From positions 88,936,022 to 89,000,021 of the forward strand of contig JASCQW010000072.1 in the NCBI GenBank assembly GCA_030264375.1: a stretch of 64,000 nt of DNA, read 5' to 3'. This document shows positions 1 to 64,000 of the stretch, one piece after another. This DNA comes from Carcharhinus longimanus. Taxonomy: Eukaryota. Below the pieces are notes generated by a model, which worked only from the letters and a program-made list of their open reading frames with translations, did no database searches and had not been told where the DNA came from. Both the position numbers and the translations under genes were made by a program. Positions within the stretch are counted from its first letter, which is position 1. The number at the start of each line of letters is the position of its first letter.

Positions 1-429
1 AAGAGTGACGATGAAACAGTCAATGTTGTAAAACACCATCTGGTTTATTAATAACTTGTACGGAATCTGCCATCCTTTCCTGGTCTGGCCTACCAGTGAC
101 TCCTGATTAATAGCAGGTTCTCTGAAATGGCCTAGATGGACCTCAAGTTCGACCATCCCACTGCAGAAAGATTATAGCAGTTTACCACCTTTTCAAGGGC
201 AAGTAGGGATAGGCAACAAATGCTGGCTCTGTCAGCAACACCCATATCCCATGGAAGATCAATGGAAAAAATATTTAAATTCTATATTTACCTTTTGAGA
301 TTAATTTTAACTAACCTAACTGCAACAATTTAAAGTTAGAGTTCTGTGTGTTTAGGTAGAATGCATCCATGTTTTCTGAATGGGAGCCCAAGTATCAGGA
401 TACCACAAACTACTTTACGGTTAATGAAT

Positions 430-670
430 GATTTTAGAAGCACAGTCACTGCTATGAAGAGGTAAATCCAGAAGTCAGGTTGTACACAGCAAGGTCACAG
501 AAATAGCAAACGAATGACTAGGGAATCAGCTTTGGTAGCACAGACAAAGGGACAATGTTGGTCACGATGCAGGAAGCACTTCAATTCATCAGTACATCCA
601 AGGTATTTTGCAAGCACCTGAGATGGCAGACCTGGCCTCAGTCTGTGTCGAATCAAAAAAGCTTTGGGTG
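430..670 (-). mobile_element. Ancient DeuSINE-like (AmnSINE/SacSINE-related) remnant
   Basis: cacctgagatggcagacctggcctcagt resembles the reverse of the Deu domain as recalled; not verified by alignment. Confidence 0.45.
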
Positions 671-1821
671 GGGGCCATCTTACCAAAAAAAAATTCTAAA
701 TGCCAAACGAGTGTGAAAATGCAAGAGAATCATGCTTTTTTTTGGGCGAGATAAAAATCAAACCTTACCTAACTTTGTTAAAAATATTCAACCAAATTTT
801 GTTTCTTGCCAGCAGGGACAGGGGAGCTGGGCACAGCTTGCCAGAAAGCCAGCAAAGGCTGCCATTGCACATGTATAATGTGACTACCTCCCCAGCTATC
901 ATTGGCTTGCAAGGCCAACCGCGGGCGNNNNNNNNNNNNNNNNNNNNNNNNNNNNNNNNNNNNNNNNNNNNNNNNNNNNNNNNNNNNNNNNNNNNNNNNN
1001 NNNNNNNNNNNNNNNNNNNNNNNNNNNTGCAAGGCCAACCGCTCCCCCCCTCTCCCCCGATGCCAATAGCCCCTGCCTCCCCACCCCCCCCCTCCCCCCC
1101 GCCACCCCAATGCCAATAGTCCTTGCCTCCACAACTAAAACAGTGTCCAACATTAGATATGATTCCGCGATTGGATAACAGATGCAAAATAATCCTCAGT
1201 GTGCTAGAAATATGCCAACAACCAATTTAAGATTATCAGTCACACAGACGGTGTGGCGCATTTATGTATATTGGAAGCAACATATATTAATACACAGGGT
1301 CTTGTCCTCTGCAGAGAGACAGGACATGTATATATATTGTGCCTGCTTCAGCTTAACAAAATATGTTATGGTCATTCACTGGCTCATTCATCAGGGCAAT
1401 ACCATAGCCTGTTCCTGTGCTGTAATTTTTTTTGTTCTTTGTTCTAAAAGCTTCAACAAAACTTTTCATTTTCAGCAATATTCAAGTTCTGTACTACCAA
1501 ATGACTATTTGCATCTATTTATTATTTATAGATATATTATATCTATATTTATTATACCTATATTATGTTTATTATTTAAAAACTATACCACTGCATAGTA
1601 TTAGCATCATATTTTATGTTTTGTCATGTTGAGTTTGAGCGAATTATAATTTATACCTTTACAACTGAGAGAGTGTTTCAGGTTTGATTTTGACTATTTG
1701 AAAATGACATTCACAGTTAACAATCAAATTTACATGCAGCTGCTGTCAAGTTAACTTGATAAAAAGCAAGACTAGGATAAATTACCTAACTTCTTGCAGA
1801 CACCAGTTGATCATTACTTAC

Positions 1822-1905
1822 CTGATTTTGGTACTGAAACTTGTTGGACATATGCTGCAGAACCATCCTCTAGTTGAATCACTTGACCATCAACTAACTT
1901 CCCAT
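1822..1905 (-). CDS. ZNF143: ZNF143/Staf third coding exon (84 nt), DGKLVDGQVIQLEDGSAAYVQQVSVPKS
   Basis: tttcag acceptor and gtaagt donor, phase 1/1; translation matches the VQLEDGS/TxAY repeats of the ZNF143 activation domain. Gene continues beyond the left edge. Confidence 0.96.
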
Positions 1906-2058
1906 CTGAAACAAATCAAATATATCTCATCATATTGGAAAGTGCAGATTCTTTCAAGCACCCAGTAAGTAAATCTACCTGTGTTTGCATTGCTGAGCTA
2001 TACAGTTCTGGAAGGTTCCAGGTACTAACCCTGCTCATGTCTGTTTTACCTGATACCA

Positions 2059-2272
2059 TGATGTGGATGTGCCGGCGTTGGACTGGGGTAAACACAGTAA
2101 AAAGTCTGACAACACAGGTTTTCTGTAAACTGTCTGTGCTTTATATGCTCTGTCTGAGGCCAGAACTCTCCATTCACCTGACGAAGGGACTAACCCGAAA
2201 GCTTGTGCGTTTACTATCAAATAAATCGGTTGGACTAAAACCTGGTGTTGTCAGACTTTTTACTGTGTTTAC
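2059..2272 (+). mobile_element. Penelope-like non-autonomous element with inverted ends and hammerhead motif
   Basis: Inverted repeat about 2087-2118 vs 2241-2272; CTGACGA-A-GGG-actaa-CCC-GAAA at 2178-2200; flanking 14-bp direct repeat tttacctgatacca (2045-2058, 2268-2281). Confidence 0.7.
2175..2207 (+). ncRNA. Minimal type I hammerhead ribozyme-like motif
   Basis: Stem I CAC/GTG, core CTGACGA and GAAA, stem II GGG/CCC, palindromic AGCT in place of stem III. Confidence 0.6.
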
Positions 2273-2805
2273 CTGATACCAGCCAGAGCAACAATAGGTT
2301 ATTAAAATTGGCCACAATATCCCGAGGCTAAGGTGAATGAAAGAAAATCAATTAGGCTTCTTATTCATGATCGATGATTCTGCTGGAAAGTTGGTGAAGG
2401 GAGAGAAGATCTCAGGTGTATTTTAATGCTCACTATTGTTAAATTATTGTTATATTCAGTGTGTAGACTAACTCAATCAGAGGCACTCAATGGCAGCAGG
2501 TGTCTGTAGAATTTGTATCCAGTACATCAACAGAGGAAGACTGAAAAGTGGACAAAAAGCATTAGTGGCAGTTGGGAGAGGTTTTGGGGCAGCAGTGATG
2601 AAGGAATGGGAAACACTTTTTAATATATAAACGACTGATACACATTTAGTTCCTAGAATGTTAAAAATCTTGTGTTTACCATCACGCTAAAACAAAGTTA
2701 GAGTTGTAAACAAAATTATGTCAAAAGGCTAAAATTAGGCAAAATACACATGGATTAAATAACAGAATTGCTGTACAATTAGAAATTCACCATGAAAGTC
2801 TACAC

Positions 2806-2898
2806 CTTTAGGATTGTGTTGAATATATGCTGTCGTCCCATCTGCAAGAGTAACAGCTTGTAAACTCACACCATCCATATTTTCTAGTCGATCACCAT
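2806..2898 (-). CDS. ZNF143: ZNF143 second coding exon (93 nt), [31 protein letters not shown]
   Basis: tttag acceptor and gtgtag donor, phase 1/1; near-identical to vertebrate ZNF143; visible inside ORF 2735..2983. Confidence 0.96.
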
Positions 2899-3182
2899 CT
2901 AAATTTAAAAAAAAACTAATTAAAGCAATTTTGTACAGAAATTCAACAATCTTCTCCCTACATATATCCACATAAATGCACACTCATACAGTAATAGAGT
3001 CATTGAGAAAAGGTTATTAGAAAAAACTAATCAGCAATGCTTACAAACACCTTGATTACAATGCATTACCACAACATTTGTGATTCTATACTCTCCCAAT
3101 AAAAAAAAGTTTTCTTTTCCCATTAGGTTGATCTTCACTAAAGAACATTACACTATTGTTGTCAGTGCCATTCTTAACATGG

Positions 3183-3351
3183 AGTCCAAAGGTGTGCAGG
3201 TTAGGGTGATTGGCCATGCTATAATAGACCCTAGCATCAGGGGATTAGCAGAGTAAATACATAGGGTTATGGGAATAGGGCCTGAATGGGGTTGTGGTTG
3301 GTGCAGACTCAATGGGCTGAATGGCCTTCTTCTGCACTGCAGGGATTCTGA
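3183..3351 (+). mobile_element. HE1-like SINE, 5'-truncated
   Basis: 3' half of the same family. Confidence 0.8.
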
Positions 3352-4998
3352 AAGGGTAGTGATAAGGATGTTGTGCTTACTAATTTCAAACACAAAGGGA
3401 AACTCAACATATTCCCTGGAATACTTCGCTGAAGTCAGGAATTTGCCATGTGGCAATCTACAATACATAAATCCGTAGTTTACCATGTCTTAGCAAAATG
3501 CCTTGAAGCGCAAAGCTATATCAATGTGGTGTCCTTTTAAATTTCAAAAATAAATTAATTTTGTGTTATGGTAGGGTTTTTCTCTTCTGTTCTGAGAACA
3601 CCTGAATTCGTCAACGCTATACAAAATTGTCTGCGACAATGTCTGCATAATTTACATAAACACTGACTAAAGCATCTGCTGATTACTACTGTCAGAACTT
3701 TCAATCATGTCATTACATGTAATTTCAAAGAGAGATTGTGAACATTTGAGGACTTTGAACAGCAAAGAATTGTCAGAAATGAGGGCAATGTCTTTTAATG
3801 AAGACATGTGCTTTAAGTTGACCCCAATTTTTCTTCACCACCCCCTCTTCCTTCACCAATAGTTGAATCAAACACAGATGTCAACAAATGATGGTGTTTT
3901 GCCTTTCTTCCTTTCACCTGTTCTCACAGTGGTGTTAACAGAATTGCCCAGGCAACTGGAAACAAATTTAAGAGAAAATGTTGCACGCATTACACTTGAA
4001 AGGACTCTATAATACCACAGAAAACAAGAAGACTGACACAAACATTGGGTTGGATTTTATGCAGTCCATCAGGAATCATGGCAGCCAGGTAATTTGAGTG
4101 TGTCCCTGTGTCAGTCTTCCGATGGTGGGAAAACCTTTCTTAATTAAGTCAGAGAGAACTACTAGCAATGGGTTTTCAGCTTGTCTCATTAATAAACCGA
4201 CTGACATCTATTAACATTAATCCATTGCAATTTAGTGGTGGTTCAGGGATTAAACAGAGGCCTCATTGGTCTCCATACCCTTGGAATGTCGCTCAAGAAA
4301 AGCTATCGGGTTTGCCAGTGGCCTTACAGAACGGAGTGTGGAAGGTCTCTTGTTATGAAAAACTCTGTGCTCAAACAAGGGACCTGGCAATGGCTGTGGA
4401 AAGACATCCTTTCCACTCTTGCTTCTGACACTGCATCCTCCCCTCCCATGACCCCCACCCCACCTTCACATACCTGTGGCTTAGGGTTTCTCCACAATTC
4501 TGAAGCTCAGGTTGGTGCAGCGCCACCAGCAGGCACTGTTCCCATTGGTATGGGCAGCATGAAGAGCTGCAGGCCTTTGACTGGAGCTCTCAGCAGGTTG
4601 GGACCTCCATCACAGGTAAAGCCCCATGACAGCCAATTAAGTGCCCAAAGGATACCTGATTCCACGGGCCTCCCTTGAGAGTTTCCAAAAGTTTGATGAT
4701 CAGTGGGTGTCACCACTGTTGGCCAAGCAAATACCCAGCCATCTCTTTCAACCATACAGCCAAAAATTGTGAAATTAAGTGAATAATATTAAACGGACAG
4801 AAATCACCTGGCTTCATTCAGTAATTTCTGTTTACTTTGTAAGCTGTTGCTACAGTAGTTATTTAAGAAAACTCCATGCTATTTATGGAAGTTGCCACCT
4901 ATTCTTCCAAATCATTGGAGTGAACCTCAAAAATGTTCAAATAATGGATCAAAATACAAACCGGAACAGAATAAAGATCAATAATTGTAGTGATTTAC

Positions 4999-5107
4999 CT
5001 GTTACCGCTACAGCTTCTGTTAGGCACAGTGTGACATGCTGACCATCACCTACTCCCTGGAACTCAGCCATACTTTGGGTTTCTCTGTTTATCTGTGCCA
5101 ATAACAT
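4999..5107 (-). CDS. ZNF143: ZNF143 first canonical coding exon, [36 protein letters not shown] (exon begins at 5109)
   Basis: ttattag|AT ATG acceptor, gtaaat donor; MLLAQINR...[11 protein letters not shown] is the ZNF143 N-terminus; missed by the ORF track. Confidence 0.96.
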
Positions 5108-5845
5108 ATCTAATAAAATGACATTTGATTAGAGTTAATGGGCGTCACCCACTTCCAGCAAGAAACAACACATCAACACAAGTAGTCAACGAAAAACAAA
5201 GTGTACATTTCTGTTAAAATTATCGTGAGATAGTAATACATCAATTAGTGGGAATAAAATGGTATTTTGAAATATTATAAAGATAAAACAGTTTGCAAAA
5301 TCTGCAGTTTATTAGGTTTCAATTGTGGTTTAAAAAATCTGCTATTGCAAAATAAAACTGCTCACGTTGCAGTGTCTCATGCTACATATCATCATGTTCC
5401 ACTTTCTCTCTGAAACATTCCCACAATGTGAAATTGAACAGAGAGGAAATGGATATTAGAAGTAACAATCTAATAATATCAAAAAATAGCAGCTTTAATT
5501 CCCCACATGGCAAATAAATTCAGCTAAGCCATCAAGGGGACTATCGGGGCAGATGGTGAGGTGAGACATGGGTAAGGAAAAAAGAAATAGATGTATGAAA
5601 AGTTATACTAGGTATTCCTGCATATCACTTAGCAGTCAGCAGCACTGACAAGACAACTGTCCAACCTCAAGGGAACGGTATCTGCTGGGTGAGGTTACTT
5701 AGAGACATAGTACTGTATACAGAGCAACTTGACTTCCTTCAAATCATCAAAAACATAATTTGCAAATCTCACAAGTAGAAGAGGCCTTAATAATGTGCCA
5801 AATTGAATAATACTGTTTAAGTGAAATTCTTCTTTCAAAGTTTAT

Positions 5846-6577
5846 GGGGGTAGTTCTCCCACCCTGCTGTGCTGCTTTTGTAGCACAGAGGGTTGGGAGA
5901 TTCTGGCGGAGGCTACCTGCTGGGTGCCAAAGCCTCCGTGTGTCTCCAGCAGCCGGATTTCCGGCACAGAGCTGCATAAATTATGTTAATACTAATTTAC
6001 ATGTATTTTAAATATGATTAGCGGGCCCTGGACTGAAATTTCAGGGCCCGCTAGCCTCTCTCCACCCACCCCCCTCAACACCAGGAGTGGTTAACCCAAG
6101 CGGGTTTTAGTATAGCTCCCCACCTACGGGGAGCTGGCGGCCTGATCCTGCTAGAGTGAAGGGGAAATCAAGGCATCTCCATAAGGTCAGGCTCCAAGAG
6201 AAGTGTCCCTGGGCAATGCCACCTTGGCAGCACCAGCCTGGGTTCCTGACACAGTTCAACGAGCAAAGTACCAATGCCCAGGGGGTGAGGGTTTCGTAGG
6301 TCGCAGGGCTGGCCTGTGATGGAGCTGGCCAATGATCAGCAGACCAGTAATGTGGGGCTACTGCGCATCTGCCAATCTAGGCGCTGCCAGATCAGCATAT
6401 GCGCAGTGGCCTGCTCAGTACTATGCCTCTTCAGAGGGAATAGCCTCTACCCACTGATTTTTAACTGTGCACAGAGTGTGGGAGATCCATTTTGAAACAC
6501 CTGCTGAAAAGGCCAGGGTGATTTACTCCAATCTTTACGCAAATTCGATACTTCGAATTTTTTTGGGAGAATCGTCC
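5846..6577. mobile_element. GC-rich non-autonomous element with short imperfect TIRs
   Basis: Begins ggggtagttctccc and ends gggagaatcgtcc; sharp GC step. Similar GC-rich inserts at about 4047-4770 and 19293-19873. Confidence 0.5.
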
Positions 6578-7134
6578 ACTATATTTCCATATTGATGTTT
6601 TACACTTTGATCCCGTTTATTAATAACCGGCCTAACGCAATGTTACAATTGCTTTTAAAATAAATCTTCTTACAACAGCATCACTTCAATCTCATGCTCT
6701 CTGAAAAACATCAATAGCATCAAAATAAACTGTTCTGGCTTAACTGTCGTACAAACTTTTTAAAAATCTTTTAGACTTTTGTTTCAAAAGCTTCACCTAT
6801 TCCCAGCAAGAACACAACATCTTTGTAAAGACTAGCAGAGCAGTCACAGATTTGTTTTTATTGCTTGGAACCAGTGATAAATAATTCAACTCACAAACAT
6901 GGGGTTACTTTATGAAACAAATAAAGCAAGGGGCAACCTACATAATGTAATTTTTTATGCTTACTCAATTTCTTTGAATCATGCAACCTATTGCACATCG
7001 TTTTCCCGTAGCATTTTCTAATTTCCTTATTAACAACTTTTTGGTAGTTATATTCCATTTATGTAAAATAAGAATAAAAATTCCTTGGTTGTGAATTTTG
7101 GTGAAAAACAAGAGCTGTTGCTGAAAAGAGGTGA

Positions 7135-7520
7135 TGTGGCTGAAGCTTTTCATCTTGTACTCATCCGCACAAACACAACAATGCTGAATCTTAAATAATC
7201 ACAACAATTTATACATAGGGGAAAGGGTGATGATTGGTTGGTAAGTCGACTGATTGGCCAAGGCACTGCCATAGAGAAAGCAACAGGGAAACAAGCTTCC
7301 GGGAAATTCAAAAAAGGTGCAAAGCTTGAACGTTTTCCTTTTATTTGCAGATGAATGTATGTCACTTCTCACAAGCATAAAGAAGTACATTACGAACTTA
7401 ATTATCTTAAATTGCTTGTTATGATAGTAATTGGTTCAATCAAGATTGTTCAGTAAGTGCTGCCCAATCATAGAATCACATGTAACAGTAGACATTTTGT
7501 TTTCATTTCTGCAAGCTTAG
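7135..7520. mobile_element. Partial copy (left arm plus centre) of the second palindromic family
   Basis: gaagcttttcatcttgtactcatc...gattggttggtaagtcgac...gccatagagaa; ttatcttaaattg shared with the 11.3-kb copy. Confidence 0.6.
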
Positions 7521-8081
7521 ACAGGTTGATACAGTCTGAACTTTGCCTATTACTGAAGGAACATACAATTTGATTCAATCAGACATTTGCCAGGATATAC
7601 GATCAACATACCTGGCGTCACACTGGCACAGAAATTTCGAGTGTTATTCAATTGTGTGGTAAACAGGACTCCTTCTGTACTGACAACAGCAACCTGTTCA
7701 TACACATGTAACTGCTGCACAGTAGCAGCGTTAAACAGCTTTTTGAGTGGGTTTTTTTTCCACTGACAGATGCTGCATCAGTCTAAAAGGACACTCTTCC
7801 TCTCACAAAATCTTCTGGATGCAGACTGGCCTTAGCAATCACCTACGTGCCCACTGGAATGCTACCAAATACCACATGATCATCTTCACTTCGAAGAACA
7901 AACAAGAGATTGTGGGTGAACCTGGGACACAGTACGGCATTGGTTTAAGGCAGTGGCACACACCACCTTCTCAAGGGTAATTAGGGATGGGCAATAAATG
8001 CCACCACGCCAGCAATACTCTGATCACATTAATCTATTGTGAGGACCATATGCACCTTGCAGATGTCTGATATACTTATAA

Positions 8082-8393
8082 GGGTGCATCACACGGTAGC
8101 ACAGTGGTTAGCACTGCTACCTCGCAGTGTCAGGGACCTGGGTTCGAATCCCAGCTTGGGTCACTATCTGTGTGGAATCTGCACATTCTCTCCAAGTCTG
8201 CATGGGTTTCCTCCAGGCGCTCCAGGTTCCTCCCAACAGTCCAAAAGACGTGCTGGTTAAGTACACCGGCCATGCTAAATTCTCCCTCAGTGTACCCGAA
8301 CAGGTGCCAGAGTGTGGCGACTAGGGAATTTTCACAGTAACTTCATTGCAGTGATAATGTAAGCCTACTTGTGACACTAATAAATAAACTTTA
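8082..8393 (+). mobile_element. tRNA-derived HE1/V-SINE-like SINE, alternative-tail subfamily
   Basis: A box ggtagcacagtggtta, B box gggttcgaatccc, V-domain ctgcatgggtttcctcc. Confidence 0.85.
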
Positions 8394-9417
8394 ATTAATT
8401 AGAACTAAAGTCCAAGGCCTGGATTTTCAAGTTCATAACCACAACTCTTCATCCCAAGACTGACCAAATAGTTTCAAGTCTGACATAGTACATAGACTGA
8501 GTAAAAGACTGCTTCTGATTATTGGTAACTAACTTCTGCCAGGAAATAAGTATACATGAATAGTAGGTAAGGATCCAATTTGGTGATGGTGCATCCACAG
8601 AGGTTAAAAAGTCACTACCACCAACATGTGTTTGCATTACTCCCATTTTCATTGTGAAATAGAGGAGAAAGAAATATCAGAATGACAAATATGAGAAGGA
8701 CTTTATTTAGGAAACCACAGGACAAAAAACATGATTTCAACAATGGTTCAGCATTTGCTCCTAAAATAATGGGGGATTGAATGCTGTTGCCATTTTTGAG
8801 GTGTAAATCGACCAGATATTTCTGGCAGGAAGTGAATAGCAAATCACCATAAATTGCTGGGCAATTTATGCCGATCCACCATGAGCATCACAAAACATTC
8901 TTAATCTCTATGAACTTCATGAAGTTGCTGCACGTGGTATTAAACTTGCAAACAAAGTTTATGGCCAGCCCTGAAGAGCATAAGTAATTTTTTAACGTGG
9001 AGATTTATTTTACTGCAATGTCAACTATCAGTCCAGCTCAAAACTGTGGAGTTTCATTCTTACACTAGATTTTTTTAAAACTTACAATTTACTTTTTAAG
9101 TTGTCTTACTTTTTCCTTTCCACTTCTTTATTCACTCTCTTCTTAAAAAGTCCTCTAATTTATCTCTATGCACTTTGATTCTAATTCAACCACTCTAATC
9201 AATTTTCCTCTATCATTTACTCTGTAGCTTTCTCAATCCTAAATCTCATTGAAAATGCTTCATCCAAATGGAGTGGCAAAAATGTAACTACCCAGGCACA
9301 CCACGACATGCTCTGCTCCAGAAAAATCTGAGTCAATGGGTTAGAGACTACCGAAGAGAGTGGGGGAAGTTCCTAGGTGAAATGTTAACAGCAGCCTTCC
9401 CCAGCAGAGCAACTCCA

Positions 9418-9753
9418 TCACGGTACAGTAGCATAGTGGTTAGCACCGCTACTTCACAGCTCCAGGGACCCGAGTTCAATTCCCAGCTTGGGTCACTGTC
9501 TGTGTGGAGTTTGCACATTCTCATGTCTGCGTGGATTTCCTCCAGATGCTCTGGTTTCCTCCCACAGTCCAAAGATGTGCGGGTTAGGTTGATTGGCCAT
9601 GCTAAAATTGCCCCTTAGTGTACTAGGATGTTTAGGTTAGAGGGATTAGCGGGTAAAATATGTAGGGATATGGGGGTAGGGCCTGGGTGGGATTATGGTC
9701 GGTGCAGACTCGATGGGCCAAAGGGCCTCTTTCTGCACTGTAGCGTTCTATGA
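9418..9753 (+). mobile_element. HE1-like SINE, near full length
   Basis: A/B boxes, V-domain, CR1-like tail ...ggcctctttctgcactgtag..ttctatgat. Confidence 0.88.
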
Positions 9754-11084
9754 TGAATATCCATCACATCCATCACTTCTATGATGAATATCCAAATGTC
9801 CAGCCACTACTATTCACAATATATGATTATTTTATATGGATGTGAAGTGTGTTTTTAAGGGTCTTATGAGCATCAACTACCCTGAAGTTGTTCAGGTTTT
9901 TACATCTAGGTAATTTAAGGCCTTGTGGTTTGTGAACTACCTATTTCTCCTTTTGCCCAGGACTTCTGTTTAAGAATTAGAAGACAAGCAAAGATTGGGA
10001 GTCGTGGTACAAGGATACAAATTAATTGGAAAGTGCATCAAAGTGTTGAGCCAATATCAGTGCTTTTTTTCCTTTTACACCCTCCATTTTCTAGTTTTAT
10101 CCTTGAGCTTCTTTCTCTTAAAATTGCCGATTCTTTACTGGAATATGTAGTTCTCTCCTATCTTGTCCCAATAATCATTTTCCTTCATAAGTTAAGATGG
10201 TGCGTTAATGGATTGTGGTGGACATAAAGATCTCCATTACTGTACATATGTGTATATTAGAACACACAGACATTGAACAATCCTGGATATCTGGATAGTT
10301 TTTGAGGAAGAAATTTGGATTTTTCTTTCATCCCTATCCCAGGGATGCTGAATCCAGTGGGAGCCTCCATATTTCCACTTCAGCTAAGAGCTAACACAAT
10401 TTAAATCTGACCTTCTATTGTATGATCTGGCAATTATTTACGTAGTGATGTCGTCTTGTGTCCTCTTCCAAACGTACTTAATCACTTGCTCTTTTATCCT
10501 CCCCCTGTGCTTTTTGGTTTCTTGTATCTCCACAAAAGGATCAAGTGAACACACATTAGAATTACTTGAGAGATTCTCACTTCGTTCCTACCGCTAACTG
10601 ATGTTTGTAGCTCTTATTCTCAGGATGTGATGTTTGGATGGTGTGGCGATAACCAAGGGACAAAGTGTTATTGGAGGGCGGACCAAACACCTCCAATTGT
10701 TCTAGAATAATAATGATGGTAAATAGGATAAATATTTTCGGGACTGGGAATTATCTTTGGATAGCGGTGAACATTGTTGCAACAGATTTCATTCCTTTTG
10801 TCCAACAATCAACCTACCATCACCACCACCGTCACACCATGTGCAGCCCCCCCAACCCCCTCCAAAACCCCCTTAACCCCTGCAATCATCGAAATTCTAA
10901 ATAAAAATGATGAATTGCTTCCTTAGATATTCGGTTTCTTGTAAAAGCTCATCTTACTGGATGTTGCACTTTTAAACATCTGTTTTCAGCCTTTAGTGCT
11001 CTTGTGTTAGATCAATCTTGAATAAGTAATCTGAAAGGGAGAATTATATATTAATGAATTATCAAAATTAATTTGCAGTAAACA

Positions 11085-11600
11085 GGAGGAAAGGGTGCTG
11101 ATTGGTTGGCAGGTCGACACTGGTTGAGGCATTGCCATGGAGAAAGTGTGAAAGATCTATAGGTTCCATGGGCTCCTCTGTAATTCTGAAAGGACACAAG
11201 ACTTGCTCCTTTGCTTTATGGAAAACTGATGTCAGTGCATAAATGTATTTTGCTTCTGGCAAATGTAAATGAGCCACCTATGAGTTTGACTGATTATCTT
11301 AAATTGGTTGTTTGTGTAGCTATTAGTGAGCAATGTAGCTTATTTATATTTGCTGGAAGCAATACACATTCACTTGTCAGGGTACTGTTCTCTGCAAGCA
11401 AAAGAAATATGTTCAGTCCATTTTACTTTTTTTGAATTACGGAAGCTTGAAGAACCTACAATTCCCCACTGCCTTCTCCATGGCAACAACTCGCCCAATC
11501 AGATTCAACTTGCCAACCAGTTGGCATCCGCTTTTCTTGTAGTACAAAATATTGAGAATGGCTGAAATTTGGCTTTCCTGTTGAGTACAAGATAAAAAAT
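11085..11600. mobile_element. Longer member of the second palindromic family
   Basis: Arm gctgattggttggcaggtcgac...gccatggagaa (about 11097-11143) is inverted at about 11474-11528; central region homologous to 7300-7520. Confidence 0.62.
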
Positions 11601-12524
11601 ACCTCTGTCACAAACCTCTTGATGCATAACTTTAATATTACTGAACAATCATGACAATATTCATGAATTATGGCATAAGTTTGAGTAGCCTGTGGATAAA
11701 GATAATGTTACAATGCCAAGCAAAATGTTGCTGTACTTTGGAAAGTGTCAGCCTTCATGTATTTATGCATTCATAACAAGTAAACGAGTCACCAGCAAAT
11801 GTTCAAAGACTATACTACATACTATAATACATTTCAGCTTCTGCTGTATTGAATATTTCTTGTTTCTGCCTTCAAAAAAGTGATTTTATAATCCAGATGG
11901 TCACCCAAAGAAAAGATTAAAAGTGTGCATGACTGAAGTTAAGTGCAAAACCTACTTGGTACAGAGTTTATTAGCCAAGATTGAATTGAGTTTTCAGATG
12001 TGAATGTTTTTTTTGTTTGCCTGTCTAACATTGAGTCATCCTGCATTAGGATTGCTACAGTTCCATGTTCAGCGGGAAATGAATTATCAATCGCATGGCC
12101 TATTAATAGAGTATACAGGATGTGCTTCAAATTCACAATCCACATTGTTCTGCAGCAGAATTATCATAATTTTACAATGAAACCATTCCAGACTTTCAAA
12201 TGATTACATTCATACGCACCATGCGCATGCTTTTAATATGTATCAAATTTTTCTTGATGAGGACATCCTTTGCCCTTTTTTCATGTTCTATATCATCTTA
12301 CTAGGCTTTGATTGATGTCTTTTATGTATTGTGTGTTAATTTATGTTTGAAGAATTGAGAGAGCTGCTCAACCAAGCCAGTTCATGACTGTCACAAGGTT
12401 TTAGTTGAGCTCTTTCAAGGCTTCTCTGAACCCTTTCAGTATGTTGAACATTGTGTATATCATGGTGGATAGCAACAGGATCAGAAAGAACTTGATGCCA
12501 AAAGTCTCACAAATACAGTTGAGC

Positions 12525-12830
12525 TATGGTGACACAATGGCCTCGCAGCACCAGGGGCTTAGAGTTCAACATCCTCAGGTGACTCCATGTGGAGTTTGCG
12601 TGTCCTCCCCGTATCTGCATGGGTTTACATTGGGTGCTCCAGTTTTCTCCCACAGTCCAAAAATGTGTGGAGTAGGTTGATTGGCCATGCTAAATTGTCC
12701 CTTAGTGTCAGGGGGATTAGCAGTGTAAATAGGTAGGGTTATGGGGATTAGGCCTGGCTGGGATTGTTGTTGATGCAGCCTTGATAGGCTGACTGGCGCC
12801 TCTCTATACTGTAGGCAATCTCTGATTCTA
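12525..12830 (+). mobile_element. HE1-like SINE
   Basis: Homologous to 9418-9753. Confidence 0.8.
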
Positions 12831-15800
12831 ATGGTTTATCCTGGAAAATTGGCATATGTTGCAGTCAACTGCTGCATTGTGGGTTTGTTTAAAACCAGTT
12901 AATTTCAAACTTTAATGTACATTTTCATCTTTGGCCTAATTTTCAAGAATTAGAGGTAGGTGCTTGGAGGGGTACAGCTATTTTATGATTTGGGAGTGCC
13001 AGTCATTGGGCCTTGATGGTGGAATTAGTGGTATTTAACCTCATACAGTGCCTCCAGTATCTCACCTCCCAGGTGACTGCGTGGATTGGACTTTCATAGT
13101 CCCAATCTGGACCAAAATGGTGGCTGGTCCTGGAGCTGGAAGTCCTCTTTATTCCTGGCATTGATTATTTTCAGTGGCATGGAAAGGGGATGGCTTGTGA
13201 CCCCCAGCCTCCTTGTGGAGTTGGTGTCACTGTTTTAAGGATGTCAAATTCAGATGTCTCATGATTTTTGTGGAAGTGGCTACGATTGAGGTGACCCTCC
13301 TAATTTATATCTGATAAATGAGGTTATGAACTGTGACCTGGAGGTAGAAAAATGTTTCCTGCTTTATTGTTCATCAAGAAATACTGCAATCTGAGGTGTA
13401 TCTGTGCCACTTGAGCTGGCAGAGTTTTGGATGGGGGAATGTTTTTTTTTCCTCCAACTGCTTAAAAGTCTAATGTTTAAGTGAAAAAGTCAGTCCAGTA
13501 GACATTTGAAGGGTGTTATTATAGCACTGCGTGTGAACACCTGAGTGAGGGCGGGTGGGTGAGGAAGTGAAGGGACGGAGGAGGAGAGGCCATAATACTA
13601 ATCTGTTATGCTTTATTTATTGTTTCAAACTGCTAGTTTCCTTACCCACAACGATGAGCCTTGGAAATGGGCTGCATTAGCATTGGCCTGTTCCTCTCAG
13701 CCCATTTCTGCATCTGGAGCAGGTTCAAGGGGCCGAATGGTCTACTCTTGCTCCTTGTTCATATGTTTAAATGTGAACCCATCTCGAGTTCAGCTCCCTG
13801 ACAGGAAAATAGAATTGGAAAAATTCCAGTCTCAACTACAAATATCCGGGACTATATTTAGTAGATGCTATTTAACATGTCAGTGAGTGGCTTTCGTGTC
13901 AGCTACTTAATTGAAAAACCAGGTTAATGTTTTATGAATGATAAAATGTTAATAATCACAGGATATATTTATTTTATTTGTCTGAATAGCGTCAGTCTGC
14001 CAGAAATTTTTTTCACATTTTAAAACTGTTGGTTTTACTTTTATTATATTGCAGTAACTTTTGAAATATTGTATGGAAAGGACTATTTGCATTATTTTGC
14101 CCCTTGGGGTTTGAGTTGCATATAGGAAATGGGTTGCAGCAACGGCTGTATGGTGGTTTCATTATAAGGAAGTATTAAAAAGATTAGCAAACTGGTAGCT
14201 AGATAATATGTAAAGAAACCACTAAAGACCATCTGTGATATTTTGTAGAATTCAATTTGTAAATCGGTGTACTGTATAATACATTATTACTTTACTGTTT
14301 CTTCAGTAGCTAATTTATTAAGTCAAATAAGACTAGTTCACTGATTTTGCTACAATTTTGCCAATTGAGAACACTTATTGCATCCTCAGCAATGTTGTCA
14401 TTAGGGAAAAGATATCACATTTAAGACAACATGCACTTATTCAGGTCTGCCATAGGTATCTGCTCTGATTATCGCTGAGAAAATACATGTATTGGAGCTT
14501 TTTGTTTTGCACTCATCAGGATATTTGCAAACATACCAAATGTAAAGGGAACATCAATTTGTACTTCTGTAGAACTTAACCTTTGTGTAAGAGTAAAAAA
14601 AAGGCTTCTCAGTCACACCAGCTGCTCATTGTTGCCCTAGTGGTATAGTCTTGACGGGAAGATTAGCCTCATTCATGACCTTCCAAATTCTCCTGGCAAT
14701 TTTATCCTCTTCAACTTGGGGAAATGCAACTATTCCTTTAAAAAAAATAATTTTGTTGTCTTGCACACCTTGTACAAATGTTTGGTTAGCTAATCTAATA
14801 TCTCCTAATATGTGGCCTAGTGTCACATTAAGAGCCCTCCTGTGCAGTACCATGAAAACTTTCACTAACTTTTAAAGATGGTTTGTAAATGAGAAATCTT
14901 TATTTCTATCCTCATCTCAATGTCTCTCGAAGCAAATTTGTGAAAAATTACTTTGCTCAAAAAAAAGCAATGCAAAGATAGTTAAACTGAGCTCCGAGAT
15001 CTGGCAGTTGTGCAGGACTGAATCAATTGCCTCAAATTATTTTCAGCAATAGCGATAAACTTATAACCCCCCAGTACTCCATCTGCCTTCAAATATCATC
15101 CAGATTTGGAAGACAGCAGCAATGTGCATTTATTATTAATACCTTTAACATCAAACATATTGCAAAGATTTGGAATAAATCAGGTGAAGGAATGCCGAAC
15201 GATATTGGAACAGTTTGGAAAGATGGCTGAAAGTTGGGTTAAAAGGATAAATTGGGAAGATGTTAAAAGGTGAAAAGTGTAACATTAATTGAGTTCGTGA
15301 CTGTGGGACAAGGTTGTTGAAAACTTGAATTCTAGATAAAGAGAAGTTGGGTGCGCAAAAAGATGAGTGGCAAGACTGAGGGTATGTGCGGCGATCAAAT
15401 TGTTAACTTTACTGTTCAGTAATTTTCATGGTATGTTTGGACAGAGTTGCAAATTTCACATATCACTACACTTCTCTGAAATGCTTGCGATAATCCTTTT
15501 CTTGTGTGTTTCCTTTTGGCTTAATGAGGAACTTAAATGGTGATAATCTTAAAAGTATTGGCATGACGTGGCTATCTTATTGCAGCATTTGTCTTTTGCA
15601 GTAGTGTTGTGTTGGCAGATATGCAAAAATCCGATTAAGGTGACCAGAAAGCCTCTTCCCCTGCAGAAAAGAATGGCGTGGGACTTACCCCTGATTTTGG
15701 ACGTCAGTTATCAGTATTTCGGTTTCTAAAATGAGGTGTGGGTTTGGCTTGTGTGACAATTTCGAGCTGTTTTCAAAGAAGGGGGAACAAGTATTGTTCC

Positions 15801-17405
15801 AGTTGAAAACCTTAAAACATATTCTGGTGCTTTATTTGTGCAAATCCAGATTTCTGCATAACTAAAGTGGGGAGTAGACATTAATGCTTGATATTTGTGG
15901 TCATAATGTTTGATTTGCTTTCATAGATAATTGACATTGAGGAGGGATATTATTATGACTGATATTTGAGATGGATCTACATCTGGTACTTAAAGTCCTG
16001 AGGTGCATTAAGTCTTGTGATGCAGTACATTTGCAGCACATTTCTTAATGCTTTTTCCAATTACCAAAGATTTAAAATGACCACACTTCCTTTTTACAGT
16101 AAAGCAGTGGGTAAACACTTAGTTTTTAATTTCTGGATGTGTGTACTGCAAATTCTCCATATTTTCAGGATCACGACTTTAAGGTATTAGCCTAAATTTT
16201 CACAAAGTTGGTTTGACTTAGGAGCCTTTTTTAAAAAAAAGTGATGATTGGGTCCATATTCTGGGATTCCTGACTCCTTTTCTGGACTGTCTGATTTTCC
16301 AGTGTGCTTTCAAAGGATGAGGTCTGTTCCCTGTCAAAAGTCAGCATCAGGTACTTCCATGTTGGCTGGCTCCATTGTGGAGATTAGTAGTTCCTTCTCC
16401 ACAATTTTCATGGAGTCAGGCCAGGTTTTTAGAACAGTGGCTCACAGCCCCTCAGAGGAGCCATGGATCCTAAGCTGCATGAGAGGACCTTTTTAAAGGA
16501 TAATTTCAAAATGCCCTCCTCATGTCCTTGTTCACACCCTATGCCTAGCTATGTCCCTTCCATTGCCATTGACCCACTATATACTGTCTAGAACAAACAA
16601 ATACTTTAATTTATTGTGATATATCTTTTTTTAAAAAAAGCTTAAAAAATAATTGTTTCATAATTTTCTCCTATATTGAAAGAAAGGTTATTTCAATCAA
16701 GCTAATTAAAGTGTCAAGATTCTTTTGAAGTATTAATAGCAAAAACTATGAATGCTTGAAGCCACTGTTTTGAGGATAAGGGGATGTGANNNNNNNNNNC
16801 CCCCCCATTGTGTCAATTTTTCCCTTGTGCTCTCCATTTGCAGAATCTTCTTGAATCTTGCATTGTGTTAACTGTGGTGTTTTTTTTGGTGGTATCCAGA
16901 AATCACAGGATGTGGCTGGATATTCCTCAAAGCCAAAGCTGATTCAATTGTTCCTTAAATAAGTGGGACTTGGGTTTGAATTCAGTCTAGATTGGGTGAA
17001 TCACCTCTCTGAGGCTGTTGAACCCAGGGAGAATTTGTTTAGTGAAAGCTGATTTCATTTTGGAGCAAGCATTGTCCACAGGATCTTTAGTATTTTGGAA
17101 CAAATTAAGCAACAGTGACGACAAAATGTTTGGGGAAGTGGAAATCTCTGAGTGCTAATCAAGTGTTATGTTCTGAGCGGAGTTGGAAGCACACCATTGA
17201 GACCAGTACAGAGACAACATTACCGTACATAAGCCGATTGAGGAATACTGAATGTTGACCAGGAAGAGATGGTTAACATGTCTCTGTCCACCTTATTACA
17301 AAATTGCTGGGAACATAAATGAGAAAAGACAAAATGAAGACAAAGTAACACCATGATGCTCTGTGGTAGGGTATTTGTGACTAAGCTACATCTACTAGCC
17401 CTAGT

Positions 17406-17602
17406 GCACATAGGAAGAAGTCCCGCAATGCCAAGTTAAAGTCCAGCAGGTTTATTTGGAATCACGAGCTTTTGGAATGCTGCTCCTTGATGGAAGAGCA
17501 GTGCTCTGAAAGCTCTTGATTCCAAATAAACCTATTGGACTTTAACCTGGTGTTGTCAGACTTCTTCCTGTGCTCACCCCAGTCCAATGCTGGCATCTCC
17601 AC
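17406..17602. mobile_element. Palindromic copy of the same Penelope-like repeat family
   Basis: About 80-bp imperfect inverted arms centred near 17490; shares ...ttggact..aacctggtgttgtcagactt with the 2.1-kb copy. Confidence 0.7.
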
Positions 17603-17832
17603 CAAGTGAGGACCAGTATCTCAAACCTGAGACCAAGGTCTTGCGTGGTTTACTGGGCAGCAGTGATCTCCACTCTCTGATATCCTTTGGAAACTTGGAG
17701 AACCTGCAGCAGGCACTTCAAAGCACTGGAGAAGTAACATTAGTGGTGCCTTCGCAAGCTCCTCCAAATCTGATGATAAGAAAGACAATCCAACAGCAGC
17801 ATCCTCTTCCAAGCCTACATACCTGACATTGA

Positions 17833-18360
17833 ACATAGAACATTACAGCGCAGTACAGGCCCTTCGACCCTCGATGTTGCGCCGATCAGTGGAACCAATC
17901 TAATGACCCTGTAACCTAAACTATTCCAATGTTATCCATATGCCTGACCATTTGAATGCCCTTAAAGTTGGCGAGTCCACAACTGCTGCAGGCAGGGCAT
18001 TCCACACCCTTACTGATTGAAGTGTTAATCACTTAAAACTGGCTCCGGTGATCAGAGCATATTTGTCATATGCCTGATACCAGACTCCTGTTCTATTTGG
18101 AATGCAGTTGTGGTCAGACACTCTCAGGAATACAAGTAACACACTTGGGGGACATACCCAAATAATCCCTGAAGGCATAAAACATTCTGGAGGGATTTCC
18201 TCAAAGAATCCCTGAAGGGATCAAACTTAAGAACATAAGAAATAGGAGCAGGAGTAGGCCATCTAGCCCTTTGAGCCTGCCCCACCATTCAATAAGATCA
18301 TGGTTGATCTGAAGTAGATCAGTTCCACTTACCTGCCCATAACCCTTAATTTCCTTATTG
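17833..18360 (-). mobile_element. Two short CR1 3' tail insertions (about 17833-18012 and 18228-18360)
   Basis: gaacatagaaca / aagaacataagaaataggagcaggagtaggcc tails. Confidence 0.7.
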
Positions 18361-20263
18361 AAATTTTGGCTCCTTCATCATTTTGGCTAAACTGGATGCT
18401 CTTCCTGCCTCTGAAGATTCAGACCTTCAAATCATGGAAGATCTAAATAAGGATAAGTTGACATGAAGCTGCAAAGCTACTGATCCTGAATTATAAAGTA
18501 CCGTACTTGTATCTGTTGGAAAGACAGTCCCTTCCTTAATAAAAATTTATGACATCGGTGGTGGAGACAAGGCCAACATCTAGTTGCCCTTGAGAAGGTG
18601 CACCTTCAGTTTGAATTGCTACAGGCCCTGTGATGAAGGCATGCCACATGAATTAGATACAACATGTCAGGATTTTGATGCAGGAACAATGAATAGTGAT
18701 GCATCAGAAAGTCCAAGTCAGGGCTGTATGACTTGAGGGGATCTCGAAGGTGTTGGTGTTCCTTTGCTTTTATAGGTGGTGGAGTTTTTGATGTTTAGGA
18801 GGTGCTTCCAAAGAAACCTTGGTGAATTGCTATAGATAGTAAATAATATGCTGATGGAAAGGTGATATAATGTGAAGTATTAATTAAGATGGCTGTTTAG
18901 TCAAAATATAGTGTCACTTCTTAAGTTTTGCAACTGACCACCGATCCAGATCTTTCCATCATACTTCTGTTTTATAGATAGTGGATACAGGAGTCGAGAG
19001 GTGTGCCATTTGCTACAGTGTGCCCAGCCTCTGACCTATTCCAGCACCAATGACATTGATGTGACCATCCATTGAGTTTTTAATTATCAATGGCCTCCAG
19101 AATATTGATAGCAAAAGTTTCTGAGGCCATTAGATGCTGTCTTATTGGAGATGATTGTTGATTAACTTGTGTGGCACAATATTTCTTGGCACTAATCAGA
19201 TCATATCTGACTGCTGTCCAGCTATTGTTACTTGTGGGTGTGACTGCTTCATTACCTGAGGAATCGTGAATGAAACTGGACACTGTGAACTCAATTTTAC
19301 TATCACCCAGTGCCCATTTTTGAGTGTGAAAACTTGGTAAAGTCCAGTGTGAGACGAGTAGCGCGATGCACGCCTGCTCCGTGCTATTTCGTCCTTTTAC
19401 CAAGGCCAGAAAATGGAGGTAACTGGATGTAAAAGGGGGTCCACTGCCTTCTGCCTAAGATCAGTGGAGGAGAAGGGGCGTCCACTGCCACTGTGCCTGA
19501 GATTGGAGGAGGGGAGGGGCCCACAGTTGGTCTGGGTGGCAGGTCTTTGAGGGGGATAAGGGGGATCAGAAATGTTACAGGGTGGGGCAATATCTGTGGA
19601 GGCTTGAGGGAGGCATTATCTGGCCCAAGAGGGAGGTGGCAGGGGAGCAGCATTCCATCATTTTTGTTCTGCACATGCGCAGTTGGAGGCATCCATCGGA
19701 GCTGCAGGGTTTTGGGTACGTTAAGCCCCGCCCACAGGCTTTTGCAGCATAATTTGGACTTGCTAATATTTTTGCAGGCAGACTGCGTATGGGGACATGT
19801 AAAAATTGGATCTGAAACACTCCCAGTTTCAAGTCTGCCCAGCAATTAGAATCAAAACAGTAAAATAGGGCCCAGTGTGTTCATTAGCTAGCACTCTATT
19901 TCCGACGTCATGATGGAGAGAAATAATTTGATCAAACAGCTGAAGATGGTTGGATTGAAAGTGGTGCCATAAGAAACTCTAGCATGGGGCTGAAATATTG
20001 GCCATCAGCTATGATATCCTTGCCCTCTGATTCTCTCTAGGCGTCAATGTAGCTCTTGAGACTGGATGTATGCAAATGAAACTATCCAGCCCTTGACTAT
20101 TAAATCCTCCACAATCACACTCGCCTATTCTTACTAACAGTACTATCAGTACTGTTTCTCCCANNNNNNNNNNNNNNNNNNNNNNNNNNNNNNNNNNNNN
20201 NNNNNNNNNNNNNNNNNNNNNNNNNNNNNNNNNNNNNNNNNNNNNNNNNNNNNNNNNNNNNNN

Positions 20264-20370
20264 CGGGTAAAATATGTAGGGATATGGGTGTAGGGCCTGG
20301 GTGTGATTGTGGTCGGTGCAGACTCGATGGGCCGAAGGGCCTCTTTCTGCAACGTAGGGTTCTATGATTC
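20264..20370 (+). mobile_element. HE1-like SINE 3' end (rest in gap)
   Basis: Nearly identical to 9650-9753. Confidence 0.8.
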
Positions 20371-20889
20371 AACTTCTTTGCACAATGACAATCATTTTGC
20401 TCAGAAATTGTAGTGAAAAGTAAATTCTAGCTCAGCAGTAAATACAGCAGTGTGGTGCTGAGTAATAACTTCCACAAAATGCTCAAGGGTTAAATTCAAG
20501 GCCTGTGCTCAGCTAAGTATTAGAGTGTGATGCCAACCTATACAACCCATGAACAATCCTAAATTTAATCCATTGTGTGTGCTGAGTTCATTGTGGTTGT
20601 CAGTGCAACAACCACGACTTGCATTTAACTTAAACATAGTAAAACTTCTCAAGGCTTTTCACAGATGTATGATCATATAAAGCTCAACACTACACCACAT
20701 AAGGGGATAATAGACAGCCAAAAGCTTGCTCAAAGAGGTGGGTTTTGAGGAACATCTTGAAGGGGGAGGAGGAAGGGGGGGGCAATGCAATTTAGGGAGG
20801 AAAATCCAAAGCTTAGGGTCTAGGCAACTGATGACACAGCCACCCATAGTGGAGCAATTAAAGTTGGACATGTGCAAGGGTCCAGATAT

Positions 20890-21680
20890 CATTTATAGCA
20901 CAGAAAGGGACCAATCAGCCCATCAAGACCAAGGCTCACTGTGAAGCAATCCAGTCTGTGTTATTCCCTCACACTACCCTCATAGCCTTGAAGGTTATTT
21001 TCTTCAAATTTGCTCGAAATCCTTCATTGCCTCTGCTTCCACCTCCCTCATGGAAATGGGTTTTAGTTCATTATGATTCACTGTCAAAAAAAAATTCTCT
21101 CACATTCCCCCTGCTTACCTGAAGCCTCAAATCTGCACCCCCTAGTCCTTGTACCACCAGCTAATGGGAACAAATTTTCCTTGTCTACCTTACCCATACT
21201 TGCCATAATCTCATATACCTCGATCAAATTGCTCCTCAACTTCCTTTTCTACAAGCAGGACAACCCAACTTCTCTAATCTTGCAGATAAATTCCCCTAGT
21301 CCTGAAACAATTCTTTGAAATCTCTTCACAACCTTCATATCCTTCCTAAAATGTGGTGACCAGAACTGGACGCAATATTCTACTTCTGGCCTAACCATAA
21401 TTTTGTAAGATTCAGCACAACTTCCCAGCTTTTGTACTCCGCCTCTATGTATGAAGGCTAAGACCTCATATGCTTTGCTAACCACTCTCTAAATATGTCC
21501 TCCTGCCTTCAAAGATCAATGCATATGCACCCCAAGGTTCCTCTGTTCCTGCACATTCTTTGGAACTGTGCAATTAAATCAATGTTGTCTCTTCCTAACC
21601 TTTCTGCAAAATGCATCATCTTATACTTCTCTGCATTGAAATTCAACTACCACTTGTCTATCCATTTTGCTAATCTAGGT
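20890..21680 (-). mobile_element. Old CR1 LINE 3' fragment
   Basis: MVRPEVEYCVQFWSPHFRKD motif. Confidence 0.8.
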
Positions 21681-22694
21681 CTTGTTTCACTCAATTATCA
21701 TCCTCACTAACTGGTGTCCACATTAAGTTACACAATCCCGTTAAAACACTGTCTCCCTAATGAGGGATTTTCAGTCTTCACATTTGAAGGTTTAGTCTCT
21801 GAACTCCCTCCAAAGGCCACCCAACCCAGATGATTTCAATGACTGCTCACCACCCGATCACTTAATCTCCTCTCCTGAGACTATGCACACTGGCTTCATG
21901 AGGTTTCACTCAAGCACTAACTCATAGGCACAACCCTCGCTCGTCAGCCACGTTGAGCAGAACACCTTTGCACCAATGGCCCTCAGCACATTGTCATCAG
22001 TCTTCTGCTGTCTTTCCAGCTGAACAGGGCTTTTCCCAAACCCTCACCACCTGGAGCATGCTGACAGCAGCAATTTTGCTGCCTCAGGCCTCTTCTTGCT
22101 TTTCTACCAGTGGTTTCCTTCCCTATTGGTTCCTACTGGTAGTCTGCTTTCCCATCTCTGGGTTCAGCCTCTCTTGGTTCTCTGGTTGAGTTCCCCCTCT
22201 CAGACCTGGGACTTTGCATGTTATGACTCTCAAAACTGGATCCCATTATCTTTTCATGCAGGAAAACTACCCAATCCCCGCAGCTGTCTGAGGAATGGTG
22301 AAAACCGAGCACGCGCAATGTGTCACCTGCCGTGGTCCAAGTGTCTGCACTCATGGATCTACCGGGAACTGGAGTCCCCAGTCTCCACCTGGAACAAGGT
22401 AAGTTCACATTTCATTACATTTAAAAAGATCATTTTACATTCCATTTCTAACTACGTATTCTCTCTCTCAATCAATTTCTTTCCCTTCCTTCATATTTCT
22501 CTTCCTGTGTCTGACGTGACGCTGAATTCACCCACTTTAATTTACATGTTCATTTCAATTATTTCATAATCCTTAAGTCTGATTGGTTGGACTAGTGCCG
22601 CTTGCCCTGTTTGCCTTGTGCAAAATTAGCAGATCTCATTCTTTCAGCACTTGTGATGGAAAAAATGCAAAACCTAAACAAATCTAGTTGATGG

Positions 22695-23332
22695 CAACGG
22701 GGACAAAGTAGAAAGGATCGAGAACTTCAAGTTTTTAGGTGTCCAGATCACCAACGTGTCCTGGTTCCCCCCATGCTGAGACTTTAGTTAAGAAAGCCCA
22801 CTAATGCCTCTACTTTCTCAGAAGACCAAGGAAATTTGACATGTCAGCTACAACTCTCACCAACTTTTACAGATGCACCATAGAAAGCATTCTTTCTAGT
22901 TGTATCACAGCTTGGTNNNNNNNNNNNNNNNNNNNNNNNNNNNNNNNNNNNNNNNNNNNNNNNNNNNNNNNNNNNNNNNNNNNNNNNNNNNNNNNNNNNN
23001 NNNNNNNNNNNNNNNNCCAGCGTAATTAAGGACCCCATGCACCCTGGACATTCTCTCTTCCACCTTCTTCCATCGGGAAGAAGATACAAAAGTTTGAGGT
23101 CACATACCAACCAACTCAAGAACAGCTTCTTTCCTGCTGCCATCAGGCTTCTGAGTAGGTCTACCTCGCACTAAGTTGATCTTTCTCAACATCCTAGCTA
23201 TGACTATAAGACTACATTCTGCACTCTCTCATTTCCTTCTCTATGAACAGTATGCTTTGTCTGTATAGTGCGCAAGAAACAATACTTCTCACTGTATGCT
23301 AATACATGTTACCATAATAACTCAAATCAAAT
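22695..23332 (+). mobile_element. Rex1/Babar-like LINE 3' fragment
   Basis: VERIENFKFLGVQIT, LYFLRR, LTNFYRCTIESILSSCITAW; tail (tcaaa)n. Confidence 0.8.
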
Positions 23333-23984
23333 GCTACAATGAAATATAGCTGAGCATGAACAGAAAATTTTCTAAATTGCATGAGTTTGTAATCCAATGA
23401 CATGATACTTAATTAGGCAATTTGTAAGAAGATATGGCACGGCTTGTTTCAGCATTATGTTAATTCAATTTTGATTTTTATATGTACTATAATACAAATC
23501 AAGAGCGTACGGTCTTCAAGACAAAGGTTCATCTTGTTTGCCTGCTATAGGCCAGGTAGCTGCATAATAGAATAATAATGTTAACTAATTGTAACAATGA
23601 ATCCCTATTAAACAATCTGCAACAGGCCCAGACGTGGGCTTTTTGCAGACTTCTATGGTGAAACACTTTGGGAACCATGGAGCCAAAAGTTACCCTTTTT
23701 CTCCCAAGCATGCCACATTTAAGGAATTCATGTTTCAAATTACTCAGCATATTCCAAAATATTATTTTCTAAAAGAAACCCAATTTGCATTTGAAGGAAT
23801 CAATACCATCTACTTCTACTGCCTACCTAGAAAACGTATTCAACAAATTTGCCATTAATTCACTGAAATTCTCCACAAGCTAGATTTGAATTTACCCCAT
23901 TGAAGTGCAAACCACATCCTCTGGTTGTACAGTTCTTAGAGAAAGTGAAACAGCTTGCCATGATCGACATTATAGTTGCTTGAA

Positions 23985-24200
23985 AAGAGACATGGCAAAG
24001 CTTTTCATCTTGCACACATCGGATATTTCACAAGAACATCAGTAGAATGGGAAAAACAACATCTTGCACTGCAAAGAGCAGAATGCTGATTGACAAGGGA
24101 CACTTGTCATACAGCATAAATTCTTGTTTTCCCCTTGCACTGGTACTCTTGAAGCGTCCTGATGGAATGCAAGATGAAAAACTTTGACAGGTCTACATTT
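23985..24200. mobile_element. Palindromic non-autonomous repeat, second hammerhead-like family
   Basis: Left arm aaagcttttcatcttgcacacatcgga... pairs with right arm ...tcctgatggaatgcaagatgaaaaactttg. Confidence 0.65.
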
Positions 24201-25573
24201 AGAATCCTAAACAAAGCGCAATCATATCCCCAGTCAACCTCCTCTTTTCTCCAGAGATCATGGTTAATTTATATAATTGGTCCAATCCCTGCGTAAGTTT
24301 AGCTGCTCTCTACTGCACAATATCAACAGTTGCAATATATTTTGTCACCTATAATAACCAAAACTGTACACAGTATTCTAAGGGCAATTACACTAATTAT
24401 TTACAAAGTGAAAGATTACCTCACTTCAGCTCAAAATTGTCTGTTTAATACATTCCAATTATCACTAAGATTGCATTCAACTGTTCAGAACTGTATTCAT
24501 GTAACAGAAAAGTTGTTCTTACATTTAACACACAGTGCCTTTTCTGAAAATACACAAAATCATGTTAAATTTAAACAAAAATTCAGAAAATGGACATTCT
24601 GATACAACGTCTTAAGGTTTTCTTAAATATAGATATGGCATCAACAAGAGTGCTATTGATTTACAAACAACTCAGCAAATGAACAGAAAGATTTTTCAAA
24701 ACACAGTAAGCTGAAAACACACCCCTTTAATGGTAAACCTACTGGCTCTTCTAAATGTAGATTCATTTTACTCTAAGCAATAAACCAGAAAAAGATAATT
24801 ACCTGACTTCATTATTCACATTGACTCTTCAAAAAAGCTTGAGATGGCATTTGGCAGACTGACTAAACATTGCATTTCTTACTTCAGCAGGTTAAGTGTT
24901 AATGTTACATCCCAAAAAACATCAAATCTGCTGTAGTTGGGAGTGCTTGACTGAAACATGAGAAAACAATAATGCAGATGGTCTTTTAAAAGCTAGTCTG
25001 TTTGTGTATATGGCTGCACCTGAGTCACAAATTGTAATTGGTTCCTGCTCCAGGAACACCTGCGCTTTTTTTTTGACTTTTTATTTAGCTTGGAGCATTT
25101 TTAAATTAAACTACAATAAAAATATAATTATTGCTCTTATAACTTCTACAGGCAGACATTAATATATTCACATCCCACATATTCCAAAAAACAATTTTAA
25201 AATGTACTTCACATTCTAAGAGGAATGACAGATTAATCTACCTAAACAAAACTCTGCAAATTACACACTCCTCAGATACAGGAATCTGATTTTGGATATG
25301 GTATCACAGTAAATTGTGAGCCAGGTACTTCATTACACAAAAGTGTCCGGTAACAACTATATCAAACAATAACGTCAAGTCAGATCACCTAGATCTTCGA
25401 TAGCACCACATCAATACTCAAGGGTCAACTTTGACCAATGGCTTAAGAGGATAAGACATAAATCAACACAATGGCTACAATTCAAGGCAGACTGCAGGAT
25501 TTCTGGCAAATGAATGAGTTGAATCATAAACTCCAGGTCATTTCCTGACCTCTAGCTTCTACAAGACAAGGGT

Positions 25574-27490
25574 CTAACGATAGTTGACAGTTCGATCCCC
25601 GAGTTTCAGGAAGAGTGCCCCAAAAATGCACGAGACTTGGCTTCTCAGTGGTGAGCAAATCAGCTCATTGGCTGCCGAACCACACACAAAATGTGCAAGT
25701 CTCAAAATTCTCAATGATGAGCAATTTAGCTCATTACCTACAGAATAGCAGGCGCCAAAACTTGGAATAAACCAGGTGAAGAAAAGCAAGGAGCCAGGGA
25801 CCTCCTAGAAGGCAAAAACCTACCAGTTTCATCAGGAATGGGAAAGTGAATTTTTTTTAATGAATGTCAAAGACAAAACCCATTTGTCTCATTTATCAAC
25901 AGAGTGTAGCCTTGAGTAAAAGTAGTAATTTGGAACGGCATAAAAGACAACACATGCAGAATTTCAAGAAAATTTTCCTTTCAACGGCACAGTTTGGACG
26001 AAGAAAGTTAGGGAGTTAAAGCAAATTTTGAAAACCCAAAGGCCCCTTTTTTCAAAATCTGTGGCTAAAATCAAGGCTAGCAGAGGCATCTTTTCAAATT
26101 AGTCACCTGCTGGCGAAACATAAGAAATTATTCATCGATATTGAAGTGATCAAGGAATCCATGACGGCTGCTGCTGTCACCTTGTTCAAAGACTTTAAAA
26201 ACAAAGATGAAATAATGACAGCCATAAACAGCATGCCATTTGGCGCTTTAACAGTAGCCAGAAAGTAGAATTGTTGTTCAAGGATGTGTCTCAGTATGTA
26301 CACCAAGGCTTATCAGGCTGTGACTGTTTCTCACTGCAGTTTGATGAATCAGTGATCATGACAAATACGGAAGCCCAGTGATTGCTTTCGTTTGCATGGT
26401 ATTCAAAGACTCAACAACAAAGGAGGGCTTTCTCACTCAAAGATAGGACAAGAGGCGAGGAGGGTGTCTTCAACGAATTCAAAAGGTATGTGACCGAGAA
26501 AAACATTCCGATCAGGAAACTAGTTTCAATCATAACCGATGGTGCACCACCAATGCAGACTTTGTAGCACTTAACAGAAATGATCCTGAATTCCCCTTCT
26601 TTCACAATAGCAAACAAGGTTATTGACATTCCTCGTAATGAAAGCTGTTGTCAAGATTGCCAGCTCAATTCATGCCAGAGCTCTGTAACATCACTTGTTC
26701 AAATCGTTACTCAATAAGCTTGATGCCACCTCAGGTGAGTTAATCCTTTATGCAGATGTGAGGTGATTAAGTCAAGGAAAAGTCCTCCAGAAATGTTTTG
26801 ATCTGCTCTCTGAAATTGTCACCTTCTTGTTGCTGTCAGATGCATGGCTGCTAGACTCGGCATTTCTTATGAGTGTAAGTGCAAAATTGAATGAGTTGAA
26901 TCATGAACTCCAGGAAGGAACAGAAACTTGTCACACAAGATCAGTGCAGTGAATGCACTCAAGTTGAAACTGGGCCTTTGGTCCTCCTCGTTAAAGAACA
27001 AAATTACAGAGCACTTCTCAAATCTGGAGAAAATCTGACAGCAGGTCAAACAGAAAGGCTTCCATCCAAACAAATTCTGTAACCACCTAAACAACTTGGA
27101 AAATGAATTCAACGAATGAACTCAGGAGATAGGAAAGATGGAACAAATTTTTATGTTTGTCACAAATCCTTTCCTTCAAGTGGACATTGGAGAACTGATA
27201 GCAAAGTTTCAGCAGATGTTTGAACAAAGCAGTGTACTTGACCATGCAAAATGACAGAGTTGAAAGCTAGGTCAAGGGACAAAGACTTCTGGAGACTTGT
27301 AAACAGAGAGAAGCATCCTCTTCTGACATTCTGAGCGCTCTATATACTTCGGTTCTATATACCTCTTGTGAGATGGCTTTTTCTCAGACGAAAATCATCA
27401 AGTCCTAATATCACACACATCTCACAGATGCCCATGTGGTGGACTGTATGAGACTGGCCATCTCAAAGTAGAGCCCAGACTTCACCGCAC
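25574..27490 (+). mobile_element. Decayed hAT (Buster/Charlie, GTF2IRD2/ZBED5-like) DNA transposon; transposase pseudogene
   Basis: Frameshifted motifs in order: FHQEWESEFF...ICLI...NLERH, SLQFDES, SIITDGAP, VR*LSQGKVL, WLLDSAFL, FGSxYLCEMAFSQ.KIIKS; TIRs not identified. Confidence 0.88.
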
Positions 27491-27517
27491 TCAGATTGTG
27501 TGACACCAAACTAAGAA

Positions 27518-27825
27518 AAGGGCAGTTCAGAGCCAGGGTTCCGGGTTCAAAACCCGACTGGGGTCACTGGGGTCTGTGTGGTCTGCACATTCTCACCCCA
27601 CCCCATCTGCATGGGTTTCCGTCGGGTGCTCCAGTTTCCTCCCACACACCAAAGATGTGAAGGTTAGATAGACTGGCTATGCTAAATTGCTCTTTAGTGT
27701 CAGGGGGACTAGCTAGGGTAAATATATGGGGTTATGGGGATAGGGCCTGGGTGGGTTTGTGGTCGGTGCAGACTTGATGGGCTGAATGGCCTCCTTCTGC
27801 AATGTAGGGTTTCTATTATTCTATG
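27518..27825 (+). mobile_element. HE1-like SINE
   Basis: B box, V-domain and tail. Confidence 0.82.
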
Positions 27826-27959
27826 ATGAGTGTTATGCAGGGGGTACATTTTTGGGGATTTTAGTTAAGATTTTTTTTTTAAAGAGTAGGCCCTGTGCTG
27901 AATTTAGATCCTAAAAGTGACCTTATCCTTAAAAATCATGGAGGCCACTGCAATAGACA

Positions 27960-29210
27960 GACTAGCAACCGCAACCTACAGGTCAGTTCTAACTTCTGCA
28001 GCCTTTCCACATCCAGTCATGAACGAAGGTGGACAATGAAACAAATGAATGAAGGTGGTTCCACAAATATCCCCATCCTCAATGACAGAGGAGACCAGCA
28101 CGTCAGTGCAAAAGACAGGCCACAGTATTTCCAACCATCTACAGATCAACTTGCCGAGTGGATGATCCATTTCGCTTGCCTCCCAAGTTCCCTGGCATCA
28201 GAGATGTCAATCTTCAGGCAATCGTTCCATGTGGTATCAAGAAACATCTGACAGCACTGAATACAACAAAGGCTACGGGGATCTGGTAACAACCCAGCAG
28301 TGCTCCAGAGCTAAGGTAAAAGTAAAATACTGCAAATGTTGGAATCTGAAACAAAAACAGAAAATGCAAGAAAATCTCTCCAGGTCTAACAGCTTCTGCA
28401 TAGAGAGAGAAGTCAGAGCTCTGGTGCTCCAGAACTAGCTGTGCCCTCAGCCAAGATATTCCGGTACAGATACAAAACTAGCATCTACCCAATGTGAAAA
28501 TTGTTCAGGCATGCCCTGTCCTCAAAAAGGACGAAACCACTCTAGCCAATCAGCACCCCATCAGTCTACTCTTGATAAATAGCAAAGTGGTGGAAGGTAT
28601 TTTCAACAGTGCTATCAAGTGGCACTAAGGAACACAGAACTTCAGAGCAGGAATCAGCCATTCGGCCCTTTCAGCCTGCTCTGCCATTTATTAAGATCAT
28701 GGCCCGTTGTGGTCTCACCTTCACGTTCCTATCCATAACCCTTGACTCATTTGTGTATCAAAAATCTGTCTAGCTCTGCCTAAAATAAATTCAATGACCC
28801 AGCCATCACTGCTTTCTGGAATAGAGAATCTTACATACCAATGACCCTCAAAACAAACATCTCCTTATCTCTATCAAAAAAGATCTCTATTCTTAAACTG
28901 TATTCCCTTGCACAGTAGTAACCTGCTCACCGACACTCAGTCTGGGTTCCGCAAGGACCACTTGGCTCCTAACCTCATTACAGCCTTGGACTAAACATGG
29001 ACTAAAGAACTGAACTCCAGAGGTGAGGAGAGTGACTACCTTTGACATCAAGGCAGCATTTGATCAAGTGTAACAGCGAGGAGCTCTCACAAAATGAAGT
29101 GGACGGTAATCAGAGTGGAAAACCTTCCACTGGTTGGAGTCATACCTAGCACAAAGGAACATGGTTATGGTTGTTGACCAACCATCCCAGCCTGAGGACA
29201 TCATTGCAGA
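27960..29210 (+). mobile_element. Old CR1-clade LINE of a second family, with nested insertions (about 28318-28412 and 28625-28910)
   Basis: TNIPILND, PISLLLINSKVVEG, QSGFRKDHLAPNL and FDIKAAFDQV motifs; related fragments at 18560-20030 (-), 30840-31560 (-), 39790-40070 and 41410-42070 (+). Confidence 0.7.
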
Positions 29211-29639
29211 CACTCCTTTTTTCTTTAATTTAACCCCTCTAAAAATGAATCCTAAATTTTTGATTTCACTTATGATGGCCTTACCAAAGACCTTTTGAAA
29301 ATCCCAACGTGTTACATTTGCTGCATTACTCTTATCTAACCTTCTGTTCCTACTTTAAAGAATTCAATAAGGTTATTCAACCATGACCTTCCCTATTGAA
29401 ATCCTCGATTACTCTTTATATTTTTGGTTTCCAGATGTTTTTCTATTATATCTTTAAGCTAAGATTCCATTTATAATTCAGTCTTAGTTATGGCCAAAAT
29501 TTTAGTCTTCCCCCAAGTGGAAACAACTTCTCTACATTTACAATTTTCATAATCCTGAAAACATGTGGTTATTTGATGGCAGATTTGTACTGCAGTCATA
29601 TCTCCACAAGGAACTTCATTGGGATTGAATGAATGAGAA

Positions 29640-30005
29640 ACTTGTGAGCATCAAGATAGATTGTATTGAAGACAAAGAGGCAATTTGACCGAGGTGTTCA
29701 AAATCATGAGTGTTCCTGCTTGAAAAAGTATAGAGAATGAGCAGGCACAGGTTTAATGTAATTTGCAAAAGATATAAACGTGGTAAGAAAAATCTTTTTC
29801 ACATAATGAATGGTTCAGCTCTGGAATGCATTGCCTGGAAGTGTGGTGGAGGCAAGTTCAAATGAGGCTTTCAAGAAGACATCTGATGATAATTTAAATA
29901 GAAGCAATGTGCAGGGGAGAAGTTAGGAAAATGGCACTAAAGTCATAATGCTCAGAGTCCGGTGCAGACACATGGGCCGACTGGCCTCCTTCTGACCATA
30001 ATAAC
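29640..30005 (+). mobile_element. CR1 LINE 3' fragment
   Basis: RGNLTEVFKIM and LWNALPG motifs; typical tail. Confidence 0.7.
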
Positions 30006-32343
30006 TCAGTAATTCTGATTCATGTCTCTATTAGTGTTGACAGCAAGAGAGACATTCAACTAATCATTCACGGCTAGATTTGTACCAGGGTCTAGAGAAC
30101 CCAATTTATCATACAATTCAACCAAGCCAGTTTTCAGAAGAAAATACATATTCATGGATACCAAATTACCATACTGTCTGTAAATTTATGCAATACTTTT
30201 CAGGTTCCAACAACTTTTAAAAAAACTGTTTTCCTATATTTTGGCAAAACTATTCCTTCCCATCTTCCTCCTCTTCTGAGAGGCTTGACTTATTGGAGTA
30301 CGATTCCAGAGGTTCTGGTTTTTTTTCTATTGTTTGAACTTGATTCTGTGTCATCAATTTCCAGTTGAGGTCATTTATATCAATTTTGAGCTACTTTTTC
30401 ATTCCCAAAGATGCTGCAGCTGGTTCCAGTATCCATCATGGTTGAGATCAGTTAACTCCACAACGCTGAGAAATTGAACTAAGGACCTATTCACATGTGG
30501 CTCAGCTTCATACAACCAAGCCTTCAATCAAGATTTCTTTAGTATTACTCTTATCATATGCTGAGATCTCAGGGTTAAGTTTGAACCAATGGCCTTCTAA
30601 GTCCAACACAAGTTCTCCGTCGAGTCAAGCTTATCCTGTAGTAACCTTTTTCCCCCAACTGAAACACTACTTCCTTTAGTACCAAGATTTTCAATAAAAT
30701 TACTCTACAATGAATTAAATTGGGGGTAAAAGAATTGATTTGTAGTTTTTCCAATGCATTTTAGCTGAAGACAGCTCTTTTTTGCTAGCTAGATGTTATA
30801 CAGCAATCTCAATATGAACAAAGCAGCTGAAAATAAGATTTGTTTTTAGGGTGTATGCTATAAAGCCAATGGCAAATTACTGATCTGCCAGTTGCTCAAG
30901 ATAGATGGGTGAACCATCTGTTTGAACTGTCTTCTATAGTCTTGTGACAATGATCCCATTATGATGTCAGGTATAGCATTTCAAGATTTTCATACAGGAA
31001 CAATGGAAGAAGTGATATTTGTACAAATCACAATATTGAAAATAGAATTTGGGGGAGGGGTGGTGGTTGATGGTGATTATGTCCCAGTGACATTGGTGGC
31101 CCTGGTATTTCCAGTAATAGAGATCAGATAACTAGACAGTTGAAGTGAGCTTGGTAAATTGCTGCAATGCATCATCTACCTAATAGATGCCATAAGAACA
31201 GCATGCTGATGGTTGATATTCAGTGCAGCAGTAAGGTACAACCCAGAGCACTGTTGTCACAAATCCAAGCAAGTAGTGGATATGCTAAACTCAAGTGGTG
31301 ATAAAGCATTAAAAAAGTCACTCATCATAAAGAATCCTGCTTCAGTCCTGCTGTTATATCCAGTATCCCCGAAGATGTTGATGAAAGACTCTGCCATAGT
31401 GGTATTATTGAACATCATGGAGTAATTGTTGGGCCTTTTTTTGGTTTGACCCTGACTTTTATAGCATGATGACTGCCACTTATCAGTCCTAACTTAAATG
31501 CTTCATGGAAAGTTGCCTCGAGACATAGAGAAGATGTTGGAGGTGATTGAGGAAGGACCAGATTACAGCTGAGGAAGAGGTATTTTCACAAGTTTATTTA
31601 TTAGTGTCAACTTACATTAGCCCTGCAATGAAGTTACTGTGAAAACTGAAAGGGAGAGAAAAACGTGTTTGGCATCATGTTGGAGGTGGCAGTCTTAGGT
31701 GTTCCATCCTGACATCCTGGGAAAAAATCATTTATTTCTCCATGGTGAACCTGAGGTCTGAAATGCACGCAAACTCTCAATATTTAAAAATCAGAAATCA
31801 AACTACCAATAAGTCTGCACAAATACTGCCAGCTCCTGTGTCCTGCTGTGCAAAGTACAATCCTCCTGTGGGATTACACCTTTTACCAAAGTGCTCAAGC
31901 AGTTTGGCAAGGCCTACAGACCCAGAACTGTGCATACAAGTACACACAGAGTTTCACTTGCTAAAACTATTCAGCATATCAGGACAGGGCGCTTATAAAC
32001 TGCCTATCTATTTAGACAAGATTACTGCAAGCATTGGATAATGACAGCTATCCAAAGGAAAACAATATCATGCAATAGATAAGTGAACAAAACAAAAAAG
32101 AAATCTGATAACATCTTGCAAAGCCCATGGAATTTTTGAAAATTGCAACAGGGTACAATGGTATAAGTGGACCAGGATCATACACACATTATCTATAAAG
32201 TTTAAAAAAAGGATTACTGATCAATGCGCACTTACAGCATTTTCTATTTGTACATAAATATGGTTGACTGGCAATAAATAGTACAAAGAACCTAGCTCAT
32301 AGGTTCACTTTGTCTGTTTGATGCTAGAAAACAACACAAATTG

Positions 32344-32458
32344 CCAAGTCTCTTCATACAGAAAGCCCAGTAATAAGTACAGAAAGAAAAAAATATCTGT
32401 GACCAAGTCTTCTCATACAGAAAGACCTGTAATAAGGAGAGAGAGAAAAAAATCTGTG
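32344..32458. repeat. Tandem duplication, period 59 bp
   Basis: ccaagtctcttcatacagaaag...tctgtg occurs twice. Confidence 0.85.
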
Positions 32459-33399
32459 GTCATATATTTATCTTTACTGATAGCACCAAAATAAAATGCC
32501 AAGAGAAAAGGCTCTAAACTACAGACTCTTTTAAGTTACCATATCATGTTCTCCTAAAGTTAGTTTGTAACATAGGCTGTGTAAACATGGGCATGCTTGG
32601 GTCTGTATTTAGCTTCTAGCAGATGTTTTAATACATATTAGTCCTTGAATTTTTCATTTATTTGTAAATATAGACAGTAAAAAGTTTGGACAGTCCTTTG
32701 TGCTTCGATATAGTGATTTTGAAGGAAATATTATGTAACCGTTAAACTCATAATAATGGATTCAGATGAAAAACAAATGAAAATTAAACATGCAAAAATG
32801 TATACAACTTAGGTACAAGGCCAATTTTGGTGACGGAAGGATAATTGTCAAGACTTCACCTGACATTAAACACATTAATAATGTTATTAATAAATTATAC
32901 ATTCCAGTGTTGAGTTCAGTAACCAGGGTCCACTTTAATATCGTTTACAGTACCACCAAGTACAGTCATTTTTAAACGCAAAACGTAATTTACAAAGAAT
33001 ACAAATCCTGAAAAAGCACAAAGAATAAAGGCAGCAGAAATATAACACAGATCAACCAGCATCTACTGAAAAAAAGGGGCTAACATTTCGGATTCAGATC
33101 CCTTCATCCGAACAACCCTTTCACATGTTTACAGAACTCCCAAGTGTACATTGTTAACGTCTCCTGCTATTATTTCACTTCAACACATTAGCAGTGCCCA
33201 ACTCTGCAAGGGAGAATAGCCAGGCGAGCTCATTTAGACTCAATGTGGGTAACAGAGCACAAAACCATATGTCACGGTTGGACTGTTTTTCCTGACGACG
33301 TGGTAAAAGGTCAGGTAAGAAAAGCCGGATAATCCTTTCTATCAGGAAAACAAAAACAAATAACTATACAGTAAATGAGAACGGTCGATGGTCCCACAG

Positions 33400-34570
33400 C
33401 AACATCCGCTCAGCTCCTGCAGTAGATAGTTAGGGATGACAAATCTGAAAATGTACCGAGCAGCAAACAACAGAGAGAGAGGGAGAGGACAGAGAGGGAG
33501 GGAAGCCACTCTTAATTATCTAGCACAACAAACTAACTTCCAAACGGCGACTAAACTGCCAACTAGTCGACGTTTTGCCTGGCCAACACTTCTCCCCCTC
33601 CAAGCCACCCCATCACAAGTAAAACCTTGGCTGATCTGGGTAAAAGAAATAGGGCATACTGGGTAAAAAAAAATTACTAACCTCTTTTTTTCCAACAATT
33701 CCTCCCTTCGCCCACCATGCACCAGGAGCGGAAACCCAAGGGCGGCCGCTCCGGCTCCAACGCCGGCCCCTCACCCTGAATCCCAGCATCAGCCCGCCGG
33801 CCGGCCGGCCGGCACCGCCCCCTTCCCCACCTCCCACAGGCCAGTGCCTCCTGATTGACAGCGCGGTTCCGCCCTCTCAACACCATCTAGTCCCGCCTCC
33901 CCTCCTTCCATTGGCCAGTTCCTCCTGGTTGGCAGCACGGCTCCGCCCCAACCCACGTCCAATCCCGCCTCCCCCTCTTCCAATTGGTCAGTTACTCCTG
34001 ATTGACATCGAGGCTCCGCCCCCTCCCCAAGTCCCTTACCGCCTCCCTCTCTCCGCCTATTGGTCCGGAACCCGCCCGCACCTGCCAACCGTCGGTGCTT
34101 CCCATTGCTCAGTCTCCACGTCCATCAAATAGCGTCACTAGGATCGTCCCCGCCCCCTCCTCCCACCAACGTTTCCCATTGCTCAGCCCCCACGTCAATC
34201 AAAGAGCGTCACTGGAACCGTCCCCGCCGTCGGAAGCGAAGACATGGTGGTTGAGAATTATTCATCTTCCTGGGTACTTGCCGACGCCATTTTTTTTCTC
34301 TCTTAACGTTACAATGCTGGGAACGGTTGATTTTAATTGACATCGGTCATATTTAAAACCTCGGGGAGCCGTGTATGTGATTTCGAGGGGAAGATTTTAA
34401 AGGAAGGGCGAAGCCGGGGCAGCAAGGCGGATCTCGGACCGGGATCCGCGCGCCGATAAAAGGACGCCAGCGCTGCCGCTGACTGTGACGTCATGGATAG
34501 GCGCAGCGCCCCCTGCTGAGGTGTAGGCTGCACCGCGTCGCACCAGTTCCGCTCATTCAACAAAATGGAG
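33400..34570. promoter_or_regulatory. CpG island / ZNF143 promoter (possibly bidirectional)
   Basis: Only strongly GC- and CpG-rich unique region; multiple CCGCCC boxes, ATTGG at 33910 and 33983, TGATTGACAG at 33852-33861, YY1-like CGCCATTTT near 34286, CRE TGACGTCA at 34486-34493; no TATA box. Confidence 0.88.
33682..33760 (-). other. ZNF143: Inferred ZNF143 exon 1 (5' boundary approximate)
   Basis: Lies in the CpG island and ends GAG|gttagt; TCCTGGTGCATGGTGG...GGAATTGTTGGAAAA resembles, from memory, mammalian ZNF143 exon 1. An alternative donor AGG|gtgagg lies at 33775. Confidence 0.75.
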
Positions 34571-35129
34571 CAGTGCCAGTCTGGATAGAGCCTTTCCACT
34601 GGGGATATGCACAGCTACCATGGCTTTCAGTCAACCCTTCACGTTTCCTGATGAAAGCGTTTTCCATTCATCCCCAAGAGAATACCAGATCACTGATATA
34701 AACCATTTTATCTTTAAAAATTATAATGAATCAGAGCAATCCTCGAATTTATGGTTTTCTATATTTCCACTTCAAAAATGTCAAGGATGTAATAATAAAA
34801 AGATTAAAACTGATATAAAAAGGTTAAAACTAGTATAAAATCTGGGCGAAATTGTACTGTAAGGGTACTGGACTAGTAATCCGAACATAAAAACTTTACT
34901 ATGTTCAGAAGGTCAGTCAGTATATGTGAAGAAAAGCAGAGTGGGGGACACACCTCTGACTCAGTGAGAACCACTGTACCCATGGCTGACATGGCTTTAA
35001 ACGCACAAGTGTTGAATGGGGAATTTTCACAGTAACTTCATTGCAGGTTAATGTAAGCATTACTTGTGACTAATAAATAAATGGACTTTATAACAGATAG
35101 AGTAGATGGGGAAAATGCTCGGATTTTGG

Positions 35130-36262
35130 TACACTTTGTCCACTATTTGTGCTTGGTCTCCAACTGGGCCAATTGGAGATGTTCAAAATGGTCGAGACCT
35201 TCACAGAAACTTCTTGTCCAGTTTTGGCATCAAGGCATTGCCATAAACCACAGGGAATGTTGCATTATTTCAGAGGAAACATTTTAAGGACATCCTCAAT
35301 ACGTTTCAGGGAGGTATTGAGCATGCCCTTGAAGTATTTCCTCAGCCTTCTGGTGATCACTTACTATGACAAAGCTTGAATTAGAGAGATTGTTTTGGGA
35401 GTCTTGTATCAGCAACACAGACAATGTGACTCAATGAGAGAGCACACTGATATTGGAGCACCCATCCAGCCATTCAATTTGCAGGATTTTATGGAGGCAT
35501 CGCTGGTGATATTTCTCCAGCGTTTTAAGGTGTCAGCTCTTCCTTGTCCACATCTTTTGACACATACAAGAAGACAGGTAACACTGCAGCACTTGTAGAC
35601 CATAACTTTGGGGCCAGATTTGAGGGTTTTGTCATCACTCTTCTCCTCAGACAGCCAAAGACTGCACTGGAGACAGCCAAGTTTCATTGTTGATGTCAGT
35701 CCTCACTGAGTGAAACTCCCAAGGTATGAGAAATGATCAACATTGTCCAGTGGACCTTGATAGTTGGGGGCAATATTGCAGTGCAGGAGCAGGCTGGTAG
35801 AGGATCTTTGTCAAACGGATGTTTAGCCTAAGACTCATTCTTTCATATGCCATGAATGTGCTGATGGTAGTTTGGATCACAGCCTCTGAATGTGCATATG
35901 CAAGTGTCATCACTGCCCTGCTGTCCAGTTACTGAGATTGAGGGGATCTTGTCCTGGAATGGAGGCATTATGGATTGAATAGCCAAGTTTAAGGAGTTGA
36001 AAGCCTTTGTGATGTCAAAGAAAGCCTTGAATAAAGGTTGCTGCTTCTGTCTGCATTTTCACAGACTTGTATTGCTGTGAAAATGATGTCCACTGTGCCT
36101 TTGATGGACAAAATCCATATTATGACACCAGGAGGCGCTGTTCAGCCATGGGGAGAAGACAATTGAGAAGGTCTTTTGCAATGACCTTCCCTGTGGTGGA
36201 CAGCAGAAATATCCCTCGAGATGCCATAGTTGGACATGTCTCAATTTTTGAAGATTAAGGGT
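35130..36262 (-). mobile_element. RTE-clade (BovB-like) LINE, RT and C-terminal part
   Basis: Degenerate GIFLLSTTGKVIA, YGFCPSKGTVDIIFTA, KAFFDITKAF and LEKYHQRCLHKILQI motifs. Confidence 0.82.
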
Positions 36263-36289
36263 TGACTTTGCCATAAAAAAACAAACTGA

Positions 36290-37465
36290 TTGACCATCTC
36301 GGCAAGTCCCCTTTTGGGATTAATGATTCTCTCGTGTCCCTCTGGCTCACCCTAGTTCAGAAGGGGTGCATCATAGTCATCAGTATGCCGCCCCCAACTC
36401 TAGAAGCAACAGGTGAGGCCAAAAGGGCATTCCACTCCAAACTTGATCACATATTGTCCTGTATCCCGAAGGTGATTTCAATGCCAGAGTTGAGAGGGAC
36501 ACAAATCTCTTGAAAGGCACGATTGGCAAGAGAGGTGTAGGGAAAGTTAACACCAGTAGAGTTCTCCTGGCAAAATGCCTTGAACGCAGTCTGATCTTAA
36601 CAAATACACATTTTCATCAGAGAGACGGATGCAAGACCTCATGGCAACACTCTTCCAAACATTAGCAACTGCTTGAATACATCATTGTCCAAGTGAGGGA
36701 TTGCAAGAAAGTTAGTTTGTGCCATCCATGTCATAACAGCAGTTGATGACTGCAAGACTGGCCGTCACTGAATCCAGGTTACTCTCCCCATTAACCTAAG
36801 AACATAAGAAATAGGAGCAGGAGTAGGCCATCTAGCCCTTCGAGCCTGCCCCGCCATCCAATAAGATCATGGCNNNNNNNNNNNNNNNNNNNNNNNNNNN
36901 NNNNNNNNNNNNNNNNNNNNNNNNNNNNNNNNNNNNNNNNNNNNNNNNNNNNNNNNNNNNNNNNNNNNNNNNNCCAAAATCCAAGGGAAAGAAAGCAGGT
37001 CCAAAGACAAATGAATGTAGAGTTCCAACAAAAAACCTCTGACCAAAAAAAGAGATAGTGAGTGTAAACAGCGTAGGAAATACAACAACTCACCAACAGT
37101 CAAGACAGTGGATTCTTCATTGTAGTCAGTCAAGAGCACTTATGGCCCAGCACCTACCCTGTTGAGCTAAGAACAGTTACATTCACAAAGGACAGAGAAG
37201 CAACTGGCGCTTTTTGGAAGTGGCACTTTGAGGATCTCCTCAACATGAATGCTCTCGACCACATTCCACCGAATGCTGCCCCCCTACACTATCCCAGCCT
37301 GACATGAGCTTAAAAAAATTATGCGAGAGCCAACAAGTCTGCCAGTACAGAGGGAATCCCAGCTGAAATACTAACGTGTGTTAAGGAACTCTTGACAAGA
37401 ATACATGACCATATCTCTCTCATCTGGAAGGAGGAAAGCATGCCAGGGGATCTCTTGAGGCGCCA
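36290..37465 (+). mobile_element. RTE-clade LINE endonuclease/linker part, inverted relative to its RT part, with a CR1 tail and a gap inside
   Basis: PTLEATGEAK, GDFNARV, LTNTHF and IWKEESMPGDL motifs. Confidence 0.8.
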
Positions 37466-37469
37466 TATT

Positions 37470-39148
37470 AATCAAAGAGTCAATTATTGCAACGAGGGGG
37501 ATTGATAGCAGGCTCCTCAAGTGAGGCCATATCGGTGGAACTTGAAAACAGAAAGGGGACAATTGCGTTGCTGTGCGTGTATATAACCACCCAAACAGTC
37601 ATGGAGAAATGGAAGAGCAGATAGGTAGAGAAATCTCAAAGTGTAAAAATAATAGTAGGGGATTTCAACTTTCCTAATATTAGTTGGGATAGGCAAAGTG
37701 TGAAAGNNNNNNNNNNTGTGAAAGGCTTAGTGGGGGAAGAATTCTTAAAGTGCATCCAGGAGAGCTTTTTCAGCCAGCATGTAAAAAGTCCTACGAGAGA
37801 TAGGGTGGTACTTGACCTAATTTTAGGGAATGAAGCCAGGCAGTTTGCATAGGTGTCAGTGCAGGAGCATTTTGTTGATAGTGACATAACTTATGAAAAG
37901 GACAAAGATGGACTGGAAATAAGGTATCTGAACTGCGGGAAAGCCGATTTTAATAGGATAAGACAGGATCTGGCTGAAGTGGATTGGGAGCAGCGACTTG
38001 AGGGAAGATCCACATCAGAACAGTCGGAGTCATTCAAAAAGGAAACAGCGTGCAATATCAACATGTTACCACAAAGGTAAAGGGTGGGACCAACAAGTCT
38101 AGAGAATTCTGGATGTCAAGGGATATATAGTATTGGGAAAAAGGAAAAAATGGAGGCTTGTAGCAGATTCGAGGGGCTGAAAACAGTGGATGCCCTAGAG
38201 GAGTGTAGAAAGTGCAGTGGGGTCCTTAGAAAATTAGGAGAGCAAAGTGAGGTCATGAAAAAAACATAGCGAGCAAAATAAAGGAAAATCCAAAGGCGTT
38301 TTATAATTATATTAAAGGCAAGAGGGACCATTAGGGACCAAAGTGACAACCTCTGTGTGGAGCTGGAGGTGAAATATTAAATGAGTATTTTGCACCTATG
38401 TTCGTTATGGAGAAGGATTATGTAGGTATAGAAATCAGGGAGGTGGACTGTGACATAATTGACCAGATTAGCATTGAAAGGGAGGAAGTGTTAGCAGCTC
38501 TAACAGGATTAAAAGTGGATAAATATCCAGGCTCAGATGAGATGTATCCTAGGCTGCCGTGTGAGGCAAGAGAAGAGATTGCAAAGGCTCTGATGCAAAT
38601 TTTTAAATCCTTTTTGATCATAGGAGAGATGGCAAGAGGAGGTTAACGTGGTACCATTATTCAAGAAGGGACATAGGGAAAAGGCAGAAAATTATACACC
38701 AGTGAGTTTAATGTCAGTGGTAGAGAAATTATTGGATAAAGTTCTGAAGGACAGAATTAATTTGCACTTGGAGAGGCAAAGATTAATCAAGGATAATCAG
38801 CATGGCTTTGACAGGGGAGATCACGTCTAACACATGTGATTGATACTTTCAAAGAGGTGACCATTTGTTTAGATGAGGGCAGTGCAATTGATGTAACTTA
38901 CATGGACTTCAGCAAGGCTTCTGACAGGATCCCGCACATGAGCCTTATCAAGTAGGTAAGAGCCCATGGGATCCAGGGCAAATTGGATCCAAAATTGGCT
39001 TAGTGGCAGGAGGCAGAGGGTGATGGTTGAAAATTGTTTGTGACTGGAAGCCAGTGTCCAGTGGTGTACAGCAGGATTGGTACCAATTGCTTACTGTTTG
39101 GAGTGTACTTTAATTATCTAGATGTGAATATGGGAGGTATGATCATCA
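37470..39148 (+). mobile_element. CR1-type (HER1-like) LINE, decayed ORF2
   Basis: GDFNFPNISW, KYPGSDEMYPRL, VVPLFKKG..ENYTPVSL, NQHGF and YMDFSKA motifs. Confidence 0.88.
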
Positions 39149-39149
39149 C

Positions 39150-39470
39150 ACAAGGATCCCTGAAAGCAGGAGTAAGGCAGATATGGCTACATGCAGTACT
39201 CTAGCTTAATAAGCGTTTAATACAGTTGCATCATAACTTCCCTGCTCTTATATTCTGTTCTTCCAATAATAAAGGCATGTATCCCATATACCTTTCTTAA
39301 CCATCTCATCTACCTGTCCTGTTCCTTTAAGGGATTTTTGGACATGCAGCTCAAGGTTCTTTTGTACTTCTATCGTCCTGCCATTTATTGTGTATTCCCT
39401 TGCCTTGTTAGGCGTCCCAAAATGCATCACCTCACACTTGTCAGAGTTAAATTCCATTTGCCACTGTTCG
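39150..39470 (-). mobile_element. CR1 LINE fragment
   Basis: WQMEFNSDKCEVMHFG motif. Confidence 0.8.
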
Positions 39471-40069
39471 CTCTTTCCAAGGTCCCAAACATCAAAAGTT
39501 AATATTCATCTAATTTAATTCATTCTATGTGCTACCCAGAAACAGCTAAGCAAAGACTACAAACCCCAACAACACCCTGGCTATAATACTAAAGATGCAT
39601 GTTCTATATTTAGTTATGCCTCTAGCCAGAAGTATCTGGATATGACTTGTCCACAAAACACAAGACAAATGCAATTCAGCTTACTCTTAATTATGAGCAA
39701 AGTGATGGAATAGAACATCGTCAGTACCAACAAATGGCACTTAATCACCAATGCTTAGTTTGTTGGGTTCCTCCAATATCACTTTACTTCAGACTTCATT
39801 ACAGCCTTGGTCCTAACCTGGAGAGAAGAGCTAACTTCCAAAGGGGAGGTGAGAGTGGCTGTCATTGATACCAAAGTATGGCATTATTGAGCCCCAGTAA
39901 AATTAAAGTCAGTGGGAATGAGGGAAGACTCTCTGTTCATTGGCGTCATATTTAACCTAAAGGAAAATGGTTGTGGCTGCTGAAAGTCAAACATCTTAAC
40001 CCCAAGACACTGCTGCAAGAGTCCTTCAGGGTGGTGTCTTCAGCCCAACCATCTTTAGCTGCTTCATCA

Positions 40070-41405
40070 ATATGAACATATGAATTAGGAGCAGGAGAAG
40101 GCTACCTGACCTTTCAAATCTCTTTCACCATTCAATAAAATCATGACTGATCTCATTGTAACTTCAACATCATATGCCCACCTATCCCCCAAAACCTTTC
40201 ATCCCTTATTAATCAAGTATTTATCCAGCTCTATCTATCCAATAAAAATATTCAAAGACTTTTCATCCATCACCTTTTGAGAAAGAGTTCCAGAGACTCT
40301 CAACCGTCAAAAAAGAATTCTCATCTCTGTCTTAAATAACCCCTTATTTTTAAACTGTGACCCCTAGTTTTAGATCCTCCAACATGGGGAAACATCCTCT
40401 CCACATTCACCCTGTCAATACCCTTCAGAAATATAAGTATAGTGTATCCACCAGTTCCCTTTTATCCACAGCACATGATTCCTTCAAAGCACTTCAAAAA
40501 ATTGGTTCAAAAAATCCTTCAAAAAATCCTTCAAAGCACTTCAAAACATGATTTCTCTTTAACAAAACCATGTTGACTCTACCTGATTGCTTTACATTTT
40601 TCAAAGTGTCCTGCTATTATCTTAATAATGGTTTCTAACATTTTTCCTATGACAGATGATGGGCTAACATGGCCTATAGTTTCCTGCTCTCAGTCTCCTT
40701 CCATTTTTGAATAAAATGAGTTATTTACTATTTTCCAGTCTAATGGAGCCTTCACTGAACCTAGGGAATGTTGGAAAACTAAAACCAATGCATCTACTAT
40801 CTGATTAGCCACTTCTTTCAAGACCTTAGGGTGAAGGCCATTTTGACCTGGGTATTTGTCAGCTCATAGACCAACACCACTTCCCTGGTGATTGTAATTT
40901 TCCTGAGTTCCTCCCTCCCTTCTATTTTCAGCTACTTTTGGGGAGTAACTTGTGACCTCTGTAGTGAAGACAGATGCAAAATACCTGTTCAATCTTTCTG
41001 TCATTCTTTGACTTTTTTTATATTCTTCCCAATCTTCTGATCTTCCACCCATCTTAGCACAAATATATGCTTTTTCTTCAAAGTTAATACTGTCTCCTTT
41101 GAATTTTTCTCTCCATTGTAATGTGTCTATTCAGTGTATCCTGAAATATCCCTTTAAATGTTTGCCAAAGAAACTCTATTACTTCAGCACATTTGCAGTT
41201 TACTCTAGTTAGCTCCACTTTCATGCCCTCATAATTAACCTTATTTAAGTTTAAAATACTATTCTTGGACACATTCTTCTCTCCTGCAAGCAAAATGTAA
41301 ATTTAATCATAATTGCTAGTACCTAGTGGTGCCTTCACTGTGAGGTTATCACTTAATCCTTTATTATTACACAGTAACAGGTCCAGTATAGCCTACCCTC
41401 TGGTC
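40070..41405 (-). mobile_element. Old CR1 LINE with internal deletions
   Basis: CR1 3' tail at about 40075-40130; LNRYFASVFT and QHGF motifs. Confidence 0.75.
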
Positions 41406-42094
41406 CAGTGATCTTCTCCAACAGAAGGACAGAAATGGGAATGTTTGCTGATAATTGCATGGGTTCAGTACAATTTGGGATTCCTCAGATAATGAAGCAG
41501 ACTCTGCCTGAAAGCAGCAAGACAACATTCAGGGTGAGGCTGATAAGTGGCAAGTAATTATTATCATAATGACTAATTATCAGAATGACTAATGAATTCT
41601 TGTTCAAGTGATTGTGCTACACAAGTCGCAGGTAAAGACCATCTCCAAAAAAAAAAATCTAAAAATCTCCATTTGATATTCAAAACCAGTCTCATCACAG
41701 AATCTCCACCATGAACATCTTGGGGTTACCATTAACCAAACTTTAACTGGATTAGTTATAAGTACTGTGGCTATGGGTGGGTTAGAAACTGGACATAATG
41801 TGGAAAAGAATTTGCCTTCCGATTTCCCAAAGCTTTCTACTACCTATAAGGCACAAGTCCTCCACATGCCTGGAGGAGTGCAGCTCCAACATCACTCAAG
41901 AAGCTTGGAACCTGGAAGGATAAAGCAATGTATTTGATTGAACCGTCCACCACTTTAAACATTCACCCTCATCACATTTGCTGCAGAATGCATCATTATA
42001 TGCAAGATGCACTTGAACAAGAATTCATTAGTCATTTTCCCAATCCTGCGACCTCTATCACCAAAAGGAGAAAAATCAGAAGGTATTATAAAAA

Positions 42095-42830
42095 CTAGGA
42101 GCAGGAGTAGGCCATCTGGCCCCTCGAGCCTGCACTGCCATTCAATAAGATCACGGCTGATATTTGTGGATGCAGCTCCACTTACCCGCCCATTCACCAT
42201 AACTCTTAATTCCCTTACTGTTCAAAAATGTATCTATCCTTGCCTTAAAAGCATTCAATGAGGTACCCTCAACTGCTTCACTGGGCAGGGAATTCCACAG
42301 ATTCACAACCCTTTGTGTGAAGAAGTTTCTCCTCAACTGAGTCCTAAATCTGCTTCCCCTTATTTTGAGGCTATACCCCTAATTCTAGTTTCACCTGCCA
42401 ATACAAACAACATCCCTGCTTCTATTTTATCTATTCCTTTCATAATCTTATATGTTCCTATAAGATCTCCCCTCATTCTTCTGAACTCCAATGAGTACAG
42501 CCCCAGTCTACTCAGTCTCTCCTCGTAAGCCAACCCTCTTAACTCCGGAATCAACTTAGTGAATCTTCTTTGCATCTCCTCCAGTGCCAGTATATCCTTT
42601 CTCCAGTGAGGAGACCAAAACTGTATGCAGTACTCCAGGTGTGGTCTCACCAGCACCTTATACAGCTACAACATAATCTTGCTATTTTTAAACTCCATTC
42701 CTCTAGCAATGAAGGACAAAATTCCATTTACCTTCTTAATTACTTGCTGCACCTGCAAACCAACTACTTGAGATTCCTGCACAAAAACACCCAGATCTGT
42801 CTGCACAGCACATGCTGCAATTTTTTTACA
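42095..42830 (-). mobile_element. CR1 LINE 3' fragment (relatively young)
   Basis: LVRPHLEYCIQFWSP, RRMRGDLI and FFTQRVVNLWNSLP motifs; tail ...gatggcctactcctgctcctag. Confidence 0.9.
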
Positions 42831-45594
42831 ATATGGGAACAGTTCACCTACAAATTCCCCTCCAAGTTCTACACTTTCCTGATTGGAACTATATCAACTT
42901 ATGCTTTGCTCCAATTAACTATCCCAACACAGTTTAAGAATTAAATCTCACACCTATTTATGCGGCCTGGTACTGCGAAAATATACACATCCATTTGTGG
43001 ATATTTAACTGATTCTGCCCAAATTTGGACAAAGTTTTCAAAAGCATTCCTTGTAAATCACCCAATGTGCCTCCAAAATTTCTACCGTTGCCTACTTCCA
43101 GAGCACCATCCTTGGTTTGATTCTTCCTTTCACAGCATGGCCAGCATATCTCTATTAATGGCTTCTCCTCCAAAACCTAATTTCATCAGGAGTGCACTAA
43201 GATATATCTGATCCACTGCTACCTCTTGTGTATATATTTCACCCTCATCCTAGTGACATAATCCTTAGACATCAAGACCCCTTTAGGTCTGCTAATACCT
43301 AATCACCTGTGTTTCAAATCCACAGCTACCACTGTATGGTTTGATTGCTTGTTCAACAACATTGTCCATGAACCAGAATTTTCCTCAGTTTAACATTTGG
43401 TTGGCATGGTCTTGCCATTCTGCTCCCATCAAAAACTTCACATGCTAGCCATTCTATTCCATGTCCCTTCCAGCTGAGAGTTCAAATTGAATCTGTGTTC
43501 AGTGTCTTAATCTGAGCTTCAGAACTCATCAACTGTCAACACTTCCTTCTTTTATGCCACCATTGAAAAACCCTCATCATTGCCATTGCTACTTCCAGGC
43601 TTGACTTCTCAAAAATTCTCCTGACATAAATGTTATCCTAAGCCCATCCACAGTCTAATCTTCACACTTGAGTCTTGCTGCCATTTCACCCCTAACCACA
43701 ATTTCCAATTGAATCTACAGCAACTAATTCATTGAATTTAAAATCCTTGACCGTTTTGGCAAACTTCTCCATAATCTTTCTCATTATTTCCAGCTTAATA
43801 TTCCAGCACGTCTTCCACCTTTGCAAACCCTCCTCCGAACATTCCTCTATGTGGCAGTCTTTAGTTATCTCTGCTGTACACTCGTGAATTAGCTCCACAC
43901 CCCTTGCCATCTTGTCAAAATACATCATCCTTTAATTATACCTTTAGTCAACTCTTCTCCTATTCATCTATTATTCCTTGGTGCCCCTTTCACTATGTAA
44001 AGCAGCTTGGAATGTTTATGTTAAAGATGCTAAATAAACATGTTATTTTATGGCTGTTAAAGCCAATGAAGAAGTTTTCCTGGCTTCGCTACAACATTTG
44101 GTATTGCTGTAAACATCAGAAATAACAGAGTCCAGTTGACATCAGCAAACTTGTCTTCAGTATTCAGATTGGAGTAGTTTTCTGGGCTTGGATGCTGCAT
44201 GAACAGCGTCCAAAACTATAAAGGATGCCAGTGAAGGCTGTATTATTCAGAGCTGTCTGTAATCAGTACATTTGCCAATAATTTGGCCACAGAATGGTGA
44301 GATGAGAATTCACTAATCATACTAAGATGCAATCTCAAATATTCTGTAATGAGAAGGCACTAAGAAAGCACTTCCCCAGTGGGAAAGGAAAGCAATCACA
44401 CTTCCCGTTATCTTGGCAACTGTGCAACTGCCAGCAGCCAGCACCACACTGCATACATTGGTCACCTTAACCCAAGAGTGCAGCCTCCAAAGAGGAGGAA
44501 TTAGGATAGAAAATAGCCAAATGACCAAAATGAGGGGTTTTAATAACTTGCTCCAAAAGTTGATTCGGAAATGATAAATACCACAGGTCAGCATTTTCTC
44601 CCAATATACATAGATGATTGAGATTTAAGCATACAGAACACCATTCTGAAATTTTCAGAGGACATAAGAATTTGGCAAATGGTGAGCATGCTGCAATACA
44701 CAGGTAGATCAGCAGTCAGCTGACAGGCAATTTAACATGAACGAGAGGGAAGGGATACGTTTTGGAGGAAATGTAACAGATACATAGGTGTTAACAGCGC
44801 ATAGAATAGATGTTACAGGGAATAGTCAAGGCATCTTAAAGAGAAAATATTTGAAATAGAGGAAGATACAAGGCTCTAGGGAGAGCACAGGACACTAATT
44901 ATTTTTGGATTACTGTAGTAAAAAAATGGCAAATGTGATGGAGTTAATAGCCTCTCAATAGTAAACGTTGATTATAAAATGTGTTTCTCCCAATTTACAT
45001 TTCTCTCAACTTCAATTTGATAGCATCCAAACCATTTAAAATGGTTTTTAAAAAAATGGTTTCCAACATGGTTGCTGCAAACATATGCCATGTCATGGTT
45101 TTATTCTGCATTGAGCATTGCCCAATCCACAACCTCAATGCCAACCACAACCCCCTGCTACAGAAGTGAGCACTGCAGAAAGATGCTATTTGTTGAATAA
45201 TTTCTTTGTTTAGTAGATTAAGTTCAATAAAAACTCAGCAACGTCTGAAAATTATTCTTGCTTTAAAAAATATAATTTAGCAATCCAATCAGCATAGATC
45301 ACATTAGTCCTTTATCTGAAAGCATTTGTGCAGAGAACTTCTAGGAGTAAATCATTATTCAAGCCAAAATGATTTCTCCTGTTTTCTAATTCCTGCTGTA
45401 TTCAGCCTGTTAGGTGTTTTATAACCCCTCAGTTCTTCAAACAGATTGCCAGATAGGAATGAGGACAATGTTTCTTTCAAAATTTAATTGTGCCATACTT
45501 CTAATTTTTTTCTGTGTGTTATTTAACCCGGAACAAGACCTGTGCAGGAACTTCCCAGTTGCTATGCCCAGCTGAGCAAGAACATTTATTTATG

Positions 45595-45875
45595 ACCTAA
45601 TACCTTTTCATACTCTCTGCCACCTTCTTCCATTGGGAAAAAGATACAGAAGTCTGAAGTCACGAACCAACTAACTCAAGATTATCTTTGCTGTCATTAG
45701 GCTTTTGAACGGACCGACCTTATATTATGATCTTTCTCTACACAATAGCTATGACTATAACACTATACTATGCACTCTTCCTTTCCTTCTTCATATGTTC
45801 TTTATGAACAATATGTTGTGCATGCAAGAAACAATACTTTTCACCATATAATACATGTGACAATAAATCAAATCG
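45595..45875 (+). mobile_element. Rex1/Babar-like LINE 3' end
   Basis: Homologous to 23030-23330; ends caataaatcaaatc. Confidence 0.75.
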
Positions 45876-46167
45876 CAGGAAATTGTATTTTAGCCAAATT
45901 ATTTTACTTGTGTTTTTCTTAAATTTTACCTTCATTTGTAAAAATTTGGAAGTTTTGTTATAAAGCTGTAACTAAAAAGTAATTTTCATAATTAGCAGTG
46001 GTTCATACAGTGCCAACTTCCCCTCAAGGACTTCTCAGCAACTTTTACTTTACAGTAGCAGTGCTGATTCCCAACAAGAAAATCTTGTGCTACTTGAAGC
46101 ATAACAAAATAGAAACCCATCAATCTGGGTGTTCAACTGGCAACAGAGATGCAGTTTTATCTTACAA

Positions 46168-46442
46168 GGCAGCACAGTGGCAGGTACCTGGGTTCAATTC
46201 CAGCCTTGGGTGATTGTGTGGAGTTTGCATGCTCTTTCCATGTCTGTGGGTTTCCTCTGGTTGGTTCAGTTTCCTCCCACTGTCCAAACATGTGTGGGGT
46301 AGGTGGATTGGCTATGATAAATTGCCCCTTAGTGTCAGGGCAATTAGCAGGGTAAATACATGGCGTTACGGGGGGGGGGGGGGGGGTGCAGGCTCGATGA
46401 GCTGAATGGCCTCCTCCTGCATTGTAGGGATTCTATAATTCT
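46168..46442 (+). mobile_element. HE1-like SINE
   Basis: Family homology. Confidence 0.8.
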
Positions 46443-48189
46443 TTGACTTGTGATCAATTGGTTTCAGCAGCATCAAGACCTGGTTGTAATCAATGAGATC
46501 CTATGTCACTGCGACCATATCACATTCATGCTCATCTCTGTGGCATTCAATACAGCTAACAATTGGGTCTTCCTTTCTCGTGCCATTTCTCCATCAGACT
46601 TTGTGTCCCATTTACAGTTCCCCAAATAATCAGCGTACTTCCAGCAATGGTTTCTCCTCACATGCTCCAACATTACATTCTCGTACTCACCTCCAGATTG
46701 CATCTCAATATTACTCAAATACGTTAGCTTTAATGCTGTAGTCACCCCTTCAGTTCCACAACTATCATGCCAGCTATGGTATTGTCAGAAATTTCACCAA
46801 ATTTTGGTTACATCCCCTCTAACATCATGAAATACCTCATACAGGCTTGAAAACCTGATGTGTTCACACTATTTACACAAAGAATGTGTTATGCACTCAA
46901 GGTGGCTCAGCAATTGTTCCTGTCAACATTCTCAATTTCTTGTAAACATATTTCATTTAAAAATACAGAATATTCCATTTGGTATCTCCCTAATCCTGGA
47001 GGCTGATAAGATCACAAATTATAGTCTCTCTTCCCAATCCCCCAGTACCACTGTCATCAACTACAAATATGGAGAACTGGACAGCACTACTTAATGCTGC
47101 AGAATGTTCGACCCTATAGAAACAATTCTATATAAAATTTAAACTATGAACTGAATATGTCCGTAAAAGGACAAAAATGGAAGAAATTGCTACAGATTAC
47201 CATGCACTGAACCCTTCTGGATGTATAAGATAGAATCAAGTTTGACTGAGCTTTTAATGGGCAAAAGAACATTCATTCTACAGGATCATATGAGCAGTGG
47301 CTTTCTAGCATCTAATTTGGAACATAGATTTTGGCATGACAAGTGAAAGGTTTCAAGGAAGTTTTCTTTCTTTTCTGCACAAGGTAAATTAAAATTCAAG
47401 ACTCAGATGGAAAAGATGCACTTATTTACATTGCTCGGTTTCCAGTCATAGTTGCATTCTACTTCAAAAAAAACTTCCATCCCAATTTGTTTGCTTTCCT
47501 TCCTTTCAGGAAGAAGGACTTGATTTTTGGGGGCAGGGACAATTGATTTTGTGATGGTGATTCATAAGGCATCTTTTGAGGTTTTGGGGAGGTATTGATT
47601 ATGCATGAGAATCTGGAATACATCATAGCATTCCAGCAGTCATTTAACAGTCTTTTATGGAAGAACCGTAGTCAATTTTAACCCTGTCAAACTCAACAGT
47701 TGTGTGAACAGTTTAAATATAGGTCTGCAGAACTCAATTCCTCATCACAAACATTTTTAAACTATGAGAATAGCTCCCTCATTGTTTTAGTTTCCAATAT
47801 TCTGTAGTTTTGGCAAGTTTGACTTTGTCCAAAATGACTTTCAATGTTTATCCTTTTAAAAGTTGGTTAATTTTTGAGAAGTACCATAGCTTTTTCATGG
47901 TACTCACTCATGAATAAAGCCTATATTATGCTTCAGAATTGTTCAATAATGGTGATTTATGACAGTAATCTTAATCATAAAAGATGGATAGAAGGAAGAC
48001 AGTGAAATAAGCCATTAAATGCAGGAGTCCAGTTTCCTCAACTATATTCATTGCTGTCAGCATATAAAACGAAGTGAGCTAAGGTTCTAATAGTTAATAA
48101 ACTAATCACCCCCTGACTCAAAGTATTCAACATTTTGCTGTGTTGTAGTAGCACATCAATTATCTTCTGTTTAAAAGTCAAGCAGAAGT

Positions 48190-50137
48190 TCACAATGTGA
48201 AATTCTTCAATTTAATTCATATTATAATAGTTACATTCAAGATACAGTCCGTGTATTCTGGCATCATCCAGAATTCGGCCTACTCCTGATTGCATATAAA
48301 GTAGAATTAACTTTCAACTTTGGTACCAAGTCCTCAATTCTTTTTTATTAAAGTTCTGTAACAGAATATCACCACAAGGTTACAGGAATTTGCAAAAAAT
48401 ATTAATGTTCTTCGGCCATATCACCACGTGGTTTTTATTGGTAGATACTCAAGGTCCCAACTTCATCATCCTTGGTTCTGAATTTTTCCAGATTATTTTT
48501 TACAATAGCTTCTGTGTCAATTTCAGCCAGTTTGGTGTTTCCATCCAATTCCCCAGCTTTCCAGCGTGATTTTCTGCACTCCAAACATCGCTCCTTCATT
48601 CTCCCATCTTTGTTGTCATCTGCCACACTACTGCAAAGTACAAAATCACCATTGCTCAACCATGACACCTTTTGATCACAAGCTGTGCTAAAAAAAGTGC
48701 AGCATAATGCAATATTGATTTTTTGAAGCACATTAACTTAAAAAGATTAACTTTTCATCAACTAAATAGAGCAGCCACAACTGTTTTGCAACCCAAGTGA
48801 ATAGTCATTCATTTTTAACACATTTTATATACAAGTTACACTGTGCATTTTACTAGCACAAGTACAACTATGATCTGCAATGATCTGTGTTGACAGCGCA
48901 CATTGCAATTTAAATTGTGTTGAGAATGATGAACTGGTTACTCATGAGAAAACAACTGCCTGGAAAAGGATAACCAGTGTATTTTCCTCCTAACCTCAAA
49001 GACCCTTTTCAAGAGAAAGCTTAACATTACACAAGTTAAACAAAGACCATTTTTTACAACCAAGTTCAACCCAATTTTTTCTTTTTAATTTTTTTGTTGC
49101 ATATACAGATGGCTCATCCATACATTCTACGAATTACAGTACTTTGTTTTTTTTCTGCTTGGATATTAGAGCTTTATGTTAAAGTCCAATTTTACATGCT
49201 ATTAGGATTTTGTTCTTACTGAATTAGTCTCACCAGTGCTTACAATTTCACTATCCAAATTTATTATTTTTAAAAAAAGACTTGTACATAGAGAGCTTAA
49301 AAAAGGGCACTGAGGGCATTGCCATTTTCAGCAGCAATGGAATATCATTGACTCTTTTATAGCCAAAATCCCAATCAAAACCAGAGGTGGTGGCTACAGG
49401 CAAGACACCTCAATTTTTAATCTTAATGTCTCCACTTATATTTAGATCACAAATCCCTTAAATTTGTAGAACAGCAAATAAACTTGCTATTCAATACAGA
49501 AGGCTAGAAGGTTTTCATAATATCAAAGTGCTATTTATGCATTTACAAATACACATCTTCCATTATGTAGTGTTACTTTCTGTGTCCGATAGTCTACATC
49601 TGAATACAATCATTTTTAATCTTGGCATGAACAGGAAAATTTGGAGACTATTTTTGTGAGTTACCCACCTGCTGTCTTATTTACATTAAAAATGAACTTG
49701 AAATGTGGAAAACCAGACTAATACTAACACTATCATGGATGTAAACACTGGAGGCGCCTGCTAGCCTAAAACTACAGATGTGCTGAAATTATCCCAGAAG
49801 CCAATGATTTCCTTGCCTGAAATCAAATCAAGGAATAAGCTGTCAACATGACATTTTCCCTCGCTTTTCAGGTTCCTATGGTATATTTTTGTTAACACTA
49901 GTCTCTCTCTCTCTCAGGCCGATGTTCCTCTGAAACTTTTGTTTTTCTTTTCCAGAGGGCTCTCATGATCAAATTCTCACTTCTCTGGTCATTTTGTCCA
50001 TTCCATGTAGTAGGAAGTTGAGTGGATTTTGTGGATGATGAGAACTGATTTTTATTTTGTTTGGAACCACTACTGGAAGGAACAACACAAGCTTTCACTA
50101 CAACCAGTCACACAGTACAAATGAATCAAAAGCGAAC
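48190..50137 (-). other. IPO7: IPO7 3'UTR (about 1.7-2 kb, end uncertain)
   Basis: Repeat-free, U-rich sequence after the stop; minus-strand AATAAA at 48434-48439 and 48344-48349, ATTAAA at 48211-48216. Confidence 0.65.
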
Positions 50138-50235
50138 TCAATTCATTCCCGGGGCAGAACCACCAAAATTAAATGAAGCTGGCACTACTGGAGCATTGAA
50201 CTTGTATCCACCATGTTTTTCAATCATTTTGGACT
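50138..50235 (-). CDS. IPO7: IPO7 terminal coding exon, (E)[31 protein letters not shown]
   Basis: ttgcag acceptor, TGA at 50138-50140; C-terminus characteristic of importin-7 rather than IPO8. Confidence 0.97.
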
Positions 50236-50562
50236 CTGCAACAAGAGGAAGAAAAGAAAAATCAAATTTCTCTGGAATTAATTGGCCCCCATCTTTTAAA
50301 ATGTAATTGCACTAGGAGGAATTACCATCAAATATTTGTTTTTTTAAAAAATCCAATGTTCAGAATTAAACATACAAAAATTTAAATAATTACAGCCATT
50401 TTATATGGTTGAGATATAACATTTCCAGATTGAACGGGCATCAATATGGAACGGTGATTTCATGAACAAGGACCAAAGATTTCCAAAAACATTTCAATGG
50501 TAAAATAATAGGCAAGGAATTGAATGAAGAACACCTTTAATAAGATCAGATTACTTAAATAC

Positions 50563-50679
50563 CTAAAGCAGCTCGTCTCTGATCTGCAAGAGTTCCAATG
50601 TCTTGCAACTGCTTCCTATGCTCATCAGTAAGATTACATGTTAGGGCTTGGTACCAGGTTGGATCACAGTTTTGAATAG
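50563..50679 (-). CDS. IPO7: IPO7 penultimate exon (117 nt), [38 protein letters not shown]
   Basis: ttccag/gtattt boundaries, phase 1/1, importin-7 homology. Confidence 0.96.
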
Positions 50680-51123
50680 CTGGAAAGGAAAAAAAAAATT
50701 CAGACTGATGACACTGTATACTGAGCTACTATAGTATTTGAATTTACAAATCCTGTTGCAGTCATTATATTTACATATACAGTAATTAAAGTAATTAAGA
50801 TTAAATAAGACAGTTTAAACCTTAGCTTGTTACAAGTCAGTTCTATTCTCAAAGTAAATACAAGTAAAACAGTATAATTTTAAAGTCTATAAATTGCATT
50901 AGTATTCTTAGTTATTGTAATAGGATTGAGGCCTCACTATAGCATTAGGCTTGGTCACTGACTACTATTAGGACAAAGCTCTGCAACCATTCTTTAAATT
51001 TTTTAGTGATTGAATCATTAACAATCTCAGGAACCTTGACAAAGGAATATACACTTTGTTAAAGCCAGAATGGATGGGTAGGAATCACATGACATGAACC
51101 TGAGTCCAAGCACCATTACCCCT

Positions 51124-51764
51124 AGGGGCTTAGGGAAAATACACCACTGCTTGTGAAGGGGGAAAATCTGTACAAACTGATAGTGAGAGCAGAAATCAGA
51201 GTTGGTTAAATTAAACCCCCTTAACAATTGGAATTAGTAGCCAAGCGATAAATATTCTCCAAGATGGGAGAACCAGCTATACTGTCTTGCTGTACTGCAA
51301 ATCAGGTTGCCATCTTCCATCCACCAAGCAGCAGCACAGAAAAGGGGCTTTGTCCAGGCTTAACTACCTGGCCCCCATTTACATTATTTCTATTGAACTT
51401 CTATACTATTACCAGCAAGACTAATTAATCTCTGTGCGCCTCTCATTGTAGAAGTCATGTCTACTGGAAAAGCCAATTATCCAGCATTGGCTTTCAACCT
51501 GAAATAATCCATTGGACATTAATTCCGGACTTGCATAAAACAAATTGTTGTTCTGCGGTCTTTGCCCAGTAACTCTTCCTTTGCTATGGGCTAAAGAGAA
51601 ATTGAATCATACCAAAACTGAGGGGTAGGAAAAATACACCCACTGCTTGTGAAGGGGGAAAATCAAAATACCTCTGTACAAACTGATAATGAGAGTAGAG
51701 ATCAGGGTTGGTTAAATTAAACTCCCCCTAACAAATGGAATAAGTAGTCAAGTGATAAATATTC
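51124..51764. repeat. Direct repeat pair of about 135-145 bp (51124-51257, 51621-51764) around a 363-bp spacer
   Basis: Direct visual alignment; high identity with one ~10-bp indel. Confidence 0.9.
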
Positions 51765-52636
51765 AAAATGAAATATCTAAATACATCCCTAGAGCATTTG
51801 TCACTAAAACATAAATCATGATGTCACAGCACAATGTGGAACTATTCTGTTTCTAAGCCTACACAACATTGAATAAATTGCTGCTGTCATAAGCTGATGA
51901 AATACGTTTTCTTTCTCTACATTCCCAGCTGAAAATGTGTCTGCACCCTCTTGTGCAGAGGGTTAGTGGGCTAACTTATCACTTGAGTGCTTTAAGAGGC
52001 AGCAGTTGTTCAAATCAAGGTGTTCAAACTTTGTCTTTGTGAGCCAGTGATTGCTAAAGAACCTTAGATGTCTCAGTTTATTTCAGCATCTCCATTAATT
52101 TGCATACCTGTCAAATTACTGCTATTACTTCAAAATATGCAGTTAGGAACAAGTTGTTTTAATTACCAGATTGCTATTACTTAAAGGTCAGAGGTTAGGC
52201 TTGTTGAGTTGCAGATTTTTGTTAAAACAAAGCAATATACAATTCCAATTCTCAAACAATTAAAATATGTGTTCTTGCTCATGTAATTTTCAGCTATGAC
52301 TGATGAATTTTTATATTCAGGACTAATAATCTACAGTCTCAATAAAAAGCAGATTTAGGACGTTTGAATTAAGATTAAATTATATCTATAGATATCAACA
52401 GTCATCAATTAGGGTACAACTGGCTTCAATGTCCATAAATGGGGAATGATAAAGCCAGGTCAATAGTTCTGCTCCTGGTTATCCACCCTCGCATACTGGA
52501 AAGTGAATCTGTGAGCACTGACTGATTACAGAATGACTCTTATCATGCCTGTTGACCCAATAGCTTAACATTTACCAAAGCTCACACATGGAAAATAACC
52601 AAATGAAATAAAACCAAAAGCAAAACCTATTCATAC

Positions 52637-52840
52637 TTTGCAGTACACTTTTGAATATCTGATATTCATCAATATTGCTGTCTTCATTATCAACAATGGT
52701 GCAGTATCCTTCAAGAGCAGTCTCCTCTGCATCATCATCTTCCCATTCTTCATCATCACCATCCTCCCCAGCTTGCTTTGCCAACATTTCTAGATACTCC
52801 TGTCCATCTTCATCAATATCATCTTCATCACTGCCCAACT
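52637..52840 (-). CDS. IPO7: IPO7 acidic-loop exon (204 nt), [29 protein letters not shown]...YQIFKSVLQ
   Basis: gacag/gtatga boundaries; lies inside ORF 52572..52847. Confidence 0.97.
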
Positions 52841-53401
52841 CTGTCAAAAATAAAATCGTGGTTTATCCAACATAAGAGATCAAAACATTTAAAAAATAAT
52901 TTCTATTGTGGTTTATTCAGTAATAAAGTTCAATTGTAGATTTGGATCAATTAGTTCACCAGTTATGTATCAGTTGGATTTTCATTCAACAATTTTTTTT
53001 AAAGCACCATAATTTGTGCACTTAGTGGAGTCCCCTGCAAGTCCAGGAAGCCAAAGCCACCAAGGGAATTATTTCACTGTGAATCCATGACACAGCATTA
53101 TGAATACTTGGAGACTGTCAACAGGTCAAGTTATTTCATTTTCTTCCCCCATCCTCACTTTGAACATGTTTTTGCTGACTGCATTGACAGGACATCATTT
53201 GCTTTACTGCAAATGCCTGTTTTAATACGCTCACACAATGTCATTCTCTATTTTGCCTTTGCTCACCATTAACGTTTAATAAAAAACTGTACCACTAATG
53301 GAGAATACTAATGATCATTGATGTTGCAGTTAAAACTGAATAAATTCAATACACAAGTGGAAGATCAACCTGCAAGATTGTTCCAGAAATTACTGTAACA
53401 A

Positions 53402-53709
53402 GGGCAGCATGGTGGCACAGTGATTAGCACTGCCACATTACAGCCCCAGGACCCAGGTTCAATTCCAGCCTTTGCTGACTGTGTGAAGGTTGCACATTCT
53501 CCTGTGTCTGCGTGGGTCCTCCCAGAATCCAAAGATGTGTAGGTTAGGTGGATTGGCCATGATAAATTGTCCCTTAGTGTCCCAAGATGTGTAGGTTAAG
53601 TTGATTAGTTGTGGGAAATGTATGGGGTTATGGAGATGGGCCTGTCAGAGTCGGTGCACTCCTGATGGCTGAATGGCCTCTTCTGCGCTATAGGGACTCT
53701 ATGATTCTA
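53402..53709 (+). mobile_element. HE1-like SINE
   Basis: gggcagcatggtggcacagtgattagcactg head, family tail. Confidence 0.85.
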
Positions 53710-54087
53710 AGTAAAGGAATGTTCAACCTCAGGACTATGAACATCTTATTTCGATTGGTTTCTTCCTGTTAAATCATTTTGTATGTCACACTTTTGCCTT
53801 AAGCAACACACTACAAAAAAGTACCTCCTCATCATAAAGCAGGGTTAGGCAGAAAGTGTGCACTTTACTACAGAAGTCCGATTATTGAGCAGATTTAATG
53901 ACTTCTTTCCTGGGATGGATGCAGTGTGTGGGCTTGAAAGGAGAGATGGGATGTAAATGGGAAAGAAAAGGAAATGATCAATGAGGAACTTGTCTGTGAT
54001 TGAGACAATAAGTGTAAAAAGATTGCCAAAGTCAGAAGGGTCTAAAGGGTGCAGCGATTCTACAATTTAAACATTTTGTAACTTTGT

Positions 54088-54359
54088 CGAATCCCTATAG
54101 TGCTGAAAGATGCCATTCGGCCCATTGGGCTGCAAGAACAATCCTACCAGGCCCCGTCCCCGTACCCTCTCGTATTGATACTGCTAACCTCACTGGCACT
54201 GAGGGGCAATTTAGCATGGCCAATCAACCTAACGTGCACATCTTAGGACTGTGGCAGGAAACCATAACAACGGGAAGAAACTCCACACCAAGGCCAGAAC
54301 TGAATCCGGGTCTCTGGCGCTGAGAGGCAGCAGTGCTAAACACTGCCACCACGCTGCCC
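54088..54359 (-). mobile_element. HE1-like SINE
   Basis: Reverse complement of family head at 54310-54359. Confidence 0.8.
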
Positions 54360-55502
54360 TTGCCTTTGCCTGGATACCAACTTTTCAAGTACTGGTCGGA
54401 GTAATAAGATCTACTTGATATACTGAGTAATGGTAGGAGTAATAAGATATATTTTGATACAATGAAGTATGCCAAGTTGTATGCCAGCTGATTAAGCAAG
54501 TTTATTCAATAAGCAACTGTGAATCATGCAAGCGAGGAAGATCAAGTTCAATCTTTAACCTAAGCTGATTTAACGAAGTCAAGAACAGACAATAAAATGG
54601 AGACTGAGGACAGAAATGAAATAAAAACCATCCAAGCAACATATTTGAAGTACGAGACCAAGATCAATTGGAATGCTACACTGCTTAGTGAAAAATCAGT
54701 ACCACATTTACATCTCATGCATAAACAATAGCCATTTGGCCAAAGTATCAGGGGAAACCCAGTTCGATTGGATGCTTGCTCATAGTGGTGCAGGATTTTA
54801 AGATATTTGTATAAACACACAAAAAAATGCCAATAACCTGTAGTTACTGTTCCAGTGAAATATTTACTACTGACCAAGGACAACCCTTCAAACTGGCCAT
54901 CATGTAACTGAAAATAATTCTAAAGCTATAATGAGGGGGAAAAAATCTAAAGAACTTCACTGGCAAATATTAATCTGTAAGCCTCCGTATAAAGTGCTGA
55001 ATCACCAAGACAATTTGTGCTGTTCATAAAACATCTCAAGCTTCAGTTTCTTGGCTTGTGACACCATTACAGGCCAAGTCATCCAATTTCTAACGGTCAT
55101 ATACAGCATTTCTATCATGCTCCCATTAATGCATTAATGTCATCAGAGGAAGGCAATTGCCTAACAAGGCAGTGAGCTTTATTTAATTTATAGCTCTTGA
55201 AAAATACATGGAGTTGGGCTCAATTAAACCAATCCCAGAATTTCAAGAGTAACAACAAATCATCAATATTCAGCTGCCACAGTTCATATTGTCAGAATCA
55301 CCGATTAGCCCTATAACTCAATCCCAAGCATCCATTACTCTAGACAGGCATGATAATTCAGGATGAAAACCAAAAAAAAAAATCNNNNNNNNNNNNNNNN
55401 NNNNNNNNNNNNNNNNNNNNNNNNNNNNNNNNNNNNNNNNNNNNNNNNNNNNNNNNNNNNNNNNNNNNNNNNNNNNNNNNNNNNCACAAATTACGGTCAT
55501 AC

Positions 55503-55708
55503 CATTTTCATCCTCATCTTCTCCATCATCTTCATCATCACTGTCATTTTCATGCTCTGCACGGCAAGCATAGGCTCTCTTCAGTCCACCAAAGAGAAGA
55601 GTGAGAGCTGGCAGAATCTGTCCGGCAACCTGGTTCACAATTTGTGGTCTTTGATCGAGTTCAATCAACGCACAGAGACCAAGCACACACATTTTTCGGT
55701 CATGTAAA
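55503..55708 (-). CDS. IPO7: IPO7 exon (206 nt), [22 protein letters not shown]...[18 protein letters not shown]
   Basis: ccag/gtatga boundaries, phase 2/1; lies inside ORF 55318..55743. Confidence 0.97.
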
Positions 55709-57046
55709 CTGGATAAAAGGGAAGAGAGTTTGTTGGATGTCATAAATGTTAAAAACAGAAGACAGTTCTAAATTAAACAGGTTGGAAGAGTTGCAACACT
55801 GCACAAACATTAGTATTATACTCATTGAAACATGAATTTCATGTAGGTGAAGTCAAACAATGGAATATAGTTTAAAAGCAGTATAATGCATTACAGTAAT
55901 AAAATGTGAGGATGTGACTATAGTAAGTAATGCAACTCCATCTGAACTTCAAAACTTCTACTTTCCATCTCCAATTCACACAGTCTTCCACTATTCAGGA
56001 AAGTTATCACATCTCAAAAACCATCACTCCATTTCTACAAATGGATGAGAAACTATGGTTTCGATAATGGCTCAAATGACAAAGGCAGTATCAAGTCATA
56101 ACAGCTGAGGTTCCCAGGTTTATCCTGGATCACATCTCAGCTCAGTGTTCTAAAATTCAAGCTACAGGCTGGGGAGGCAATAAAGACCAGGTTATCATTC
56201 TAATCAACATTAAACAATCTTGCTATTATTTGTGTGCATGAATACATGTTGTCATCATGCCTCTTTATAGTTCACTGTAACATCAATGCAACAAGATCAA
56301 AGAGGTGGTGAAGATGGTTTGGCTCCTTCCACCACAAAGTTGCTGGTGTCGATGCAGTGCTGTGGAGCAAAACAAAATATTGAAGATCCACACCCATACC
56401 AGCAGCTGGCTTAGGGTGGCACTGCCAAAAGCCCACAAAGAATTTAGTAAAACAAAATAACTAGCCATATCTGCACAAGTATCGCTTTGAAGTAAATGAT
56501 CAGTGCGAAAAGTACTATTACTGTTCTGCTGCCCAATTCAGCACTAGTCTCAGGCTAATCTTTACTGTGCATTTTACAGCAAACAATAATGTCAAGAACA
56601 AAAGTCTCAACTATAATTATGGATCAAAAAATATAGTCCACTCCAGTGAAACTCTAGATACTGTTCCTGAAGATTAGTCCAGCCACGTGCTTAGCTAGTC
56701 ATATTAACTATGGGTACAAATATTTTTGTCAGCACTCTCAGGTTTAGAGAGAAAGGGTTAAATCTTTCTGCCTCCTTCTAAATCTAAATACCTCCAACTA
56801 AATACTACAAAAAACTCTTAACAGCGTAATTTCACCTACTTCCCCAAGTTGCCCCCACATGGTCAAACCTAAGCACAACTTCAAAGTGTACTCAACCATG
56901 AATTAAGTTTGAAACCCTCAGCTGAACGACCAAGGTTTCCTACTTCACTTCTGCTAAAACTTTCATGCACACTATGTATTTCTACATAGATGAATTTGGC
57001 AACACTTGTGTATAGACTGGTTCTAGGTCATCAAGGCAGCTGCCAC

Positions 57047-57525
57047 TCAATCCTTACAGTGCAGAGGAAGGCCATTCAGCCCATCAAGTCTGCACCAGCT
57101 TTCCGAAAGACCATCTTACCCAGGTTCACACTCCCCTGCCCTATCCCCATAACCCATGCATTTACTATGGCTCATCCCTCTAACCTACATATCTTGAGAC
57201 ACCAAGGGACAATTTAGTATGGCCAATCCACCTAACTTGTANNNNNNNNNNNNNNNNNNNNNNNNNNNNNNNNNNNNNNNNNNNNNNNNNNNNNNNNNNN
57301 NNNNNNNNNNNNNNNNNNNNNNNNNNNNNNNNNNNNNNNNNGACAATTTAGTATGGCCAATCCACCTACCTTGTACATCTTTGGACTGTGGGAGGAAACC
57401 AGAGCACCTGGACAAAACTCATGGAAACACCGGGGGAAAACTGCAATCTCCATACAGTCACCAGAGGCCAGAATCAAACTTGGAGGTCCATAGCTGAGGC
57501 AACAGTGCAAACCACTGTGCCACTA
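57047..57525 (-). mobile_element. HE1-like SINE spanning an assembly gap
   Basis: Family homology on both sides of the N-run. Confidence 0.8.
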
Positions 57526-58312
57526 TTTCATCCTGTCAAGTTTTCATCATCCATGCTCCAGATACACTGGCTTCTTGATCCCAGTGTAGTTAATGCATAA
57601 TACCCTCTTCAATTTTACGTCCTCCCGCTTTTGAAATCTCACCTAAATGTCTCGCAACTTGTGATATTTGGATTTTGGACCAATGTATGTCTACTATATG
57701 TTTTGCTTGCAGCAAAGCCTTCAACTCTGCTATTTGGAACACACTTCCAAATGTTTTCTTTCCCACAGTTCCCTTCCACCTCCACTCCACTGTTACTCTC
57801 CTCCCAATCTCAAAATCTGAATAATTACACTTGATGCAAGTTCGGACTTGATGCATTATCAGACCCTCGGGTGGTTTCTCTGAAGTTATTTCTTTACATA
57901 AGCACTTGTTTGAGATGGGGAAGGAAATTACACATGATTTGAAAAATGCAAATCTACAAGATGTTCCAATCCACAGGTTCCTTGATATTTATTCACCCCT
58001 AAAAACATTTCATTTGTGGCATTCTACCTATGCCTGCCTAGTCCCACTAAACAGTATATAAAAGGTCATTGTAGCAAACTGTTCCTTTCACATAAAAGCA
58101 GAGTATTCCCAGATTGCTTTGGCAAAGGTTGAGAATTCAGCATATTTTATCACCCCAGAAAACTAATTTAACATTCTAATCCATCGTGACGAAGCTGCAC
58201 GCAGACAAGTCACTCTCAAATAGCACACCATGGTACAATATTGTCACAACTTTTAACAGCCTCAGAGAACAAATTGAACACTCGTTCTATTTTCTCTTTT
58301 GGCAAGCCTTAC

Positions 58313-58533
58313 CCTAAAAAGCAGTCTACATCATTCAGCCACTGGTTAACAAACTGAGTGGTGATTGGCTCTGTGTTGTTGGGAAAATGGAGGTTTTCCA
58401 AGGTATTCAGCAACAGGATTGGGTTGTAGTACAATGCAGCAATGGCAACTTGTAAACACATAGTTCTTAGTTCACTGGTCTTGACTTCTCTGGTCAGCCT
58501 CTCAAGTGCTGCTTCCACAAACAGAGGTATACA
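58313..58533 (-). CDS. IPO7: IPO7 exon (221 nt), [38 protein letters not shown]...[10 protein letters not shown]
   Basis: tgtag/gtaagg boundaries, phase 0/2. Confidence 0.97.
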
Positions 58534-59279
58534 CTACAACAAAACAAAATATACATGGCAATCTTCAACAGTGAAGTATGTTTAAAGAGAAGAGACAAAA
58601 TTTATAAAAATGCCTTACAACCTGTCGTAGTTCCAAAATAGCACGTTATCGGGGCAACAAATTATCTGTACAGGCATTGTGAAAAACAGGTCATTCTTAG
58701 CATGGTGAATTAACTGAGATTTGGGCAATTACCAAAATATTAAGTTACACTGTGACTATTTACAGTTGAACACGTAGACAAGTTTAATTTTTATTTAAAT
58801 CTTTCCCATACCACCCAACCAGATATGCAAACAACTTTGGCAGCTTGCTTAAGTGGTCACTCTTTAGATGGACATCTTGACAACAAGTGTTAAGAGATAA
58901 TCAGACTGTGAAAGACATAATAGGTAAGTGTGATAATGTCTTCACTGAACAGCTCCCTATCTCTCCAGCAGTCATCTGTGGTAGTAATGGGAGATTAACC
59001 AACTGCATTAACAACAAAACCCCAACATAATTCACAGGAGATGAACTTGGGGCAAAGTATTCTACACCAGGTAATGGCTTTACCCACTAGTCATCAGGGA
59101 GCTGAACCTTTTTATTTTCAATTGGAAAAATCAAAATGGCTATTCCAGGTGGTGCTGTCCTCATTTAAGGATTCATACAGCTTTGCCACCATTTGCAGTT
59201 TGGTTATTACATAAAAATTCAAGAGCACTTCTGCACCATAATAACCACAAAAGGCTCAGAAAAACGGTTAGCTAACCAA

Positions 59280-59825
59280 AAAAGGTTAGCTTATGAGGAG
59301 AGATTGAGTGGATTGGCCTTGTACTCGTTGGGAGTTTAGAAGGCTGAGGTGGATCTTATAGAGACATACAAGATAATGAAGGGGCTAGACAGGGTAGAGG
59401 CAGAGAGATTATTTCCTCTTAGAAAGATCAGCCATGATCTTATTGAATGGCGGGGCAGGCTCGAAGGGCTAGATGGCCTACTCCTGCTCCTATTTCTTAT
59501 GTTCTTCTGTTCTAAAGGAAACAAGAACTGGACGGCACAGCCTCAAAATAAGGGGGAGTCAATTTAGAAAACAGTTGAGGAGAAACTTCTCTCAGAGGGT
59601 AGTGAATCTTTGGAATTCTCTGCCCCTTGAAGGAGTGGAGGCTACCTCGTTAAATGTGTTTAAGTCACAGGTAGATGGATTTCTAATCAAAAAGGGAATT
59701 AAGGGTTATGGGGAGCAGGCAAGTAAGTGGAACTGAACCACCATCAGATCAGCCATGATCTCATTGAATGGCGAGGCAGGCTCAAGGGGCTAGATGGCCT
59801 ACTTCTGCTCCTATTTCTTATGCTA
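59280..59825 (+). mobile_element. CR1 LINE 3' fragment with a nested second CR1 tail
   Basis: DLIETYKIMKGLDRV and FSQRVVNLWNSLP motifs; tail present twice (about 59425-59505 and 59745-59822). Confidence 0.88.
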
Positions 59826-60001
59826 TATTCTTATTCAATTCATGTTGCTCAAAAGTATTAGTTTGTTAAGTGCTAGAACGAAATAGGTTACCGTAAGTCA
59901 TATTCTTAAAAAGCCTTCAGAGAAGTAACCAGACTTCAACGTTTGAAGTGAAATTCATTGGATAGCTATGTAAATGCATTCAAAAGCTGTAATTTCCGTT
60001 A

Positions 60002-60109
<108 letters not shown>

Positions 60110-62029
60110 CTAAAAAACAGAAATAAATTAGCTTAAGGCGGCACCAGGAAAGTGATAGATTCAAGAATTAGTTTAAAAATAAGAATGAGAATGAAAAACT
60201 AGATGAGATTGAGCTTTCAAAATCAAAGGGCACCAGAATGATTACAACCTGGCAAATTCACTGAAGTTTCAGGACAGTCAAAATCATCTCCAATTTTTGT
60301 CTTCCCCACTATATATCCTAGTCAGCATACTATTCTTCAGCTAAGGATGCAACCAGGCAACTTGCACCAGGAATTTGTGAAAATTCCTTTTGAACATGAG
60401 TAGGTCTACAACTACAGGACTAAAAAAAATGACATCCTCTGATGACAAATTGAAATGGAAACTCAACTTTCAAGGGCAGTAAGTGGTAGTGAAATAGCTG
60501 CTCTGTGGCGCAACCAATTAGAAATCCAACATATCAGGATTGAAATGGTCTTCTAAAGTTAGTATAAAGTGGGGAAATATTAAACAGTAGCCCGTGTTAG
60601 ACTCTACCAGATATCTATTTCCTCACTGATTGTGATGGGATAGATAATCAAGAAAAATGCAAATTAACATCTAATTCAACATTCTTCATTTTGCACGACT
60701 GCTCAAGACAAATTTCAATCCCATTCTGGTTATCAACCCTGGTGTGATTACATTTGAAACAAACATCTGCAGCATTACATAACTATGGCTCAAAAAGATA
60801 ACATTAAAATATATTCCCCCCAAAGTCAACCAACGCCACCATATCAGTTTTCATATCAACCTTTAATCCCTGCCCTTCAATTGATTGAAGAAACAAATAT
60901 CAGAGCCAGGGTACAGGCTATCAAACAAAGTTATCAAAATCAGCCAGGACTGAGGAGCTAGAGGTGCAGAAGTATTTTCACACTTTTGCTGATTTAAAAG
61001 TCTGAGTGGCCTCCATGAGCTAGGTATAACCATAAATATATCAAGTGTAAATAATGGGAAAGTGCAGGACAATCAGCCCTGACATCAATGATGAGCCCTG
61101 AAAGTACTCTGAGCATGGGGTCTCCCCTGATTCCTATCAGGCCCTCAGATTCAAGCTTAAGTGGACTTCTTGGAAGTTGTGGCGCTGTTGCAGTGCCCAG
61201 TAACAGCTAACTGCTCAGTGTTCACTGCTATTGGGATCATAAGATCCAGGTCCTTATATTTCTGTGAAATGCTTTAATGTTTCATTATGTTAAAAGGTGC
61301 TAGATAAATATGAATTACAATTGTTCCACTGACTGTGAACGTGCGTTGAGGATTGGAGTATAGTCAACATAATACCCATTTTTAGAAAGGGAAACACAGC
61401 CACTCAGGTAGACAGGCTAGTTAAACTTTTATGGAAGGAATGAAAAAAGTCAATTAAAAATGATACCAATTTCTAACTAAAGGGAAAACAGAAGCTACAA
61501 ACACATTGGGGGTGCAGTGAAATTCACTACTTACAATGTACAAGATTAAATGCAGTGGATTTGGCAAAGCGAGCAAATTGAATTTAAAATTGGTTTGGTA
61601 GGAGCCAAGGTTTCTCAGTTGAAATTTAAAGATACAGTGTAACTTATCAAATCTAGAAACCAGAAACACCAGTGGTCTGAATTTCTTTTTGAGCACACAT
61701 GCCTATGTGCAGAAACTAGCCACTTACAGCATTACAATAGAGTTAACATTACGCACCTAATGGTTAAGACACTACTTTCATGGCATTTGTCAAGTACAAG
61801 TGTCTCTAAATGCAGTCAAAGAGGTATGTTTTAAGTAAGTTTTTGAGGATGGGAAGGGATTGGTTTAGTAATCAACCCCTGACTCCTTCTCACCATACCA
61901 ACACAGCTATGAACATTTGCTGAGTACTGCAGTTTGCAAACATCAAAAATACACCACTTGGATAAATAAAACAATTATTGCTTTATAACACTGTCATTGT
62001 TTTATGTTTTAGGTACATATTTATTTCAG

Positions 62030-62690
62030 ACCATAAGACATAGGAGCAGAATTCAGACCACTGCACAGCGAGTCTGCTCCACCATTCAATCATGGCTGAT
62101 TTTTTCTCATCTCCATTCTCCTGCCTTTTTCCCACAATTCCTGATCCCCTTATTAATCAAGGACCTATCTCTGTCTTAAAGACACTCGATGACCTGGCCT
62201 CCACGTCCTTCTGTGGCAACGAGTTCCACAGATTCACCACTCTGGCTGAAGAAAATCCTCCTCACTGCTGCTTTAAAGGATCCTCCCTTTAGCCTGAGGT
62301 TGTGCCCTCTGGTTCTAGTTTTTCCTAAGGGAAACATCATCTCCACATCCACTTTTTCCAGGCCTCGCAGTATCCTATAAGTTTCAATAAGATCCCTCCA
62401 TACACTTCTAAACCCCAACGAGTACAGATCCAGAATCCTCAACCATTCTTCATATGCCAAGCTCTTCATTCCAGGGATCATTCTTATGAACCTCCTCTGG
62501 ACTCCTTCCAAGGCCAGCACATCCTTCCTTAAATATGGGGCCCAAAACGGCTCACAATACTCCAAATGGGGTCTGACCAGAGCCTTACAGAGCCGAAGTA
62601 TATCTCTGTTCTGTATTCTAGCCCTCTCAAGATGAATGCTAACATTGCGTTGCCTTCCTAACAGCCGACTGAGTCTGCACATTAACCTGA
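62030..62690 (-). mobile_element. CR1 LINE 3' fragment
   Basis: ALVRPHLEYCEPFWAPYLRKDVLALEGVQRRF in ORF 62176..62811. Confidence 0.9.
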
Positions 62691-62989
62691 ATTGGTTCAC
62701 ACACTTGTGGGTAGGCATTCTAACGTAATTCCAAAATCCAGAATTGTCATAATTAAAGAAATAAACGGGGTGGGTTTGGGGCTTAGCTTGAACTCTAGTT
62801 GTGTACCCCAATTTATGCTTATTTTAAATTCTGCTGTAGTCTAACAAGACTGGGAGGATACTTAGAGTAACTTGACATTGGAAAAAATGGGCCAGTGGGA
62901 GCATTGTTGGATCTAACTTCCCAATTATGTTCATGGAGGTACATAACTCCAAGCCACACAGTGAATTTGATTTATTTTGTCGCTCAGCT

Positions 62990-63840
62990 TCAACATTTGA
63001 ACATACTCCTGTGTCCAAGGTAGGTATTATACATGACAAGCTTAATGAGGTTTTCCGTGAATTATATTTGAAACATATCAGTTTTCATATACGTGACAAC
63101 ATCCAGCTCGACCTCAACCATCACCTCTCTCAATCCCTCCATTGTCTCAATACTCCCATACTGCTTGTTTGACAACCAGCACTGGATGCACAAAAATTTT
63201 TCCCAGTTAAATACTGAAACTAATATAGCCTTTTTTTTACCCCCAATTTCCACAACAAACTTCATTCCCCCAGCCACCAAATTCACCCCTCTCAGAGGCT
63301 GAGCCAAACTGTTCTGACCCCAAGACAAGCTTTTAAGTACACATCAGTAAGATCACTTATTTCCACCTCTTTAACAGTGCCCATCACCACCTCTGCCTAA
63401 GCACCAGTGTTGTTGAAACCCTCATCTACATCTTACCTACAGACTTGACTATTCTCAAGGACTCCTGGCTGATTTCCCAAATTCTATCCTCTGTAAGCTT
63501 GAGATCATCCAAAATTTTCTGCTTGTATCCATAACGATATCAAATTCATCTCATCTATACTCCTGACCTACACTGACTTCTGGTTAAGTAACATCTCCAC
63601 TTTAAAATTCTCATCCTTGTTTTAAAATCCAGTCCCCCCACCCCCAATTCTATAATCTTCACAAGCTCCACAAACCTCATATTTTCGCTCCTTAAATTTC
63701 AGCCTCTTTTGCATCCAGATTGTAATCACTCCACCACTGTTAGCCATGTCTTCAGCTACCAAGGTCCCTAAGCTCAGGAATTCACTCCCCAAACCTCTCT
63801 CTCTTTCCTCCTTTTAAACTTTAAAACCTACACTTTAATG
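62990..63840 (+). mobile_element. Old L2-like LINE 3' fragment
   Basis: Degenerate DDxQL, WMHKNFSQLN and RLDYS motifs; related fragments at about 43200-44040 (+) and 20620-20880 (-). Confidence 0.65.
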
Positions 63841-63844
63841 AAGT

Positions 63845-64000
63845 GAGGCAGTGGTTAGCAGTAGGACTGTTGCCTCACAGCGCCAGGGACCTGGATTCGA
63901 TTTCCAGCTTGGGTCACTGTCTATGTGAAGTTTGCACGTTCTCTCACGGGTTTCGTCTAGGTGCTCTGGTTTCCTCCTACAGTCTGAAGGACATGCTGGT
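63845..64000 (+). mobile_element. HE1-like SINE 5' part (runs off the edge)
   Basis: A/B boxes and V-domain. Confidence 0.8.

What the first reader, a model, noticed from the sequence alone, without database searches (positions are those of the whole stretch)
2045..2281. Intact-core minimal hammerhead ribozyme in an inverted-end Penelope-like insertion with a 14-bp TSD
Seen: CAC-CTGACGA-A-GGG(actaa)CCC-GAAA-GC-TT-GTG at 2175-2207, inside a ~210-bp insert whose left end is the reverse complement of its right end, flanked by tttacctgatacca twice; part of that repeat is microhomologous to the element end. Established: Penelope-like elements carry minimal type I hammerheads whose palindromic stem III lets them cleave as dimers, and they often have inverted termini. 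Inference: a non-autonomous, possibly self-cleaving retroelement inserted antisense in a ZNF143 intron.
Basis: partly seen in the sequence, partly recalled or inferred. Interest (0 to 1): 0.7.

Follow-up and report, generated by a model that had tools for sequence, protein, structure and literature searches.

The report
Shark Penelope stump with minimal hammerhead
This is an ordinary 209-base stump of a very common shark jumping gene (a Penelope-like retrotransposon); its hammerhead ribozyme motif is real, but it lies on the strand opposite to the ZNF143 gene around it and, as a lone copy, is predicted not to cut itself.

Summary
In detail: hammerhead core 2178-2204, 14-bp direct repeat 2045-2058/2268-2281, 36-nt inverted arms. 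The genome has 13,102 exact matches to a tight pattern of this motif (control 0). Longer copies run upstream into a reverse transcriptase plus GIY-YIG-like frame with the Neptune/Nematis-type CX4CxxC linker. Among 27 related copies picked without using the core, variation falls on N7, H17 and stem-loop II, and stem II covaries, so the source elements carry a selected minimal hammerhead. The layout (inverted end, one-sided tail, TSD) is published for Penelope elements. This copy is antisense in a ZNF143 intron, has weak 3-bp stems, no partner motif, and is likely inert. No empty site was found. One extra signal: all 36 TSD-bounded inverted insertions pair one tailed with one tail-less end, and the tail-less end shows excess target microhomology (2.0 vs 0.8 nt), which fits priming from both cut strands. 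The scan noted this class and this idea before in other shark genomes (192 notes).

The parts
2045..2058 (+). Left copy of the 14-bp direct repeat, likely target site duplication
   Evidence: family TSD lengths 10-19, mode 12-13, in 36 insertions; no empty site seen
2059..2122 (-). Short arm: inverted copy of the element's last ~64 nt, carrying the full tail
   Evidence: 94% to the end of natural copy L050 on the minus strand
2123..2273 (+). Long arm: 5'-truncated sense pLTR piece ending 28-34 nt short of the tail end (tail-less end)
   Evidence: 93% to L050; 96-100% to many copies; end classes
2175..2207 (+). Minimal type I hammerhead motif: stem I 2175-2177/2205-2207, core 2178-2184 and 2197-2200, stem II 2186-2196, palindromic AGCT 2200-2203, predicted cut after 2204
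   Evidence: family conservation and covariation
2268..2281 (+). Right copy of the 14-bp direct repeat; first 6 nt also match the element (microhomology)
1820..1906 (-). ZNF143 coding exon downstream (in transcript direction) of the insert; acceptor about 140 nt from it
   Evidence: tblastn of shark ZNF143 protein P0020, 93% over 29 aa
2806..2896 (-). ZNF143 coding exon upstream (in transcript direction) of the insert; approximate bounds

Best explanation
The insert is a short, 5'-truncated landing product of an abundant shark Penelope-like retrotransposon, holding one real minimal hammerhead motif antisense to ZNF143, and this lone copy is likely inert. Shown: family size, the RT and GIY-YIG-like frame upstream in longer copies, motif conservation and covariation, tail/tail-less asymmetry, unique junction, orientation. 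Inferred: the element's protein made a staggered cut (12-14 nt), both cut strands primed reverse transcription on element RNA, one at the tail end (64 nt copied) and one about 34-38 nt further in, helped by 6 nt of pairing (151 nt copied), and the two short cDNAs were joined head to head. The hammerhead would work in the source elements' RNA, probably as a dimer or with the element's protein; in this copy it is a passenger.
For: 13,102 motif matches, control 0; 238 with this exact stem II. Upstream sequence of copies L055 and L059 runs into an ORF end with CX4CxxC and VYL..RCRKGC..WYIG motifs; L093 and others add RT pieces (RVT_1 E 1.7e-4 to 8.9e-7, all three under the curated cut-off); homologues carry RVT_1 and one, P0008, GIY-YIG above cut-off. 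In 27 of 29 readable copies chosen by upstream sequence, catalytic positions match the majority at 0.956 (flanks 0.957) while stem-loop II is 0.74, N7 0.63 and H17 T or A, never G. Stem II pairs 2-4 are Watson-Crick in 56, 56 and 47 of 68 distinct sequences against shuffle means 40.5, 33.2, 30.5; 0 of 10,000 shuffles reach them. Of 83 inverted end pairs, a TSD was found in 36 of 65 tail/tail-less pairs, 0 of 10 tail/tail and 0 of 8 tail-less/tail-less. Junction unique. Published parallels: PMC3846280, PMC8557442, PMC4209133, PMC11167929.
Against: No full-length intact element of this subfamily was recovered (long frames were assembly gaps), Pfam gave no hit on the family's own endonuclease part, and no RT tree was built, so the clade rests on one motif. 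No empty site: the TSD is inferred from the family. The covariation comes from few related subfamilies, so the shuffle test overstates it. 29 of 65 tail/tail-less pairs had no detectable TSD (pairs were formed from any two ends within 1.5 kb, so some are unrelated neighbours). [quoted passage not shown] Inactivity of this copy is a prediction only.
Confidence: 0.88

Rival explanations
1. The ~215-nt fold-back unit is itself a non-autonomous mobile element (retrozyme- or MITE-like) that is copied as a unit and self-cleaves.
For: Several insertions have a similar size and layout, 199-227 nt with arms reaching about -60 to -73 and -154 to -183 (L001-L005, L011, L133), although six of these seven come from the search with this copy as query.
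Against: The junction pattern matches once in 2.68 Gb; arm ends in the 21 gap-free insertions spread from about -32 to -374; one motif only, no tandem; the sequence is collinear with the 3' end of coding copies.
Confidence: 0.05
2. Same element, but the inverted arm arose by self-priming or template switching of one cDNA, or by end-joining repair, and the microhomology reflects repair or the endonuclease's sequence taste rather than a second primed strand.
For: PMC3846280 proposes self-priming on an antisense template; PMC11167929 finds no target-template homology at the start site. My null cannot separate primer pairing from target preference or repair.
Against: Both outer ends sit at two fixed positions of the element (0 and about -35 to -38), matching two RT start sites, and either arm can be the long one; PAc cleaves and extends both strands in vitro.
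Confidence: 0.35
3. This copy has been co-opted to regulate ZNF143, through cleavage of an antisense RNA or through its long hairpin in the pre-mRNA.
For: It is shared by related samples at about 1% flank divergence; the 36-nt arms form a long hairpin on the plus strand (MFE -77.5 kcal/mol for 2059-2273) and would on the minus strand too; it lies about 140 nt from a splice acceptor.
Against: An intact core is expected without selection: 18 of 27 relatives are intact, close to what background decay gives. The motif is on the non-transcribed strand. No sign of extra conservation was found.
Confidence: 0.03

Closest known systems
EN+ Penelope-like insertions with inverted pLTR, one-sided tail and TSD (Pen2a_Av of Adineta vaga, PMC3846280; general scheme in PMC8557442 fig. 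2 legend)
   Same: Inverted pLTR piece at one end, 30-40-nt tail on one end only, flanking TSD.
   Different: Here no ORF lies between the arms, and TSDs are longer (mode 12-13 bp against 8-10 bp in the rotifer examples).
Minimal hammerheads of metazoan PLEs (Cervera and de la Pena 2014, PMC4209133; Xena, Poseidon, Neptune of fishes)
   Same: Full core, extra base between positions 9 and 10.1, G10.1-C11.1, palindromic 15.2-16.2, hypervariable covarying helix II, mostly single dispersed motifs.
   Different: Helices I and II of this copy are only 3 bp (4-5 and 7-8 bp in the Schistosoma families). Sharks are not named in the parts I read.
PAc, Poseidon element of Anolis carolinensis (PMC11167929)
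   Same: Hammerhead about 90-125 nt upstream of two preferred 3' ends that bound the tail.
   Different: PAc is Penelope/Poseidon clade; this family has the CX4CxxC linker of Neptune/Nematis. PAc priming was reported as not homologous to the target, whereas these junctions show excess microhomology.
Non-LTR retrozymes (bioRxiv 10.64898/2026.07.22.740005)
   Same: Type I hammerhead in pLTR-derived, non-coding sequence; reported in one chondrichthyan genome.
   Different: Retrozymes are tandem arrays with two or more motifs; this is a single motif in a fold-back stump.

Membership tests
Minimal type I hammerhead of PLEs | Core C3 U4 G5 A6 N7 G8 A9, G12 A13 A14, A15.1-U16.1, H17 | tested here: met
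   2178-2204; H17 is G in 1 of 90 and 0 of 27 copies
Minimal type I hammerhead of PLEs | Extra base between 9 and 10.1; G10.1-C11.1; palindromic 15.2-16.2 | tested here: met
   A2185, G2186-C2196, AGCT 2200-2203; features as listed in PMC4209133
Minimal type I hammerhead of PLEs | Covarying helix II across families | tested here: met
   90 loci, 68 distinct stems; core-independent sample; related sequences, not independent events
Minimal type I hammerhead of PLEs | Helices I and II long enough to form | tested here: inconclusive
   3 bp each in this copy, U-C mismatch next to stem I where 24 of 27 relatives have U-A; stem I probability 0.04, stem II 0.19 in context; the paper's descriptor figure was not visible
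Minimal type I hammerhead of PLEs | Self-cleavage as dimer or with protein | not testable with these tools
   needs a cleavage assay
Rfam hammerhead models | Covariance-model match | tested here: not met
   no hammerhead family among 8 matches at E<=10 in 1500-3000
EN+ Penelope-like element | RT followed by C-terminal GIY-YIG upstream of the pLTR in longer copies | tested here: met
   family-level, from broken copies; own endonuclease piece had no Pfam hit
EN+ Penelope-like element | Inverted pLTR, one-sided tail, TSD | tested here: met
EN+ Penelope-like element | TSD proven by an empty site | tested here: inconclusive
   5 of 8 runs laid cover the right flank and all 5 carry the element end; 3 do not cover it
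Neptune/Nematis clades | CX2-5CxxC linker before GIY-YIG, absent in Penelope/Poseidon | tested here: met
   CX4CxxC in L059, L093 and others; definition in PMC8557442
Neptune/Nematis clades | RT phylogeny | not tested
   no named reference set was at hand
Non-autonomous unit (retrozyme or MITE-like) | The unit is copied as such, or forms tandems with two or more motifs | tested here: not met
   junction unique; arm lengths vary; single motif

The most novel reading that the evidence does not exclude
Penelope elements insert by priming from both strands of a 12-14-nt staggered cut, one strand at the tail end and the other at the internal start site with help from target-RNA pairing; this would explain the inverted end, the one-sided tail and the TSD together, and the more than 10,000 shark copies make it testable from genomes.
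Probability: 0.5. Interest if true: 0.5.

Novelty: new member of a known kind. Interest (0 to 1): 0.2.

Why it matters
The locus itself is ordinary: one of more than 13,000 such motifs in this genome. It shows that sharks hold a very large, varied Neptune-type Penelope family with minimal hammerheads; my search for Penelope + shark + ribozyme listed two papers, neither on this by title. The family's junction statistics bear on an open point, how Penelope elements make inverted ends and tails (called undefined in PMC8557442), but that signal belongs to the family, not to this copy, and earlier notes of this scan already raise it.

Tried and rejected
Rfam scan: no hammerhead hit. Folding of the motif alone is not better than shuffles; the unconstrained two-copy fold did not give the dimer helix, which says little for such short helices. 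Long open frames at two places were assembly gaps, so no full-length element was obtained. Pfam found nothing on the family's 343-aa thumb-endonuclease piece, nor did the PDB sequence search; the protein atlas gave no answer. Pfam on 23 of the window's 123 long frames: none. Empty site: X7, X8 and X14 did not cover the flanks, which is no proof of anything. No RNA holder listed. My first microhomology null (shuffled targets) was too lenient because the TSD finder itself extends into the element; it was replaced by simulated blunt joins. Eight of 21 gap-free insertions have an arm ending at -124 to -141, near the front of the hammerhead, but for diverged subfamilies this may only be where likeness to my reference ends, so I did not use it. 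Literature searches for a two-strand priming model of Penelope elements listed no paper on it by title or abstract start; the library lacks most subscription papers, and figures S1-S2 of PMC11167929 could not be seen (text search of its 3 supplementary files was empty).

Full report
Observation. By itself the motif is weak evidence: the loose pattern is not above chance in the window, folding is unremarkable and Rfam has no hammerhead hit.

Family. The insert finds 1,977 candidates in G000 with best copies at 88-100%. A tight pattern that fixes the core and leaves stem II free has 6,531 + 6,571 = 13,102 exact matches and 0 for the reversed control; 238 have this copy's stem II. Walking upstream from related copies leads into the end of a reading frame with a CX4CxxC motif and a GIY-YIG-like stretch with two internal cysteines. 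Further copies add RT motifs; three RT pieces hit RVT_1 below its curated cut-off, and homologues hit RVT_1 and, in P0008, GIY-YIG above cut-off. By the definitions in PMC8557442 (passages) this is an EN+ Penelope-like family of Neptune/Nematis type; no tree was made and no intact full-length copy was found.

Is the hammerhead real? In 90 loci, taken from the first 90 of the 100 listed pattern matches, stem II pairs 2-4 are kept through G-C/A-U exchanges beyond all 10,000 shuffles, and H17 is T 44, A 26, C 19, G 1. Because that pattern presupposes the core, I repeated the test on copies picked by upstream sequence (29 loci, 2 dropped for gaps): the 11 core positions agree at 0.956, equal to flanks (0.957), while N7, H17 and stem-loop II are the variable places. 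So the source elements changed only where a hammerhead allows it (NUH rule: PMC3138052, passages). Individual copies decay without sign of protection: 18 of 27 are intact, about what background divergence gives. This matches Cervera and de la Pena (PMC4209133, parts 1-2 of 4 read), who report such motifs in fish PLEs, no cleavage for a single motif and low cleavage for dimers; PAc's hammerhead cleaved only with protein and was not needed for insertion in vitro (PMC11167929, parts 1-2 of 4).

This copy. It has 3-bp stems, a U-C mismatch where 24 of 27 relatives extend stem I, stem I probability 0.04 in context and no second sense motif nearby. ZNF143 runs on the minus strand, the insert lies in the intron at about 1906-2805, so the pre-mRNA carries the antisense of the motif. 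I infer it is inert. Contigs of five of eight runs laid cover the right flank and all five carry the element end; two of them (X1, X6) were also seen to carry the left junction. The insertion is therefore shared among close relatives, and no empty site was seen.

Architecture. Element 3' ends fall in two classes, the full tail (0) and about -35 to -38. Across 202 loci, 87 inverted end pairs within 1.5 kb were found; after dropping 4 rows from two duplicate loci, TSDs occur in 36 of 65 tail/tail-less pairs and in none of 18 like-ended pairs; lengths 10-19, mode 12-13. Arms vary in length, either can be the long one, and this copy's junction occurs once in the genome. Thus the fold-back is made at each landing and is not a mobile unit. 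The layout is published for rotifer Penelope elements (PMC3846280, passages) and as a general scheme.

Mechanism. Inferred: a staggered cut leaves two 3' ends, each of which primes reverse transcription, one at the tail end and one at the internal site; the two short cDNAs are then joined. Support: both outer ends sit at fixed element positions; PAc extends both strands and has two start sites bounding the tail; microhomology at the tail-less end totals 72 nt in 36 junctions against 29 for simulated blunt joins (0 of 20,000 resamples; 38 against 17 in the 21 junctions not chosen by similarity to this copy, fraction 0.00025), and 47 against 29 at the tail end (0.017). Against: the null does not model target preference or repair, PAc priming was described as not homologous to the target, and self-priming has been proposed. 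I put the two-strand model at about even odds. My searches did not list a paper stating it, within the limits of the library; the chondrichthyan species and tables of the retrozyme preprint (parts 1-2 of 5 and passages) are in supplements I could not see.

Earlier notes. A sequence look-up found nothing; a word look-up found 192 notes in at least 15 genomes on the same class, several with the same two-strand idea. These are unchecked notes and add no independent support; one of them prompted the junction test.

Verdict. Real motif, real insertion, known kind; not a separate non-autonomous element and likely not an active ribozyme here. Interest 0.2.

Noticed in passing
window 17440-17602: A second, older piece of the same superfamily (84% over 80 nt of the 3' end) with a small fold-back and a decayed hammerhead core.
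   Followed up: partly
L032-L060, motif region: Stem-loop II takes many sequences within an otherwise 96%-uniform pLTR subfamily, keeping its pairing; this hints at many co-existing source elements or local exchange.
   Followed up: partly
P0005, P0007, P0009, P0010, P0015: Annotated shark host proteins (septin 5a, XRCC5, PPP1R12A-like, USP8 isoforms) include 74-87% identical pieces of this element's frame, which may be exonised pieces or annotation errors.
   Followed up: no
L183:2518-4573: A longer insertion with hammerhead motifs on opposite strands about 2 kb apart, around a match to the endonuclease frame.
   Followed up: no
L146, L154, L128: Three insertions sit in the same motif of another common repeat, a possible preferred target.
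   Followed up: no
G000, many family loci: Assembly gaps often fall in the centre of these fold-back insertions, so short-read assemblies under-represent them.
   Followed up: partly
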